Assembly: GCA_963762145.1 (NCBI GenBank)
Contig: CAVXJS010000009.1
Coordinates: forward strand, 768,001 to 832,000
Direction of reading: 5' to 3'
Source of the DNA: an uncultured Candidatus Rokubacteria bacterium
Lineage (GTDB): Bacteria; Methylomirabilota; Methylomirabilia; Rokubacteriales; CSP1-6
Length of the DNA: 64,000 bases
The notes under the pieces are model-generated. The model was not told the DNA's origin, ran no database searches, and saw only the letters and a list, made by a program, of their open reading frames with translations. Positions 1 through 64,000 of the stretch are shown one piece after another (position 1 is the first letter of the stretch; each line of letters opens with the position of its first letter). Made by a program: the position numbers and the translations under genes.

Positions 1-12997: not shown

Positions 12998-14289
12998 CAC
13001 GCGCTCGTCTCCCCCGCCCCGCCCGCGCGCGGCTCGCGCCACTGCACCACGCCATCGGCCCCGAGCACGCCGATCTTCCGGTACCCGCGGATCTCGAGAT
13101 CCTGGAGCTGCTTGCCGAGCCGCTTGGCCCGCGCCTCCAGGAGCACGTGCTTGCCTTGCTCTCGCAGGTCGCGGGCGAGGGCCAGCACGGGCCCGAGGGT
13201 CGCCTCGGCCTCGTCGAAAACCAGCGCCACGCGCTCCCCTTCCACTTCGGCCGCCGGCCCGCGCTCGAGCAGGATCGAGATCACGCGCTCGAAGCCGATC
13301 GAGAAGCCGGTGGCGGGCACGTCCCGCCCGATGAACTTGCCGATCATCCGGTCGTAGCGCCCACCGCCCGCGATCGACGAGGCGCCTCCGCCGTGCTGGA
13401 CCTCGAAGATGGGGCCGGTGTAGTAGCCCATCCCGCGCACCAGCGTCGCGTCGAACGCGAGCCGGAAGCGGCCCGCCGCCTGGGTTTCGACGGTGTCGAG
13501 AACGCGCTGCAGGCCGCGCCACACGCCCTCGTCCACCTGCGCGCCCAGCAGCGCGCGCAGCACGGCCGGCGTGGAGCTCGAGGCGAGCAGGTCCAGCAGG
13601 CGGTCGACCGCGCCGGCGGCGTGCCCGGCCTCGCGCAGCTCGGCCGCCACCCCCTCCCGCCCGATCTTGTCGAGCTTGTCGAGCCCGATGAACACCGAGC
13701 CGGCCCGCGACGGGTCGAACCCGCAGTGGGCGACCGTGGCCCCGAGGAGACGGCGGTCGTTGATGCGGACGGTCAGGTCCTTGAGCCCCAGCGCGGCGAG
13801 CGCCTCGGTGGTGGCCAGGATCAGCTCGATCTCCGCGACCTCGGACGCGACCCCCAGGATGTCGATGTCGCACTGGGTGAACTGCCGGTAGCGGCCCTGC
13901 TGCGGCCGCTCGGCCCGCCACACCGGCCCGATCTGGATCGCCTTGAGCGGCTGGGGCAGCTTCGCGAGATTGTGGGCGTAGTAGCGGACGAGCGGCACCG
14001 TGAGATCGAACCGCAGGCCCAGATCCGCCAGGTCCTCCGCGCCCCCCGCCGCCGCGAGCTTCTCCCCGCGCTTCAAGATCTTGTAGATCAGCTTCTCGTT
14101 CTCCCCGCCGTCGCTCCGGAGCAGCAGGCGGAGGCTCTCCACCGCGGGCGTCTCGATGCGGACGAAGCCGTGGCGCCGATAGACGGTCAAGATCTGGGCC
14201 ATGGCCCAGTCGCGAAGCGCGGCTTCCTCGGGGAGCACGTCCCGCATGCCGCGGGGCGGCGAGGCGTCGAGGCGGGGCGGGTTCGTCAG
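12997..14289 (-). CDS. hisS: histidine--tRNA ligase
   Basis: PRGMRD, LRFDLT, WRAERPQ.GRYRQF, RGMGYYTG and GGGRYD. Start uncertain: CTG 14289 or ATG 14247. Confidence 0.93.
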   Translation of the reverse strand: MTNPPRLDASPPRGMRDVLPEEAALRDWAMAQILTVYRRHGFVRIETPAVESLRLLLRSDGGENEKLIYKILKRGEKLAAAGGAEDLADLGLRFDLTVPLVRYYAHNLAKLPQPLKAIQIGPVWRAERPQQGRYRQFTQCDIDILGVASEVAEIELILATTEALAALGLKDLTVRINDRRLLGATVAHCGFDPSRAGSVFIGLDKLDKIGREGVAAELREAGHAAGAVDRLLDLLASSSTPAVLRALLGAQVDEGVWRGLQRVLDTVETQAAGRFRLAFDATLVRGMGYYTGPIFEVQHGGGASSIAGGGRYDRMIGKFIGRDVPATGFSIGFERVISILLERGPAAEVEGERVALVFDEAEATLGPVLALARDLREQGKHVLLEARAKRLGKQLQDLEIRGYRKIGVLGADGVVQWREPRAGGAGETSA

Positions 14290-14296
14290 GGCAGAC

Positions 14297-16186
14297 CTAA
14301 TCTTGAGGAACGGTCATGATGATCTGCGTCTCACCGCCCACCTTCAGGAGGGCGTTGCTGTACCGGACCACCGACGCCATGATCGTCGGCTGGGTGGCGT
14401 CCTCGGTCTTGTAGGACCCGAGACAGGTGATGCCGCCCTCGAAGCCCGAGGCGATCGACTGCAGCCGGAAGCCGGCCGGCCCCTTGAAGACCACCGCGAG
14501 CAGGCCCTCTCGCACGAGATTCTGGGGCACGATCAGCTCGTCCACCCCGTCGCCGTCGAGATCGACCGCGAGCGGGGTCGGCTCGATCTTGAAGAACTTG
14601 CTGCGGTCGACCCGGGAGCTCTGAATCGCGCCGAACAGCTCGATCGTCATGTAGCCGCCGCCGACCGAGGTGGAGGAGCGCCACAGCTCCTCGCCCTCGT
14701 TCGCGATCTGCAGCCGATTCCACTCGTCGATGTAGGCGAGCGCGCGCGTGTCCTTGCCCATCACGTTGGAGAAGGCGGCGCCCATGGGCCGGAAGGAGCC
14801 GGGCACGCGCACCGCCTTCTCGACGCTGAGCTTGCCGTTCTTCAGGATCATCTGGTCGGCCTGTCCCGGCGTGAAGAAGTTCTCACCGCTGTAGCGCTGG
14901 CTCCACAGCGTCTGCTTGACGCCCTCGCCCTTGAGGTCCACCGCGAACAGGAAGTCGGACACGTACTCGATCATCGTGAACGGCTTGCCGTCCTTGGAGG
15001 AGATGACGAAGCCGTTGAGCCCGACCTTGGGCGCGTACCGGTTACCGATCACCTCCAGGGTGCCGTCGCCGTCCAGGTCCGCGAGCTGCAGCGAGAACAC
15101 CTTACCCAGGCTGCGCATCGACTTGCTCCACTCCGGCTCGACCTTCTGGTTCACGATCCGGTACATGTAGATCTGCTCGCCGTCGCTCACCACCATGCGG
15201 GGAATCTTGTCCTTCGGAGCGACCGCGAGATCCATGGCCAGCACCGCGAAGTTGAACTTGGCCACTTCCCGGAGAGGCAGCGAGCCCTCGCCGGACGAGT
15301 AGCTCCCGGCCTCGAGGTCGCCACCCAGGAGCCGCTGCAGCAGCGTGCGCTGCTTGGCCTGGGGCGGGTTCGCGGGGCCCCCCTGGGAGAACCGCGGGCC
15401 CGGATTTGCGGCCCGCAAGGTCGACGGGGGAACGAAGAACGACGTCGTGACCGCGGCATCCGCACTGGGAGCCGCGAAGAACCGCACGTCCATGAACGGC
15501 CTGCCCTGGACCCGGGTGAAGTACACGGCCAGGATGTTGTCCGCCTTGAACCGCTCGGCAGCTTCGCGGACCCCCTTGCCGGCCAGGAAGTCGGCGGCGG
15601 TCAGTCGCTGCTGGGCGATGAACACGTTGATCGTGTCGCCCATGGTCACCTTGAACCGGCCGGTGGCGGCCAGGCGCTCCACCACCTCCTGGGTCGCGGT
15701 CTCGACGAGCGTATCCTTCACGCTTCCCAGGAGGGGCAACAGCACGATGTTGACCTTGGCGGAGGAGACCCGGAAACGGTCGCCCGGCTTGATCTCGGCT
15801 CCCGACGGCGGGGTCGCGACCGCGAGGCTCTCCTGCGCCTGCGTGATCCGGGCGAGGCCGAGCGCATCCTCCGCCCGGCCAAGCATCTCACCGGTCCGCG
15901 GATGCTTGATCTCCCGTCCCTCGCGAAAGAGCTCCACCTCGAGGCCGACGCGGGCTCCTGCCTTGCTCCCCGTTCCGAGGGTGAGCGCCCCGGGACGGAC
16001 CTCGAGCACTTCACCCTCGAACCTGGGGAAGAGGTCGAGGAGCTGCTCCACCAGCGCGGTCATCGGAGCCGAGGTGACAGGCCCCGGGGGCGGCGCCGGC
16101 GCGGCCGGCGACTGAGCCGCCGCGCTTCCCGCCGCGAACACGGCCAGGAGCAGTAGCGGAGCGACCTCGCGAAGACGTCTGCGCAT
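14297..16186 (-). CDS. secreted protein with FlgT C-terminal-like domain and FG-GAP/VCBS repeats
   Basis: Signal peptide, HPRTGEMLG segment, repeats DLDGDGTLE and DLDGDGVDELIV. Confidence 0.75.
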   Translation of the reverse strand: MRRRLREVAPLLLLAVFAAGSAAAQSPAAPAPPPGPVTSAPMTALVEQLLDLFPRFEGEVLEVRPGALTLGTGSKAGARVGLEVELFREGREIKHPRTGEMLGRAEDALGLARITQAQESLAVATPPSGAEIKPGDRFRVSSAKVNIVLLPLLGSVKDTLVETATQEVVERLAATGRFKVTMGDTINVFIAQQRLTAADFLAGKGVREAAERFKADNILAVYFTRVQGRPFMDVRFFAAPSADAAVTTSFFVPPSTLRAANPGPRFSQGGPANPPQAKQRTLLQRLLGGDLEAGSYSSGEGSLPLREVAKFNFAVLAMDLAVAPKDKIPRMVVSDGEQIYMYRIVNQKVEPEWSKSMRSLGKVFSLQLADLDGDGTLEVIGNRYAPKVGLNGFVISSKDGKPFTMIEYVSDFLFAVDLKGEGVKQTLWSQRYSGENFFTPGQADQMILKNGKLSVEKAVRVPGSFRPMGAAFSNVMGKDTRALAYIDEWNRLQIANEGEELWRSSTSVGGGYMTIELFGAIQSSRVDRSKFFKIEPTPLAVDLDGDGVDELIVPQNLVREGLLAVVFKGPAGFRLQSIASGFEGGITCLGSYKTEDATQPTIMASVVRYSNALLKVGGETQIIMTVPQD

Positions 16187-16944
16187 CACTCCCTCGGCGA
16201 GACCCCCTCGATGTTGGAGCGGTCGGACCCGCGCCGGCGCTCCCAGCCCACCACGGCCTTGAAGGTCGTGGGCTGCGGCGGATGCTGGATGACGACGTAG
16301 ACCCAGTCCGCGAACGAGGGGTTCGAGTTCTCCCCCACAATGGCCGCGATACCCTGTCCGAGCCCCGTCGACCGGGACAGATAACGATCCCACAGAGTCG
16401 GGCCGCGATCCTCATAGAAACGCAGCAGCGGCAGCGGATAGGTGACGACGGTCTGCGGGATGGGTGACCCGGTCACGCGATACGGCACGTAGTACCGGAG
16501 CGCCGGGGACTCCCCGCTGCCGACCGGTACCCCCTGGAGGGCGACGTGCACGGCTTCCTGGGTCCGGATGGTCGTCGGAGCGATCACCCAGACGCTCCGC
16601 TCACCCGGATTCCCCTGCCAGACCACCTCGTCCCACCGCCGGGAGCCTTCGGCCGGCTTGACCTCGGCGATGACCTTGACGGCCCGGAACGACCCGGCCA
16701 GAGCTTCCCAGCCGTAGCGGAGGCTGCGGTCGAACAGCAGGGCTCCCTCCGGGACCTTGGCCGTGTCGAGCGCCCGGCCCAGGCGCTCCATCACCAGCTC
16801 GCCCGAGCCGGTACCGATCGGCCCCTCGAGATAGTGGACGAAGCTCTCGCGGTACATGCTGGTCACCTGCAGCCGGTACTCGGCCGCCCCGGCCGGGCCC
16901 ACCAGGCCCAGGGCCACGGCCACTCCCAGCAGAGCCTTCCACAT
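16186..16944 (-). CDS. hypothetical secreted protein
   Basis: Signal peptide MWKALLGVAVALGLVGPAGA, translationally coupled to the downstream gene, clear promoter upstream. Confidence 0.75.
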   Translation of the reverse strand: MWKALLGVAVALGLVGPAGAAEYRLQVTSMYRESFVHYLEGPIGTGSGELVMERLGRALDTAKVPEGALLFDRSLRYGWEALAGSFRAVKVIAEVKPAEGSRRWDEVVWQGNPGERSVWVIAPTTIRTQEAVHVALQGVPVGSGESPALRYYVPYRVTGSPIPQTVVTYPLPLLRFYEDRGPTLWDRYLSRSTGLGQGIAAIVGENSNPSFADWVYVVIQHPPQPTTFKAVVGWERRRGSDRSNIEGVSPRE

Positions 16945-16951
16945 GAGCGTG

Positions 16952-16980
16952 ACTATACGTCGCCCGTCGGATGGCGGCAA
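16952..16980 (-). promoter_or_regulatory. sigma70 promoter, likely giving a leaderless mRNA
   Basis: TTGCCG, 17 bp, TATAGT, 7 nt, then ATG 16944. Confidence 0.7.
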
Positions 16981-16989
16981 GAAACCGTG

Positions 16990-17026
16990 AAAAAACAACG
17001 GGCCCGGGGGTTGCCCCCCGGGCCCG
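16990..17026 (-). terminator. Rho-independent terminator of the porin-like gene
   Basis: Hairpin CGGGCCCGGGGG-loop-CCCCCGGGCCCG followed on the minus strand by TTGTTTTTT. Confidence 0.85.
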
Positions 17027-17046
17027 AAGCGCTGCGCTCTCGCGAG

Positions 17047-18681
17047 CTAGAACGTGAAGCGGATGCGAGAGGTGATCATCCACGGGTCGTTGGTGTTGCG
17101 CCCCGTGTAGTTCGGATCGGTCACCGCGTCCAGCGCGGGTCCCATGAACATGTAGCCGAACTGGTTGTCCCAGGCCAACCCGGGGGCGAACCGCCAGGAG
17201 ATCTGGGCCATGAGCTCGGTACCGACGAAGCTCTTGTTCTCACGCGGCGCGGCGCCGGTGAACACCGGCGTGATGCCGGAGCCGGCCGTTGCCACGCTAC
17301 CATTGCGATCCACGTTCTCGGCCGTCCAGTGCGCGTTGGCACCACCCATGACGCTCAGCTCGGGGGTGATCGCGTAGGTGGCCTTGGCGCCGAACTGCAT
17401 ACGTCCGTACTTGTCCCAGCCGATGCTCACGCCAGGGTATGCGATCCGGCCGCCAGCCTCGTTCCAGGCGTTGAGGTAGTCAATACCCAGCGACGTGAGC
17501 GAGGTGCCCCAGTCGGCCAGGTAACCCGTGTCCGTCGTCAGCGGCTGGAAGGACCGGGTCGTCCCGAGCGTCGTGTTGCGAGCGGTGTTACCCGTCGTGT
17601 ACATCGCGAGACCCTCGAGGAGCAGCGGTCCGAGCTGGAACCCGCCGCGCACGTCGATGAGCCAGGCATCGAGCTCCGAGTAGTACTTCCTACCCGGCAC
17701 CGCGACCGCGCCGAAGGTCGCCGGCGCGATGATCGCCTTGTTACCGAACTGATACATGATGGTCGGATCGAGGGAGAACGGCCCCATCCGCAGGCGGGTG
17801 TCCAGACCGACCGTGTGACGGTACTCGTTGACGCCACCCCGGACGTCGCCGGTCGGGCTGTATGCGGTGGTGGTGTTGATACCGCCGCGGCCCTGACGGG
17901 CGCTACCGCTCGTGGTGCCCTGCGCGTAGAACGTGGAGATGATCGGCTTGAGGTCCAAGCCCTTGAACGGGGTGATCTCAGGCGCGAAGATGGCGGCGAA
18001 GTCATCACCACGGTTCTGCGAGCTGAGCACGCCGGCTGGAGCGGCCGTCGTGCTGGTCCTCGTGTCCGTCCCGACGAGGGCTTCCTCGACCTGGACGAAC
18101 GTAAGCACCGCCTTCACGTTCGGGGTGATCTGGCTGACGACGTTCACACCGGCGAAGTCACCGGTGGCGTACGCCGCCAGCTTGTAGCTGGCCGCCGCGC
18201 CGAACGGCTGGGCGCCGAGGCGGACCGTGGTCGGCACCGGGATCCAGGGCATCGGGAACTCGACGTACAGCCACTTGACCTCGATGATGCCGCGGGAGTC
18301 CGTGTTGATGTCGAAGCTACCGTCGGTGCCGAAGCCGGTCTGCACCGGAGTGGTGGCGGCGGCGCCGGCAGCGACGAAGGTCGAGTCACTCGACCCGGCC
18401 TGACCATAGATATGGTCGAGCTCGATGCCGAGGACACCCTTGGCCTTGCCGACTTCACCGATGAAGTCGAACCGGCCGCGGGTACGGGCGTACCACATGC
18501 TGTCTTTGCGGTTGAAGACACCGCCGTTGTAGTTCGAGATGTTCTCGGAGTACGACGTGACGTTGTCGATGAGGCCGTTGATGGTCACCTTCGGGGCGGG
18601 CGCCTGGGCGAAAGCCATGGGCGCCGCCAGGGCCACGAGGGCCAAGGCGAGCATCAGGACGGCAAGACTCGTCCTTTTCAT
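17047..18681 (-). CDS. outer-membrane beta-barrel (porin-like) protein
   Basis: Signal peptide, Gly/Thr/aromatic-rich amphipathic strands, C-terminal beta-signal ending RIRFTF, strong SD (GGAGAA), own terminator. Confidence 0.8.
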   Translation of the reverse strand: MKRTSLAVLMLALALVALAAPMAFAQAPAPKVTINGLIDNVTSYSENISNYNGGVFNRKDSMWYARTRGRFDFIGEVGKAKGVLGIELDHIYGQAGSSDSTFVAAGAAATTPVQTGFGTDGSFDINTDSRGIIEVKWLYVEFPMPWIPVPTTVRLGAQPFGAAASYKLAAYATGDFAGVNVVSQITPNVKAVLTFVQVEEALVGTDTRTSTTAAPAGVLSSQNRGDDFAAIFAPEITPFKGLDLKPIISTFYAQGTTSGSARQGRGGINTTTAYSPTGDVRGGVNEYRHTVGLDTRLRMGPFSLDPTIMYQFGNKAIIAPATFGAVAVPGRKYYSELDAWLIDVRGGFQLGPLLLEGLAMYTTGNTARNTTLGTTRSFQPLTTDTGYLADWGTSLTSLGIDYLNAWNEAGGRIAYPGVSIGWDKYGRMQFGAKATYAITPELSVMGGANAHWTAENVDRNGSVATAGSGITPVFTGAAPRENKSFVGTELMAQISWRFAPGLAWDNQFGYMFMGPALDAVTDPNYTGRNTNDPWMITSRIRFTF

Positions 18682-18908
18682 TGAGACTTCTCCTCAATCA
18701 GGTGGATGACGTGCATTCCTGCAACGTGTGTGCTTCCTGACTTCCCGCGATACGCGCGACGACGGTACGGCTGGAGAGACGGGTGTTCTTCCTTGTCACC
18801 TCCCAGGAGAAAGAATAGGAAAAGGCTTGACCTTTTTACCGCGAAGCTCGTTTATGGGTCAAGGAAAAAGCCGGCGGGGGTACTTGAAATAAACGAAAAA
18901 TAAAACAG

Positions 18909-19583
18909 CTACTTAGGGTCTGGCCCCATCGCTTTCAGCACCTCATCCGCCCGCTTGCCGAGCATGGAGGCCGGATCGAGGTCCCGCGCAGCCCGGAGGT
19001 GGACCTTCGCCTCCGGCTGCCGCCCTTCCCTCTGAAGCAATACCCCGAGCCAGAAATGGGACGGTACCAGGTTGGGGTCCAGCTGGAGCGCAGCCCGGAA
19101 CGCGTCCTCGGCGTCCCGGCGCCGGTCGAGCGCCCAGTACGCGTACCCCAGATTGTTGTAGGTGGTCTCCGGGCGGTTATAGATGGTCTGGGAGAGTGCC
19201 TTGCGGTACGCGGTGATCGCGTCCTCCCACTTGGCCTGCTCGGCGTAGGCGGAGCCCAGGTTGTGAAACGCGTCGGCATAGGTCGGATCCAGCTCGACCG
19301 CCTTCTGGAATTCGAGCTGGGCGTCCGCGAAGCGGCCGATGTTGAGCATCACCGCCCCGACCGCGTTGTGATAGATCGGATTGCGCGGCTCGATCTCCAC
19401 GGCCTGCCGCAGCGAGGACAGGCCGAGCGAGATGCGGCCCTCCGAGATGCTCTTGACCCCCGCCTCGTAGGACGCGCGGGCCTCGAGCTTGCGAATCTCG
19501 TCCTCGGCCGACGTCGTCGCGCACGCCGGAAGCCACGCGGCCGCGCACAGGGCTAAGACCGATGCGCTCCTTGACACCCTCAT
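18909..19583 (-). CDS. TPR lipoprotein (PilF/PilW-like)
   Basis: Lipobox LPAC and several TPR repeats (AFHNLG, TYNNLGY). Confidence 0.8.
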   Translation of the reverse strand: MRVSRSASVLALCAAAWLPACATTSAEDEIRKLEARASYEAGVKSISEGRISLGLSSLRQAVEIEPRNPIYHNAVGAVMLNIGRFADAQLEFQKAVELDPTYADAFHNLGSAYAEQAKWEDAITAYRKALSQTIYNRPETTYNNLGYAYWALDRRRDAEDAFRAALQLDPNLVPSHFWLGVLLQREGRQPEAKVHLRAARDLDPASMLGKRADEVLKAMGPDPK

Positions 19584-19607
19584 GATCGCCATGTATTCCT
19601 TTGTTTC

Positions 19608-19994
19608 ATGCCAACCTACGAATACGAGTGCCCGCGCTGCCCGCGTGTCTTCGAGGTGAAGCAGCGCATCACCGAGCCGGCGCTCGTGACCTGCGAGGTC
19701 TGCGGCGGGCCGATCCACCGGCTGCTGTCGGCGGCCCCCTTCATCCTGAAAGGTGGAGGCTGGTACGTCACCGACTACCCGTCCGAGTCACGCAAGAAAG
19801 GCCAGGAGTCCACCTCGAAGGACTCGACACCGAAGGAATCCGCGGGAAAGGAATCGGCGTCGAAGACGGACGGTGGCAGCGCCGAATCCAAGCCGGCGGC
19901 GTCATCGGAGAGTAAGTCTAGCACGGACGGCAGCAGCGGCTCCCCTTCCTCCGGCACCAAACCAGCCGCGGGAAAGCCGGCCGCCAGCTCCTGA
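19608..19994 (+). CDS. FmdB family zinc-ribbon protein with Ser/Lys-rich tail
   Basis: MPTYEYECxxC...CxxCGG...KGGGWYVTDY signature. TTGACA-17-TATTCC lies 8 nt upstream. Confidence 0.9.
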   Translation: MPTYEYECPRCPRVFEVKQRITEPALVTCEVCGGPIHRLLSAAPFILKGGGWYVTDYPSESRKKGQESTSKDSTPKESAGKESASKTDGGSAESKPAASSESKSSTDGSSGSPSSGTKPAAGKPAASS

Positions 19995-20002
19995 GAGGCG
20001 CG

Positions 20003-20791
20003 TCACCCGACTCGGGTCACGCGCACGATCGTGCCGCGGCGCGCAGTCAGATGGTCCCGTGCGCTGCCGGCCTTCACGAAGATCTCCAGCCGTCCCGTCG
20101 AGCCGACGATGAAGGCCGGCTCGCCATCGGCGCCCTCGTGGTAGGCGTCCACGGGCCCAGGCACGCGACGCCCCCCCACCTCCACCACCACCCCGCCGAC
20201 CCCGGGAACCTCGTCGAGCCGCGCGGCCGGGATGGAGGTCAGGAGGTTGCCGAAGCGATCGGCGTCGAGCACCTCGCCGATCAGCCCGGCGCCTTCCAGG
20301 CGGCAGCCGGGACGGCGGAGTCGCTGCGGGTCGGCAACCACCGGGCCGAGGCGCTCCAGCGGAACGCCCGAAGCCAGATAGGCCGCGGCGGGCGCGAAGA
20401 CGTCGCGGCCGTGAAACGTCCGGCTGACCTCGGGCAGGCGGTACTCCGGCGCGGTGAGCGATACCGCCGTCCAGCCTGAGCCCTCGAGCGCCCAGGTGAA
20501 CAGGCCGTTGTCCGGCCCGACCAGGAAGGACCCGCCCGCACGGACGGCGATTCCCCGGCGGCCGGTCCCGACGCCCGGGTCCACCACCGCCAGATGAACC
20601 GTCCCCGCGGGGAAGAACGGGGCCGACGCCTCCAGCGCGAGCCCGCCGGCGAGAACGTCCTGGGGAGGGACCTCGTGGGTGAGATCCACCAGCCGGGCCG
20701 AGGGACAGATGGACAGGATCACCCCCTTCATGATCCCCACGAAGGGGTCGCGCAGCCCGAAGTCGGTGGTGAGGGTGATCAGGCCCGGCAA
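20003..20791 (-). CDS. SAM hydroxide adenosyltransferase / chlorinase-fluorinase family (DUF62)
   Basis: ITLTTDFG, VVDPGVGT, GPDNG, TFHGRDVFAP and DRFGN motifs. TTG start. Confidence 0.92.
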   Translation of the reverse strand: MPGLITLTTDFGLRDPFVGIMKGVILSICPSARLVDLTHEVPPQDVLAGGLALEASAPFFPAGTVHLAVVDPGVGTGRRGIAVRAGGSFLVGPDNGLFTWALEGSGWTAVSLTAPEYRLPEVSRTFHGRDVFAPAAAYLASGVPLERLGPVVADPQRLRRPGCRLEGAGLIGEVLDADRFGNLLTSIPAARLDEVPGVGGVVVEVGGRRVPGPVDAYHEGADGEPAFIVGSTGRLEIFVKAGSARDHLTARRGTIVRVTRVG

Positions 20792-20795
20792 AGGC

Positions 20796-21797
20796 CTAGC
20801 GGTCGCGATCGGCGACGAAATCCGCGACCAGGAGCAGCGTGTCCTTGTCGTCCGACCTCGGGAAGGACCCGAGCGCGTCCTTCGCGCTCCGGACATACTC
20901 GTGGGCCCGCTCGAGCGCGTACTCCACGCCCGCGTGCTTCACCACCAGCCGGCGGATCTCCTCGATCTCGTCGGGAGAGAGGGCGCGCTGCTTGAGCAGG
21001 GCGTGGATCCGGTCCCGGTCCGCCGGCCCCGCCCGCTCGATGGTCGCGATCAGGGGCAGCGTGCGCTTGCCTTCCTTCAGGTCGGCGCCGACCGCCTTGC
21101 CGAGCCGTGCCTGATCCGCGACGAAGTCGAGTGAGTCGTCGCTGATCTGGAACGCGATGCCGATGTCGAGCCCGTAGCGCGTCAGGCCCTCCACCTGCTC
21201 CGGGCTCGCCCGCCCCAGGAGGGCGCCGATGCGGCAGCAGGCCGACATGAACGACGCGGTCTTCTGGGTGATGATCCGGAGGTAGTCGGCCTCGCCGGTG
21301 CTGCCGCTGCGCTTGCGCTCGAGCTGGAACACCTCGGCCTCGGTCATGGACACGGTGGCGCGGGCGAGCGTCTCGAGCACGCCGGGGTCGCCGTCCTCCA
21401 CCATCAGGGCGAAGGACTTCGAGTAGAGATGGTCGCCCACCAGGATCGAGGCGTCATCGCCCCAGCGGGCATTGGCGGACGGCCGGCCCCGACGCAGCGG
21501 CGCCTGGTCCACGACGTCGTCGTGGATGAGGGTGGCGGTGTGCAGGAGCTCGACGACGCAGCCCATCCGGATGGCGCGCGGCCCCTGGTAACCGGCCAGG
21601 CGGGCCGCGATGAGGAGGAGGATCGGGCGGAGCCGCTTGCCTCCCGCTCCCGCGATGAACTCCCCCATCTCGTGGATGAGCGGGACGGGCGACTCGATCT
21701 CGCGCCCGATGGCGGCCTCGATGGCGCCGAGCTCGGCCCCGATCGCGACCGCAACGCGATCCTTCAACAGAGCTTCGAGCGGAGTGGGCGCTTTCAC
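20796..21797 (-). CDS. polyprenyl diphosphate synthase (IspB-like)
   Basis: GGKRLRP, HDDVVD..RRG, KTA and FQISDD motifs. Confidence 0.93.
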   Translation of the reverse strand: MKAPTPLEALLKDRVAVAIGAELGAIEAAIGREIESPVPLIHEMGEFIAGAGGKRLRPILLLIAARLAGYQGPRAIRMGCVVELLHTATLIHDDVVDQAPLRRGRPSANARWGDDASILVGDHLYSKSFALMVEDGDPGVLETLARATVSMTEAEVFQLERKRSGSTGEADYLRIITQKTASFMSACCRIGALLGRASPEQVEGLTRYGLDIGIAFQISDDSLDFVADQARLGKAVGADLKEGKRTLPLIATIERAGPADRDRIHALLKQRALSPDEIEEIRRLVVKHAGVEYALERAHEYVRSAKDALGSFPRSDDKDTLLLVADFVADRDR

Positions 21798-21816
21798 CGA
21801 AGAGGGGAGGCGCCGG

Positions 21817-22578
21817 CTACCGGAGCACCACCCGGTCCTTGACCTGAACCTGCACCCCCGCGGCGGCCTTCTGCACCTCGACCACCGAGAACTTGTCCTG
21901 GACCTCCACCACCCGCCCCGACGCCACCTCCTCGTCGAGCTCGCCGAGCAGCTCGCCGGTGATGGGGTGGACGATGGCGACCTTGTCCCGGCGAACGCTC
22001 ACTCCGGTGCCCAGCTTGACCCCGTCGCTCGCGGCCAGGTCGATGATGACGCGCGAGGTGTCGACGAACACGACGTAGCCGCGCGTCGCCGACTGGGTCG
22101 CTATCCGGCTGGGCGCGTCGGTGCGGGTCGTGCTCGACACCGCCGCCGCCGTGCTCCGGTTCGTCGGGACCGTCGGCACCACGTTCTCCACCTTGTAGGC
22201 CCCGCCCTGCCGGGGGCTGATGCGCCCGCCCCCGGGCGGAGCCCCGTACTTGGCCACGACGTCGGGTGAGGCGATGAGGGTGGACTCGCCGAAGATGAAG
22301 GACTTCACGGTCGTGGGGACCTTGTCCTCCTCGACCCAGACGTACTCCGGCTCGCTGGCGATGTCGCAGCACCGGGGATTCTTGATCAGGAGCCACTTGG
22401 GCTCAGCCGGACGGAGGGTGACCGACGGATCAGGGGGCGCGGTGAGCCCGACGTACTCTCGCCAGTTCCGGCCGCCGCACCCCGACACCGCGATCACGAT
22501 GAAGACAGCCAGGACAAGCAAGTGCCCGCGCCGGAGGATGGTCATGACGTCCCACAGCATACCAGAAGCCCCCCTCAT
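21817..22578 (-). CDS. lipoprotein with FlgT C-terminal-like domain
   Basis: Lipobox VSGC and C-terminal VIIDL...HPITGELLG...KDRV. Start uncertain. Confidence 0.7.
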   Translation of the reverse strand: MRGASGMLWDVMTILRRGHLLVLAVFIVIAVSGCGGRNWREYVGLTAPPDPSVTLRPAEPKWLLIKNPRCCDIASEPEYVWVEEDKVPTTVKSFIFGESTLIASPDVVAKYGAPPGGGRISPRQGGAYKVENVVPTVPTNRSTAAAVSSTTRTDAPSRIATQSATRGYVVFVDTSRVIIDLAASDGVKLGTGVSVRRDKVAIVHPITGELLGELDEEVASGRVVEVQDKFSVVEVQKAAAGVQVQVKDRVVLR

Positions 22579-22603
22579 ATCGGTCGTGCCTCGGGGGGGT
22601 GGC

Positions 22604-23416
22604 TCAGTCGATCGGAACAGGCTCCCAGGGGAACCGCTGCTCGGCCGTGTTCTCGGTCCGGGTCAGGGCCGCCCGCCGGGAGAACAGGGCCGTACCGGTC
22701 ACCGCGGAGATCCAGGTGATGTCCAGATAGGTCACCCCCCGCCGCTCGATCAGCATGGGAACCAGCCAGCCCGAGACCTCCAGGGCCCTCCCGGACGCCC
22801 TGGCCTTGTCCGGACTGACCAGCAGCTCCTCGCTGCGGGTCTTCTGGCTCAGCAGGTGCTCCTGCACCAGGGTGGGGTCGGCGACCTGGAACCGCTTCGT
22901 CTGCTCCAGGGCGTTGGCGAGCATGAAGGGCACCCGCCGCAGGTCCGCGTTGGCGGCCTTGGTGAGGTCGGTGGCCGGCGCCACCGCGACGCGGATCCGA
23001 CCCTTGGTGATGCGCACCCCGTCCTCGGGCTCGGGCGTCGGCTTGCCGCCGGCCGGCACGAAGAGCGCCTCGGTGTACTGCGGGTGCAGGCGAACGATCT
23101 GGGCGTAGCCGAGGACGTCCTCGTAACGCCCCAGCGGCCGGCCGTTGATCGGGTGCCGGAAGGCCTCGCCCTTTCGGAAGACCGAGTACTCCTGCCCGGG
23201 CTGCACCCCGCTCTTCTCCGTGAGATCGATGAAGAGCCGGTCACCCTCGGCCGCGACCACGAGGCCTTCCGCGGGCGGAAACGCGCTGACCACGTCCTGG
23301 ATCAGGAGGCCGAAGGTGGCGCCGACCTGATCCGCGGTCCCCGCCCCCGCCGGCCCCGCCAGCAGGACGACGAGCAAGGGCAGCGCGATCAGTCGCCTCC
23401 AGGGCATCGATCCCAT
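22604..23416 (-). CDS. secreted protein with FlgT C-terminal-like domain
   Basis: Signal peptide and LFIDL...HPINGRPLG segment resembling its neighbours. Confidence 0.72.
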   Translation of the reverse strand: MGSMPWRRLIALPLLVVLLAGPAGAGTADQVGATFGLLIQDVVSAFPPAEGLVVAAEGDRLFIDLTEKSGVQPGQEYSVFRKGEAFRHPINGRPLGRYEDVLGYAQIVRLHPQYTEALFVPAGGKPTPEPEDGVRITKGRIRVAVAPATDLTKAANADLRRVPFMLANALEQTKRFQVADPTLVQEHLLSQKTRSEELLVSPDKARASGRALEVSGWLVPMLIERRGVTYLDITWISAVTGTALFSRRAALTRTENTAEQRFPWEPVPID

Positions 23417-23417
23417 C

Positions 23418-25088
23418 CTAGAACACCACCGAGGGCTGATGGACGCCGAACACGCGCCTCAGGGTGTCGCAGATCTCGCCGAGCGTCACCTGCGCCCGCA
23501 CCGCGGTCAGGATGTGGGGCAGCAGGTTGTCGCGGCCGCGGGCGGCCCGATCCACCGCCTCGAGCGCGCGATCGGCGGCGGACGCGTCACGCGTCCGGCG
23601 AATGACCGCGAGGCGCTCGGCCAGGGCCTGGCCGACGGTGGCGTCCACCTGGAAGAGGTTCGCGGGCGGCGGCTCCTCCATGACGAACTCGTTCACGCCC
23701 ACCACCACGCGCTGCTTGGCCTCCACGTCCTGCTGGTAGCGGTAGGCCGCCTCCTGGATCTCGCGCTGCATGAACGGGATGGCGTGCACCGACCCGCCCA
23801 GGCCGTCGATCTTGGCGATGTAGGTCTCGGCCTCCTCCTCGATCCGCTTCGTGATGCGCTCGATCGAGTACGAGCCGCCGAGCGGATCGACGATGTCGGC
23901 CACCCCGGACTCGTGGGCCAGGACCTGCTGGGTGCGGAGCGCGAGGCGGACCGCGGCCTCGCTCGGCAGGGACAGGGCCTCGTCCATCGAGTTGGTGTGG
24001 AGCGACTGGCAACCCCCCAGCACCGCGGCCAGCGCCTGCACCGCCACGCGCACGATGTTGTTTTCCGGCTGCTGGGCGGTGAGCATGCTCCCCGCGGTCT
24101 GGGCATGGAAGCGCAGCATCCGCGAGCGCGGATCCCGTGCGCCGAAGCGATCCTTCATGATGCGGGCCCACAGCCGCCGGGCCGCCCGGAACTTGGCCAC
24201 CTCCTCGAGGAGGTTGTTGTGGGCGTTGAAGAAGAACGACAGCTGCGGTGCGAACTCATCCACCTTGAGCCCGGCTTCCTGGGCCGCGGTCACGTAGGCG
24301 ATGCCGTTGGCGAGCGTGAAGGCGACCTCCTGGGCCGCGGTGGACCCGGCCTCCCGCAGGTGATAGCCCGAGATCGAGATCGTGTTCCAGCGCGGCACCC
24401 GCTCGCGGCAGAACGCAAAGGTATCGGTGATCAGTCGCATGGACGGGCCGGGAGGGTACACGTAGGTCCCCCGCGCGATGTACTCCTTCAGGATGTCGTT
24501 CTGGACCGTTCCCGAGATCCGGTCCGACGACACGCCCTGCCGCTCTCCCACCGCCATGTACAGGCAGAGCAGGATGGACGCGGTGGAGTTGATGGTCATC
24601 GAGGTCGAGACCCGGTCGAGCGGGATGGCCTCGAACAGGGCCGCCATGTCCTCCACGCTCGAGATCGCCACCCCGACCTTGCCGACCTCGCTGCGGGCCA
24701 CCTCGTGGTCCGCGTCGTACCCCATCTGGGTGGGCAGGTCGAAGGCCACGCTGAGGCCGCTCTGTCCCTGCGCGAGCAGATAGCGGAAGCGCTGGTTGGT
24801 CTCGGTCGCCGAGCCGAAGCCCGCGTACTGGCGCATCGTCCAGAACCGCCCGCGGTACATCGTGGGCTGCACGCCGCGCGTGTACGGGAACTCGCCCGGG
24901 AACCCCAGGTCCCGCACGTAGTCCACCCCCGCGGTATCCGCGGGCGTGTGCAGGCGCTCGACCGGCGCGCCGGCCGAATCCGCGAAGGGGCCCGGCCGCT
25001 CGGGGGACCGGGCCAGCGAGGGCTTGAGCGTCCGCTCCTCCCACTCGCGGCGGGCCTGCTCGAACCGCGCCTGCTCTTCCGGCGTCAT
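23418..25088 (-). CDS. methylmalonyl-CoA mutase, substrate-binding (large) subunit
   Basis: [33 protein letters not shown] and SISGYH. No C-terminal B12-binding DxHxxG domain. Confidence 0.93.
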
Positions 25089-25116
25089 CGGAACCACGTC
25101 ACAGTGGGGGGCCACG

Positions 25117-26668
25117 TCATAGGGGAATATTCCCGTGCTTCTTGGGCGGGTTGCTGTCGCGCTTGGTGTGCAGGACCTCGAGGGCCTGGATCAGTCGCCG
25201 CCTCGTGTCGCGCGGCTCGATCACCTCGTCGATGTAGCCCCGCTCCGCCGCCACGAACGGGTTGGCGAACTTCTCCCGGTACTCGCGCACCTTCTCGTCC
25301 TTGAGCGCGGCGGGATCCGGCGCCCCGTCCATCTCGCGCCGGTACAGGATGTTCACCGCCCCGTCGGGGCCCATCACCGCGATCTCGGCGGTGGGGAACG
25401 CGAAGTTGGCGTCACCGCGGATGTGCTTCGACGACATCACGCAGTAGGCGCCCCCGTAGGCCTTGCGGGTGATCACGGTGAGCTTCGGCACCGTGGCCTC
25501 GCAGAAGGCGAAGAGCAGCTTGGCCCCGTGCTTGATGATGCCACCGAACTCCTGGGCGGTCCCGGGCAGGAACCCGGGCACGTCCTCGAAGGTCACGATG
25601 GGGATGTTGAAGCAATCGCAGAACCGCACGAAGCGCGCCCCCTTGACCGAGGCGTTGATGTCGAGGCAGCCGGCCAGGTGCGCGGGCTGGTTGGCGACGA
25701 TTCCCACCGGGCGGCCCCCGAGCCGTCCGAAGCCGATCACCAGATTCGGCGCGAAGTCGGCCTGCACCTCGAAGAAGTACCGGTCGTCGAGCACCGGCCG
25801 CACGATGTCCTTGATGTCGTAGGGCCGGTTCGGCTGCTCCGGCACCACCGTCTGCAGCTCCTCGTCCACCCGGTCCACCGGATCGAGCGAGGGCCGGATC
25901 GGCGGGATCCTCGGCATTGTTCTGCGGCAGGAAGGTCAGCAGCTCGCGGATGAGGGCCAGGCACTCCTCCTCGTTCTCCGCCGCGAAGTGGGCCACTCCC
26001 GAGGTCGCGCCGTGGGTGGAGGCGCCGCCCAGGTCCTCGAACGAGACCTCCTCGTGGGTCACCGCCCGGATCACGTCGGGCCCGGTCACGAACATGTACG
26101 AGCTGTGCTTGACCATGAACACGAAGTCGGTGATGGCCGGAGAGTAGACCGCCCCGCCCGCGCACGGTCCCATGATGGCCGAGATCTGGGGCACCACTCC
26201 CGAGGCCAGGGTGTTGCGCAGGAAGATGTCCGCATAGCCGGCCAGCGAGACCACGCCCTCCTGGATCCTCGCCCCACCCGAGTCGTTGAGGCCGATGATG
26301 GGGGTGCCCGTCTTCATGGCGAGATCCATGATCTTGCAGATCTTCCGCGCGTAGGCTTCCGAGAGCGACCCGCCGAAGACGGTGAAGTCCTGGGCGAACA
26401 CGAAGACCGGTCGGCCGTGGATGCGGCCCGCCCCCGTGACGACCCCGTCACCCGGGAAGCGCTGCTCGTCCATGCCGAAGTCCACGCTCTGGTGAACGAC
26501 CAGGCGGTCCATCTCGTTGAACGATCCCTTGTCGACGAGCAGCTCGACGCGCTCGCGCGCGGTCTTCTTGCCCGCGTTGTGCTGCCGGGCGATCCGTTCC
26601 GGGCCGCCCGCGAGCTCGGCCGCCTCGTTGCGTCGTCGGAGCTCATCGAAGCGATCGTGGAGGGGCAT
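25117..26668 (-). CDS. pccB: acyl-CoA (propionyl/methylmalonyl-CoA) carboxylase beta subunit with one +1 frameshift near 25905
   Basis: [35 protein letters not shown] and KHGNIPL motifs. One extra base in the GGG run at 25904-25906 splits NNAED/PPIRP, probably a sequencing error. Confidence 0.9.
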
Positions 26669-26688
26669 GGCGGGACCTCTGCTGATGG

Positions 26689-26776
26689 AGTATAGGGGTC
26701 CCCGTCCCGGAAAGTCAATGAATGCGGGCGCTTCTCGGCCCCTTTCATTGACTTGCACGATGCCGCCTGCCATACT
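26689..26776. promoter_or_regulatory. back-to-back sigma70 promoters
   Basis: Minus: TTGACT (26718-26713), 18 bp, TATACT (26694-26689). Plus: TTGACT (26748-26753), 17 bp, CATACT (26771-26776). Confidence 0.75.
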
Positions 26777-26785
26777 CGGTTCCCG

Positions 26786-27166
26786 ATGACCCCCCTCGCG
26801 GTTGGCATCATTCTCGCCTGCGTCGTGGCGCTCACGATCGTGCTGATCTCCACCCTGCTGTCCGTCAAGAAGACGGCCGCGCGCGCGGAGAGCGTGCTCG
26901 CCCAGGTGGAGCGTGAAGTCCGTCCGATGGCGAGCGAGCTCGAGAGCTTGACCGGCGAGCTGCAGAAGCTCTCGCGCAATGCCAACGACAACCTCCAGCG
27001 GATCGGGGGAATCGTGGATCGCGTCGAGGACATCTCGGTGCAGGCGGCGCGGATCGCGGGCGCGGTGGCGGGGCTCACGCGCGTAGGGCAGTATGCGGGC
27101 ATGGCGGCCGGCGTCAAGCGGGGCGTCGAAGTCTTCCTTCACCGGCTCAAGGACCGACACCACTGA
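26786..27166 (+). CDS. DUF948-like membrane-anchored coiled-coil protein
   Basis: N-terminal TM helix followed by a helical region, typical DUF948-YtxH gene pair. Confidence 0.75.
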
Positions 27167-27192
27167 TCGGCGGCAAGGCCAAGGAGAAGACC

Positions 27193-27507
27193 ATGGCGGA
27201 TGAACGCGGAAACGACGCGGCGGGTTACCTCGGGTGGTTCTTCCTCGGCGCCATCGCGGGCGCGGCGGCGGCCGTCCTCCTCACGCCCAAGACGGGGCGC
27301 GAGACGCGCGAGCTGCTGGCCGAGCACAGCGGCGATCTCCTCAAGCGCGCCCAGGACGTGGCGGGCCAGGCGCAGGATCGCGCGGGAGATCTCTTCGACA
27401 AGGGCCGCGAGTACTTCGAGGAGCAGGCGCAGCGTTTGACCTCGGCCTTCGAGGCGGGCCGCTCGGCCATGAAGGACGAGATCACGCGGGGGCGCTCCAG
27501 CAACTAA
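27193..27507 (+). CDS. YtxH domain protein
   Basis: [24 protein letters not shown] signature with SD AAGGAG. Confidence 0.88.
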
Positions 27508-27510
27508 CGC

Positions 27511-28110
27511 ATGGCGGCGGAAGTCGAGCTACCCAAGCCCGACGACCTGCACGAGCACGCCGCCAGTTCCTTCAGCCGTCGGGTCGCGCTGGTCACGGCC
27601 ATCTACGCGGTGGCCCTGGCCATCGCGGCCCTCGGCGGCAACCACGCGGTCAAGGAAATGCTGCTGGCCCAGCAGCTGTCCACCGACCAGTGGGCGTTCT
27701 ACCAGGCCAAGGTCATCCGCGAGCATCTCTACCGCGCCCAGAAGATGGGCCTCGAGGTGGATCTGGCCTAGCGCGCCGCGGCGCCTCAAGCGGCGGCGCG
27801 CGAGCGGATGGAGGCGCTTCTCAAGAAGTTCGACGAGGAGGAGAAGCGCTACAACGCCGAGAAGTAGGACATCGAGAAGGACGCCAAGAAGCTCGAGGCG
27901 CTCCGCGACACCTACCAGGCCCGCGAGCCCTACTTCCTGGTCGCGGAGGCGTTGCTGCAGATCGCCATCGTGATGTCGTCGGTGTCCATCCTGGCTCGCT
28001 CGGGCCTGATCTTCTCGGTCAGCCTCGTCCTCGCCGTGGTGGGCGCCGTCCTGACCCTCAACGGCTACTTCACGATCTTCCACCTCCCGTTCTTTCACGG
28101 CGGCCACTAG
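27511..28110 (+). pseudogene. DUF4337-like membrane protein with two in-frame TAG codons
   Basis: The frame continues past TAG 27769-27771 and TAG 27865-27867 with family-like sequence (DQWAFYQAK; AEALLQIAIVMSSVSIL, TM helices) to TAG 28108-28110. Confidence 0.75.
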
Positions 28111-28112
28111 GC

Positions 28113-28135
28113 TCGGAGGGGGGCTATGCCCCCCT
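28113..28135. repeat. left part of a REP-like hairpin interrupted by IS110
   Basis: TCGGAGGGGGGCTATGCCCCCCT joined to TCCGA (29263-29267) reconstitutes the hairpin TCGGAGGGGGGC-TAT-GCCCCCC(T)TCCGA. Confidence 0.8.
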
Positions 28136-28147
28136 TGTATCTTAGGA

Positions 28148-28312
28148 ACTCCGGCGGATAGCGTAGCCGGAGTGAAGGCGGGCGGGAGCCCGCGCCCCCC
28201 TGGGTCGGCCAAGACCGTTCGGAAGCCTGGGGCCCTGCCTGCCGCTTCACGTGCCGTGAACCCGAACAGTCGCTTGGGCCGCTCGGCGAGCCCGCATCGA
28301 CAAGGACGGGAC
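28148..28312 (+). ncRNA. predicted IS110 bridge RNA
   Basis: 5' hairpin 28148-28173, target-binding loop with guides at 28193-28201 and 28219-28225, donor-binding loop with guides at 28266-28274 and 28300-28304, all matching the insertion junctions. Ends are approximate. Confidence 0.85.
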
Positions 28313-29245
28313 ATGGAACGGATCTTCGTGGGGCTGGATGTCTCGAAGGATCGGCTGGACGTGCATGTACGCCCCACGGATGAGCAGTTCGCGGTGGCGT
28401 ACGAAGAGGCGGGGGTGGCCACGCTGGTGCACCGGCTGGTCGACCTGCGGCCGATGCTGATTGTGCTGGAAGCGACCGGCGGGTATGAGAGCGCCGTCGC
28501 CGCCGCGCTGGCACACGCCGGGTTACCGGTGGCGGTGGTCAATCCCCGGCAGGTCCGGCAGTTTGCGCTGGCCACGGGGCAGCTGGCGAAGACGGATCGG
28601 CTCGATGCGCGGGCCAATGCGCGCTTTGCGGAGTTGGTGCAGCCGGCGGCGCGGCCGCTGGCCACGGAGCAGGCGCAGGGGCTGGGGGAACTCGTGGCCC
28701 GGCGGCGCCAGCTCGTCGATATGCTGGGGGCCGAGCAGAACCGGCATCGCCAAGCGCGGGTCCGCGGGCTGCAACAGCGCATCCGGGCGCACGTCACGTG
28801 GCTCACGCGGGCGATCGCGGAGGTCGACAAGGCGATCGCCCGGCTCATTCGCACGAGCTCCGTGTGGCGGGAGACGGAGGATCTGCTGACCTCGGCGCCG
28901 GGGATTGGCGCCCTCACCGCGCACGCGCTGATCGCCGACCTCCCGGAACTGGGTCGGCTGGATCGGCGTCGGATTGCCGCGCTCGTCGGCCTGGCGCCGT
29001 GGAATCGCGACAGCGGCCGCTGGCGGGGGCGGCGCATGATCGGCGGGGGCCGGGCCGCCGTCCGCCGCGCGCTGTACATGCCCACCATCGTGGCGATTCA
29101 CCACAACCCGGTGATCCGGGAGGTCTACCGGCGGCTCACGGCCGCGGGCCGCCCCAAGAAGGTCGCCGTCATCGCGGCCATGCGCAAGCTACTCACGATC
29201 CTCAACGCCATGCTCCGGGACCGCCGCCCATGGCAACCCGCTTGA
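28313..29245 (+). CDS. IS110 family DEDD transposase/recombinase (310 aa)
   Basis: GLDVSK, LEATGGY and KTDRLDA (RuvC-like DEDD), PGIG, GLAP...DSG (catalytic Ser), AMRKLL. Start ATG 28313. Confidence 0.96.
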   Translation: MERIFVGLDVSKDRLDVHVRPTDEQFAVAYEEAGVATLVHRLVDLRPMLIVLEATGGYESAVAAALAHAGLPVAVVNPRQVRQFALATGQLAKTDRLDARANARFAELVQPAARPLATEQAQGLGELVARRRQLVDMLGAEQNRHRQARVRGLQQRIRAHVTWLTRAIAEVDKAIARLIRTSSVWRETEDLLTSAPGIGALTAHALIADLPELGRLDRRRIAALVGLAPWNRDSGRWRGRRMIGGGRAAVRRALYMPTIVAIHHNPVIREVYRRLTAAGRPKKVAVIAAMRKLLTILNAMLRDRRPWQPA

Positions 29246-29262
29246 CCGGCAAGACAGTCGCT

Positions 29263-29343
29263 TCCGACGGTCGTCGCGCGCCGGACGGCGCACTCCTCCC
29301 TGCCTCCCCCCAAGCGGATTGCGCGGGCGAAGCCCGCGCTCGA
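29263..29343. repeat. remainder of a composite REP/BIME-like intergenic repeat
   Basis: TCCGA...CCTCCCCCCAAG...GCGCGGGC-GAA-GCCCGCGC hairpin (29321-29339) between convergent genes. Confidence 0.6.
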
Positions 29344-29354
29344 AACGGCCGGGA

Positions 29355-30512
29355 CTAGCGGCGGAAGTCGGCGCGGGTCGGCAGCAGCCGGTCGGCGATG
29401 AGGTTGCGCATCATCTCGACGGTGCCCCCGCCGATCGCGAACATGCGGGCGTCGCGCGCCATGCGCTCGAGGGGCAGGCCGCGCCCGTAGCCGGCCGCCC
29501 CGTGGATCTGGAGCGCCTGGCCGGTCACCTCCTGCGCCATCTCGGCCGCGAAGGTCTTGGCCTCGGCGGCCTCGAGCGCGTCCGGGAACCCGGCGCCCGC
29601 GTTGGCGGCGGCGCGGTGGATGAGCAGTCGGGCCGCGTCGAGCTTGATCGCCATGTCGGCCAGCTTCCAGCGGATACCCTGGAAGTCGCCGATGACCCGG
29701 CCGAACTGTCGCCGCGTGCCCGCGTAGGCCAGGGCGAGCTCGTACGCGCCCTGGGCCAGGCCGAGGGCCACCGTGGCGGCGCCAAGGCGCTGGCTGTTGT
29801 AGGCCTCCATCAGCTTCTTGAAGCCGTCGGGCGGACCCACCAGCACGTGCTCACGGGGCACGCGACAGCCCTCGAAGTGGAGCCGCCCCTCGGGGATGCC
29901 GCGGAGGCCCATGGTGTGGTCGCGCTCGCCGACGCGGAATCCCGGCGTGTCGCGCTCGACGAAGAGGCCGCCGATGCCCGCCGCTCCCGGCTTCCCGCCC
30001 ATGCGGCAATAGACGAGATGGAGCCGAGACGTCCCGGCGCCGGTGATCCATCGCTTCTCCCCGTGGAGGGCGTAGCCCTCGGGCGCCTCGTCGGCGCGGG
30101 TCACGAGGTCGGTCGCCGCCGAGCCCGCCTCGGGCTCGGTGATCGCGATCGCGGGCTTGTCGCCCTCGAGCACCCACGGGAAGTAGCGCCGCTTCTGCGA
30201 CTCGGTCCCGTACGCGGTGAGCGCCCCGACCACCCCGAGGCTTCCCTCGACCACGATGCGCGCGGTGACCCCGCAGGCGCGCGCGATCTCCTCGACGACC
30301 AGCAAGACATCGAGGATGGACGCGCCGGCTCCTCCGAACGCCCGGGGAATGCTGAGCCCCATGAAGCCGGCCTGGACCAGATCCTTCACGTTGTCCCAGG
30401 GGTATTCCTCGGCGGCGTCCCAGCGGGCGGCGCGGTCGCGGAAGACGGTGTCGGCCAGGTGGCGCGCGCGAGCCTTGAGTGCTTCCTGCTCCGCAGTGAG
30501 CTTGAAGTCCAT
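29355..30512 (-). CDS. acyl-CoA dehydrogenase family protein
   Basis: AITEPEAGS, GEKRWIT, MGLRG, RRQFG, QIHGAAGY and IGGGT motifs. Confidence 0.93.
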   Translation of the reverse strand: MDFKLTAEQEALKARARHLADTVFRDRAARWDAAEEYPWDNVKDLVQAGFMGLSIPRAFGGAGASILDVLLVVEEIARACGVTARIVVEGSLGVVGALTAYGTESQKRRYFPWVLEGDKPAIAITEPEAGSAATDLVTRADEAPEGYALHGEKRWITGAGTSRLHLVYCRMGGKPGAAGIGGLFVERDTPGFRVGERDHTMGLRGIPEGRLHFEGCRVPREHVLVGPPDGFKKLMEAYNSQRLGAATVALGLAQGAYELALAYAGTRRQFGRVIGDFQGIRWKLADMAIKLDAARLLIHRAAANAGAGFPDALEAAEAKTFAAEMAQEVTGQALQIHGAAGYGRGLPLERMARDARMFAIGGGTVEMMRNLIADRLLPTRADFRR

Positions 30513-30517
30513 GTCGG

Positions 30518-30552
30518 CCCCCTCACCCTGCCTCTCCCCGCTGGGGAGAGGG
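30518..30552. repeat. REP-like palindrome of the CCCTCACCC...CTCTCCC...GGGAGAGG type
   Basis: CCTCTCCCC-GCT-GGGGAGAGG hairpin preceded by CCCTCACCC, between lpdA and the ACAD gene. Confidence 0.65.
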
Positions 30553-30559
30553 AGAAGAA

Positions 30560-31957
30560 TCAGATGTGGATCGGGTGGCCGAGCGCGGCCAGGACCGCCT
30601 CGAACGCGGCCTCGGACAGGGTGGGATGGGCGTGCATGGTGTGGACGAACTCGTCCAGCGTGGCCTCGAGGGTCCGGCCGACCGCGAACTCGTGGATCAG
30701 CTCGGTGGCCTCGGGTCCGACGATGTGGACGCCGAGGATCTCGCCGGTGGCCTTGTCCGCCACCACCTTGACGAAGCCTTCGGTCTCGCCCTGCGCGACC
30801 GCCTTGCCGCTCGCGGTGAACGGGAACTTGCCGACCGCGATCTCGCGCCCTCCCGCGCGCGCCGCCGCCTCGGTGAGCCCGATGGACGCAACCTGAGGAT
30901 GGCAGTACGTGCAGGACGGCACGTTGCCGTAGTCCACCGGCCGCGGGGACTGGCCCGCGATCGCCTCCGCGGCCACGACGCCCTCCGCCATCGCCTTGTG
31001 GGCGAGGAGCTGGTGACCCGCCATGTCGCCGATGGCGTAGATGCCCTTGACCGACGTCTCCATGGCCGCCGACACCGTGACGAAGCCGCGCTCGGTCGCG
31101 ACACCCAGGGCCTCGAGCCCGAGCCCGCGCGTGCGCGCGCCGCGTCCCACCGCCATCAGCACCTGGTCGGCCTTGAGGGTCTCGGTCTTGCCCTCGGCCT
31201 CCACCTCCACCGAGACCCCGGCGCCGGTCGGCGTCACGCTCTTGACCTTCACGCCGGTGCGGATCGTGATCTCCCGCCGGGAGAAGAGCCGCGCGATCTG
31301 CGCGGACGCCTCCTCGTCCTCGATGGGCAGCACGCGCGGGAGCGCCTCCAGCACCGTCACCGCCGCGCCGTAGGCCGCGTAGACGTCCGCGAACTCGATG
31401 CCCACCGCGCCCGCGCCGATGACGATCAGTGAGCCGGGCCGGCCCTCGTTGGTGACCGCGCCGGTGGAGGAGACGATCCGCTTCTCGTCGATGGTGACGC
31501 CGGGCAGCGACTTCGGCTCGGACCCGGTGGCGAGGATGACCGCCCGTTTTGCTTCGAGCGTAGTCGCGCCGTCCTTGCCCGCGACCTCCACCACGCGGGC
31601 GCTCTTGAGCGTGCCCCGGCCGAGGAAGAGGGTGATCTTGTTCTTGCGGAAGAGGAACTCGACGCCCTTGGCCATGCGGTCGGCGACCTTGCGCGAGCGC
31701 TGCACCGCCTGCGCGTAGTCGGCCTTCCACTCGCCGACGGTGATGCCGAACTCCTTCGCCCGATTGAAGAGGCCGACGACCTCCGCGTTGCGGAGGAGCG
31801 CCTTGGTCGGGATGCAGCCCCAGTTGAGACAGACCCCACCCGGCCGGTCGTCCTCGACGGTGGCCACCGAGAGCCCGAGCTGCGCGCAGCGGATGGCGGC
31901 CACGTACCCGCCGGGGCCGGTACCCACCACCACGACGTCGAACGGCTGGGTGGCCAT
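30560..31957 (-). CDS. lpdA: dihydrolipoamide dehydrogenase (E3)
   Basis: GTGPGG, CLNWGCIP disulfide, GAGAVG and HPTLSE motifs. Confidence 0.96.
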   Translation of the reverse strand: MATQPFDVVVVGTGPGGYVAAIRCAQLGLSVATVEDDRPGGVCLNWGCIPTKALLRNAEVVGLFNRAKEFGITVGEWKADYAQAVQRSRKVADRMAKGVEFLFRKNKITLFLGRGTLKSARVVEVAGKDGATTLEAKRAVILATGSEPKSLPGVTIDEKRIVSSTGAVTNEGRPGSLIVIGAGAVGIEFADVYAAYGAAVTVLEALPRVLPIEDEEASAQIARLFSRREITIRTGVKVKSVTPTGAGVSVEVEAEGKTETLKADQVLMAVGRGARTRGLGLEALGVATERGFVTVSAAMETSVKGIYAIGDMAGHQLLAHKAMAEGVVAAEAIAGQSPRPVDYGNVPSCTYCHPQVASIGLTEAAARAGGREIAVGKFPFTASGKAVAQGETEGFVKVVADKATGEILGVHIVGPEATELIHEFAVGRTLEATLDEFVHTMHAHPTLSEAAFEAVLAALGHPIHI

Positions 31958-31960
31958 GGG

Positions 31961-33346
31961 CTAGACCAGGAGACGCAGGGGCTCTTCGAGCAGCCGCTTC
32001 ACGTCCTGCAGGAACCGCGCGCCCATCGCGCCGTCCATCACACGGTGATCACACGAGATCGTCAGCTTCATGCGGCGGCCCACGCGCAGCTCGCCGTCCT
32101 CCACCACCGGCTTCTGCAGCACCGAGCCCACCGCGAGGATCGCGCCCTCCGGCGGATTGATGATCGCCGAGAACTCCTCGACGTCGTACATGCCCAGGTT
32201 CGAGATCGAGAAGGTGGCCCCGGACATTTCCTGCGCTCGAAGCTTGCCTCCACGCGCTCGCTCGGCCAGGTCCCGCGACTCGACCGCGATGCGGGCCAGC
32301 GACTTCACGTCGCAGTCGCGGAGGACCGGGGTGATGAGGCCCTGGTCGAGCGCCACCGCGATGCCGATGTGGGCCCGGTGGTACACCCGGATGGCCTGGC
32401 CGTTGAGCTGCGCGTTGACGCCCGGGTTCTTGAGCAGGGCCAGCGCCACCGCCTTGATGACCATGTCGGTCACCGAGATCTTCGGCTGGCCGTCGAGCGC
32501 GTTCAGCTGCTCCCGCAGCGCCCACGCCTCGTCCATCGCGACCTCGGAGGTGACGTAGAAGTGCGGGACGGGCGCCTTCGACATCGGCATGCGCTTGGCG
32601 ATGGCCGCGCGCATCGGGGACATCGCCACGTCCTCGTACTCCGCCTCGGGCCGGGGCGGGATCACGAACTGCGGCCGCGCCGGGACGGCGGCCGGGCGCG
32701 GGGGGCCCGCCGGCTGGGGCGCGGCCGCGGGCCGCGGCGCCGCCTTCGCGGCCTCGACGTCGCGACGGATGATGCGTCCGCCGGGACCCGTGCCCTCGAT
32801 CAGCCGCAGGTCCACGCCGGTCTGGCCCGCGATCTTGCGGGCCAGCGGCGAGGCCTTCACCCGGCCGCCCGCCGGGCTCGGCGCCGCGACGGCAGGAGCC
32901 GGAGCCGCCGCGGCGGCCGGCGCCATCGGCACCACCGCGGTGGTGGCGGGCACGGACTGGTAGCTCTCCATCGCGGGTAGCGGACCGCTCGCGGCCGCCG
33001 GCGCCGCAGCGGGGGCGGGCGCGGACGGCTTGGCCGCGGGCGCCGGGGCGGCGGCCGCCGGCGCAGGAGCCGCGGGCTTCGCGGCCGCCATGCTCGAGAT
33101 GTCCTCGGTCGGGTCCGCGATCACGCCGATCATCTCGCCCACCGGTACCGTCCCGCCTTCCTCCACCACGATCTTGCGGAGGACGCCGGAGCCGAAGGCC
33201 TCGATCTCGACGTTGGCCTTGTCGGTCTCGACCTCCAGGAGGACGTCACCGCCCTTGATCACGTCGCCTTCCTTCTTCAGCCACTTGATGACCTTGCCGG
33301 TCTCCATGGCGTCGGACAGCTTCGGCATGAACACCTTCGTGATCAT
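31961..33346 (-). CDS. pdhC: dihydrolipoamide acetyltransferase (E2)
   Basis: Lipoyl domain ETDKA, Ala/Pro linker, E3-binding ASPLAR..GTGPGGRI, catalytic DHRVMDG. Start ATG 33346. Confidence 0.94.
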   Translation of the reverse strand: MITKVFMPKLSDAMETGKVIKWLKKEGDVIKGGDVLLEVETDKANVEIEAFGSGVLRKIVVEEGGTVPVGEMIGVIADPTEDISSMAAAKPAAPAPAAAAPAPAAKPSAPAPAAAPAAASGPLPAMESYQSVPATTAVVPMAPAAAAAPAPAVAAPSPAGGRVKASPLARKIAGQTGVDLRLIEGTGPGGRIIRRDVEAAKAAPRPAAAPQPAGPPRPAAVPARPQFVIPPRPEAEYEDVAMSPMRAAIAKRMPMSKAPVPHFYVTSEVAMDEAWALREQLNALDGQPKISVTDMVIKAVALALLKNPGVNAQLNGQAIRVYHRAHIGIAVALDQGLITPVLRDCDVKSLARIAVESRDLAERARGGKLRAQEMSGATFSISNLGMYDVEEFSAIINPPEGAILAVGSVLQKPVVEDGELRVGRRMKLTISCDHRVMDGAMGARFLQDVKRLLEEPLRLLV

Positions 33347-34323
33347 GCGTTGCACACCTGCCGGATCGCGGCCGCGATCTTGGCCTTCGACGGCGTCTTG
33401 AGCAGCTCCAGGTTCTTCGCGTAGGGCATCGGCGCGTTCTCGCCCGTGACCCGCAGGACGGGCGCGTCGAGGTCGTCGAAGGCGGTCTCGGTGATCTGGG
33501 CCGCGATCTCGGAGCCCATGCCCGCGAACCCCGCACCCGCCTCCAGCACCACCGCGCGATGCGTCTTCCGGACGGACCCGATGATGGTCTCGGTGTCCAT
33601 CGGACGCAGGGTCCGCGGATCCACGATCTCCACCGAGATCCCGTCCTTGGCCAGCTCCTCCGCGACCTCGAGGGCGCGGTACATCATGCCCATGTAGGCC
33701 ACCACCGTGACGTCGGTGCCCTCGCGACGGACCACCGCCTTGCCGAGCGGGATCAGGAAGTCCGGATCCTCCGGCACCTCGCCCTTGACCGCGTACAGCG
33801 TCTCGGCTTCGATGAAGATGACGGGGTTGTCGTCGCGGATGGCCGACTTCAGCAGCCCCTTCGCGTCGGCGGGCGTCGAGGGCCGCACCACCTTGAGTCC
33901 GGGCACGTGGTAGAAGTACGTCTCCATGGACTGGGAGTGCTGCGCGGCGAGCTGGGCCGCCGGGCCGCCGGGACCGCGGATCACGAGCGGAATATTGTAT
34001 TGCCCGCCCGACATGTAGCACATCTTGGCCGCCGAGTTGACGATCTGGTCGAGGGCCAGGATCGAGAAGTTGAACGTCATCATCTCGACCACCGGGCGGA
34101 GCCCCAGCATGGCCGAGCCGACGCCCACCCCGGTGAAGCCGGATTCGCAGATGGGCGTATCGATGATGCGCTTGTCGCCGAACTCCTTGAGCAGCCCCTG
34201 GGTCACCTTGTAGGCGCCGTCGTAGAGGCCGACCTCCTCGCCCATCACGAACACCCGCGGGTCCCGCCGCATCTCCTCGCGGAGCGCCAGGTTCAGCGCC
34301 TCCCGGTACGTCATGACCGCCAT
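33343..34323 (-). CDS. pdhB: pyruvate dehydrogenase E1 beta subunit
   Basis: MGEEVG.Y.GAYKVT, DTPICE and AQHSQ motifs. Confidence 0.95.
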   Translation of the reverse strand: MAVMTYREALNLALREEMRRDPRVFVMGEEVGLYDGAYKVTQGLLKEFGDKRIIDTPICESGFTGVGVGSAMLGLRPVVEMMTFNFSILALDQIVNSAAKMCYMSGGQYNIPLVIRGPGGPAAQLAAQHSQSMETYFYHVPGLKVVRPSTPADAKGLLKSAIRDDNPVIFIEAETLYAVKGEVPEDPDFLIPLGKAVVRREGTDVTVVAYMGMMYRALEVAEELAKDGISVEIVDPRTLRPMDTETIIGSVRKTHRAVVLEAGAGFAGMGSEIAAQITETAFDDLDAPVLRVTGENAPMPYAKNLELLKTPSKAKIAAAIRQVCNA

Positions 34324-34327
34324 GAGG

Positions 34328-35326
34328 TCAGTCCTTGTACACGTCGGTGAACAGCTCCGACGGCGGCGGCTCCGGCGAGGCCTCCGCGAAGGCCACCGCC
34401 TCGTCCGCGAGGTCGTTCACCGCCTTCTCGATGTTCCGGATGTCGACCTCGGTGAGGAGGCCGTCTTTCAGGCAGCGGTCGCTGAACAGCGCGATGGGAT
34501 CGCGCAGCTTCTCGCGCTCGACCTCTTCCTTGGTCCGGTAGACCGAGCCGGCCGGATCGCGCATCGAGTGGCCGCGGAACCGGTAGGTACGGGCCTCGAT
34601 GAGGGCGGGCATCTTGTCCCGCCGCGCCCGCTCGACCGCGCGGGCCACCACGTCGCGCACCGCGAGGACATCCATGCCGTCCACCGCCTCGCCGGGCATC
34701 CCGTAGGTCTCGGCGAAGCGCCAGATGTCGGTCTGGGAGAGGGCGCGATGGATCGCGGTGCCCATCGCGTAGCGATTGTTCTCGCAGATGAAGATCACCG
34801 GAAGCTTCCACAGGGCGGCCAGGTTCATGGACTCGTGGAACTCACCCTCCGGCACCGCCCCGTCGCCGAAGTAGCACAGCACCACCTGGTCGCCGCCCTG
34901 GTACTTGATGCCGAAGCCGGCCCCTGCCGCGAGCGGCAGGTGCGCGCCCACGATGCCGTGGCCGCCCAGGAAGTTGACGCTCTTGTCGAACAGGTGCATC
35001 GAGCCGCCCTTCCCCTTGCTGAGCCCGTCCATCCGGCCGAACAGCTCGGCCATGATCCGGCGCGGGTCGGACCCCTTGGCCAGGCAGTGCCCGTGCTCGC
35101 GGTAGGACGACACCGCGTAGTCGTCGACGCGCACCGTGGAGGTGGCGCCGACCGCAACCGCCTCCTGCCCGATATAGAGGTGGAGGAAGCCCCCGATCTT
35201 GCCCAGGGCGTACATCTCGGCCGCCTTCTCCTCGAAGCGCCGGATGAGCGCCATCTGCGTCAGCAGCCGCCGCGCCAGCTCCGCGTCGAGCCGGGTCTGG
35301 GCCACTGCGGTCTTGGTCTGCGCCAT
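34328..35326 (-). CDS. pdhA: pyruvate dehydrogenase E1 alpha subunit
   Basis: GFLHLYIGQEA, GKGGSMH, GDGA...NN TPP motif and YRFRGHSM. Confidence 0.96.
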   Translation of the reverse strand: MAQTKTAVAQTRLDAELARRLLTQMALIRRFEEKAAEMYALGKIGGFLHLYIGQEAVAVGATSTVRVDDYAVSSYREHGHCLAKGSDPRRIMAELFGRMDGLSKGKGGSMHLFDKSVNFLGGHGIVGAHLPLAAGAGFGIKYQGGDQVVLCYFGDGAVPEGEFHESMNLAALWKLPVIFICENNRYAMGTAIHRALSQTDIWRFAETYGMPGEAVDGMDVLAVRDVVARAVERARRDKMPALIEARTYRFRGHSMRDPAGSVYRTKEEVEREKLRDPIALFSDRCLKDGLLTEVDIRNIEKAVNDLADEAVAFAEASPEPPPSELFTDVYKD

Positions 35327-35382
35327 TCCGCTCCTCCTGGAAGCCTTCCCGTTCCCGCTGCTACCGTGAGCTTCTCTTCTTG

Positions 35383-35438
35383 TATTCGCTCGGCTCGATT
35401 CTCTATATCTGCTCGGCTCGCCTTCGGCTCACCTCGCC
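35383..35438. repeat. junction repeat family, copy 1 (half copy 35383-35397 plus full copy 35406-35438)
   Basis: TATTCGCTCGGCTCG, then TATCTGCTCGGCTCGCCTTCGGCTCACCTCGCC. Confidence 0.8.
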
Positions 35439-35497
35439 CTGCCACGGCTGCACCACAATCTTGCCGTTGCTTCTTCTCAACCGTCTACCGCCTCGCG

Positions 35498-35800
35498 CTA
35501 GCCGCGAAGGGTGCTCAGCTCGTCCACCGAGAGGCGGCGACGGAGCCGGAAGATCGTCACGATGATCGCGAGGCCCACCGCGACCTCGGCGGCGGCCACG
35601 CACAGCACGAAGAACACCAGGGCCTGACCATCGGTGGTGCCGTGCCGCTGGCCGAAGGCCACCAGGGCCACGTTCGCCGCGTTCAGCATGAGCTCGATGG
35701 ACATGAAGATCACCAGCGGGTTGCGCCGGATCAGGACCCCGAGCACGCCCATGGTGAACAGGACCGCAGACAGCGCGACGTAGTAGGACTCGGGAACCAT
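35498..35800 (-). CDS. nuoK: NADH-quinone oxidoreductase subunit K
   Basis: RRN, IELMLNA and [12 protein letters not shown] motifs. Confidence 0.96.
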
Positions 35801-35801
35801 C

Positions 35802-36293
35802 CTACGCCCTGCGCTTGGTCAGCGCCATGACTCCCACGATGGCGGCGAGCAGCAACACCGAGGTGACCTCGAACGGGAACAGGTAGTCGGTGAAGAGCAC
35901 GCGCCCCACCGCGTCCGTCCCCCCCGGCAGGTGCGGCCGGGGCGGGCCCGCGAACACGGTCGAGCGCAGCACCACCGCGACGAGGATCAGGAACACCGCG
36001 GCGATCGGCACCGCCAGCCAGCGCTGCCGGCGGAGCGGATCGGGCCCGGTCTCCTCCTTGCCCGGGATCAGCACCATGATCGCGAAGACGAAGAGGACCG
36101 CGATGGCCCCCGCGTAGATGATGATCTGCACCGCGGCCAGGAACTCGGCCCGCATCGTCAGGAAGAGCCCGGCCACCGAGATCAGGTTGATCGCGAGGAA
36201 GAGCGCGCCGTGGATCGGGTTCCTCCGCAGCAGCATGCCCGCCCCGGAGCCGATCGCGAGCAGGGCCAGCACCGCGAACGTGAAGAGGCTCAC
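35802..36293 (-). CDS. nuoJ: NADH-quinone oxidoreductase subunit J
   Basis: [23 protein letters not shown] and YLFPFE motifs. GTG start. Confidence 0.93.
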
Positions 36294-36886
36294 CGGGGCC
36301 TCCGCGCGGGCGGGATCGGCACCGGCGAGGTTGGGACCCCGTTGGGCCCCGCCGGCTCGAGCGCGAGCAGCGTGTCCTTGGTGTAGACCATGCTCTGGCG
36401 GTCGTAGGCCGAGAACTCGAGGATGCCGGTGTCCATGCGGATGGCGTCCTCGGGACAGGCCTCCACGCAGTAGCCGCAGAACACGCACTTGCCCAGGTCG
36501 ATGTCGAACCGCTCGGGCACCTTCTCGATCTCGGGATTGGGGTGCTCGGTGGCCACGATGTAGATGCAGTGGGCCGGGCACACCGTCTCGCACATCATGC
36601 ACGCCACGCAGCGGGGCGAGCCGTCCTCCCGGCGCACCAGCCGGTGCAGGCTGCGCAGCCGTGGGGAGTAGGGCCGCCGCTCCTCGGGATACTGGATGGT
36701 GACCGACCCCCGCGCGCTCTTGACCCGGAAGACCACGTGCAGGGTGTGGCGCCCCATGTTGGCGAAGAAGTGCTTCGCGGTCAGGGCCAGCCCCACGAGC
36801 ACCTCGACCAGGTAGAACCGCTGGCGGAGGCCGAGGCGGCTCGAGTGCTTGGGATCGGCGGGCGTGTTGGTCGTCTGGTAGGCCAT
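36290..36886 (-). CDS. nuoI: NADH-quinone oxidoreductase subunit I
   Basis: TIQYPEE and two CxxCxxCxxxCP motifs. Confidence 0.95.
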   Translation of the reverse strand: MAYQTTNTPADPKHSSRLGLRQRFYLVEVLVGLALTAKHFFANMGRHTLHVVFRVKSARGSVTIQYPEERRPYSPRLRSLHRLVRREDGSPRCVACMMCETVCPAHCIYIVATEHPNPEIEKVPERFDIDLGKCVFCGYCVEACPEDAIRMDTGILEFSAYDRQSMVYTKDTLLALEPAGPNGVPTSPVPIPPARRPR

Positions 36887-36889
36887 GGC

Positions 36890-38014
36890 TCAGGGCTTCC
36901 CCACCGCCAGCAGCACGAGGCCGGTGACGAGGATGTTGAGGATCGACAGCGGGAAGAGGGCGAGCCAGCCGAGCCGCATCGCCTGGTCGTAGCGGAAGCG
37001 GGGCAGCGTCCACCGGATCAGCATGAGAAGCCAGAGCATCACGACGACCTTGGTGAGAAAGGCCCCGACCTGCATCCCCACCACCACCAGGTGCGGCAGC
37101 GCCACCGTCGCGCCCCAGGGGAATACGAAGCCGGAAGCCTGGAGATACGGGACCTGCCAGCCCCCCAGGAACAGCGCGGTGGTCATGCCCGAGATCACCA
37201 CCGTCTCCAGGAAGTCGGCCATCGCGAACATGCCGAACTTCATGCCGCTGTATTCCACGAAATACCCGATGATCTCCGACTCCCCTTCCGGGGTGTCGAA
37301 GGGAATCCGCTTGGTGGAGGCGATGCCCGCAGTCAGGAACAGGAAGAAGGCGAGGGGCTGAGTCAGGATGCCCCAGGCCGGAATCCAGTTTCCGAAGAGC
37401 TGCGGCAGCAGCGGCTGGCCCTGGCCGCGCGCGATGTCCTGCATGTTGAGCGAGCCATACACCATGACCACGCCCATGATCGAGGCGCCGATCGCGACCT
37501 CTGCCGAGATCATGAGAGCGGCCGCGCGCTGCCCGCCCAGGAGGGCGTAGTTGTTGGCCGAGGCCCAGCCCGCCATCATGAGGCCGTAGACGCCCAACGA
37601 GATCATGCCCAGGACATAGAGAATGCCCACGTTGAGCGTGACCGCCTGGAGCTGGATCTCGCGCCCGAGGATCTGCAGGGTGTCGCCGAACGGGATCGTC
37701 GCGAAGGCGGCCAGGCCGAAGAACACCGACACGAACGGGGCGAGCTTGAACATCAGCGTGTCCGCGCGCGCGGGGGTGAAGTCCTCCTTGGTCAGCATCT
37801 TCAACGCGTCGGCCAGCGGATGGAGCAGTCCCAGGACGCGGATGCGGAGACCGAACACGGAGATGGATGCGCGGTTGGCCCCGATCCGGTCCTGCATGAT
37901 CGCGGACTGCTTGCGCTCGACCCAGGTCAGGATCCCGCCGAAGTTCAGCACCACGAACATGACGAACCCGACCGGGATCGCCTGGAGCAGGAGATCGAGG
38001 GCGAGGCCGCTCAT
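36890..38014 (-). CDS. nuoH: NADH-quinone oxidoreductase subunit H
   Basis: ERK...QDRIG, ADALKML.KE, PFDTPEGESE and LPRFRYDQ motifs. Confidence 0.95.
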   Translation of the reverse strand: MSGLALDLLLQAIPVGFVMFVVLNFGGILTWVERKQSAIMQDRIGANRASISVFGLRIRVLGLLHPLADALKMLTKEDFTPARADTLMFKLAPFVSVFFGLAAFATIPFGDTLQILGREIQLQAVTLNVGILYVLGMISLGVYGLMMAGWASANNYALLGGQRAAALMISAEVAIGASIMGVVMVYGSLNMQDIARGQGQPLLPQLFGNWIPAWGILTQPLAFFLFLTAGIASTKRIPFDTPEGESEIIGYFVEYSGMKFGMFAMADFLETVVISGMTTALFLGGWQVPYLQASGFVFPWGATVALPHLVVVGMQVGAFLTKVVVMLWLLMLIRWTLPRFRYDQAMRLGWLALFPLSILNILVTGLVLLAVGKP

Positions 38015-39609
38015 GCCTTCACCACGAGGCCCGCGTCGCCCAACGCCCGGTAGGTCATGCCCGCGAACGCCGGGACCTGACCAGCGAGCGCGGTGAAGAC
38101 CTGCTCGGCCCGGGTCGCGACCAGGGCCGGATCCGCCGCACCCAGGGCGCGGCCCAGCCGGCCGAGGATGTCCCAGTCCGCCGCCGCGTCGCCCAGGGGC
38201 TCCACCACGGTGCGGAAGCGCTGTACCCGCCCCTGGAAATTCGTGAAGGTTCCCTCGCGCTCGACGTAGGCCGCGCTGGGCAGCACGAGGTGCGCCCCCG
38301 CGCTGGTGCCGTTCGCGCTCGGGCCCTGGAACACCACCATCTCGGCGGCGGCCAGCGCCGCGGTCACGTCCGCCACCGGCAGGCCGGACTCGAGGAGATC
38401 GTGCTGGAAGATCCACAGCAGCTTGATCCGCCGCTGCCGCGCGCCGTCGAGGATCCCGGCGGTCTCGCCCTGGGTGAGCCCGATCAGCTCGGCGCCGCGA
38501 CGATTGGGGTTCTTGTCGGCCCGGATCAGGAGGTCGTCGTCCTCGCCGGGCACGCGCGGTGGCACCCGATGGTCCACCGCCCGGACGCCGAGCTGATCGG
38601 CGATCCGCTGCAGCGCGAACAGGTCCTCGTTGGACATCTGGGGCGAGGCCAGGATCCCGATCTCCTCCGGCCGGTAGCGCCGGAGCGCGCCCGCGAGGTC
38701 CGCGACCGCTTCGTCCCAGCCGAGCTGGACGTCGGTGCCGCCCGCGCGCCGTACCGGCGAGAGGAGGCGACTGTCGTCGTCGATCCAGCGGAAGCCGTAG
38801 CGGCCCTCGTCGCAGATCCACCACAGGTTCACGTCGGGGTTGTGGCGCGGCTTGATGCGCGCGATCCGGCGGCCCTGGTTGTGGTGGAGCCGCCGCCGGC
38901 TGTTGTGCACCTCGATGTTGCAGCCCCGCGCGCACCCGTTGCAGACCGAGCGGGCGGTGTCGAGGTACCACACCCGGACCTGGAAGCGGAACTCCCGGTC
39001 GGTGAGCGCGCCCACCGGGCAGATGTCGATGACGTTGCCCGAGTAATTGTTCTCGAGCGTCTTGCCCGGGAAGAGCCCGATCTCCGAGTGGTCCCCCCGG
39101 TTGAAGATGCCGAGCTCGCCGGTGCCGGTCACCTCGTCGCAGAACCGCACGCAGCGCGAGCAGAGGATGCAGCGCTCCGCGTCCAGGATGACGTGGGGCC
39201 CGAGCGGGACCGCCTTCGGCTTGTGGACCTTCTCGTCCGTCATCCGCGGGTCGTAGAGCCCGTGCCGCATGTAGTAGATCTGCAGCCAGCACTCGCCCGC
39301 CTGGTCGCACACCGGGCAGTCGAGCGGGTGATTGACGAGGTGGAACTCCATGATGGACTTGCGGGTCTCGAGCACGCGCTCGGTCCGGGTGTGGACGACC
39401 ATCCCGTCGGCGGCCTGGGTGTTGCAGCCGATCTGCGGGCGCGGGTTCTTCTCGATGTCCACCATGCAGAGCCGACACTGGCCCGCGATGCTGAGCCCGG
39501 GGTGATAGCAGTAGTGCGGCACCTCGGAGCCGGCCTGCCGGGCCGCCTCGATGAGGTTGGTGCCCGGGGCGACCTCGACTTCCTTGCCGTCGATCGTGAG
39601 CTTAGGCAT
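38011..39609 (-). CDS. nuoG: NADH-quinone oxidoreductase subunit G (short form, 532 aa)
   Basis: PHYCYH...CRLC, HPLDCPVCDQAGEC, CILCSRC, CPVGAL and CNGCARGC motifs. Confidence 0.93.
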   Translation of the reverse strand: MPKLTIDGKEVEVAPGTNLIEAARQAGSEVPHYCYHPGLSIAGQCRLCMVDIEKNPRPQIGCNTQAADGMVVHTRTERVLETRKSIMEFHLVNHPLDCPVCDQAGECWLQIYYMRHGLYDPRMTDEKVHKPKAVPLGPHVILDAERCILCSRCVRFCDEVTGTGELGIFNRGDHSEIGLFPGKTLENNYSGNVIDICPVGALTDREFRFQVRVWYLDTARSVCNGCARGCNIEVHNSRRRLHHNQGRRIARIKPRHNPDVNLWWICDEGRYGFRWIDDDSRLLSPVRRAGGTDVQLGWDEAVADLAGALRRYRPEEIGILASPQMSNEDLFALQRIADQLGVRAVDHRVPPRVPGEDDDLLIRADKNPNRRGAELIGLTQGETAGILDGARQRRIKLLWIFQHDLLESGLPVADVTAALAAAEMVVFQGPSANGTSAGAHLVLPSAAYVEREGTFTNFQGRVQRFRTVVEPLGDAAADWDILGRLGRALGAADPALVATRAEQVFTALAGQVPAFAGMTYRALGDAGLVVKA

Positions 39610-40852
39610 CGCGCGGGATCAAGGCCTCGAATTCCTCGCGGAACTTCTCGATGTAGCTGACGTAGGGGCCGACCGCGCCGTCGTAGAAGGCGCAGATCGT
39701 GGTGCCGGCGCCGCGCTTGGCCACGTCCAGGATCGTGTCGAGGTCCTCCTTGCGTCCCTTCCCCTCCACGATCCGGTGGCTGATCTTGTAGATCCAGCCG
39801 GTGGACTCGCGGCAGGGCGTGCACTGCCCGCACGACTCGTGCGCGTAGAAGCGCGCCACCACCATCAGGGCCTCCGGGATCGAGACCGTCTCGTCCATCA
39901 CGATCACGCCCGCGGAGCCGATCATGCTGCCGACCGCCTTGAGGCCGTCCGCGTCCATGCTCACGTCGATCTCGTCCGCGGTGAGGATCGGGGCGGAGGA
40001 GCCGCCCGGCACCACCGCCTTCAGCCGTCGCCCGTCGCGGATGCCGCCGCAGTGGTCGTAGATGAGGGAGCGCAGGGTCACCGACACCGACGCCTCCACC
40101 ATCCCGGGCTTCACCACGTGGCCCGACACCGAGTAGAGCCGCGTGCCGCCCTGGGTCTTGGTACCGAGCCCGGCGAACCACTCCGCGCCCCGATTGATGA
40201 TGTGGGGCACCGCCGCGATGGTCTCCACGTTGTTCACGATGGTGGGCTGGCCGAAGGCGCCCTTGATGGCGGGGAACGGCGGCTTGATCTTGGGCCAGCC
40301 CTTCTTGCCTTCGAGCGACGACAGCAGGCCCGTCTCCTCGCCGCAGATGTAGGCCCCGGCGCCCCGGTGCACCACGATGTCGAAGTCGAAGCCCGAGCCC
40401 TGGATGTTCCGGCCCAGCAGCCCCGCGTCGTATGCTTCCTTCACCGCCCCGCTGAACACCTGCCACGGGTTCACGTACTCGCCCCGGATGTAGACGAAGC
40501 CCACGTGCGAGTCGATCGCCCGCGCCGCGATGATCATGCCCTCGATCAGGGCGTGGGGATCGCGCTCGAGCAGGTAGCGGTCCTTGAACGTGCCCGGCTC
40601 ACCCTCGTCCGCGTTGATCACGAGGTACTTCGGCGCCGTCGAGCCCTTGGGGATGAAGCTCCACTTCATGCCGGTCGGGAACGCGGCGCCGCCGAGGCCG
40701 CGGAGGTTGGACTTCTTCACCTCCTCGGTGATGGCGGCGGGCTCCATCTGCAACGCCTTGGGCAGCGCGGTGTACCCGCCGGTCTCCCGGTAGACGCCCA
40801 GGGTGTGCGAGCTCGGCCGGTCGAAGTTGCGGGTGAAGATCAGCTCGGCCAT
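39602..40852 (-). CDS. nuoF: NADH-quinone oxidoreductase subunit F
   Basis: LRGLGGAAFPTG, NADEGEPG, YICGEETG and ESCGQCTPCR motifs. Confidence 0.96.
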   Translation of the reverse strand: MAELIFTRNFDRPSSHTLGVYRETGGYTALPKALQMEPAAITEEVKKSNLRGLGGAAFPTGMKWSFIPKGSTAPKYLVINADEGEPGTFKDRYLLERDPHALIEGMIIAARAIDSHVGFVYIRGEYVNPWQVFSGAVKEAYDAGLLGRNIQGSGFDFDIVVHRGAGAYICGEETGLLSSLEGKKGWPKIKPPFPAIKGAFGQPTIVNNVETIAAVPHIINRGAEWFAGLGTKTQGGTRLYSVSGHVVKPGMVEASVSVTLRSLIYDHCGGIRDGRRLKAVVPGGSSAPILTADEIDVSMDADGLKAVGSMIGSAGVIVMDETVSIPEALMVVARFYAHESCGQCTPCRESTGWIYKISHRIVEGKGRKEDLDTILDVAKRGAGTTICAFYDGAVGPYVSYIEKFREEFEALIPRDA

Positions 40853-41337
40853 CAGGAGAGCCCGTCCAGGATGCGGTCCACCTTCTCCGGCGTGAGCAGC
40901 CCCTCGTAGCGGTCGTCCACCTGCATCATCGGCGCCGCCTCGCACGCGCAGAGGCATTCCACCGTGAGCAGCGTGATGCGGCCGTCCGCGGTGGTCTCGC
41001 CCACCTCGACGCCCAGGCGTCGGGTCAGGTGCTCGACGATGGACTTGGAGCCGAGGAGGTGGCAGGAGAGGTTGTGGCAGACCGAGACCACGTGGCGGCC
41101 CGTCGGCTGCTGGAAGAAGAGCGTGTAGAAGGTGACGACCTCGTGCACGTGGGCCGGCGACATCTCGAACAGGCCGGCCACGTACTCCTCCACCTCGAGC
41201 GACACGTAGCCGAAGACCTCCTGGGCCAGACGCAGCACGGGTAGCAGCGCGCCCTGCTTGTCCGGGTAGAGGGCCTGGAGGCGGCGGACTTCTTGTAGCT
41301 GTTCTGCCGTGAACTCAGGCCGCTTTGGGTCAGCCAT
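40852..41337 (-). CDS. nuoE: NADH-quinone oxidoreductase subunit E
   Basis: VVTFY and CHNLSC...ECLCAC 2Fe-2S motif. Confidence 0.94.
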   Translation of the reverse strand: MADPKRPEFTAEQLQEVRRLQALYPDKQGALLPVLRLAQEVFGYVSLEVEEYVAGLFEMSPAHVHEVVTFYTLFFQQPTGRHVVSVCHNLSCHLLGSKSIVEHLTRRLGVEVGETTADGRITLLTVECLCACEAAPMMQVDDRYEGLLTPEKVDRILDGLS

Positions 41338-41394
41338 TCGTCACCTGGGCAGACAGGTTGGGAGCTTGGGCAACCCCCTCTATTTTTCTAAGCC

Positions 41395-41414
41395 GGGCAC
41401 GGCGAGCCGTGCCC
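41395..41414. repeat. REP-like hairpin in the nuoD-nuoE spacer
   Basis: GGGCACGG-CGAG-CCGTGCCC perfect hairpin within an AT-richer 100-bp spacer. Confidence 0.7.
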
Positions 41415-41439
41415 TCTGTAAGGTGCTTTCGCATCTTTT

Positions 41440-42810
41440 TTATCGGTCGAGCTCCCCGCCGATCATGTTGACGGAGCCGAAGGTGGGGATGATGTCGGCG
41501 ACCATCTCGCCCTCGATCATGGCCGGGATGGCGGCGACCGGGTTCATGCACGGCGGGCGGCACCGCACGCGGTACGGCCGGTCGGTGCCGTCGGACACCA
41601 CGTAGAAGCCCAGCTCTCCGTTGGCCCCCTCCGCCGCGAAGTACGCCTCGCCCGGAGGCGGACGAATGCCGTAGCCCTCCATGACCAGCATGAAGTGGTT
41701 CATCAGCCCTTCGATCGAGCCGTAGGCCTCCGCCTTCGTCGGCAGGACCACACGCTTGTCGGCCGCGTTCACGCGATCGTGCGCGCCGCGATCCTGGCCC
41801 TGCAGGTTGGGCGAGAGCTTGATGGGCAGGAGCAGCAGGCCCTCGGTCTTGCCCTGCTTGCCCATGTCCACGTAGGCGGCGGGATCGATGGCCTTCCCCT
41901 CCCAGTCCACCTGGATGGCGCCGCCCGGGAGGCCGTCGAGGGCCTGCTCCGCGATCCGCATGGACTGCTCCATCTCGGCCATCCGGACCAGGAAGCGGTC
42001 GAAGTTGTCGCCGTTCTTGCCGAGCGCGATGTCGAACGGGATCCGGTCGTACGCCCAGTAGGGCTGCGTCTTGCGCAGGTCGAACGGCACACCCACCGCG
42101 CGCAGCAGGGGCCCCGTGATCCCCCACGCGATCGTCTCCTCCCGGCTGAGCGCGCCCACCCCGACCATGCGGTCCATGAAGATCCGGTTGCCGGTGACGA
42201 GGGTGTGCACCTCCTCGAGCACCTGACGGGTCTCCGCGAACGCCTTCTTGACCTTCAGGTCGAACCCGGCCGGTAGATCGGCCTTCACACCGCCCACGCG
42301 CCCGTAGGAGATCGTCAGCCGCGCGCCGGTGACGTCCTCCACCAGCTCCCAGAGGAACTCCCGCGCCTTGATCATGTAGAGGAATACGGTGAAGGCGCCC
42401 AGCTCCATCGAGCCTGCGCCCACGCACGTGAGGTGGTCGCAGATCCGCGAGATCTCGCTCATGATCACGCGGATGTACTTGCAGCGGTCGGTGATCTCGA
42501 TGCCGAGCAGCTTCTCGATCGCCGAGGTGTAGCCGAAGTTGTTGATCAGCGGCGAGACGTAGTTGAGGCGATCCGTGTACGGAATCGCGTTGTTGTACGG
42601 GCCCGCCTCGCAGTCCTTCTCGAACGCGCGGTGGAGGTAGCCGATCTCCACGTCGGTCTTGACCACCGTCTCGCCGTCCAGCTCGGCGAAGATGCGGATG
42701 ATGCCGTGCATGGCCGGGTGCGCCGGCCCCATGTTGACGTAGAGATGCTGGGTGCCGTCGGCGCTCGACCCCTCGCCCAGGAACAGCTCGCGCGTCTTCC
42801 GCTCGGCCAT
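41440..42810 (-). CDS. nuoD: NADH-quinone oxidoreductase subunit D
   Basis: NMGPAHPAMHG, GYLHR, DRLNY, GELGFY and C-terminal GELDR. Confidence 0.96.
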   Translation of the reverse strand: MAERKTRELFLGEGSSADGTQHLYVNMGPAHPAMHGIIRIFAELDGETVVKTDVEIGYLHRAFEKDCEAGPYNNAIPYTDRLNYVSPLINNFGYTSAIEKLLGIEITDRCKYIRVIMSEISRICDHLTCVGAGSMELGAFTVFLYMIKAREFLWELVEDVTGARLTISYGRVGGVKADLPAGFDLKVKKAFAETRQVLEEVHTLVTGNRIFMDRMVGVGALSREETIAWGITGPLLRAVGVPFDLRKTQPYWAYDRIPFDIALGKNGDNFDRFLVRMAEMEQSMRIAEQALDGLPGGAIQVDWEGKAIDPAAYVDMGKQGKTEGLLLLPIKLSPNLQGQDRGAHDRVNAADKRVVLPTKAEAYGSIEGLMNHFMLVMEGYGIRPPPGEAYFAAEGANGELGFYVVSDGTDRPYRVRCRPPCMNPVAAIPAMIEGEMVADIIPTFGSVNMIGGELDR

Positions 42811-42841
42811 CAAGCCTCCGATTCCCTCTTAGTCATTTTCA

Positions 42842-42875
42842 TATTCGCTCGGCTCGCCTTCGGCTTCGTCTCGCC
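42842..42875. repeat. junction repeat family, copy 2
   Basis: TATTCGCTCGGCTCGCCTTCGGCTTCGTCTCGCC abutting the nuoC stop. Confidence 0.8.
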
Positions 42876-43373
42876 CTACACTTTCGGGCCGATGAGGGGC
42901 TGGCGGCGATTGATCGGGTAGTCCTTGCGCAGGGGATGGCCCTCGAACTCCTCGTACATCAGGAGCCGGCGCAGGTCGGGGTGGCCGTCGAAGCGGATGC
43001 CGAACATGTCCCACACCTCGCGCTCCTGCCAGTTGGCGATGGGCCAGAGGGCGGTGGCGGTGGGAACGACGGGATCGTCCTGCTCCACCGGGACCTTCAG
43101 CCGCACACGATGGTTGTGCGGGACGGAATACAGGTGGTAGACGACCTCGAAGCGGGGCCCGTCCTCGCGGCCCGGGAACCGGCTGTAGTCCACCGCGGTG
43201 AGGTCCACGAGCATGTCGAAGGCGAGCGCGGCGTCGTCCCGGCAGAACGCGAGGGCCGGCACGATTCCCTCACGGCTCAACACCGCGGTGTGATCGCCGC
43301 GGTAGTCGTGGGTGGCGAGGACAAGGTCCCCGAAGCGCTCGCGCAGCCGGGCGAGAATGGCGTGGCCGTCCAT
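42876..43373 (-). CDS. nuoC: NADH-quinone oxidoreductase subunit C
   Basis: RFEVVYHL, EREVWDMFGI.F.GHP and HPLRKDYP motifs. Confidence 0.95.
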   Translation of the reverse strand: MDGHAILARLRERFGDLVLATHDYRGDHTAVLSREGIVPALAFCRDDAALAFDMLVDLTAVDYSRFPGREDGPRFEVVYHLYSVPHNHRVRLKVPVEQDDPVVPTATALWPIANWQEREVWDMFGIRFDGHPDLRRLLMYEEFEGHPLRKDYPINRRQPLIGPKV

Positions 43374-43393
43374 GGCGGCTCCCGGGACCCGGA

Positions 43394-43852
43394 TCAGTAG
43401 CGCTGGGTGCCCGCCGCGATCTTGTCCTGGAGCTTCATCAGGCCGTCGATGACGCTCTCCGGACGCGGCGGGCAGCCGGGAATGTAGACGTCCACGGGGA
43501 TGATGGTGTCGATGCCCTGGACCGTCGCGTAGTTGTCGTAGAAGCCGCCGGTGCAGGTGCAGACGCCGAAGGCGACCACCCACTTGGGCTCGCACATCTG
43601 GTCGTAGATGCGCTTGAGCACGGGCGCCATCTTGTGACTGATCGTGCCGACCACGAAGAGCACGTCGGCCTGGCGGGGCGAGAAGCGCGGCAGCCCCGCC
43701 CCGAAGCGGTCCACGTCATAGTGCGAGCACGCGGTCGCCATGTACTCCATGCCGCAGCACGCGGTGACGAACGGATACTGGAAGATGGAGTACTTGCGGG
43801 CCCAGCCGATGGCCTCGTCGAGCTTCCCGGTGAAGAACGCGCCTACTCCCAT
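43394..43852 (-). CDS. nuoB: NADH-quinone oxidoreductase subunit B
   Basis: TACCGME, SPRQAD and PGCPPRPE motifs. Confidence 0.96.
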   Translation of the reverse strand: MGVGAFFTGKLDEAIGWARKYSIFQYPFVTACCGMEYMATACSHYDVDRFGAGLPRFSPRQADVLFVVGTISHKMAPVLKRIYDQMCEPKWVVAFGVCTCTGGFYDNYATVQGIDTIIPVDVYIPGCPPRPESVIDGLMKLQDKIAAGTQRY

Positions 43853-44193
43853 TCGAGCCCTCGCTTCTTCCAGATGTAGAGAAAGCCCAGCATCAGGATG
43901 CCCAGGAAGACGAGCATCTCCACGAACCCGAACCAGCCGAGCTGGCGATACATCGCGGCCCACGGCCAGACGAACACCAGCTCGATATCGAAGATGATGA
44001 AGAAGATGGCGATGGTGGAGAACTTGATCGCGAAGCGGCCCTCCGGCAGCATCACCGGGTCCTTGCCGCACTCGAACGGCTCCTGCTTGATCGGGAGGAT
44101 GCGCTTGGGCGCGATCAGCAGCGGGATGCCGATCAGCGCCCCCGCCACGCCGGCGGCGGCCGCGAAGACCATCAAGATGGGGATGTAGTCCAT
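43843..44193 (-). CDS. nuoA: NADH-quinone oxidoreductase subunit A
   Basis: PFECG, FIIFDIE and GLEWE motifs. Confidence 0.95.
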   Translation of the reverse strand: MDYIPILMVFAAAAGVAGALIGIPLLIAPKRILPIKQEPFECGKDPVMLPEGRFAIKFSTIAIFFIIFDIELVFVWPWAAMYRQLGWFGFVEMLVFLGILMLGFLYIWKKRGLEWE

Positions 44194-44202
44194 GTTTGCG
44201 GT

Positions 44203-45195
44203 TCAGCGCTCCCCTGGTGGGCTCGCCTCCGTGAGCCCCCCTTTTGTATCCGCTCGGCTCGCCTTCGGCTGCACCTCGCCAAACCACTGCCCCGCGTTCT
44301 TGACGTTGTCGGTCTGCTTCTTGGCGTGATAGGAAGACCGGACGAGGGGGCCCGATTCCACGTGGGCGAAGCCCATCTCCCGGCCCCGGACCGCCAGCTC
44401 CGCGAACTCGTCGGGGTGGTAGAAGCGCGAGACCGGCAGGTGCTGGGCGGACGGGCGCAGGTACTGGCCGAGCGTGAGGATGTTCACGTCCGCCGCCCGG
44501 AGGTCCGCCATGGTCGCCAGCAGCTCGTCCCGCTCCTCGCCCAGGCCCAGGATGATGCCCGACTTGGTCACGAGCCGGGGCGCGGCCGCCCGGGCGCGCC
44601 GGAACAGCTCGAGCGTGCGCTCGTAGCGGCCGCCGTGACGCGCCACCTTGTAGAGCCGCGGCACCGTCTCGGTATTGTGGTTCAGCACGTCCGGCGCGGC
44701 CTCGATGACCGCCGCGAGGGCGGGCGCGCCGCCCTGGAAGTCCGGAATGAGCAGCTCGACGCGGCAGCCGGGGGCGTGGCGACGAATCGCCCGGGTAGTC
44801 GCCGCGAAGTGCGCGGCGCCGCCGTCCGCCAGGTCGTCACGGTTCACCGAGGTGATGACCACGTGCTCGAGGCCCAGCTCGCCCACCGCCCGGCCCACGC
44901 GCTCCGGCTCCTCGCGATCCTCCCAGACCGGCCGACCGTGGGTGACCGCGCAGTATCCGCAATTGCGCGTGCACACGTCGCCCAGGATCATGAAGGTCGC
45001 GGTGAGCTCCTCCCAGCACTCGCCGATGTTCGGGCAGTGCGCCTCCTCACAGACCGAATGGAGGTTCCACTCGCGCATCAGGCCCTTGAGCCGGATGTAC
45101 CGTGGTCCGCCCGGCGCGCGCACCTTAAGCCACGGTGGCTTGGGTGAGTCGGCGGGACGCTTGCTATCGAGAAGTGGTAGGGAAACTCCCATCAC
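44203..45195 (-). CDS. lipA: lipoyl synthase
   Basis: KPPWLK, CEEAHCPNIGEC, CTRNCGYC and RSSYHA motifs, plus a repeat-derived C-terminal extension. Confidence 0.96.
   Translation of the reverse strand: MMGVSLPLLDSKRPADSPKPPWLKVRAPGGPRYIRLKGLMREWNLHSVCEEAHCPNIGECWEELTATFMILGDVCTRNCGYCAVTHGRPVWEDREEPERVGRAVGELGLEHVVITSVNRDDLADGGAAHFAATTRAIRRHAPGCRVELLIPDFQGGAPALAAVIEAAPDVLNHNTETVPRLYKVARHGGRYERTLELFRRARAAAPRLVTKSGIILGLGEERDELLATMADLRAADVNILTLGQYLRPSAQHLPVSRFYHPDEFAELAVRGREMGFAHVESGPLVRSSYHAKKQTDNVKNAGQWFGEVQPKASRADTKGGLTEASPPGER
44247..44280. repeat. junction repeat family, copy 3 (inside the lipA 3' end)
   Basis: TATCCGCTCGGCTCGCCTTCGGCTGCACCTCGCC, translated as GEVQPKASRAD. Confidence 0.8.
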
Positions 45196-45273
45196 TATTG
45201 TCCTTTGCCCCCTCGGGCGGCGTCATTATGGCACATCTTTCACAAGCCGCCAACCGAGGGGCCGCAGGACGCC

Positions 45274-46428
45274 CTAGCGCCCGGCCGGGATGGCCGCGTG
45301 CACGGCGTTGCTGATCACGTCCATCCGCAGGCTGTGCCACGGATCCGCCACCCGACTGTTCGTCAGGTAGGCAAACGACACGCCCGAGTCCGGGTCCGCC
45401 CAGCAGTAGGAGGACCCCACACCGCCGTGGCCGAACGTCCGCGGGGAGGCGATGCTGCCGAGCCCCCGGATGGAGTCGGTCGTCCCCCGCACGTGGGGGC
45501 CGAGCGCGCGGTGCATCGGCATGCCCATGTAGCCGTCTACCCGGTCACCCGTGACGCTCCGCGTGACGTACTGGACCAGGCGGGGCGAGAGGAGCCGCCG
45601 GCCGTCCAGCGTACCGCCGGCGGCCAGCATCTGGTAGAAGGCGGCCATCGCGCGCGCGGTGGCGTACCCGCCCCCGCCCGGCGTCCCGGCGCGGCGGAAC
45701 TCGGCGTTGTTTTCTTCCTCTCTTCTCACCTGCCCTCGGTTCCCCTGGCCGGTCCCGGTCGTGGCGGGCTCGTGCATGTCCACGGCTCGGTCGTGATGGC
45801 CGTCCGGCAGGCCCACGAAGAGCTCGTCGCCGAGCCCGAGCGGCTCGATGACCTGCTCCCGGACGAACGCCCGGTAGTCGGTCTTGCTCAGGGCTTCGAT
45901 CAGCACCGCGGCCACCCAGTGGGCAGCCCGGCTGTGGTAGTGCACCCGCGAGCCGGGCGTCCACTCGAGCGTGAAGGCCGAGACCGTCCGGCGCAGCAGC
46001 TCGTGATCCTCCCAGGCCGCCTTCGGCACGTCGGCGTTGGGAAACCCGCCCTGGTGGCTCAGGAGCTGGGTGATCGTGATGTCCCCCTTGCCGTTGGCCT
46101 CGAAGCCCGGCACGTGGTCGGCGACCCGGTCCGTGAAGCGCAGGGCTCCCTGCTCCGCGAGGATCCACACCGCGCAGGCGGTGATGACCTTCGTGTTGGA
46201 GTAGAGCAGCCAGAGGGAATCCTCGCGCGCGGGCACCCGCACGGGGTCGAGGCGCGCGTCCCCGAAGCTCCGCACCAGGGCGAGCTTGCCCTCGCGCGCC
46301 ACCGCGATCTGGGCCGCCGGGTACCGGCCTTCGGCCAGGTGCTGCGTGATCAGCTCCTGCAGGCGCTCGAGCGCACGGGCGTCGAGGCCCAGGGACGACG
46401 GGGTGGCTGCGGACAGGGGGAAGGCCAT
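45274..46428 (-). CDS. serine hydrolase, beta-lactamase class C-like family
   Basis: SNTK (SxxK), LLSHQGG, YHS and FGHGG motifs. Confidence 0.9.
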   Translation of the reverse strand: MAFPLSAATPSSLGLDARALERLQELITQHLAEGRYPAAQIAVAREGKLALVRSFGDARLDPVRVPAREDSLWLLYSNTKVITACAVWILAEQGALRFTDRVADHVPGFEANGKGDITITQLLSHQGGFPNADVPKAAWEDHELLRRTVSAFTLEWTPGSRVHYHSRAAHWVAAVLIEALSKTDYRAFVREQVIEPLGLGDELFVGLPDGHHDRAVDMHEPATTGTGQGNRGQVRREEENNAEFRRAGTPGGGGYATARAMAAFYQMLAAGGTLDGRRLLSPRLVQYVTRSVTGDRVDGYMGMPMHRALGPHVRGTTDSIRGLGSIASPRTFGHGGVGSSYCWADPDSGVSFAYLTNSRVADPWHSLRMDVISNAVHAAIPAGR

Positions 46429-46437
46429 GGGGTCTCC

Positions 46438-46911
46438 TTACGAGGACTGCCTCAGGGAACTGACCAGATCCACCACGCGCACCAGCTCGCTACCGTCCCG
46501 CACCATGTGCCGATCGCCCGCCTGCCCCCAGCGGAGCACGCCGTCGCGATCGATCACGAAGGTGGACCGGTAGGCCACGTTGCGGTCGGCGTCGAGCACG
46601 CCGTAGGCGGAGATGACGGTGCGGTGCACGTCGCTCAGGAGCGGAAACGGGAACGGATGGGCCTTGAGAAAGGCGGCGTGACAGAACGGGCTATCGCCGC
46701 TGATGCCCAGGAGCACGGCACCACGGCGGGCCAGCTCGGCCGCGGCCTGGCCCAGGCCGGTGAGCTCCGGGGTTCAGATCCCGCCGAAGTCATAGCAGTA
46801 GAAGCCGAGGACGACGTCGCGACCCCGATATTCCCGGAGGGACATGGGGCGCCCCTCGGTGCTGGGCAGCTCGAAGTCCGGCGCGACCTGCCCCCACCGG
46901 AGCGGCATCAT
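46438..46911 (-). CDS. AhpC/TSA (BCP-like) peroxiredoxin-family selenoprotein, in-frame TGA at 46774-46776
   Basis: GQVAPDFEL...VVLGFYCYDFGGI-U-TPE...GISGDS...LLSD...YG...RSTFVID reads in one frame across the TGA. Promoter TTGACC-17-GAGAAT lies 7 nt upstream. Confidence 0.85.
46733..46766 (-). other. putative bacterial SECIS hairpin
   Basis: After the UGA: AGCUC-acc-GGCCUG-ggc-CAGGCC-gcggcc-GAGCU. The apical loop starts with G about 21 nt after the UGA. Confidence 0.7.
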
Positions 46912-46987
46912 GCCCGGGATTCTCGTGGATGCCGGCCCCCGGGTCAAGACCACCCCGTGGGCGCCCCGCGGGATTACAATTGCCGGA

Positions 46988-48052
46988 ATGAAGACTCGCG
47001 ACCTCCGGATCGAGCGCATCCAGCCCCTTCTGCCCCCGGCGATCCTGATCGAGGAGCAGCCGCTCTCCGAGAAGGGGTCGCTCATGGTCACGCGGGCGCG
47101 CGAGGAAGTGGCCGACATCCTCGCCGGCCGGAGCGACCGCCTCCTCGTGGTGGTCGGCCCGTGCTCGGTCCACGATCCGGCCGCCGCCCAGGAGTACGCG
47201 CTCCGCCTCCGCCGGCTGGCCGACGAGCTGGCGCCGGATCTCTGCATCGTGATGCGCGTCTACTTCGAGAAGCCGCGCACCACGGTGGGCTGGAAGGGGC
47301 TCATCAACGACCCGCACCTCGACGGCAGCTTCGCCATCAACGTGGGATTGCGACGGGGCCGCCGGTTCCTGCTCGATCTCGTCGACATCGGGCTGCCCGC
47401 GGGCTGCGAGTTCCTCGACCCGATCTCCCCCCAGTTCATCACCGACCTCGTGACCTGGGGCGCCATCGGGGCGCGCACGACCGAGAGTCAGGTTCATCGG
47501 GAGCTGGCCTCCGGGCTCTCGATGCCGGTCGGGTTCAAGAACGGCACCGACGGCGGGGTGCAGATCGCCATCGACGCGGTGCGGGCCGCGGCCCATCCGC
47601 ACAGCTTCCTGGGGGTCACCGAGCAGGGTCTCGCCGGCATCGTCTCCACCCGCGGCAATGTGGACTGCCACGTGATCCTGCGCGGCGGGCAGAGCGGTCC
47701 GAACTACGACGCGGCGAGCATCGGGGAGGTGCTCGCCGCCCTCCGCGCCGCGGGGGTGCCGCCCCGGCTGATGATCGACACGAGCCACGGGAACAGCGAG
47801 AAGGACTACCGACGTCAGCCCCAGGTCGCGCGGGAGATTGCGGCCCAGGTCGCCCGGGGGGAGCGGGGAATCGTCGGTGTACTGATGGAGAGCTTCCTGG
47901 TCGACGGGCGTCAGGATCTCGCGGATCCCGCGCAGCTCGTCTATGGCCAGAGCATCACCGACGCCTGCATGGGCTGGGACATGACGGTGCCGGTCCTCCG
48001 GGAGCTGGCCGCCGCGGCGCGCGAGCGCCGCGTGGACGGCCGCTCCACCTGA
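46988..48052 (+). CDS. aroG: 3-deoxy-7-phosphoheptulonate (DAHP) synthase, class I-alpha
   Basis: GPCS, RVYFEKPRTTVGWKG, IGARTTESQ, SHGNS and SITDAC motifs. The aroF/G/H isoform cannot be resolved. TACAAT lies 7 nt before ATG 46988. Confidence 0.93.
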   Translation: MKTRDLRIERIQPLLPPAILIEEQPLSEKGSLMVTRAREEVADILAGRSDRLLVVVGPCSVHDPAAAQEYALRLRRLADELAPDLCIVMRVYFEKPRTTVGWKGLINDPHLDGSFAINVGLRRGRRFLLDLVDIGLPAGCEFLDPISPQFITDLVTWGAIGARTTESQVHRELASGLSMPVGFKNGTDGGVQIAIDAVRAAAHPHSFLGVTEQGLAGIVSTRGNVDCHVILRGGQSGPNYDAASIGEVLAALRAAGVPPRLMIDTSHGNSEKDYRRQPQVAREIAAQVARGERGIVGVLMESFLVDGRQDLADPAQLVYGQSITDACMGWDMTVPVLRELAAAARERRVDGRST

Positions 48053-48064
48053 AAGGTCGGTCCG

Positions 48065-48775
48065 ATGGACTACCATCCGTTCAAGGCCCGCCTGAACCGC
48101 TTCATGCTCCGCTACGTGGGCGGCGACCGGCGCCCCGCGTTCTTCGAGGTGAACGATGCCTATCCCTCGCTCGGGCACGTCACACGTGCGTACCCGGCGA
48201 TCCGCGAGGAGTGTGCGCAGCTCCTCGCCCGCCGCGAGAAGCTCCCGCGCTATCACGAGATCGACCCGGGAGAGCGGGCGATCTCGAGCGTCGACTCGGA
48301 TCGCCACTGGTACGTGTTCATGCTCTATATCCTGGGTCACAAGCCCGAGGCCAATCGCGCGCTCTGCCCGGCCACGTGCGAGGCGCTCGCCCGGGTCCCG
48401 AACCTGGTCCAGGCGTTCTTCTCCATACTGGACGCCGGCAAACGGGTCCCCCGCCACGAGGGCCCCTACCTCGGGTACCTGCGCTATCACCTCGGGCTGC
48501 ATGTCCCGCAGGATGACCCACCCCGGTTAGTCGTGAACTCGCAGGAGTACGTCTGGAAGGCGGGGCAGGCCATCATGTTCGATGACTCGTGGCCGCACGA
48601 AGTCATCAACGAGAGCCGCGAGCCGCGCGTCGTGCTGATCGTGGACGTGCTCCGACCGCTGCCCCTCCTGCCGTCTCTGGTCAACCGGCTCGTGATGCAC
48701 GGCCTCGCGCGCCCGACCTACGGTCGGTCGGTCGCGCGGCGTGTCGCCCGCTCGACCTTCATCAGTACCGGCTGA
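48065..48775 (+). CDS. aspartyl/asparaginyl beta-hydroxylase family Fe(II)/2OG dioxygenase
   Basis: CPAT, FSIL..G..VPRHEGP, RYHLGL, FDDSWPHEV and RVVLIVD motifs. Confidence 0.9.
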   Translation: MDYHPFKARLNRFMLRYVGGDRRPAFFEVNDAYPSLGHVTRAYPAIREECAQLLARREKLPRYHEIDPGERAISSVDSDRHWYVFMLYILGHKPEANRALCPATCEALARVPNLVQAFFSILDAGKRVPRHEGPYLGYLRYHLGLHVPQDDPPRLVVNSQEYVWKAGQAIMFDDSWPHEVINESREPRVVLIVDVLRPLPLLPSLVNRLVMHGLARPTYGRSVARRVARSTFISTG

Positions 48776-48999
48776 CGAGCGGCGGACGCAGGGCGGTGGT
48801 CCCGGAGGCCCGCAACCGACCACAATCTGCCCTCCGCGGGCCGCCGAGTGGGCGCGCGCCGCGGTGTGATGGTAGGATCAACCGCGGTGTGCTGGCTTGA
48901 CCCCAGGCCGCCTCTGGACTTCCGGAGGTCGCCCGACCACGACCCGCGAGAAGCCGCAGACGCCGCCGGCTCCGCCGGGGCTCCGGAGGAAGAGACAGG

Positions 49000-50039
49000 A
49001 TGGCCGACCCTCGGTTCTTCACGGTCGCCGGACCGTTCAGCGTGAGTCGGCTCGCCGAGATCGCCGGCGCCCGCCCGGCCCCGGGAAGCGACCCCGACCG
49101 CCTGATCGAGGACGTGGCGCCGCTGGACGCCGCCGGGCCGGCGCATGTGAGCTTCCTCGACAACCGCCGCTACGTAGCCGCCTTCGCGGCCAGCCGCGCC
49201 GGGGCCTGCGTGGTGCAGCCGGACCTCGCGGCCAGGGCTCCCGCCGGGATGGCGCTGCTGCTCACCGAGGAGCCCTATCGGGCCTATGCTCGCATCGCGC
49301 AGGCGTTCTACCCGGTGATGGCGCCCGAGGCCGGCGTCTCCCCGTCGGCCATCGTCGACCCCACCGCGCGCCTGGCGCCGAGCTGCCGGATCGAGCCCGG
49401 AGCGGTGGTCGGCGCGCGGGCGGAAATCGGCGCACGGACGGTGATCGGCGCGACCGCCGCGATCGCTCCCGGTGTCGTGATCGGCGAGGACTGCATCGTC
49501 GGCGCGGGAGCGACCATCTCGCACAGCCTGATCGGCAACCGCGTCGCCATCTATCCCGGCGCGCGCATCGGCCAGGACGGCTTCGGCTTCGCCATGGGAG
49601 CCGGCGGTCACCTCAAGGTGCCGCAGCTCGGCCGCGTCATCGTCGAGGACGACGTCGAGATCGGCGCCAATACCACGATCGACCGCGGCGCCGGGCCCGA
49701 CACCGTGATCGGAGCCGGCACCAAGATCGACAACCTCGTGCAGATCGGGCACAACGTTCGGCTCGGGGCGGGCTGCGTCCTCGTCGCCCAGGTGGGCATC
49801 TCCGGAAGCACGCACCTGGGCGCGTTCGTCGCGGCGGGCGGTCAGGTCGGCATCACCGGCCACCTGCAGATCGGCGCGGGCGCCCGCCTCGCGGCCCAGA
49901 GCGGGGTGATGCGGGACATCGAGCCCGGCGGGACCGTCGCCGGACTCGCCCGCGATGCCGGCCAAGGAGTTCTGGCGGCAATGCGCCGCGCTGGGCCAGA
50001 CTCGCCCGGCGCCGCGTGAGGAGCCGCGTGACGGCATGA
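49000..50039 (+). CDS. lpxD: UDP-3-O-acylglucosamine N-acyltransferase (indels near 49945-49995)
   Basis: Hexapeptide repeats, [23 protein letters not shown] and [11 protein letters not shown] motifs. Confidence 0.92.
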
Positions 50040-50042
50040 GCC

Positions 50043-50844
50043 GTGACCGTCCATCCCACCGCGGTGGTCGAGCCGGGCGCGAAGCTGGGTGAAGGCGTCG
50101 CGATCGGGCCGTACTGCGTGGTCGGCGGCGACGTCAATCTCGGCGACGGCGTCACCCTCGTCTCCCACGCGGTGGTCGCGGGCCATACCGAGATCGGGGC
50201 GGGCACGCGGATCTTCCCCTTCGCGTCCGATCGGGCACCAGCCCCAGGACCTCAAGTACCAGGGCGAGCCGTCCCGGCTGATCATCGGCCGTGACAACAC
50301 GATCCGCGAGTACGTGACCATGAATCCCGGGACCAAGGGCGGCAACATGGCGACGCGCGTCGGCGACGGCGGCTTGTTCATGGCCGGCACCCACGTCGCG
50401 CACGACTGCACGATCGGCGACGGCGTGATCATGGCCAACAACGCGACGCTCGCCGGGCACGTGACGATCGGCGACCACGCGGTGCTGGGCGGCCTGTGCG
50501 CGGTGCACCAGTTCGTGCGCATCGGCACGCTGGCGATGGTCGGCGGCCTGTCCGGCGTCGAGTTCGACGTGATCCCCTACGGCTCGGTGATCGGCAACCG
50601 CGCGTGGCTGGCTGGGTTGAACCTCGTGGGCCTGCGGCGCCGCGGCGTCGCGCGCGAGGACATCCACGCGCTGCGCCGCGCGTACCAGGAGCTGTTCGCG
50701 CCGGAAGGCACGATGGGCGAGCGACTCGAGCGCGTCGCCGAGCAGTACCGCGACTCGCCCCAAGTCGCCGAGGTGGTGGCGTTCATGCGGGCCCGATCGC
50801 AGCGGGGCATCTGCCAGGCGAAGCTGGAGGACGGGGCCGACTAA
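50043..50844 (+). CDS. lpxA: UDP-N-acetylglucosamine acyltransferase (frameshift near 50227)
   Basis: [31 protein letters not shown] and GLNLVGL motifs split over two frames. Confidence 0.9.
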
Positions 50845-50880
50845 TCGGCCGGGAGCCGGCCGGGAGACCGCGGCCCGGCG

Positions 50881-52087
50881 ATGCCTCACCGAAGCACCGA
50901 TTCCGGGTCGCCCCTCTGATCTACGCCGGCCCCTCTTCGTGGCCGGCGAGCCCTCCGGGGACCTCGTCGGCGCGCACCTGATGCGGGCGCTGCGCAGGAG
51001 ACGGGGCGGGCCGTGTCCGCTTCGCCGGCGTGGGCGGCGAGCAGATGGGCGAGGAGGGCTTGCGGAGCCTCTTTCCGCTCGCCGACATCGCGGTCATGGG
51101 GCTCCTCGAGGTGCTGCCGAAGGCGCCCCTGGGGCTGCGGCGAGTGCGCGAGACGGCGCCGACATCGAGCGGCAGCGGCCCGCGGCGCTGGTGAGCATCG
51201 ACTCGTGGGGCTTCAGCGGGCGTGTGGCCAAGCGCCTGAAGGCGGCGGGCTCCCGGACGCCGCGCATCCACTACGTCGCGCCGATGGTCTGGGCCTGGCG
51301 GCCGGGCCGCGCCCGCGTGCTCGCGCGGCTGCTCGATCACCTCCTGTGCCTGCTGCCGAACGAGCCCGCGTACTTCGAGGCGGTGGGCCTCGGCGCAACC
51401 CACGTCGGCCACCCGGTGATCGAGAGCGGTGCCGAGCGCGGCGACGGCGCCGGGTTCCGGCGCCGCCACGGGATCGACGGCCGAGTGCGCCGCTTCTCTG
51501 CCTGCTGCCCGGGAGCCGGGCCGGCGAGGTCGCTCGCCTCCTGCCGATCTTCGGGGAGCCCATTCGTCGGCTGCGGCCGAGTACCCCGGCCTGCGCGTGG
51601 TGATCCCGACCGTCGACATCGTCGCCGCGCAGGTGGGGCGCGCGGCCGCCGGCTCGACGGCGTCGTCGTGCGCGGGCGGCGGAGAAGTACGACGCGTTCG
51701 CCGCCGCGGACGTCGCGCTCGCCGCTTCGGGTACGGTGGCGGTGGAGCTGGCTCTGGCCGGAGTGCCCGCGGTCATCACCTACCGCGTGGCTCCCCTCAC
51801 CGCCGCGATCGCCCGACGCCTGCTCAAGATCCGGTACGTGAGCCTGGTCAACATCGTGCTCGATCGGCCGGCCGTGCCGGAGCTGCTTCAGGAGCACTGC
51901 CGTCCGGAGCGGCTCGTCGAGGCGGTGTCGACGCTCGCTCACGGACCCGGCCGCGCGGGAGACCCAGCGCGCGGCGGGACGCGAGGCGTTGGCCCGCCTG
52001 GGCTACGGGGGACCGCCACCGAGCGCGCGCGCGGCGCGGATCATCCTCGACCTGGTAGCGCGGCAGGCGGCCGGTCGGTCAGCGTGA
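50881..52087 (+). CDS. lpxB: lipid-A-disaccharide synthase (multiple frameshifts)
   Basis: AGEPSGD, HYVAPMVWAWR, VGHP, LLPGSR, SGT..VELA, SLVNI and PELLQ motifs spread over several frames. Confidence 0.85.
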
Positions 52088-52116
52088 TCGTCGCAACGGA
52101 TCGTTCTGCTGTTCAG

Positions 52117-52137
52117 TGGTGCCGAAGGGGGGATTCG
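52117..52137 (-). other. tRNA (Leu-like) 3'-end fragment, possible att site
   Basis: Minus strand CGAATCCCCCCTTCGGCACCA (T-arm 3' half, acceptor strand, CCA) with no intact tRNA body. Confidence 0.6.
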
Positions 52138-52651
52138 TTCGGGCCGCCCTTCGGCACATCCAGCCATGCGCCGGATTTTCGTGGATTCTGCTCGATGCGT
52201 CAAGCACTTCCGCGGTTCAGGTGGTTTATACCGGGTGACACGGACTGACCCTGTTTGAGACCAGTTCCCGATTTACTCTCGCTCGAACCCCCGGAATCCA
52301 GGTTGGGATTGTCAGACCCGCCCACAGGACCCTGCTTGGACACGTGACTCATCGCTATACGTTACGATACGCGCGTTTCGAGGCTCGGCCCGACTCGCGG
52401 CTTCCCGATCGGGGCGGATGGCCATGAATGACTCGGTCCGAGTAGAGTTCGAGTCAACCAGGCAGGGCTATGTGTCTGGCGGCAGACCAGTCAAGCAACA
52501 GGATGAGGGTGCGTCGCGGTTCGTGCCTGCTCGCTGCCTTGCTTTCGACGGTCTGACGCCGCCTTCGGCCTCCCGGCATCCTATGTGCTCACGGCATTCA
52601 TTCGGCAGGCGACTGCGCACAGAGCGCTACGAAGACCGGAGGCGTGGAGAA

Positions 52652-53448
52652 ATGGCGATAGCGACGCGTCAGCATCGAGGGCGGGCGAGGGCCGGCAAGC
52701 AGGACGCGCGGCGGTTCCCGCGCCAGGCCGTGTCGTGGCTCGTCACCGTTTCGATCGGGTCGCGTCAGCTCCAGGGGCGGACCAAAGACACCAGTGCGGC
52801 CGGGCCAAGATCCTCATCGACGAGCCGCCGCCGCTGGGCAGTCAGGTGCGCCTCCAGTTCCGGCCGACGGGCCGATTGCCCGTCGAAGCGCAGGGCCTTG
52901 TCTGGCGACTCGATGCCGACGGGTTCGCCTGTGTGTTCGTGGGGACTCTAGCGCCGGGGTTCCTGGCGGCCGTGGCTCCCTCGCGGGTGGAGGCCCCGCT
53001 GGTCCGCCCACCCGAAGTCAACGCCCGTCGGACGGTGCTGCGACCCCGCGGTGCGGCAGACTGGCCCTGGCCGCCCTCAGCGCCCGAGGCTACACCGTGC
53101 TCGATGCAGGGCCGCAGCCACTGCTGGCCCTACGCTTCGCCCACGAGCATCCGGCGCCCATCGATCTCCTCCTTGTCGACGTAGAGCTCCCGGCTGATGA
53201 ACGGGGAGCGCCTGGTGCAGCAGTTGCTGTCACACCGGCCGGCCGCCAAGGTGTTGCTCATCCCTCAGGGCTCGGCCCCACGTCCCACGGTTCCGGGAGC
53301 CTCCTGGCTACCCGCCCCGTGCGGCCAAGAGGATCTGGCCGTGTGCGTGCGTCAGGTACTCGTGGTGGAGACCCAGGCCGACGCTCCGGCTCAGAGCGCT
53401 GGCGAGCCCTCCGACGTGACCCGGTGGCCCTCACCAGCCGCGAGATAA
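52652..53448 (+). CDS. PilZ domain plus receiver (REC) domain protein (frameshifted)
   Basis: RRFPR and DTSAAG PilZ motifs, then GYTVL..A, IDLLLVDVELP, MNG and KVLLI of a REC domain across frames. Confidence 0.65.
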
Positions 53449-53604
53449 GCACGGACGCCGCGGCGACCACATGTCACCGGGTCGCCTGGGTGCCCGACAT
53501 CTGGTGGCCGTCCGCGCGGGGCGTCGCTCTCGAATCGCGATGATGCAGGATGGTCACCTCTTGGGCTCGGGAAGCCCCGCGGCCACCGCTGCGGGAGCGA
53601 CGAT

Positions 53605-53982
53605 CTATGACCGGTGAAGGATCTCGTGTACGCGGCGCGTGAGCTGGTCGAGATCGAACGGCTTGAGTAGCACCGGCACCTTTGTCGCCTCCAGGAAGCC
53701 GGCGTACTGCGGGGAGTCGACGAACCCTGACATGAAGAGCACGTGGGGTCGGCAGTCGGGCCAGCGGCGACTCACCTCCAAGTATAGGCTGGGACCGTCC
53801 AGCTTCGGCATCTTGAGATCGCTCACGATGAGGTCGTAGGGCGTCGGTCCCTCGAGCAGCCGGAGCGCCGCGGCGCCATCGGGCGCGGTGGTCACGTGAT
53901 GGCCGTCGGCGGTCAGGGTCGCGGCGACCAATTCCCGGATGGCAGCCTGGTCATCGACGACAAGGATACGGCCCGTGGACAT
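53605..53982 (-). CDS. single-domain response regulator (CheY-like)
   Basis: ILVVDD, DLIVSDLKMPKLDG, MSG and KPF motifs. Start ATG 53982. Confidence 0.9.
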   Translation of the reverse strand: MSTGRILVVDDQAAIRELVAATLTADGHHVTTAPDGAAALRLLEGPTPYDLIVSDLKMPKLDGPSLYLEVSRRWPDCRPHVLFMSGFVDSPQYAGFLEATKVPVLLKPFDLDQLTRRVHEILHRS

Positions 53983-54570
53983 ATCGTACGAGGGAGCAAG
54001 TCTTGTTCCAGGCTCAAGGGACTCAAGCAACCCGGGTGGTTACAGCAGACGGAGCGGTCACTACGGGGACGATGGCGGCATCCTGTTGACAATCCCTGTC
54101 GACGGCGTGAGCCTGCGGGCTCTGCGTGACCAGGAGACGTAGCAGAAGCTGCGCATGCAGCCACCTGAGTTCGCCACTAGCCGGCGCACCGGGACTGGCT
54201 GCTGCGGGTGTGGACGTTCAGAAGATGGGCTCCGACGCTCGCGAGGCTTTCGCGCTCAAGGTCGCCTCGCTGAGAACGTCCGTTTGGCCCTGGGGCGGCA
54301 GCGGCTCACCTGGATCCGGTCTCTCACGCTGAGTGGACCAAAGGCCGCGATGCAACCCAACGCGCAGGCTTTCGACCTTCACCTTGTCCCTCATGTCCGC
54401 AGCCGTGCTACGAGTGACGGCCGGCCGACAGCCTTACTGACGGATTCGAAGCGTATTGGGGACAGCTCGAACAGGGGCCGTACGCTAAGCGACCGTGAAG
54501 TCACACTGTAGTCCCCGCGCAACGACTTGGCAGACGGCATGCAACACCAGGACCACTACGCCAGGACTTA

Positions 54571-55041
54571 ATGCGCAGGAGGTCCCTCGATATGATGCTA
54601 GTGCTCGCACTCACCGCGATCTTCGCTCTCGCGGTCGTCAGCCCGGTGGCGGCCGATAACGTCAGCATTGGCGTCAAGATTGGCGTGCCGGCGCCGCCGC
54701 GGGTTGTCGTCGTGCCTCCACCCCCGCCGGTCGTCCTCGTGGCGCCCCCCAAGCTCGTTGTTGTCCCGGGCTCACCCGTGTTCTATGCGCCGGGCGTCAG
54801 CGCCAATTTCTTCGCCTACGGCGGCCGGTACTACAGCTTCCACGAGGGGGCGTGGTTTGTCGCGACGGCACATGGCGCCCCGTGGGCGACGATTGCACCG
54901 GGTCGAGTGCCGCAGCCAGTCCTCGCGGTTCCAGTCGCGTACTACAAGATTCCTCCGGGGCACGCGAAGAAGATGGGGGGCCGGAGTGAAGCGCCAGGAC
55001 GCGGCTGCCCGCCTGGGCTCGCCAAACAGGGGCGCTGCTAG
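54571..55041 (+). CDS. secreted Pro/Val-rich hypothetical protein with PPGxAK motifs
   Basis: Signal peptide, VVVPPPPP stretch, PPGHAKK and PPGLAKQ. Confidence 0.75.
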   Translation: MRRRSLDMMLVLALTAIFALAVVSPVAADNVSIGVKIGVPAPPRVVVVPPPPPVVLVAPPKLVVVPGSPVFYAPGVSANFFAYGGRYYSFHEGAWFVATAHGAPWATIAPGRVPQPVLAVPVAYYKIPPGHAKKMGGRSEAPGRGCPPGLAKQGRC

Positions 55042-55904
55042 TCATGCGTTTCGTCATCGCGGTAGCACTCACCGCAGGCATCGTACTCGTCGCCGGGCAG
55101 GTGGAGCGCTCAGTACCGATACACGGACGACAAAGGGGTCAGTAAGATGACCCAGTACAAGCTGCTAGGTCCCCGCTCCCTATCGCGACAGCGGCCGTCT
55201 GGATCGGACCAACCGGTGTTGGCCATCCAGACTTGAGTGAGGAACAGCGGCAGGTGGAAGCGGCGTGAAAACGCATACCGCCGCATCGGGGACGGCGATC
55301 GAACCCAGAAGAGATCGGCTGGCGGAACAATCGGTCAGGCTTCAGCGGAAAGCCGTAGAGCTAGAACGCCAGCGCCAGTTGCGAGCTGATTAGCGTTCCT
55401 GCCCGGCGCGGGCCCGACGAGCCCAGCCTCGGGATTCGCGATCATCCCGTTTGAGCGCGCCCACGGCGCGCGGGTCGACCGGCGTCATGCGGTGGTCCCG
55501 ATGGCGGCGATCCCCGAGCAAGAACGAGGACGCGGAGAAGGGAGTCACGGGTACAAGGCAGGTTCGCGCTCCTGCCCACGGTGGATCACGTGACGGCTGC
55601 GGCAACGGAGCGAGGAGTGGCCAACCGGACATTGCGCCGAGACCGCTGGCTGACGTTCGCTTGCCGCTGCCGCTTGCCTTGGAGCTTAGAGCGCCGAGGT
55701 TTCAGGCCTACCCACCGGCCAAAAGGAGGACTTCCAATCCTGGAGCCGGTTCCCGAGAGCGCGCCTAGGCCCCGAGAGGTTGGGGCACAACCCATAACGC
55801 CGGAACCGTGGCGTTATGTACAGGAACCGCGCGATGTACGATCGTTGCGGAGGGCTTGCACCCGCTGTACGCCTTCGACGCTGGTGCCAGTCTGTCGAGC
55901 ACAC

Positions 55905-56290
55905 CTATCGTGTGCCAACGAGGACGGGCTGGAAGAGGCAGCCGTCGATCCGGCGGCACCCGCGTGAAACCCGCCTCCTCCATCAGGACCGCCATGCGCT
56001 CGATGCTGATCGCAAAGTATGTCGTTCGGGCGTCCGAAGGACGACTCCCTTGTCATTCGTCACCAACTCAAAGGCCACATCGTAGAACTGACCTCGCCAT
56101 CGGCGGGTTTGCCGCAGGCGGTACAGGCGCGCAGACCAGATGCGGTCCCCATAGCCCGGGTCTCGACCGTCCCGGGCGACGGAGGCGCGCCGTAATCCCG
56201 CATCGAAATTACGCAGCCGCCCCGAGGCCGAATGCACCGGAAGCATTCCCGGAAGGCACTTTGGATGTCATTCTCGGTAAGCAGGTGCGG
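55905..56290 (-). pseudogene. C-terminal half of a class I SAM-dependent methyltransferase
   Basis: PHLLTENDIQSAFRECFRCIRP.GGCVISMRDY...LMEEAGF...QPVLVGTR with frameshifts. The N-terminal SAM-binding part is absent. Confidence 0.6.
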
Positions 56291-56528
56291 GCCTCCCGGA
56301 GGCCGGGGCGCAGTGCAAGCTCGTACCAGGTGACGTCGCCGACCTCTTCCTGGAGGAGACGGATGAACGCGTGGCTGCCGGTTCCCGCCCACGAGTGGGC
56401 GAACGTCGCCTGGTCGACGCCGTAGTGCGGATAGAAGTCCTCAAAGACATCGCAGAAGTCGAAGAAGGCAACTTTCAGTCGCGCTCGGCTCGCGGGCTCG
56501 ACGGCGGGGGAATGGGCGCGCTAGTCAC
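56290..56528 (-). pseudogene. N-terminal fragment of a glycosyltransferase-like gene
   Basis: Reads RLKVAFFDFCDVFEDFYPHYGVDQATFAHSWAGTGSHAF...VTWYEL, then breaks off. Not in the ORF track. Confidence 0.55.
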
Positions 56529-57759
56529 GGGGCCTCATCGCCTCCTCCACGAGGCGGGCCAGAACCCGGTCCGAGTCGAAGTATTCGGCGGCGAACGCCC
56601 GCGCGGCCCGCGCGTGCCGGCGGTATCTGGCAAGGACATCGCGGATCGCGTCCACCGCCTCGTCCGGCGACGAGAAGGCGACGACCCCCTCGCCAGTCGG
56701 GAGCACCGCGCTGAAGCCGGTGTCCTGGACGACGACCGGGCGCCCCGCCGCCAGGTAGCAGGCCGAGCGGCAGCTGAACCACCCCGGCCGGCCGACGACG
56801 TAACCATGCTTGGCGACACTCCACTCGGCCTTGGAAGTCGTGATGTAGCGGCGATAGCGCTCCAGACTTCCGGCGACCCGCCGGGCCGAGGTGACCCGCC
56901 ACCCCGCCCGGCGCAAGACCGCCTCGGGCGGGATCGGGCCGGGCCGCACCGCGCCGGGGGTGGTCTCCCAACCCGCGTGGCCCGTGCCCCCTAGCGCGAG
57001 CTCGAGTCGAGCTGGCCGTACCGCGGCGGCGATGCCCAGATAGCGCCGCAACTCGAGATCCTTCTGCCCGTACCAGCGGCCCTGGTGACGCAGCGGCTTG
57101 TAGCTCGTCCAGCTCAGGACCGTCGTGAACATCTCGCGCGTGGGTTCTTCCGGCCGCCATTCAGAGAGGAGGACCGGCTGGCGGGTGGGGCGCCAAGGAA
57201 TGCCGTTCGCGTACTCGGTCTTGCCGATGCGCTCGCCGAAGCTGAAGGCCACGTCGTGGGCGGAGAATCGCTTCTGGAATTTGCGTTCACCTTGCCGCAG
57301 CCGGAGCTTGACCTGCGTGAAGACCGGATCGGAGTCGACGTAGGCGAGCCGCGAGATGGCGCGGTAGTCCGAGGGACGGCGGAGTGTGCCCGAGACGTTG
57401 ATGAGCAGGTCGGCGCCCGAGAGCACCTCGCGCCGCCGCGGCCCGGAGAGGCCATACCAGCGCCCGGTGATGGGGAAGCGGTACATCCAGCGATCCGCAA
57501 GGTGGAAGCGGTCCATCACCGTCGCCAGGTGACGCACGTTTGCACTCGGATCGTAGGCGATCCGGCTCTCCTTCGTCTCGCCGCCGTCGAGTCGGTAGGG
57601 CCACTGGCCGGAGTCCTCGAGATAGTAGACGTCGTGGCCGAGCCGGGCGAGGCCGGCGGGATACTGGGCATAGTCCCACGCGACCCCTCCGAGCGAGGGA
57701 TGCTGCGCGATCAATCCGGTCACGACGATACGAAGGGACGAGTTCGAAGCGGTCGTCAC
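56521..57759 (-). CDS. uncharacterised GT-B glycosyltransferase-like protein, paralog 1
   Basis: GGVAWDYAQY..GL.RLGHDVYYLED, D.DPVFTQ, SKAEWSVAKHGYV and GWFSCRSACYLAAGRPVVVQDTGFS motifs. Confidence 0.8.
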   Translation of the reverse strand: MTTASNSSLRIVVTGLIAQHPSLGGVAWDYAQYPAGLARLGHDVYYLEDSGQWPYRLDGGETKESRIAYDPSANVRHLATVMDRFHLADRWMYRFPITGRWYGLSGPRRREVLSGADLLINVSGTLRRPSDYRAISRLAYVDSDPVFTQVKLRLRQGERKFQKRFSAHDVAFSFGERIGKTEYANGIPWRPTRQPVLLSEWRPEEPTREMFTTVLSWTSYKPLRHQGRWYGQKDLELRRYLGIAAAVRPARLELALGGTGHAGWETTPGAVRPGPIPPEAVLRRAGWRVTSARRVAGSLERYRRYITTSKAEWSVAKHGYVVGRPGWFSCRSACYLAAGRPVVVQDTGFSAVLPTGEGVVAFSSPDEAVDAIRDVLARYRRHARAARAFAAEYFDSDRVLARLVEEAMRPRD

Positions 57760-57784
57760 GAAAGGACTTCGGGGCTCGCTCGAG

Positions 57785-58810
57785 TCACGGCCCGGGCGCG
57801 CCGGCGCGGAGCGCCGGGATCGCTTTTGCCAATCCGTCGTGGTAAACGCGGAACTGGGACATCGACCGCGGGAGGACCCTGGTCGCGCCATGCCCGGCGA
57901 GGCCCTCGCAGGCCCACTTCACCGAGTCGATCAGCCGGAAGATCGTGCCGAGGTTCATCAGAACGGCCAGGTCGGCGCCGCCGCGCGGCCAGGACTGGCC
58001 GACCACGGAGCGATACACGCTCATCTCCGGGCTCGCCGAGAGCGCGACCGATTCGTCCGCGGGGCCGACGATGCTCGCGGTAACGAGGTCGACGGTCGGC
58101 AGCCCCCACCCGGCCGTTTCCCAGTCCAGAGGCAGCAGGACTGGACCGGTGGGGGCGGCACGGATGGGCACGTTCTTCCTGACGAAGTCGCCATGCACGA
58201 GCGTGCGGGCCTCCGACGCGCACGCCCGCTCGATCTTGGTCCAGTGCGCTCCCAGCAGATCGCACTGCGCCACGAGCGATTCCAGGGTGTACCGGTCGTG
58301 CGCCTCGAGGGGAAGCTCGGCCAGGACGCGGGCGATCACGGCTCGCGCCGATTGCAACCGGGCTCGGTAGTGGTTCGGGCCACGGTCGGGCAGCCCGTCC
58401 GCCACCGTTACTGTGGCCGTGGAGGCGTGCAGACTCCGAGCCACCGCGCCGCGACCAGCCGCTGCTTGTCGCTCGCCGGGAGTATCGCTCGCGGCCGGCA
58501 TCCTCGACGAAAATCCAGTGACGCTGGTCTTCCGACGGCAGGAACCCATAATAGTGCAGACGGGCCAGAGGTAGCTGCGGAAGGACCCCCTCGTAGACAA
58601 TCCGCTCCACCACGGCGTTCTCGACCGGTACTGCTTGGCGATTACCGCCGAGCCCCCGATGCCGACCCCGGCGATCCGGTAGACGCCAGACTTGTTCGTC
58701 TCCTGCAAGGTCTCGAGTCCCGTGAGCCGGCGCCGCTGTGGGTGGAGAACGCGCCAGGCCTGGATGGCGGGGTGGTCCTCGAGCCTCCCGCTCCGGGGCA
58801 TCTCCGCCAT
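57785..58810 (-). CDS. aminoglycoside phosphotransferase-like kinase (two compensating frameshifts, about 58450-58625)
   Basis: VIAK, LVHGDF..KN and DWE motifs. Confidence 0.75.
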   Translation of the reverse strand: MAEMPRSGRLEDHPAIQAWRVLHPQRRRLTGLETLQETNKSGVYRIAGVGIGGSAVIAKQYRSRTPWWSGLSTRGSFRSYLWPVCTIMGSCRRKTSVTGFSSRMPAASDTPGERQAAAGRGAVARSLHASTATVTVADGLPDRGPNHYRARLQSARAVIARVLAELPLEAHDRYTLESLVAQCDLLGAHWTKIERACASEARTLVHGDFVRKNVPIRAAPTGPVLLPLDWETAGWGLPTVDLVTASIVGPADESVALSASPEMSVYRSVVGQSWPRGGADLAVLMNLGTIFRLIDSVKWACEGLAGHGATRVLPRSMSQFRVYHDGLAKAIPALRAGAPGP

Positions 58811-58816
58811 CGGGGG

Positions 58817-60580
58817 CTAGACATCGACGCGGCCCGCCGGGTGGGTGGCGCCGGAGCCCATGGGCGTCCAGGCGTTCACTAGTCGGCCGCCTTCGATCCG
58901 GAGCGGCACGTCGCAGCCGCCGCGGGCTCGGGCGGTGGGCGATCAGGAAGGTGGTGCGGCCGCGCATCGAGCTCCATCGCCTCCATGATCGCGGCCTCGG
59001 TCTCGCAGGTCGACCGAACTGGTCGGCTCGTCGAGGATCAGGATCGGGGCGTCCTTCAGGAACGCGCGGGCCAGCGCGATGCGCTGCCGCTCGCCGCCGG
59101 AGAGCCGCATGCCGCGCTCGCCGACCCGCGTCTCGTAGCCCTCGCGGCAGCCGCGACGATGAAGTCGTGGGCGTTGGCCGCCCTCGCCGCGGCGACGATC
59201 TCCTCTCGGCTGGCGCCGGGCCGGGCGTAGGCGATGTTCTCGGCGATGCTGGTCGAGAACAGCACCGGCTCCTGCAGGACGATGGCGAACTGGTTGCGCA
59301 GGTCGGCCAGCCGGTAGTCGCGCAGGTCGACGCCGTCGAGCAGGATCTGGCCCGCGGTCGGGTCGTAGAAGCGGGTCAGCAGGCTGACCAGGCGTGGTCT
59401 TGCCCGCCCCGGTCGCGCCCGCGATGCCGACGCGCGGTCCCGGCCGGGACCTCGAAGGAGACGCCGTGCAGGACCGGCGCGGTCCGTCGCGTAGGCGAAG
59501 GAGACGTCGCGGAAGGTGACGGCCCCCGCGGCGCGCGCGAGCGGGCGGGCGTCCGGCCGCTCGGCGACGTCCGGGGCCTCGTCGAGCAGCGCGAAGGCCC
59601 GCTCGGCGCTGGCCAGGTGGCGACTGCAGGCTGCCGCCTTCTTGCTCATGGTCTTCAGCGGCGCGTAGAGCTGCGACAGGTAGCCCATGACCAGGAGCAG
59701 CTCGCCCAGGGTGAGGGGCCCGCACTGGACGTGGCGGACGCCGATGAAGAGGACGGCGGCCGTCCCCGCCGCGGTGGTCAGGCCGACCAGGAGGCCGAAG
59801 CCGCCCTCGGCCAGGGCGAAGCGGAGTGCGGGCCCGCATGCCCTCGCTGGAGCGGTGGACGAAGCGCCTCTCTTCGCGCTCCTCCTGTCCGAACGCCTTG
59901 ACCACGCGGAGGCCGCCAGCACCTCCTGGACCACCGACAGGGCCGCGCTCTCGAGCTTCTTCACCTCCCGCGAGTGCGTGCGCAGGCGCGCCGATAGGCG
60001 TGCGAGACCAGAGAACAGGACCGGGGCGACCGCCAGCGCGACCAGGGCCAGCTGCCAGTCGAACCGGCGGTGACGTAGATCATCGCCACCAGGGTGCGAG
60101 GCGGTGACCAAAGGGATGACGCCGTCGATGGCGATGTACTGGATGGCGGGGGCGTCGTACTGGATCCGGTAGGTCGAGTCGACGGTCCCTCGACGTCGTG
60201 GTACGCGAGCGAGAGGCGCTGGAGCGTGGCGGAAGAGCTGGCGCGGAAACGCCAGGACCAGCCTCTCGCCGGTGTACGCGCGCAGCACGAGGGCGAGCGC
60301 CTGGAGCTGGCTCAGCAGGGCGACGGCCACCAGGAGGCCGGCCGCGAGAGCAGCACGCGCCGTCCGGAGCGGTGACCGCCGCCGGCAGGCAGCACGTCGA
60401 AGAAGCCGCGGGAGCGGCTGGGAGCCGAGGACGCTGTCGACGGCGATCTTCAGCGGCAGGGGCGTCAGCAGCGCCAGCGGGCGTCGACAGCAGGCTGAGC
60501 AGGAAGATGCCCGCGATGTGGGGCCAGTAGGGCCGCGCCTGTCGTGCCAAGCGATGGGAGAGGGCCGGTCCCGCCGTCAC
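58817..60580 (-). CDS. ABC exporter, fused permease plus ATPase (MsbA-like, many frameshifts)
   Basis: TM helices, [23 protein letters not shown] and IAHR motifs across frames. Confidence 0.85.
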
Positions 60581-61733
60581 GGGCACGCGGTCACCATTGC
60601 CCGATCGAGGAGCGAGCGGAGCACCGGCGTCGAAGTGGGAGGCCGCAATCTCGCGCGCGGACGCGCATGGGCGGGCAACCGCGCCTCGATCTCTTCGAGC
60701 GCCGCGGGCGCCTCTCGGGCGAGGTGAAGGCGAGCAGACCTTCACCGGTCGGCAGCCATTGGTTGAAACCGGTGTCCTGGCGAACAACGGGGCGACCACT
60801 TGCGAGATAAGCCGCGCTGCGTTCGCTGAACCAGCCGCAGCGGCTCGTCACATAGCCGTGCTTGGCCACGCTGAATTCGCCCTTGAGAACGCCGGATGTA
60901 GCTGCTGGTAAGCCCACGGATCGCGGCGTCGTTGAGCGGATCGCGCAGGCGCCAACCGTTTTCGCGAAGCTGGGCGCGGGGGGCCGGTCCGCCGCCCACC
61001 GCCAGCTCGAAACGCCGCCTCGCGAGCGCGCCGGAAGTCCAGGTAGATGCGAAAGAGTCCGACTTCATCCCGAAGCGCCGCCCGCATGTATTCCGCGCGG
61101 GGTAGCTATCCCACTGCATCACGGTCGTGAACGGGCGTCGGCGGGGCCGGGCGTTACGGCCAGGCGTCGAGGACAATCGGCTGGCGCGTGGCTTGCCACG
61201 GCAAGCCATCGTCCGGTAATTCACATCCGGCGGAACCGATGTTCAGCCGAAGGTAAAGAAACGATTGTGTCTTTCGGCAAGTGTCTTCCGGACGGGGTCG
61301 GTGAGGTGGCGGATCTGGGTGAACAGCGGATCGGTATCTATCGACGCGCACCGGGACATCGTCGAACCATGGTCTAGCGGCGTGTGAGCCGGAGAGGTTC
61401 ATCAAAAGATCCGCCCCGGAGATGATCTCCCTGATCTGTGTTGCGGCCGGGCCATGCCAACGATGGCTATGAGCATCGTAGTACGCCCAGCACTCGCCCA
61501 GACCGACGCGTTCGAAGCAGTCGGCCGCAAATTTCAGGCCGTAGGTGGGGTTCTGGTCGGTGACACCGCGGGTGGGGTCATAGCAACAGTATTCCGTGTC
61601 GCCGCTGTCTTCGAGAAACCATACGTCGTGACCGAGTTCGCGCAGGCCCATTAGATATTGGAGATGGTGCCAGGCCATGCCACCCATCGGGCCGCGAACC
61701 AGATAGCCCAGCACCAGAATGCGCAGGGAGCAT
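60577..61733 (-). CDS. glycosyltransferase-like protein, paralog 2 (frameshifted)
   Basis: GGMAWHHLQY..GLRELGHDVWFLED, KGEFSVAKHGYV and GWFSERSAAYLASGRPVV motifs. Confidence 0.75.
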
Positions 61734-61739
61734 GATCTC

Positions 61740-62882
61740 TTAAATCCCGATCTCATTGAGAAATTTTGTAGGATAACCTCGGCATCGAGGTACTCGCAGG
61801 CGATTTCCCGGGCTTTCCTTGAGTGGCGGTCGTAGTCGCCCTCGATCTCGTCCAGGGCGGCGGCAGCTTCCTCGACGTACGGACGGCGAAGAGCCCCTCG
61901 CCCACCGGCAGATGCCGGCTGAAACCGGTCTCCTGCAACACGACCGGCCGCCCGCCGCCAAGTAGGCGGCGCTGCGGTCGCTGAACCATCCGCTATCCGT
62001 CGCCACGAACACGTTCTTGCACACGCTGAACTCGCCCCGGGAGGCTACGGATATAGTCAAGGTAGGCGTCGTAGGAGACGGTGACATCGTGAGCATCGCG
62101 CGCGTGCCGGAGCCAGCCAGCCTCGGCCGCAGCCATCGGGACCTTCAGCCCCGGCGACGGCGAGCTCAGCGGACGCGCACGTGCGGCGGCAGGTCCATGA
62201 ACCGCGCGAACTCGACGTCCTTCTGCCCGTAAGTCCCGACCGTCGAAGCGATCGATCGGGTGGGCGCTGCCAGTTCATGACGGTGGTGAACGGGGCATCG
62301 GCGGCGGCGGAGGCGGTCGAACAGATCCGGGACGACCGGGTTGAACACCTGGCGCCAGGATCCTCCCGGCGCTCGGCGCGGTGCTCGCGGCGTGCCGACG
62401 TTCTGGCCCGATCGTGTAGTGAAGTCGTACTCGCGGCACCTCGCCCGAGGCGAGATGCTGCTCCACTTCATCTGGGTGAACCCCGGCTCGCCTCCACTAG
62501 CACCGCGAGCCTGGCCGTCGCGGCCTCCCGCAGCCAGGACCCGTGCGTCCCAGGTCGACGAACAGATCGGCGGAGCGGAACACCGCCTTGATCTCGCCGC
62601 GAGCCAGCCCGTGGTACTGCCCCGCCGCGTCCACGTAGCACCACCGGCTCGCTCGAGCCCGAAGCGCTCGAGCAGATCGTGGACGCACGGCACGCCGAAC
62701 GTGCAGTCGTCGCCCATGACGTTGCCGACCGGATCGAAGCACGAGTTCGGGTAGCCGCTCTTCTCGACCAAGTAGACGTCGTGCCCGAGCCGGTGGAACC
62801 CGACGAGCCACTGCAGCACCCAGGACAGATTACCGCCAAGCGGGTAGCGGACCATGTACGAGCCGAGAACGATCCGCGCCAC
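61740..62882 (-). CDS. glycosyltransferase-like protein, paralog 3 (frameshifted)
   Basis: GGNLSWVLQW..GF.RLGHDVYLVE, YGQKD.E, SRGEFSVCKNVFV and GWFSDRSAAYLA motifs. Confidence 0.75.
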
Positions 62883-62886
62883 CCGA

Positions 62887-63775
62887 CTAGACTGCCTTCC
62901 CGCTCGTGTCGAGCGACGCCAGGACCTCGTGTTCGAGAGTACGGAGCGTCTCCACCGATCGACGTCGACATTCGGCGCGCGAGCCCTTGCGCCTCGCGGG
63001 TCAGGCAGTAGTCGAGGGCCCGTGCGAGCGCGTCATCGGTGAGCGACTCGGCCGCGAGAAGAACGGGCCATCCAATCGCCCCCGCCTGGCGCCGAAGCTT
63101 TGCCCCTCCGGCGATCGGATCGACAGCGACGGGCGGTACTCCGTGCTTGATCGCGAGGACAAGGCCGTGGAGGCGCGTGGTGACGACGGCGTCCATCCGG
63201 GCGACGAGCGACTCCACCTGGGCAGTGGTCCTCAGCCCGGTCGCGTTGACATCCAACCGGGTGTCAATGCGCACCACCACCACGTCTTGCCCGGCGATCA
63301 CGCGGTGGATGGCGGCGTCCACCGCGCCGTGAAGTCCGCCGTGGTACTCTTTCTGCGGGTGTACGAGGATCACTCCTACGAGCGGAACCATCGCCGACTT
63401 CGCCAGAAAGGTAAGATCCGGCCGCGCCCCTTCCGAGCTGTCCCGCGCGAAGAGCGCGTGAAAAGGGTTCCAGGTATCGAGCGGCGCGAGCATCGAGAGG
63501 TTGAGCCCGACGAGGCGGCTTCGCGCGAAGCGGGCGAGAAAGTCGGTGAGAGGCCAACCGTTGCCGAAGGGGCCACACACGAAGATCACGTGCGTGTACC
63601 GCTCCGGGTCGGCGGCGCGCCAGTCGACACCTCCCGGGAACGGGGGAGCGTGGGCGACGTCGTAGGGGTGACCCGCCCGCTCGAGCCAGGAGCAGGCGAC
63701 GTCCCGGGCGAGCAGGTCACCGGCGGTGGCGCCCATGTTTTCGAAGCTGAACCAGCCCGCGACGAGTGTTCTCAC
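62887..63775 (-). CDS. polysaccharide pyruvyl transferase-like protein (3' frameshift)
   Basis: GD near the N-terminus, ARD, PDL and VVTTRLHG..LA...GVP motifs. Confidence 0.7.
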
Positions 63776-63799
63776 CGAGGAGCTCGCGCGAGACGGTCC

Positions 63800-64000
63800 T
63801 CATCCGGCCAACTCCACGACTCGCGTTGTGACGCGGCGCGCATCGAAGTGCTCCTCGGCTAGCACGCGGGCAAGGGTCGACTGGTGCGCGTAGTCGTCGA
63901 TGGCGCGCTGCAAGAGGACCCCGGCCTCATCACAACCGCGGAAGCGGAGGAGGCCGGCGTCGTCAGGGAGAGTACCGAGCTCGGGCCCGTGTATTCGACC
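63800..64000 (-). CDS. glycosyltransferase-like protein, paralog 4, C-terminal part (runs off the window)
   Basis: TGPS..LPDDAGLLRF...DYAHQS.LAR.LAEEHFDARRV matches the C-termini of paralogs 1-3. Confidence 0.65.
   Translation of the reverse strand, partial: GRIHGPELGTLPDDAGLLRFRGCDEAGVLLQRAIDDYAHQSTLARVLAEEHFDARRVTTRVVELAG

Follow-up and report, generated by a model that had tools for sequence, protein, structure and literature searches.

A probable bridge RNA-guided IS110-group insertion sequence in an uncultured, G+C-rich soil bacterium

The findings suggested that an IS110-group insertion sequence in a 64,000-nucleotide stretch of DNA (the window) from an uncultured soil bacterium of 70% G+C moves by bridge RNA-guided recombination as IS621 does, a reading to which we assign a probability of about 0.9 from its sequence and from analogy with IS621. 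The whole element occupies positions 28136–29262 of the forward strand, on which all features described below also lie, and measures 1127 bp with one of its two CT cores included. The element adds a clear, if ordinary, case to a known kind of bridge RNA system. According to the available text of PMC11208160, this architecture was published in 2024 and orthologues are predicted in the thousands, and because the mechanism is already known, no new question was opened here. Among the papers listed in a literature search, none joined IS110 elements or bridge RNA with Rokubacteria or Methylomirabilota, and the supplementary ortholog lists of Durrant et al. may already include this element or its clade. 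The nearest named relatives were Rokubacteria/Methylomirabilia MAGs, at 67% identity.

The initial annotation had removed the element at its CT cores to give the target TGCCCCC-CT-TCCGA and the donor ACAGTCG-CT-TGTAT, and exact string checks found both where it had placed them. The left flank TGCCCCC (28127–28133) and a core CT (28134–28135) precede the start of the element, where the right donor TGTAT (28136–28140) opens a left-end region of 28136–28143; in the right end (29242–29262), the left donor ACAGTCG (29254–29260) is followed by the second core CT (29261–29262). Three full-length copies were present in the genome, 99–100% identical, and their alignment spanned exactly bases 1–1127. 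The flanks of the three copies differed beyond the element ends, so the borders were confirmed independently. A tblastn search of the whole genome with the recombinase protein (E 1e-5) returned these three copies and no further IS110-family genes. The ends followed the IS110 architecture, with a long left end (177 nt of non-coding sequence, 28136–28312), a short right end reaching 17 nt past the stop codon, CT at both borders, and a sub-terminal inverted repeat around the donor of only 3 bp, in which CTT (28141–28143) is the reverse complement of AAG (29251–29253). The length of 1127 bp was common to 30 of the 103 homologous elements for which both ends were located, and of 129 protein-matched homologous loci, 112 had a CTTGTATCT-like left end (up to one mismatch) at a distance of 150–335 nt upstream of the CDS. 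Thirteen sites varied among the three genomic copies, none of them within any guide.

The recombinase gene (28313–29245) encodes 310 aa, and the earlier assignment of its product to the IS110 RNA-guided type was borne out by domain and structure searches. An N-terminal RuvC-like DEDD domain (Pfam PF01548, E 7e-21, residues 6–147) was followed by a C-terminal Tnp domain with the catalytic serine (PF02371, E 5e-18, residues 190–273), and the NCBIfam model NF033542, “IS110 family RNA-guided transposase”, was matched with 211.6 bits, above its cut-off of 140. Alignment with the solved recombinases of ISCro4 (PDB 9t56, E 1e-36) and IS621 (PDB 8wt6, E 6e-35) covered residues 3–307. All five catalytic residues were kept, with D9, E53, D95, D98 and S234-G235 aligning with D11, E60, D102, D105 and S241-G242 of IS621. 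Judged by these domains and residues, the protein is an IS110-family DEDD/Ser recombinase.

Upstream of this gene, the predicted RNA, roughly 165 nt long, comprises a 5' hairpin followed by two stem-loops that each contain an internal loop. The non-coding left end, put at about 165 nt in the initial annotation, is 177 nt. The minimum-free-energy fold agreed with the arrangement proposed, placing a 5' stem-loop at 28148–28173 (CUCCGGCG ... GCCGGAG), a target-binding stem-loop at 28177–28243 and a donor-binding stem-loop at 28261–28310. Fold energy was ordinary for the composition (z = -1.12; 30 of 200 shuffles were at least equally stable), and because it is unremarkable at such a G+C content, the support for the structure comes from covariation and not from stability. 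A consensus from 63 homologs contained 24 pairs, of which 17 showed compensatory changes, including most pairs in the outer stem of the target-binding stem-loop. The consensus for the 5' hairpin was weak, with three pairs, each showing compensatory changes, in an alignment of 20 close homologs that was not structure-aware.

Sixty homologous left ends, the window element not among them, were used to build a covariance model, which matched positions 28166–28319 over its full length (model positions 1–149 of 149) with 104.4 bits and an E-value of 3.4e-24. The one further match in the 64-kb window had an E-value of 0.29, and across the whole genome there were exactly three matches, which were the three copies. 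Together with the consensus and the covariation of the guides described below, this model supported the IS621-type bridge RNA architecture that had been proposed from the letters of the window. A search of 27800–29600 against Rfam 15 (E up to 10) matched no bridge RNA family; its lone match, a chance snoRNA inside the CDS, scored 16.4 bits against a gathering score of 50 and was rejected. In the alignment of homologs, the invariant columns fell in the second loop (CCCGAAC and CAAG) and in the core-reading AG, and none of the left-guide columns was invariant, so the first loop was variable and the second conserved among orthologues.

The guides and inner hairpins of both loops were found at the positions previously given for them. 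In the target-binding loop, the left target guide CGCCCCCCT (RNA CGCCCCCCU; 28193–28201) has the same sense as the left target plus core, and the right target guide TCGGAAG (UCGGAAG; 28219–28225) is complementary to CT-TCCGA; between them stands a GGTC/GACC hairpin (28203–28217, arms 28203–28206 and 28214–28217). The guides were identical in all three genomic copies. The right target guide matched at 7 of 7 positions in each copy, while the left target guide matched its flank at 8 of 9 positions in the window copy (TGCCCCC-CT) and at 9 of 9 in the other two, because the left flank there is CGCCCCC-CT. Soil contigs at 87–93% identity carried the same guides and the same target.

Both target guides covaried with the flanking DNA across about 100 homologous elements, which was the pattern that the bridge RNA reading had called for. 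Guide-flank pairings were permuted among homologs, and 0 of 10,000 shuffles reached the observed value for either guide. For the right target guide and its 5-nt right flank, 196 of 220 positions matched in 44 unique pairs with 35 distinct guides (shuffle mean 75.7, maximum 105), and 28 pairs were perfect against a shuffle mean of 0.99. For the left target guide and its 7-nt left flank, 449 of 630 positions matched in 90 unique pairs (shuffle mean 283, maximum 323). The homologs are related, so the shuffles overstate independence, with the 35 different right guides as a counterweight. Mismatches to the left guide were common at natural sites: positions 1 and 2 agreed in only 10 and 14 of 33 pairs in the close clade, and one soil contig of the same-guide group (L023) had three. 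The two distal positions of the left target appear to be only loosely read.

In the donor-binding loop, the left donor guide ACAGTCGCT (RNA ACAGUCGCU; 28266–28274) matched ACAGTCG-CT at 9 of 9 positions. A GGGC/GCCC hairpin (28276–28293, arms 28276–28279 and 28290–28293) separates it from a discontiguous right donor guide, AU (28296–28297) plus ACAAG (28300–28304), which pairs with CT-TGTAT across a bulge of 2 nt. Downstream of the stop codon, 103 of 111 elements had a sequence that matched the left donor guide (up to one mismatch) and ran on into CT. This test is partly circular because the ends were located by the left-end motif and the donor guide; the target tests are free of this circularity. 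The right donor guide was CUAG in all four elements that start with AGT. Handshake bases were placed at C28226 in the first loop, from covariation, and at G28305 in the second, from string check, fold and consensus. Pairing between the loop-1 base and donor position 7 held in every unique case (45 of 45), three of them T-A switches. Agreement between the loop-2 base and target position 7 was weak, at 74 of 85 pairs against 66.4 expected if the two were independent. Of the two handshake positions in each loop, just the first would pair in the window element.

Another account of the left end would treat it as a mere 5' leader that regulates the recombinase gene, with the flank matches arising by chance. 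Such a leader would sit comfortably with the unremarkable fold energy, and AAGGA (28301–28305), 7 nt before the ATG, could be a ribosome-binding site. It would leave four separate guide segments that match their DNA partners, all four covarying with them across homologs, and the shuffles of the two target guides, to coincidence, and we regard it as extremely unlikely.

The DNA that the target guides would recognize belongs to a hairpin. The left half of a GC-rich, REP-like hairpin, CTCGGAGGGGGG-CTAT-GCCCCCCT (28112–28135), flanks all three copies and supplies the 5' arm, the loop and most of the 3' arm, and the right target TCCGA (29263–29267) forms the end of the 3' arm. The hairpin begins 1 nt past the TAG of the upstream gene. 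TCCGA was identical in the three genomic copies and in five same-guide soil contigs with at least 5 nt of right flank, and all insertions of the same-guide group sat in the same hairpin. As read from these sites, the natural target is the hairpin's descending arm, and the hairpin itself stands directly behind stop codons. No unoccupied copy of the exact 14-nt target occurred in the genome, and 11 related hairpins elsewhere in it, with one to four mismatches, were all empty. This natural history, with every exact target occupied and near-cognate hairpins empty, fits the bridge RNA model.

The constancy of the site raised the question of whether the protein chooses its target by the shape of the GC-rich hairpin, with the RNA match a secondary feature or a by-product of a fixed repeat site. 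The insertion of every same-guide element into one hairpin agrees with such a mechanism, and a parallel has been described for ISPpu10 of Pseudomonas putida, whose site lies in a conserved intergenic repeat with a GC-rich stem-loop 5' of it; according to the available text of that report (10.64898/2026.03.19.712850), the GC-rich target stem-loop adds specificity beyond base pairing. The left target of the window element is the 3' arm of a G6/C6 hairpin. However, the ISPpu10 structure acts in addition to RNA pairing and not instead of it, as far as the same text describes (10.64898/2026.03.19.712850). Recognition of shape would also have to account for 35 different right guides at 35 corresponding right flanks, many of them outside the target hairpin, and for hairpins of the same shape that stay unoccupied with one to four sequence mismatches. 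We consider it unlikely that shape takes the place of the RNA match.

Under the bridge RNA reading, expression would depend on the joining of the two ends. A -35-like TTGACC (29242–29247), which overlaps the stop codon TGA (29243–29245), lies in the right end, and a -10-like TATCTT (28138–28143), identified by string check and hexamer statistics, lies in the left; the circle junction would place them 17 nt apart. In 70 of 80 unique junctions, a -35-like hexamer of the form TTGACN agreed with TTGACA at five or more of its six positions at a spacing of 16–18 nt, and the spacing was 17 nt in 73 junctions. Integrated copies have GGAGGG at the -35 position, and a promoter scan of the integrated locus (27900–29450) returned no promoter-like site. 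A σ70-type promoter is predicted to be rebuilt across the joined right and left ends, and its TTGACN-17-TATNNN pattern is conserved in homologs. No sequencing run recorded as RNA was found to contain this stretch of DNA. One of four runs compared was labeled as a metatranscriptome, and its contig covered only 27800–28010, which is the upstream gene; another, guessed to be RNA, held a relative that was 90–95% alike.

The order of events can be proposed by analogy with IS621. Excision would join the right and left ends, and the joined ends, by setting TTGACC 17 nt from TATCTT, would switch on the bridge RNA. A recombinase tetramer would then hold the target on loop 1 and the donor on loop 2 of the RNA. 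Cleavage of the top strands after CT would proceed by way of a phosphoserine link (S234), and their exchange would be aided by the handshake base C28226 in its pairing with donor position 7; the bottom strands would be resolved last.

Whether the element still moves is a separate matter from how it moves. It could be a genuine IS110 element with a bridge RNA-like left end that is now immobile, its copies being what remains of an earlier burst or of a segmental duplication. No contig with a circle junction, a precise excision or an empty site was found among the assembled contigs, a result that counts as a blank and not as a negative because contigs drop rare forms. The one joint that skipped the element (28136 to 29320, depth 2.6, side 25, with other letters between) was rejected as an unoccupied repeat copy from elsewhere. 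Broken relatives occur in other genomes, one with three in-frame stops (G181:C21) and one whose frame is open for 58 aa (L019), and the right flanks of the window copy and of a second copy (L003) resemble each other over 40 nt or more, which could point to duplication. The left flanks of the copies, however, differ upstream of the hairpin, and the shared right flank belongs to a repeat subfamily that is also found without the element. Decay is also at odds with three intact reading frames that differ by five amino acids in total and keep all catalytic residues, with identical guides in all copies, and with soil contigs at 87–93% identity that keep both guides and target. Taken together, immobility appeared very unlikely, and bridge RNA-guided movement is the reading we prefer. 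The orthologous intergenic region was present in 10 same-genus genomes, and the element was absent from it.

The likeness to IS621 begins with the recombinase, which has the same two domains and catalytic residues and aligns over nearly its full length. IS621 inserts at REP sites, and the window element likewise sits in a repeated extragenic palindrome. Shared features in the available text of PMC11208160 and PMC11208158 are a left-end RNA with a 5' stem-loop and two internal-loop stem-loops, a discontiguous right donor guide, a handshake base, a CT core, a short sub-terminal inverted repeat, and a σ70-type promoter rebuilt across the joined ends. The two nevertheless differ in several respects. 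The protein sequence is distant (E 6e-35 over full length) and shorter, at 310 aa against 326 aa, and the window element, known here from its sequence alone, has its own target (CGCCCCC-CT-TCCGA), its own donor and a host that is an uncultured soil bacterium of 70% G+C. The left end is 177 nt here, against 191 bp in IS621, whose joined end is given as 298 bp in the available text of PMC11208160. The initial annotation had also likened the donor to an IS621 donor string, which has no occurrence in the main text of PMC11208160. The window element is compact, at 1127 bp for the whole; unlike IS621, it has only 17 nt past the stop codon, on which its -35 box is built.

Among solved structures, the best match was the ISCro4 recombinase (PDB 9t56, residues 3–307 against 8–319). 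ISCro4 belongs to another clade, and the comparison with it covered the recombinase protein. It is reportedly the ortholog used for human genome rearrangement.

A more speculative proposal is that the clade lies near a minimal natural bridge system, in which the right donor guide and handshake base (CAAGGA) also serve the recombinase gene as its ribosome-binding site. Target choice may then depend on an RNA match of 12–14 nt together with the G6/C6 hairpin that a host repeat provides, and insertion, which puts a T-rich left end directly behind this hairpin, would shield the element against read-through from the gene upstream. We regard this proposal as possible but doubtful; if true, it would provide a compact and naturally very specific ortholog, adapted to high G+C and orthogonal to IS621 and ISCro4. 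Tool builders gain a further small ortholog, which has a donor of its own and a GC-rich target. As a natural bridge-recombinase system from an uncultured soil lineage of high G+C, it can be decoded cleanly: the four guides, one handshake position and the promoter at the junction could all be read from the letters. For annotation, it accounts for three repeats in this genome and for a family that was present elsewhere in the phylum, in 40 of 250 other genomes.

The initial annotation had read 28136-29262 as an IS110 element with a bridge RNA, a reading that proved correct and was well supported by comparative evidence; at the level of sequence, all defining features of an IS110-group element with an IS621-type bridge RNA are present. 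Every string named in that annotation was found in the window at its position. The element runs on the forward strand from 28136 (TGTAT...) to 29262 (...ACAGTCG-CT), with TGCCCCC-CT as its 5' flank and TCCGA as its 3' flank. When the 1127 bases were searched against the element's own genome (6.26 Mb, 70% G+C, 25 contigs), three places were found at 99-100% identity, each covering exactly bases 1-1127 with the loci diverging beyond, as expected from the borders first proposed. Outside those borders the three loci were unlike, save for a common hairpin, CTCGGAGGGGGG-CTnn-GCCCCCCT / element / TCCGA. The length of 1127 bp was also the commonest in the clade (30 of 103 elements).

The recombinase gene (28313-29245, forward strand) encodes 310 aa, as had been annotated, and matched Pfam DEDD_Tnp_IS110 (7e-21) and Transposase_20 (5e-18), as well as NCBIfam NF033542, named "IS110 family RNA-guided transposase" by NCBI, at 211.6 bits (cut-off 140). 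Among solved structures, the transposases of ISCro4 (9t56, 1e-36) and IS621 (8wt6, 6e-35) aligned with residues 3-307. The IS621 active site is described as D11, E60, D102, D105 and S241 (with G242) by Hiraizumi et al. 2024 (PMC11208158), the 8wt6 chain numbering carrying a two-residue offset; D9, E53, D95, D98 and S234-G235 of the recombinase aligned with these residues, and all were kept. The nearest named relatives, at 67% identity, were from Rokubacteria/Methylomirabilia MAGs.

The proposed architecture of a 5' hairpin followed by two internal loops was recovered in the minimum-free-energy fold of 28136-28316 (forward strand): bases 28148-28173 form the 5' hairpin, 28177-28243 fold into a long stem that has an internal loop and an inner hairpin, and 28261-28310 fold in the same way. 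The fold energy of the left end alone was not significant (z = -1.12), and no Rfam 15 family matched it. Homologous elements were collected from species-representative genomes (18 loci), metagenome contigs (80) and 251 same-phylum genomes (30), and a CTTGTATCT-like left end lay 150-335 nt upstream of the gene in 112 of 129 protein-matching loci, the window's duplicate excluded. Alignment of 63 non-redundant left-end cores gave 24 consensus base pairs, 17 of which keep pairing through two-sided changes. A covariance model built from 60 homologous left ends, from which the window element and the two left ends closest to it had been withheld, matched 28166-28319 over its full length (104.4 bits, E 3.4e-24), in support of the bridge RNA proposed there; the sole other match within the 64-kb window had E 0.29, and over the whole genome the model found exactly the three copies.

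The left end varied in length in a subfamily with Burkholderiaceae-like hosts (loci L018, L070, L076-L078 and L007), where the inner hairpin of the donor loop was much longer and the guides were kept. Left ends were ~325 nt in L018, L070 and L076-L078, which carried ~110 additional bases near the 5' end, and 213 nt in L007. Other genomes of the phylum held relatives with in-frame stops or truncated frames (locus L019, G181:C21:40834-41754, G239:C12 and G241:C13, given as genome and contig), so the family includes decayed copies.

The agreement between guides and flanks was examined with four guide segments taken from one common alignment of 111 elements. The left border was placed by a conserved left-end motif; the right border, located in 103 of the 111, was taken as the closest copy of each element's own left donor guide, allowing 1 mismatch, that had CT directly behind it. 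Target flanks played no part in this placement; the donor test is partly circular, as homolog borders were set using the donor guide. The right target guide agreed with the 5 nt after the element at 196 of 220 positions, with 28 perfect pairs (44 unique pairs and 35 distinct guides, from the 93 of 111 elements whose guide had no gaps and whose flank reached 5 nt or more), compared with a mean of 75.7, a maximum of 105 and 0.99 perfect pairs for shuffled flanks. The left target guide, whose register shifts by one base between subfamilies so that the better of two registers was scored in data and shuffles likewise, agreed with the 7 nt before the core at 449 of 630 positions (107 elements, 90 unique pairs), compared with 283 and a maximum of 323 on shuffling. 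The covariation anticipated between guides and flanks was thus seen for both target guides, with 0 of 10000 shuffles reaching the observed values, counts that overstate independence because the homologs are related.

In the window, the left target guide (28193-28201) matched the left flank and core at 8 of 9 positions, as annotated, the mismatch being position 1; both other copies have CGCCCCC-CT as their left flank, which makes the match perfect (9/9). Just two of the 13 sites that vary among the three copies fell in the left end (28207-28208), in an inner-hairpin loop outside the guides. Per-position agreement of the left guide in the close clade, from distal to core, was 10, 14, 21, 25, 28, 29, 31, 32 and 24 of 33, indicating that the two distal positions are weakly read.

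The right donor guide of the window consists of AU (28296-28297), a 2-nt bulge and ACAAG (28300-28304) on the forward strand, which fits the discontiguous arrangement described for IS621, with nine RNA bases set against seven of DNA (PMC11208160). All 4 elements starting with AGT rather than TGT had CUAG in place of CAAG in this guide. The loop-1 base after the core-reading AG paired with donor position 7 in every one of 45 unique cases, three T-A switches included; for target position 7, its loop-2 counterpart formed the pair in 74 of 85 cases, a weak signal given the 66.4 expected if independent; these bases correspond to the handshake positions described for IS621 (PMC11208158). Together with the handshake base, the right donor guide reads ACAAGGA (28300-28315 region). 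The AAGGA within it lies 7 nt upstream of the ATG, and the guide may therefore also serve as a ribosome-binding site in the compact clade; more distant homologs had a separate GGAGG farther downstream.

Once the right and left ends are joined, TTGACC (29242-29247), which holds the stop codon TGA of the recombinase gene, would lie 17 nt upstream of TATCTT (28138-28143), forming a predicted promoter. Among 80 unique junctions, 70 matched TTGACA at 5 or all of its 6 positions, 73 had the 17-nt spacing, and in 48 the stop codon overlapped the box. In the integrated state, the flank of all three copies gives GGAGGG in place of the -35 box, and a consensus scan of 27900-29450 found no promoter-like site. 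The same arrangement is described for IS621, where excision reconstitutes a promoter (PMC11208160).

The element differs from IS621 in degree, having a distant sequence and an uncultured host lineage of 70% G+C. It is also more compact, at 1127 bp in all with 17 nt after the stop codon, a left end of 177 nt compared with 191 bp (PMC11208160), and a protein of 310 aa compared with 326 aa (PMC11208158). As the bridge mechanism has been in print since 2024, together with thousands of predicted orthologues (Durrant et al., PMC11208160), and with later work covering excision and half-site recombination, the element is a further case of a known system and of modest interest.

Twenty listed sequencing runs from 11 studies contained part of the stretch; all were metagenomes of soil or similar material, and none is on record as RNA. 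In the contigs of four runs, the element and its relatives were seen but neither a circle junction nor a precise empty site, which says nothing on activity because contigs cannot show rare forms. A joint from 28136 to 29320 in a contig of soil run X15 was rejected as a precise excision; it carried the left half of the hairpin, 23 other letters and the second repeat hairpin, and is an unoccupied repeat copy from another place or organism.

In all three copies, insertion was into the descending arm of a hairpin, TCGGA-G6 / C6-T-TCCGA, that begins 1-4 nt past the upstream gene's stop codon. The genome held 11 empty hairpins of this kind, each 1-4 positions off the 14-nt guide-defined site (one with core GT, three with the window copy's left half and G at right-target position 5), and no unoccupied exact 14-nt site. 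Seven soil contigs with recombinases 87-93% identical carried the same guides; their left sites were exact in 5, had a position-1 mismatch in 1 and 3 mismatches in 1, and all 5 with enough right flank read TCCGA. In 10 same-genus genomes the orthologous intergenic region was without the element and bore varied repeats; in one of these genomes (L135) it had a diverged copy of the target hairpin. By analogy with ISPpu10, for which a preprint describes added specificity from a GC-rich stem-loop on the 5' side of the site (10.64898/2026.03.19.712850), the hairpin may add specificity here.

The hairpin also belonged to a bipartite REP-like repeat family lying directly after stop codons (28112-28135 with 29263-29350; elsewhere in the genome, for example, C14(-)248774 and C21(-)255237). 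The layout was hairpin 1, (C/T)CGGA-G5-6...C5-6-TTCCG(A/G), then ACCTCCCCCC, then hairpin 2, GCGCGGGCGAAGCCCGCGC, which had 31 matches in the genome at no more than 2 mismatches, both strands counted; one subfamily had an additional ~35-nt segment after TCCGA. The gene directly upstream of the element (27511-28110, forward strand) encodes a membrane protein, which is conserved at 11 loci of the same genus, and has two in-frame TAG codons. The first (27769-27771) corresponds to D or E in 9 orthologs and a gap in 2, and the second (27865-27867), covered with zero differences by a contig of run X1, to K in 11 of 11. Either the gene has become a pseudogene, or an artefact of assembly or strain is responsible. 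Between this gene and the recombinase (28118-28145), the hairpin's G6/C6 portion runs into the T-rich start of the inserted element (CTTGTATCTT), an arrangement that was terminator-like by consensus scan and might shield the element from upstream-gene read-through.
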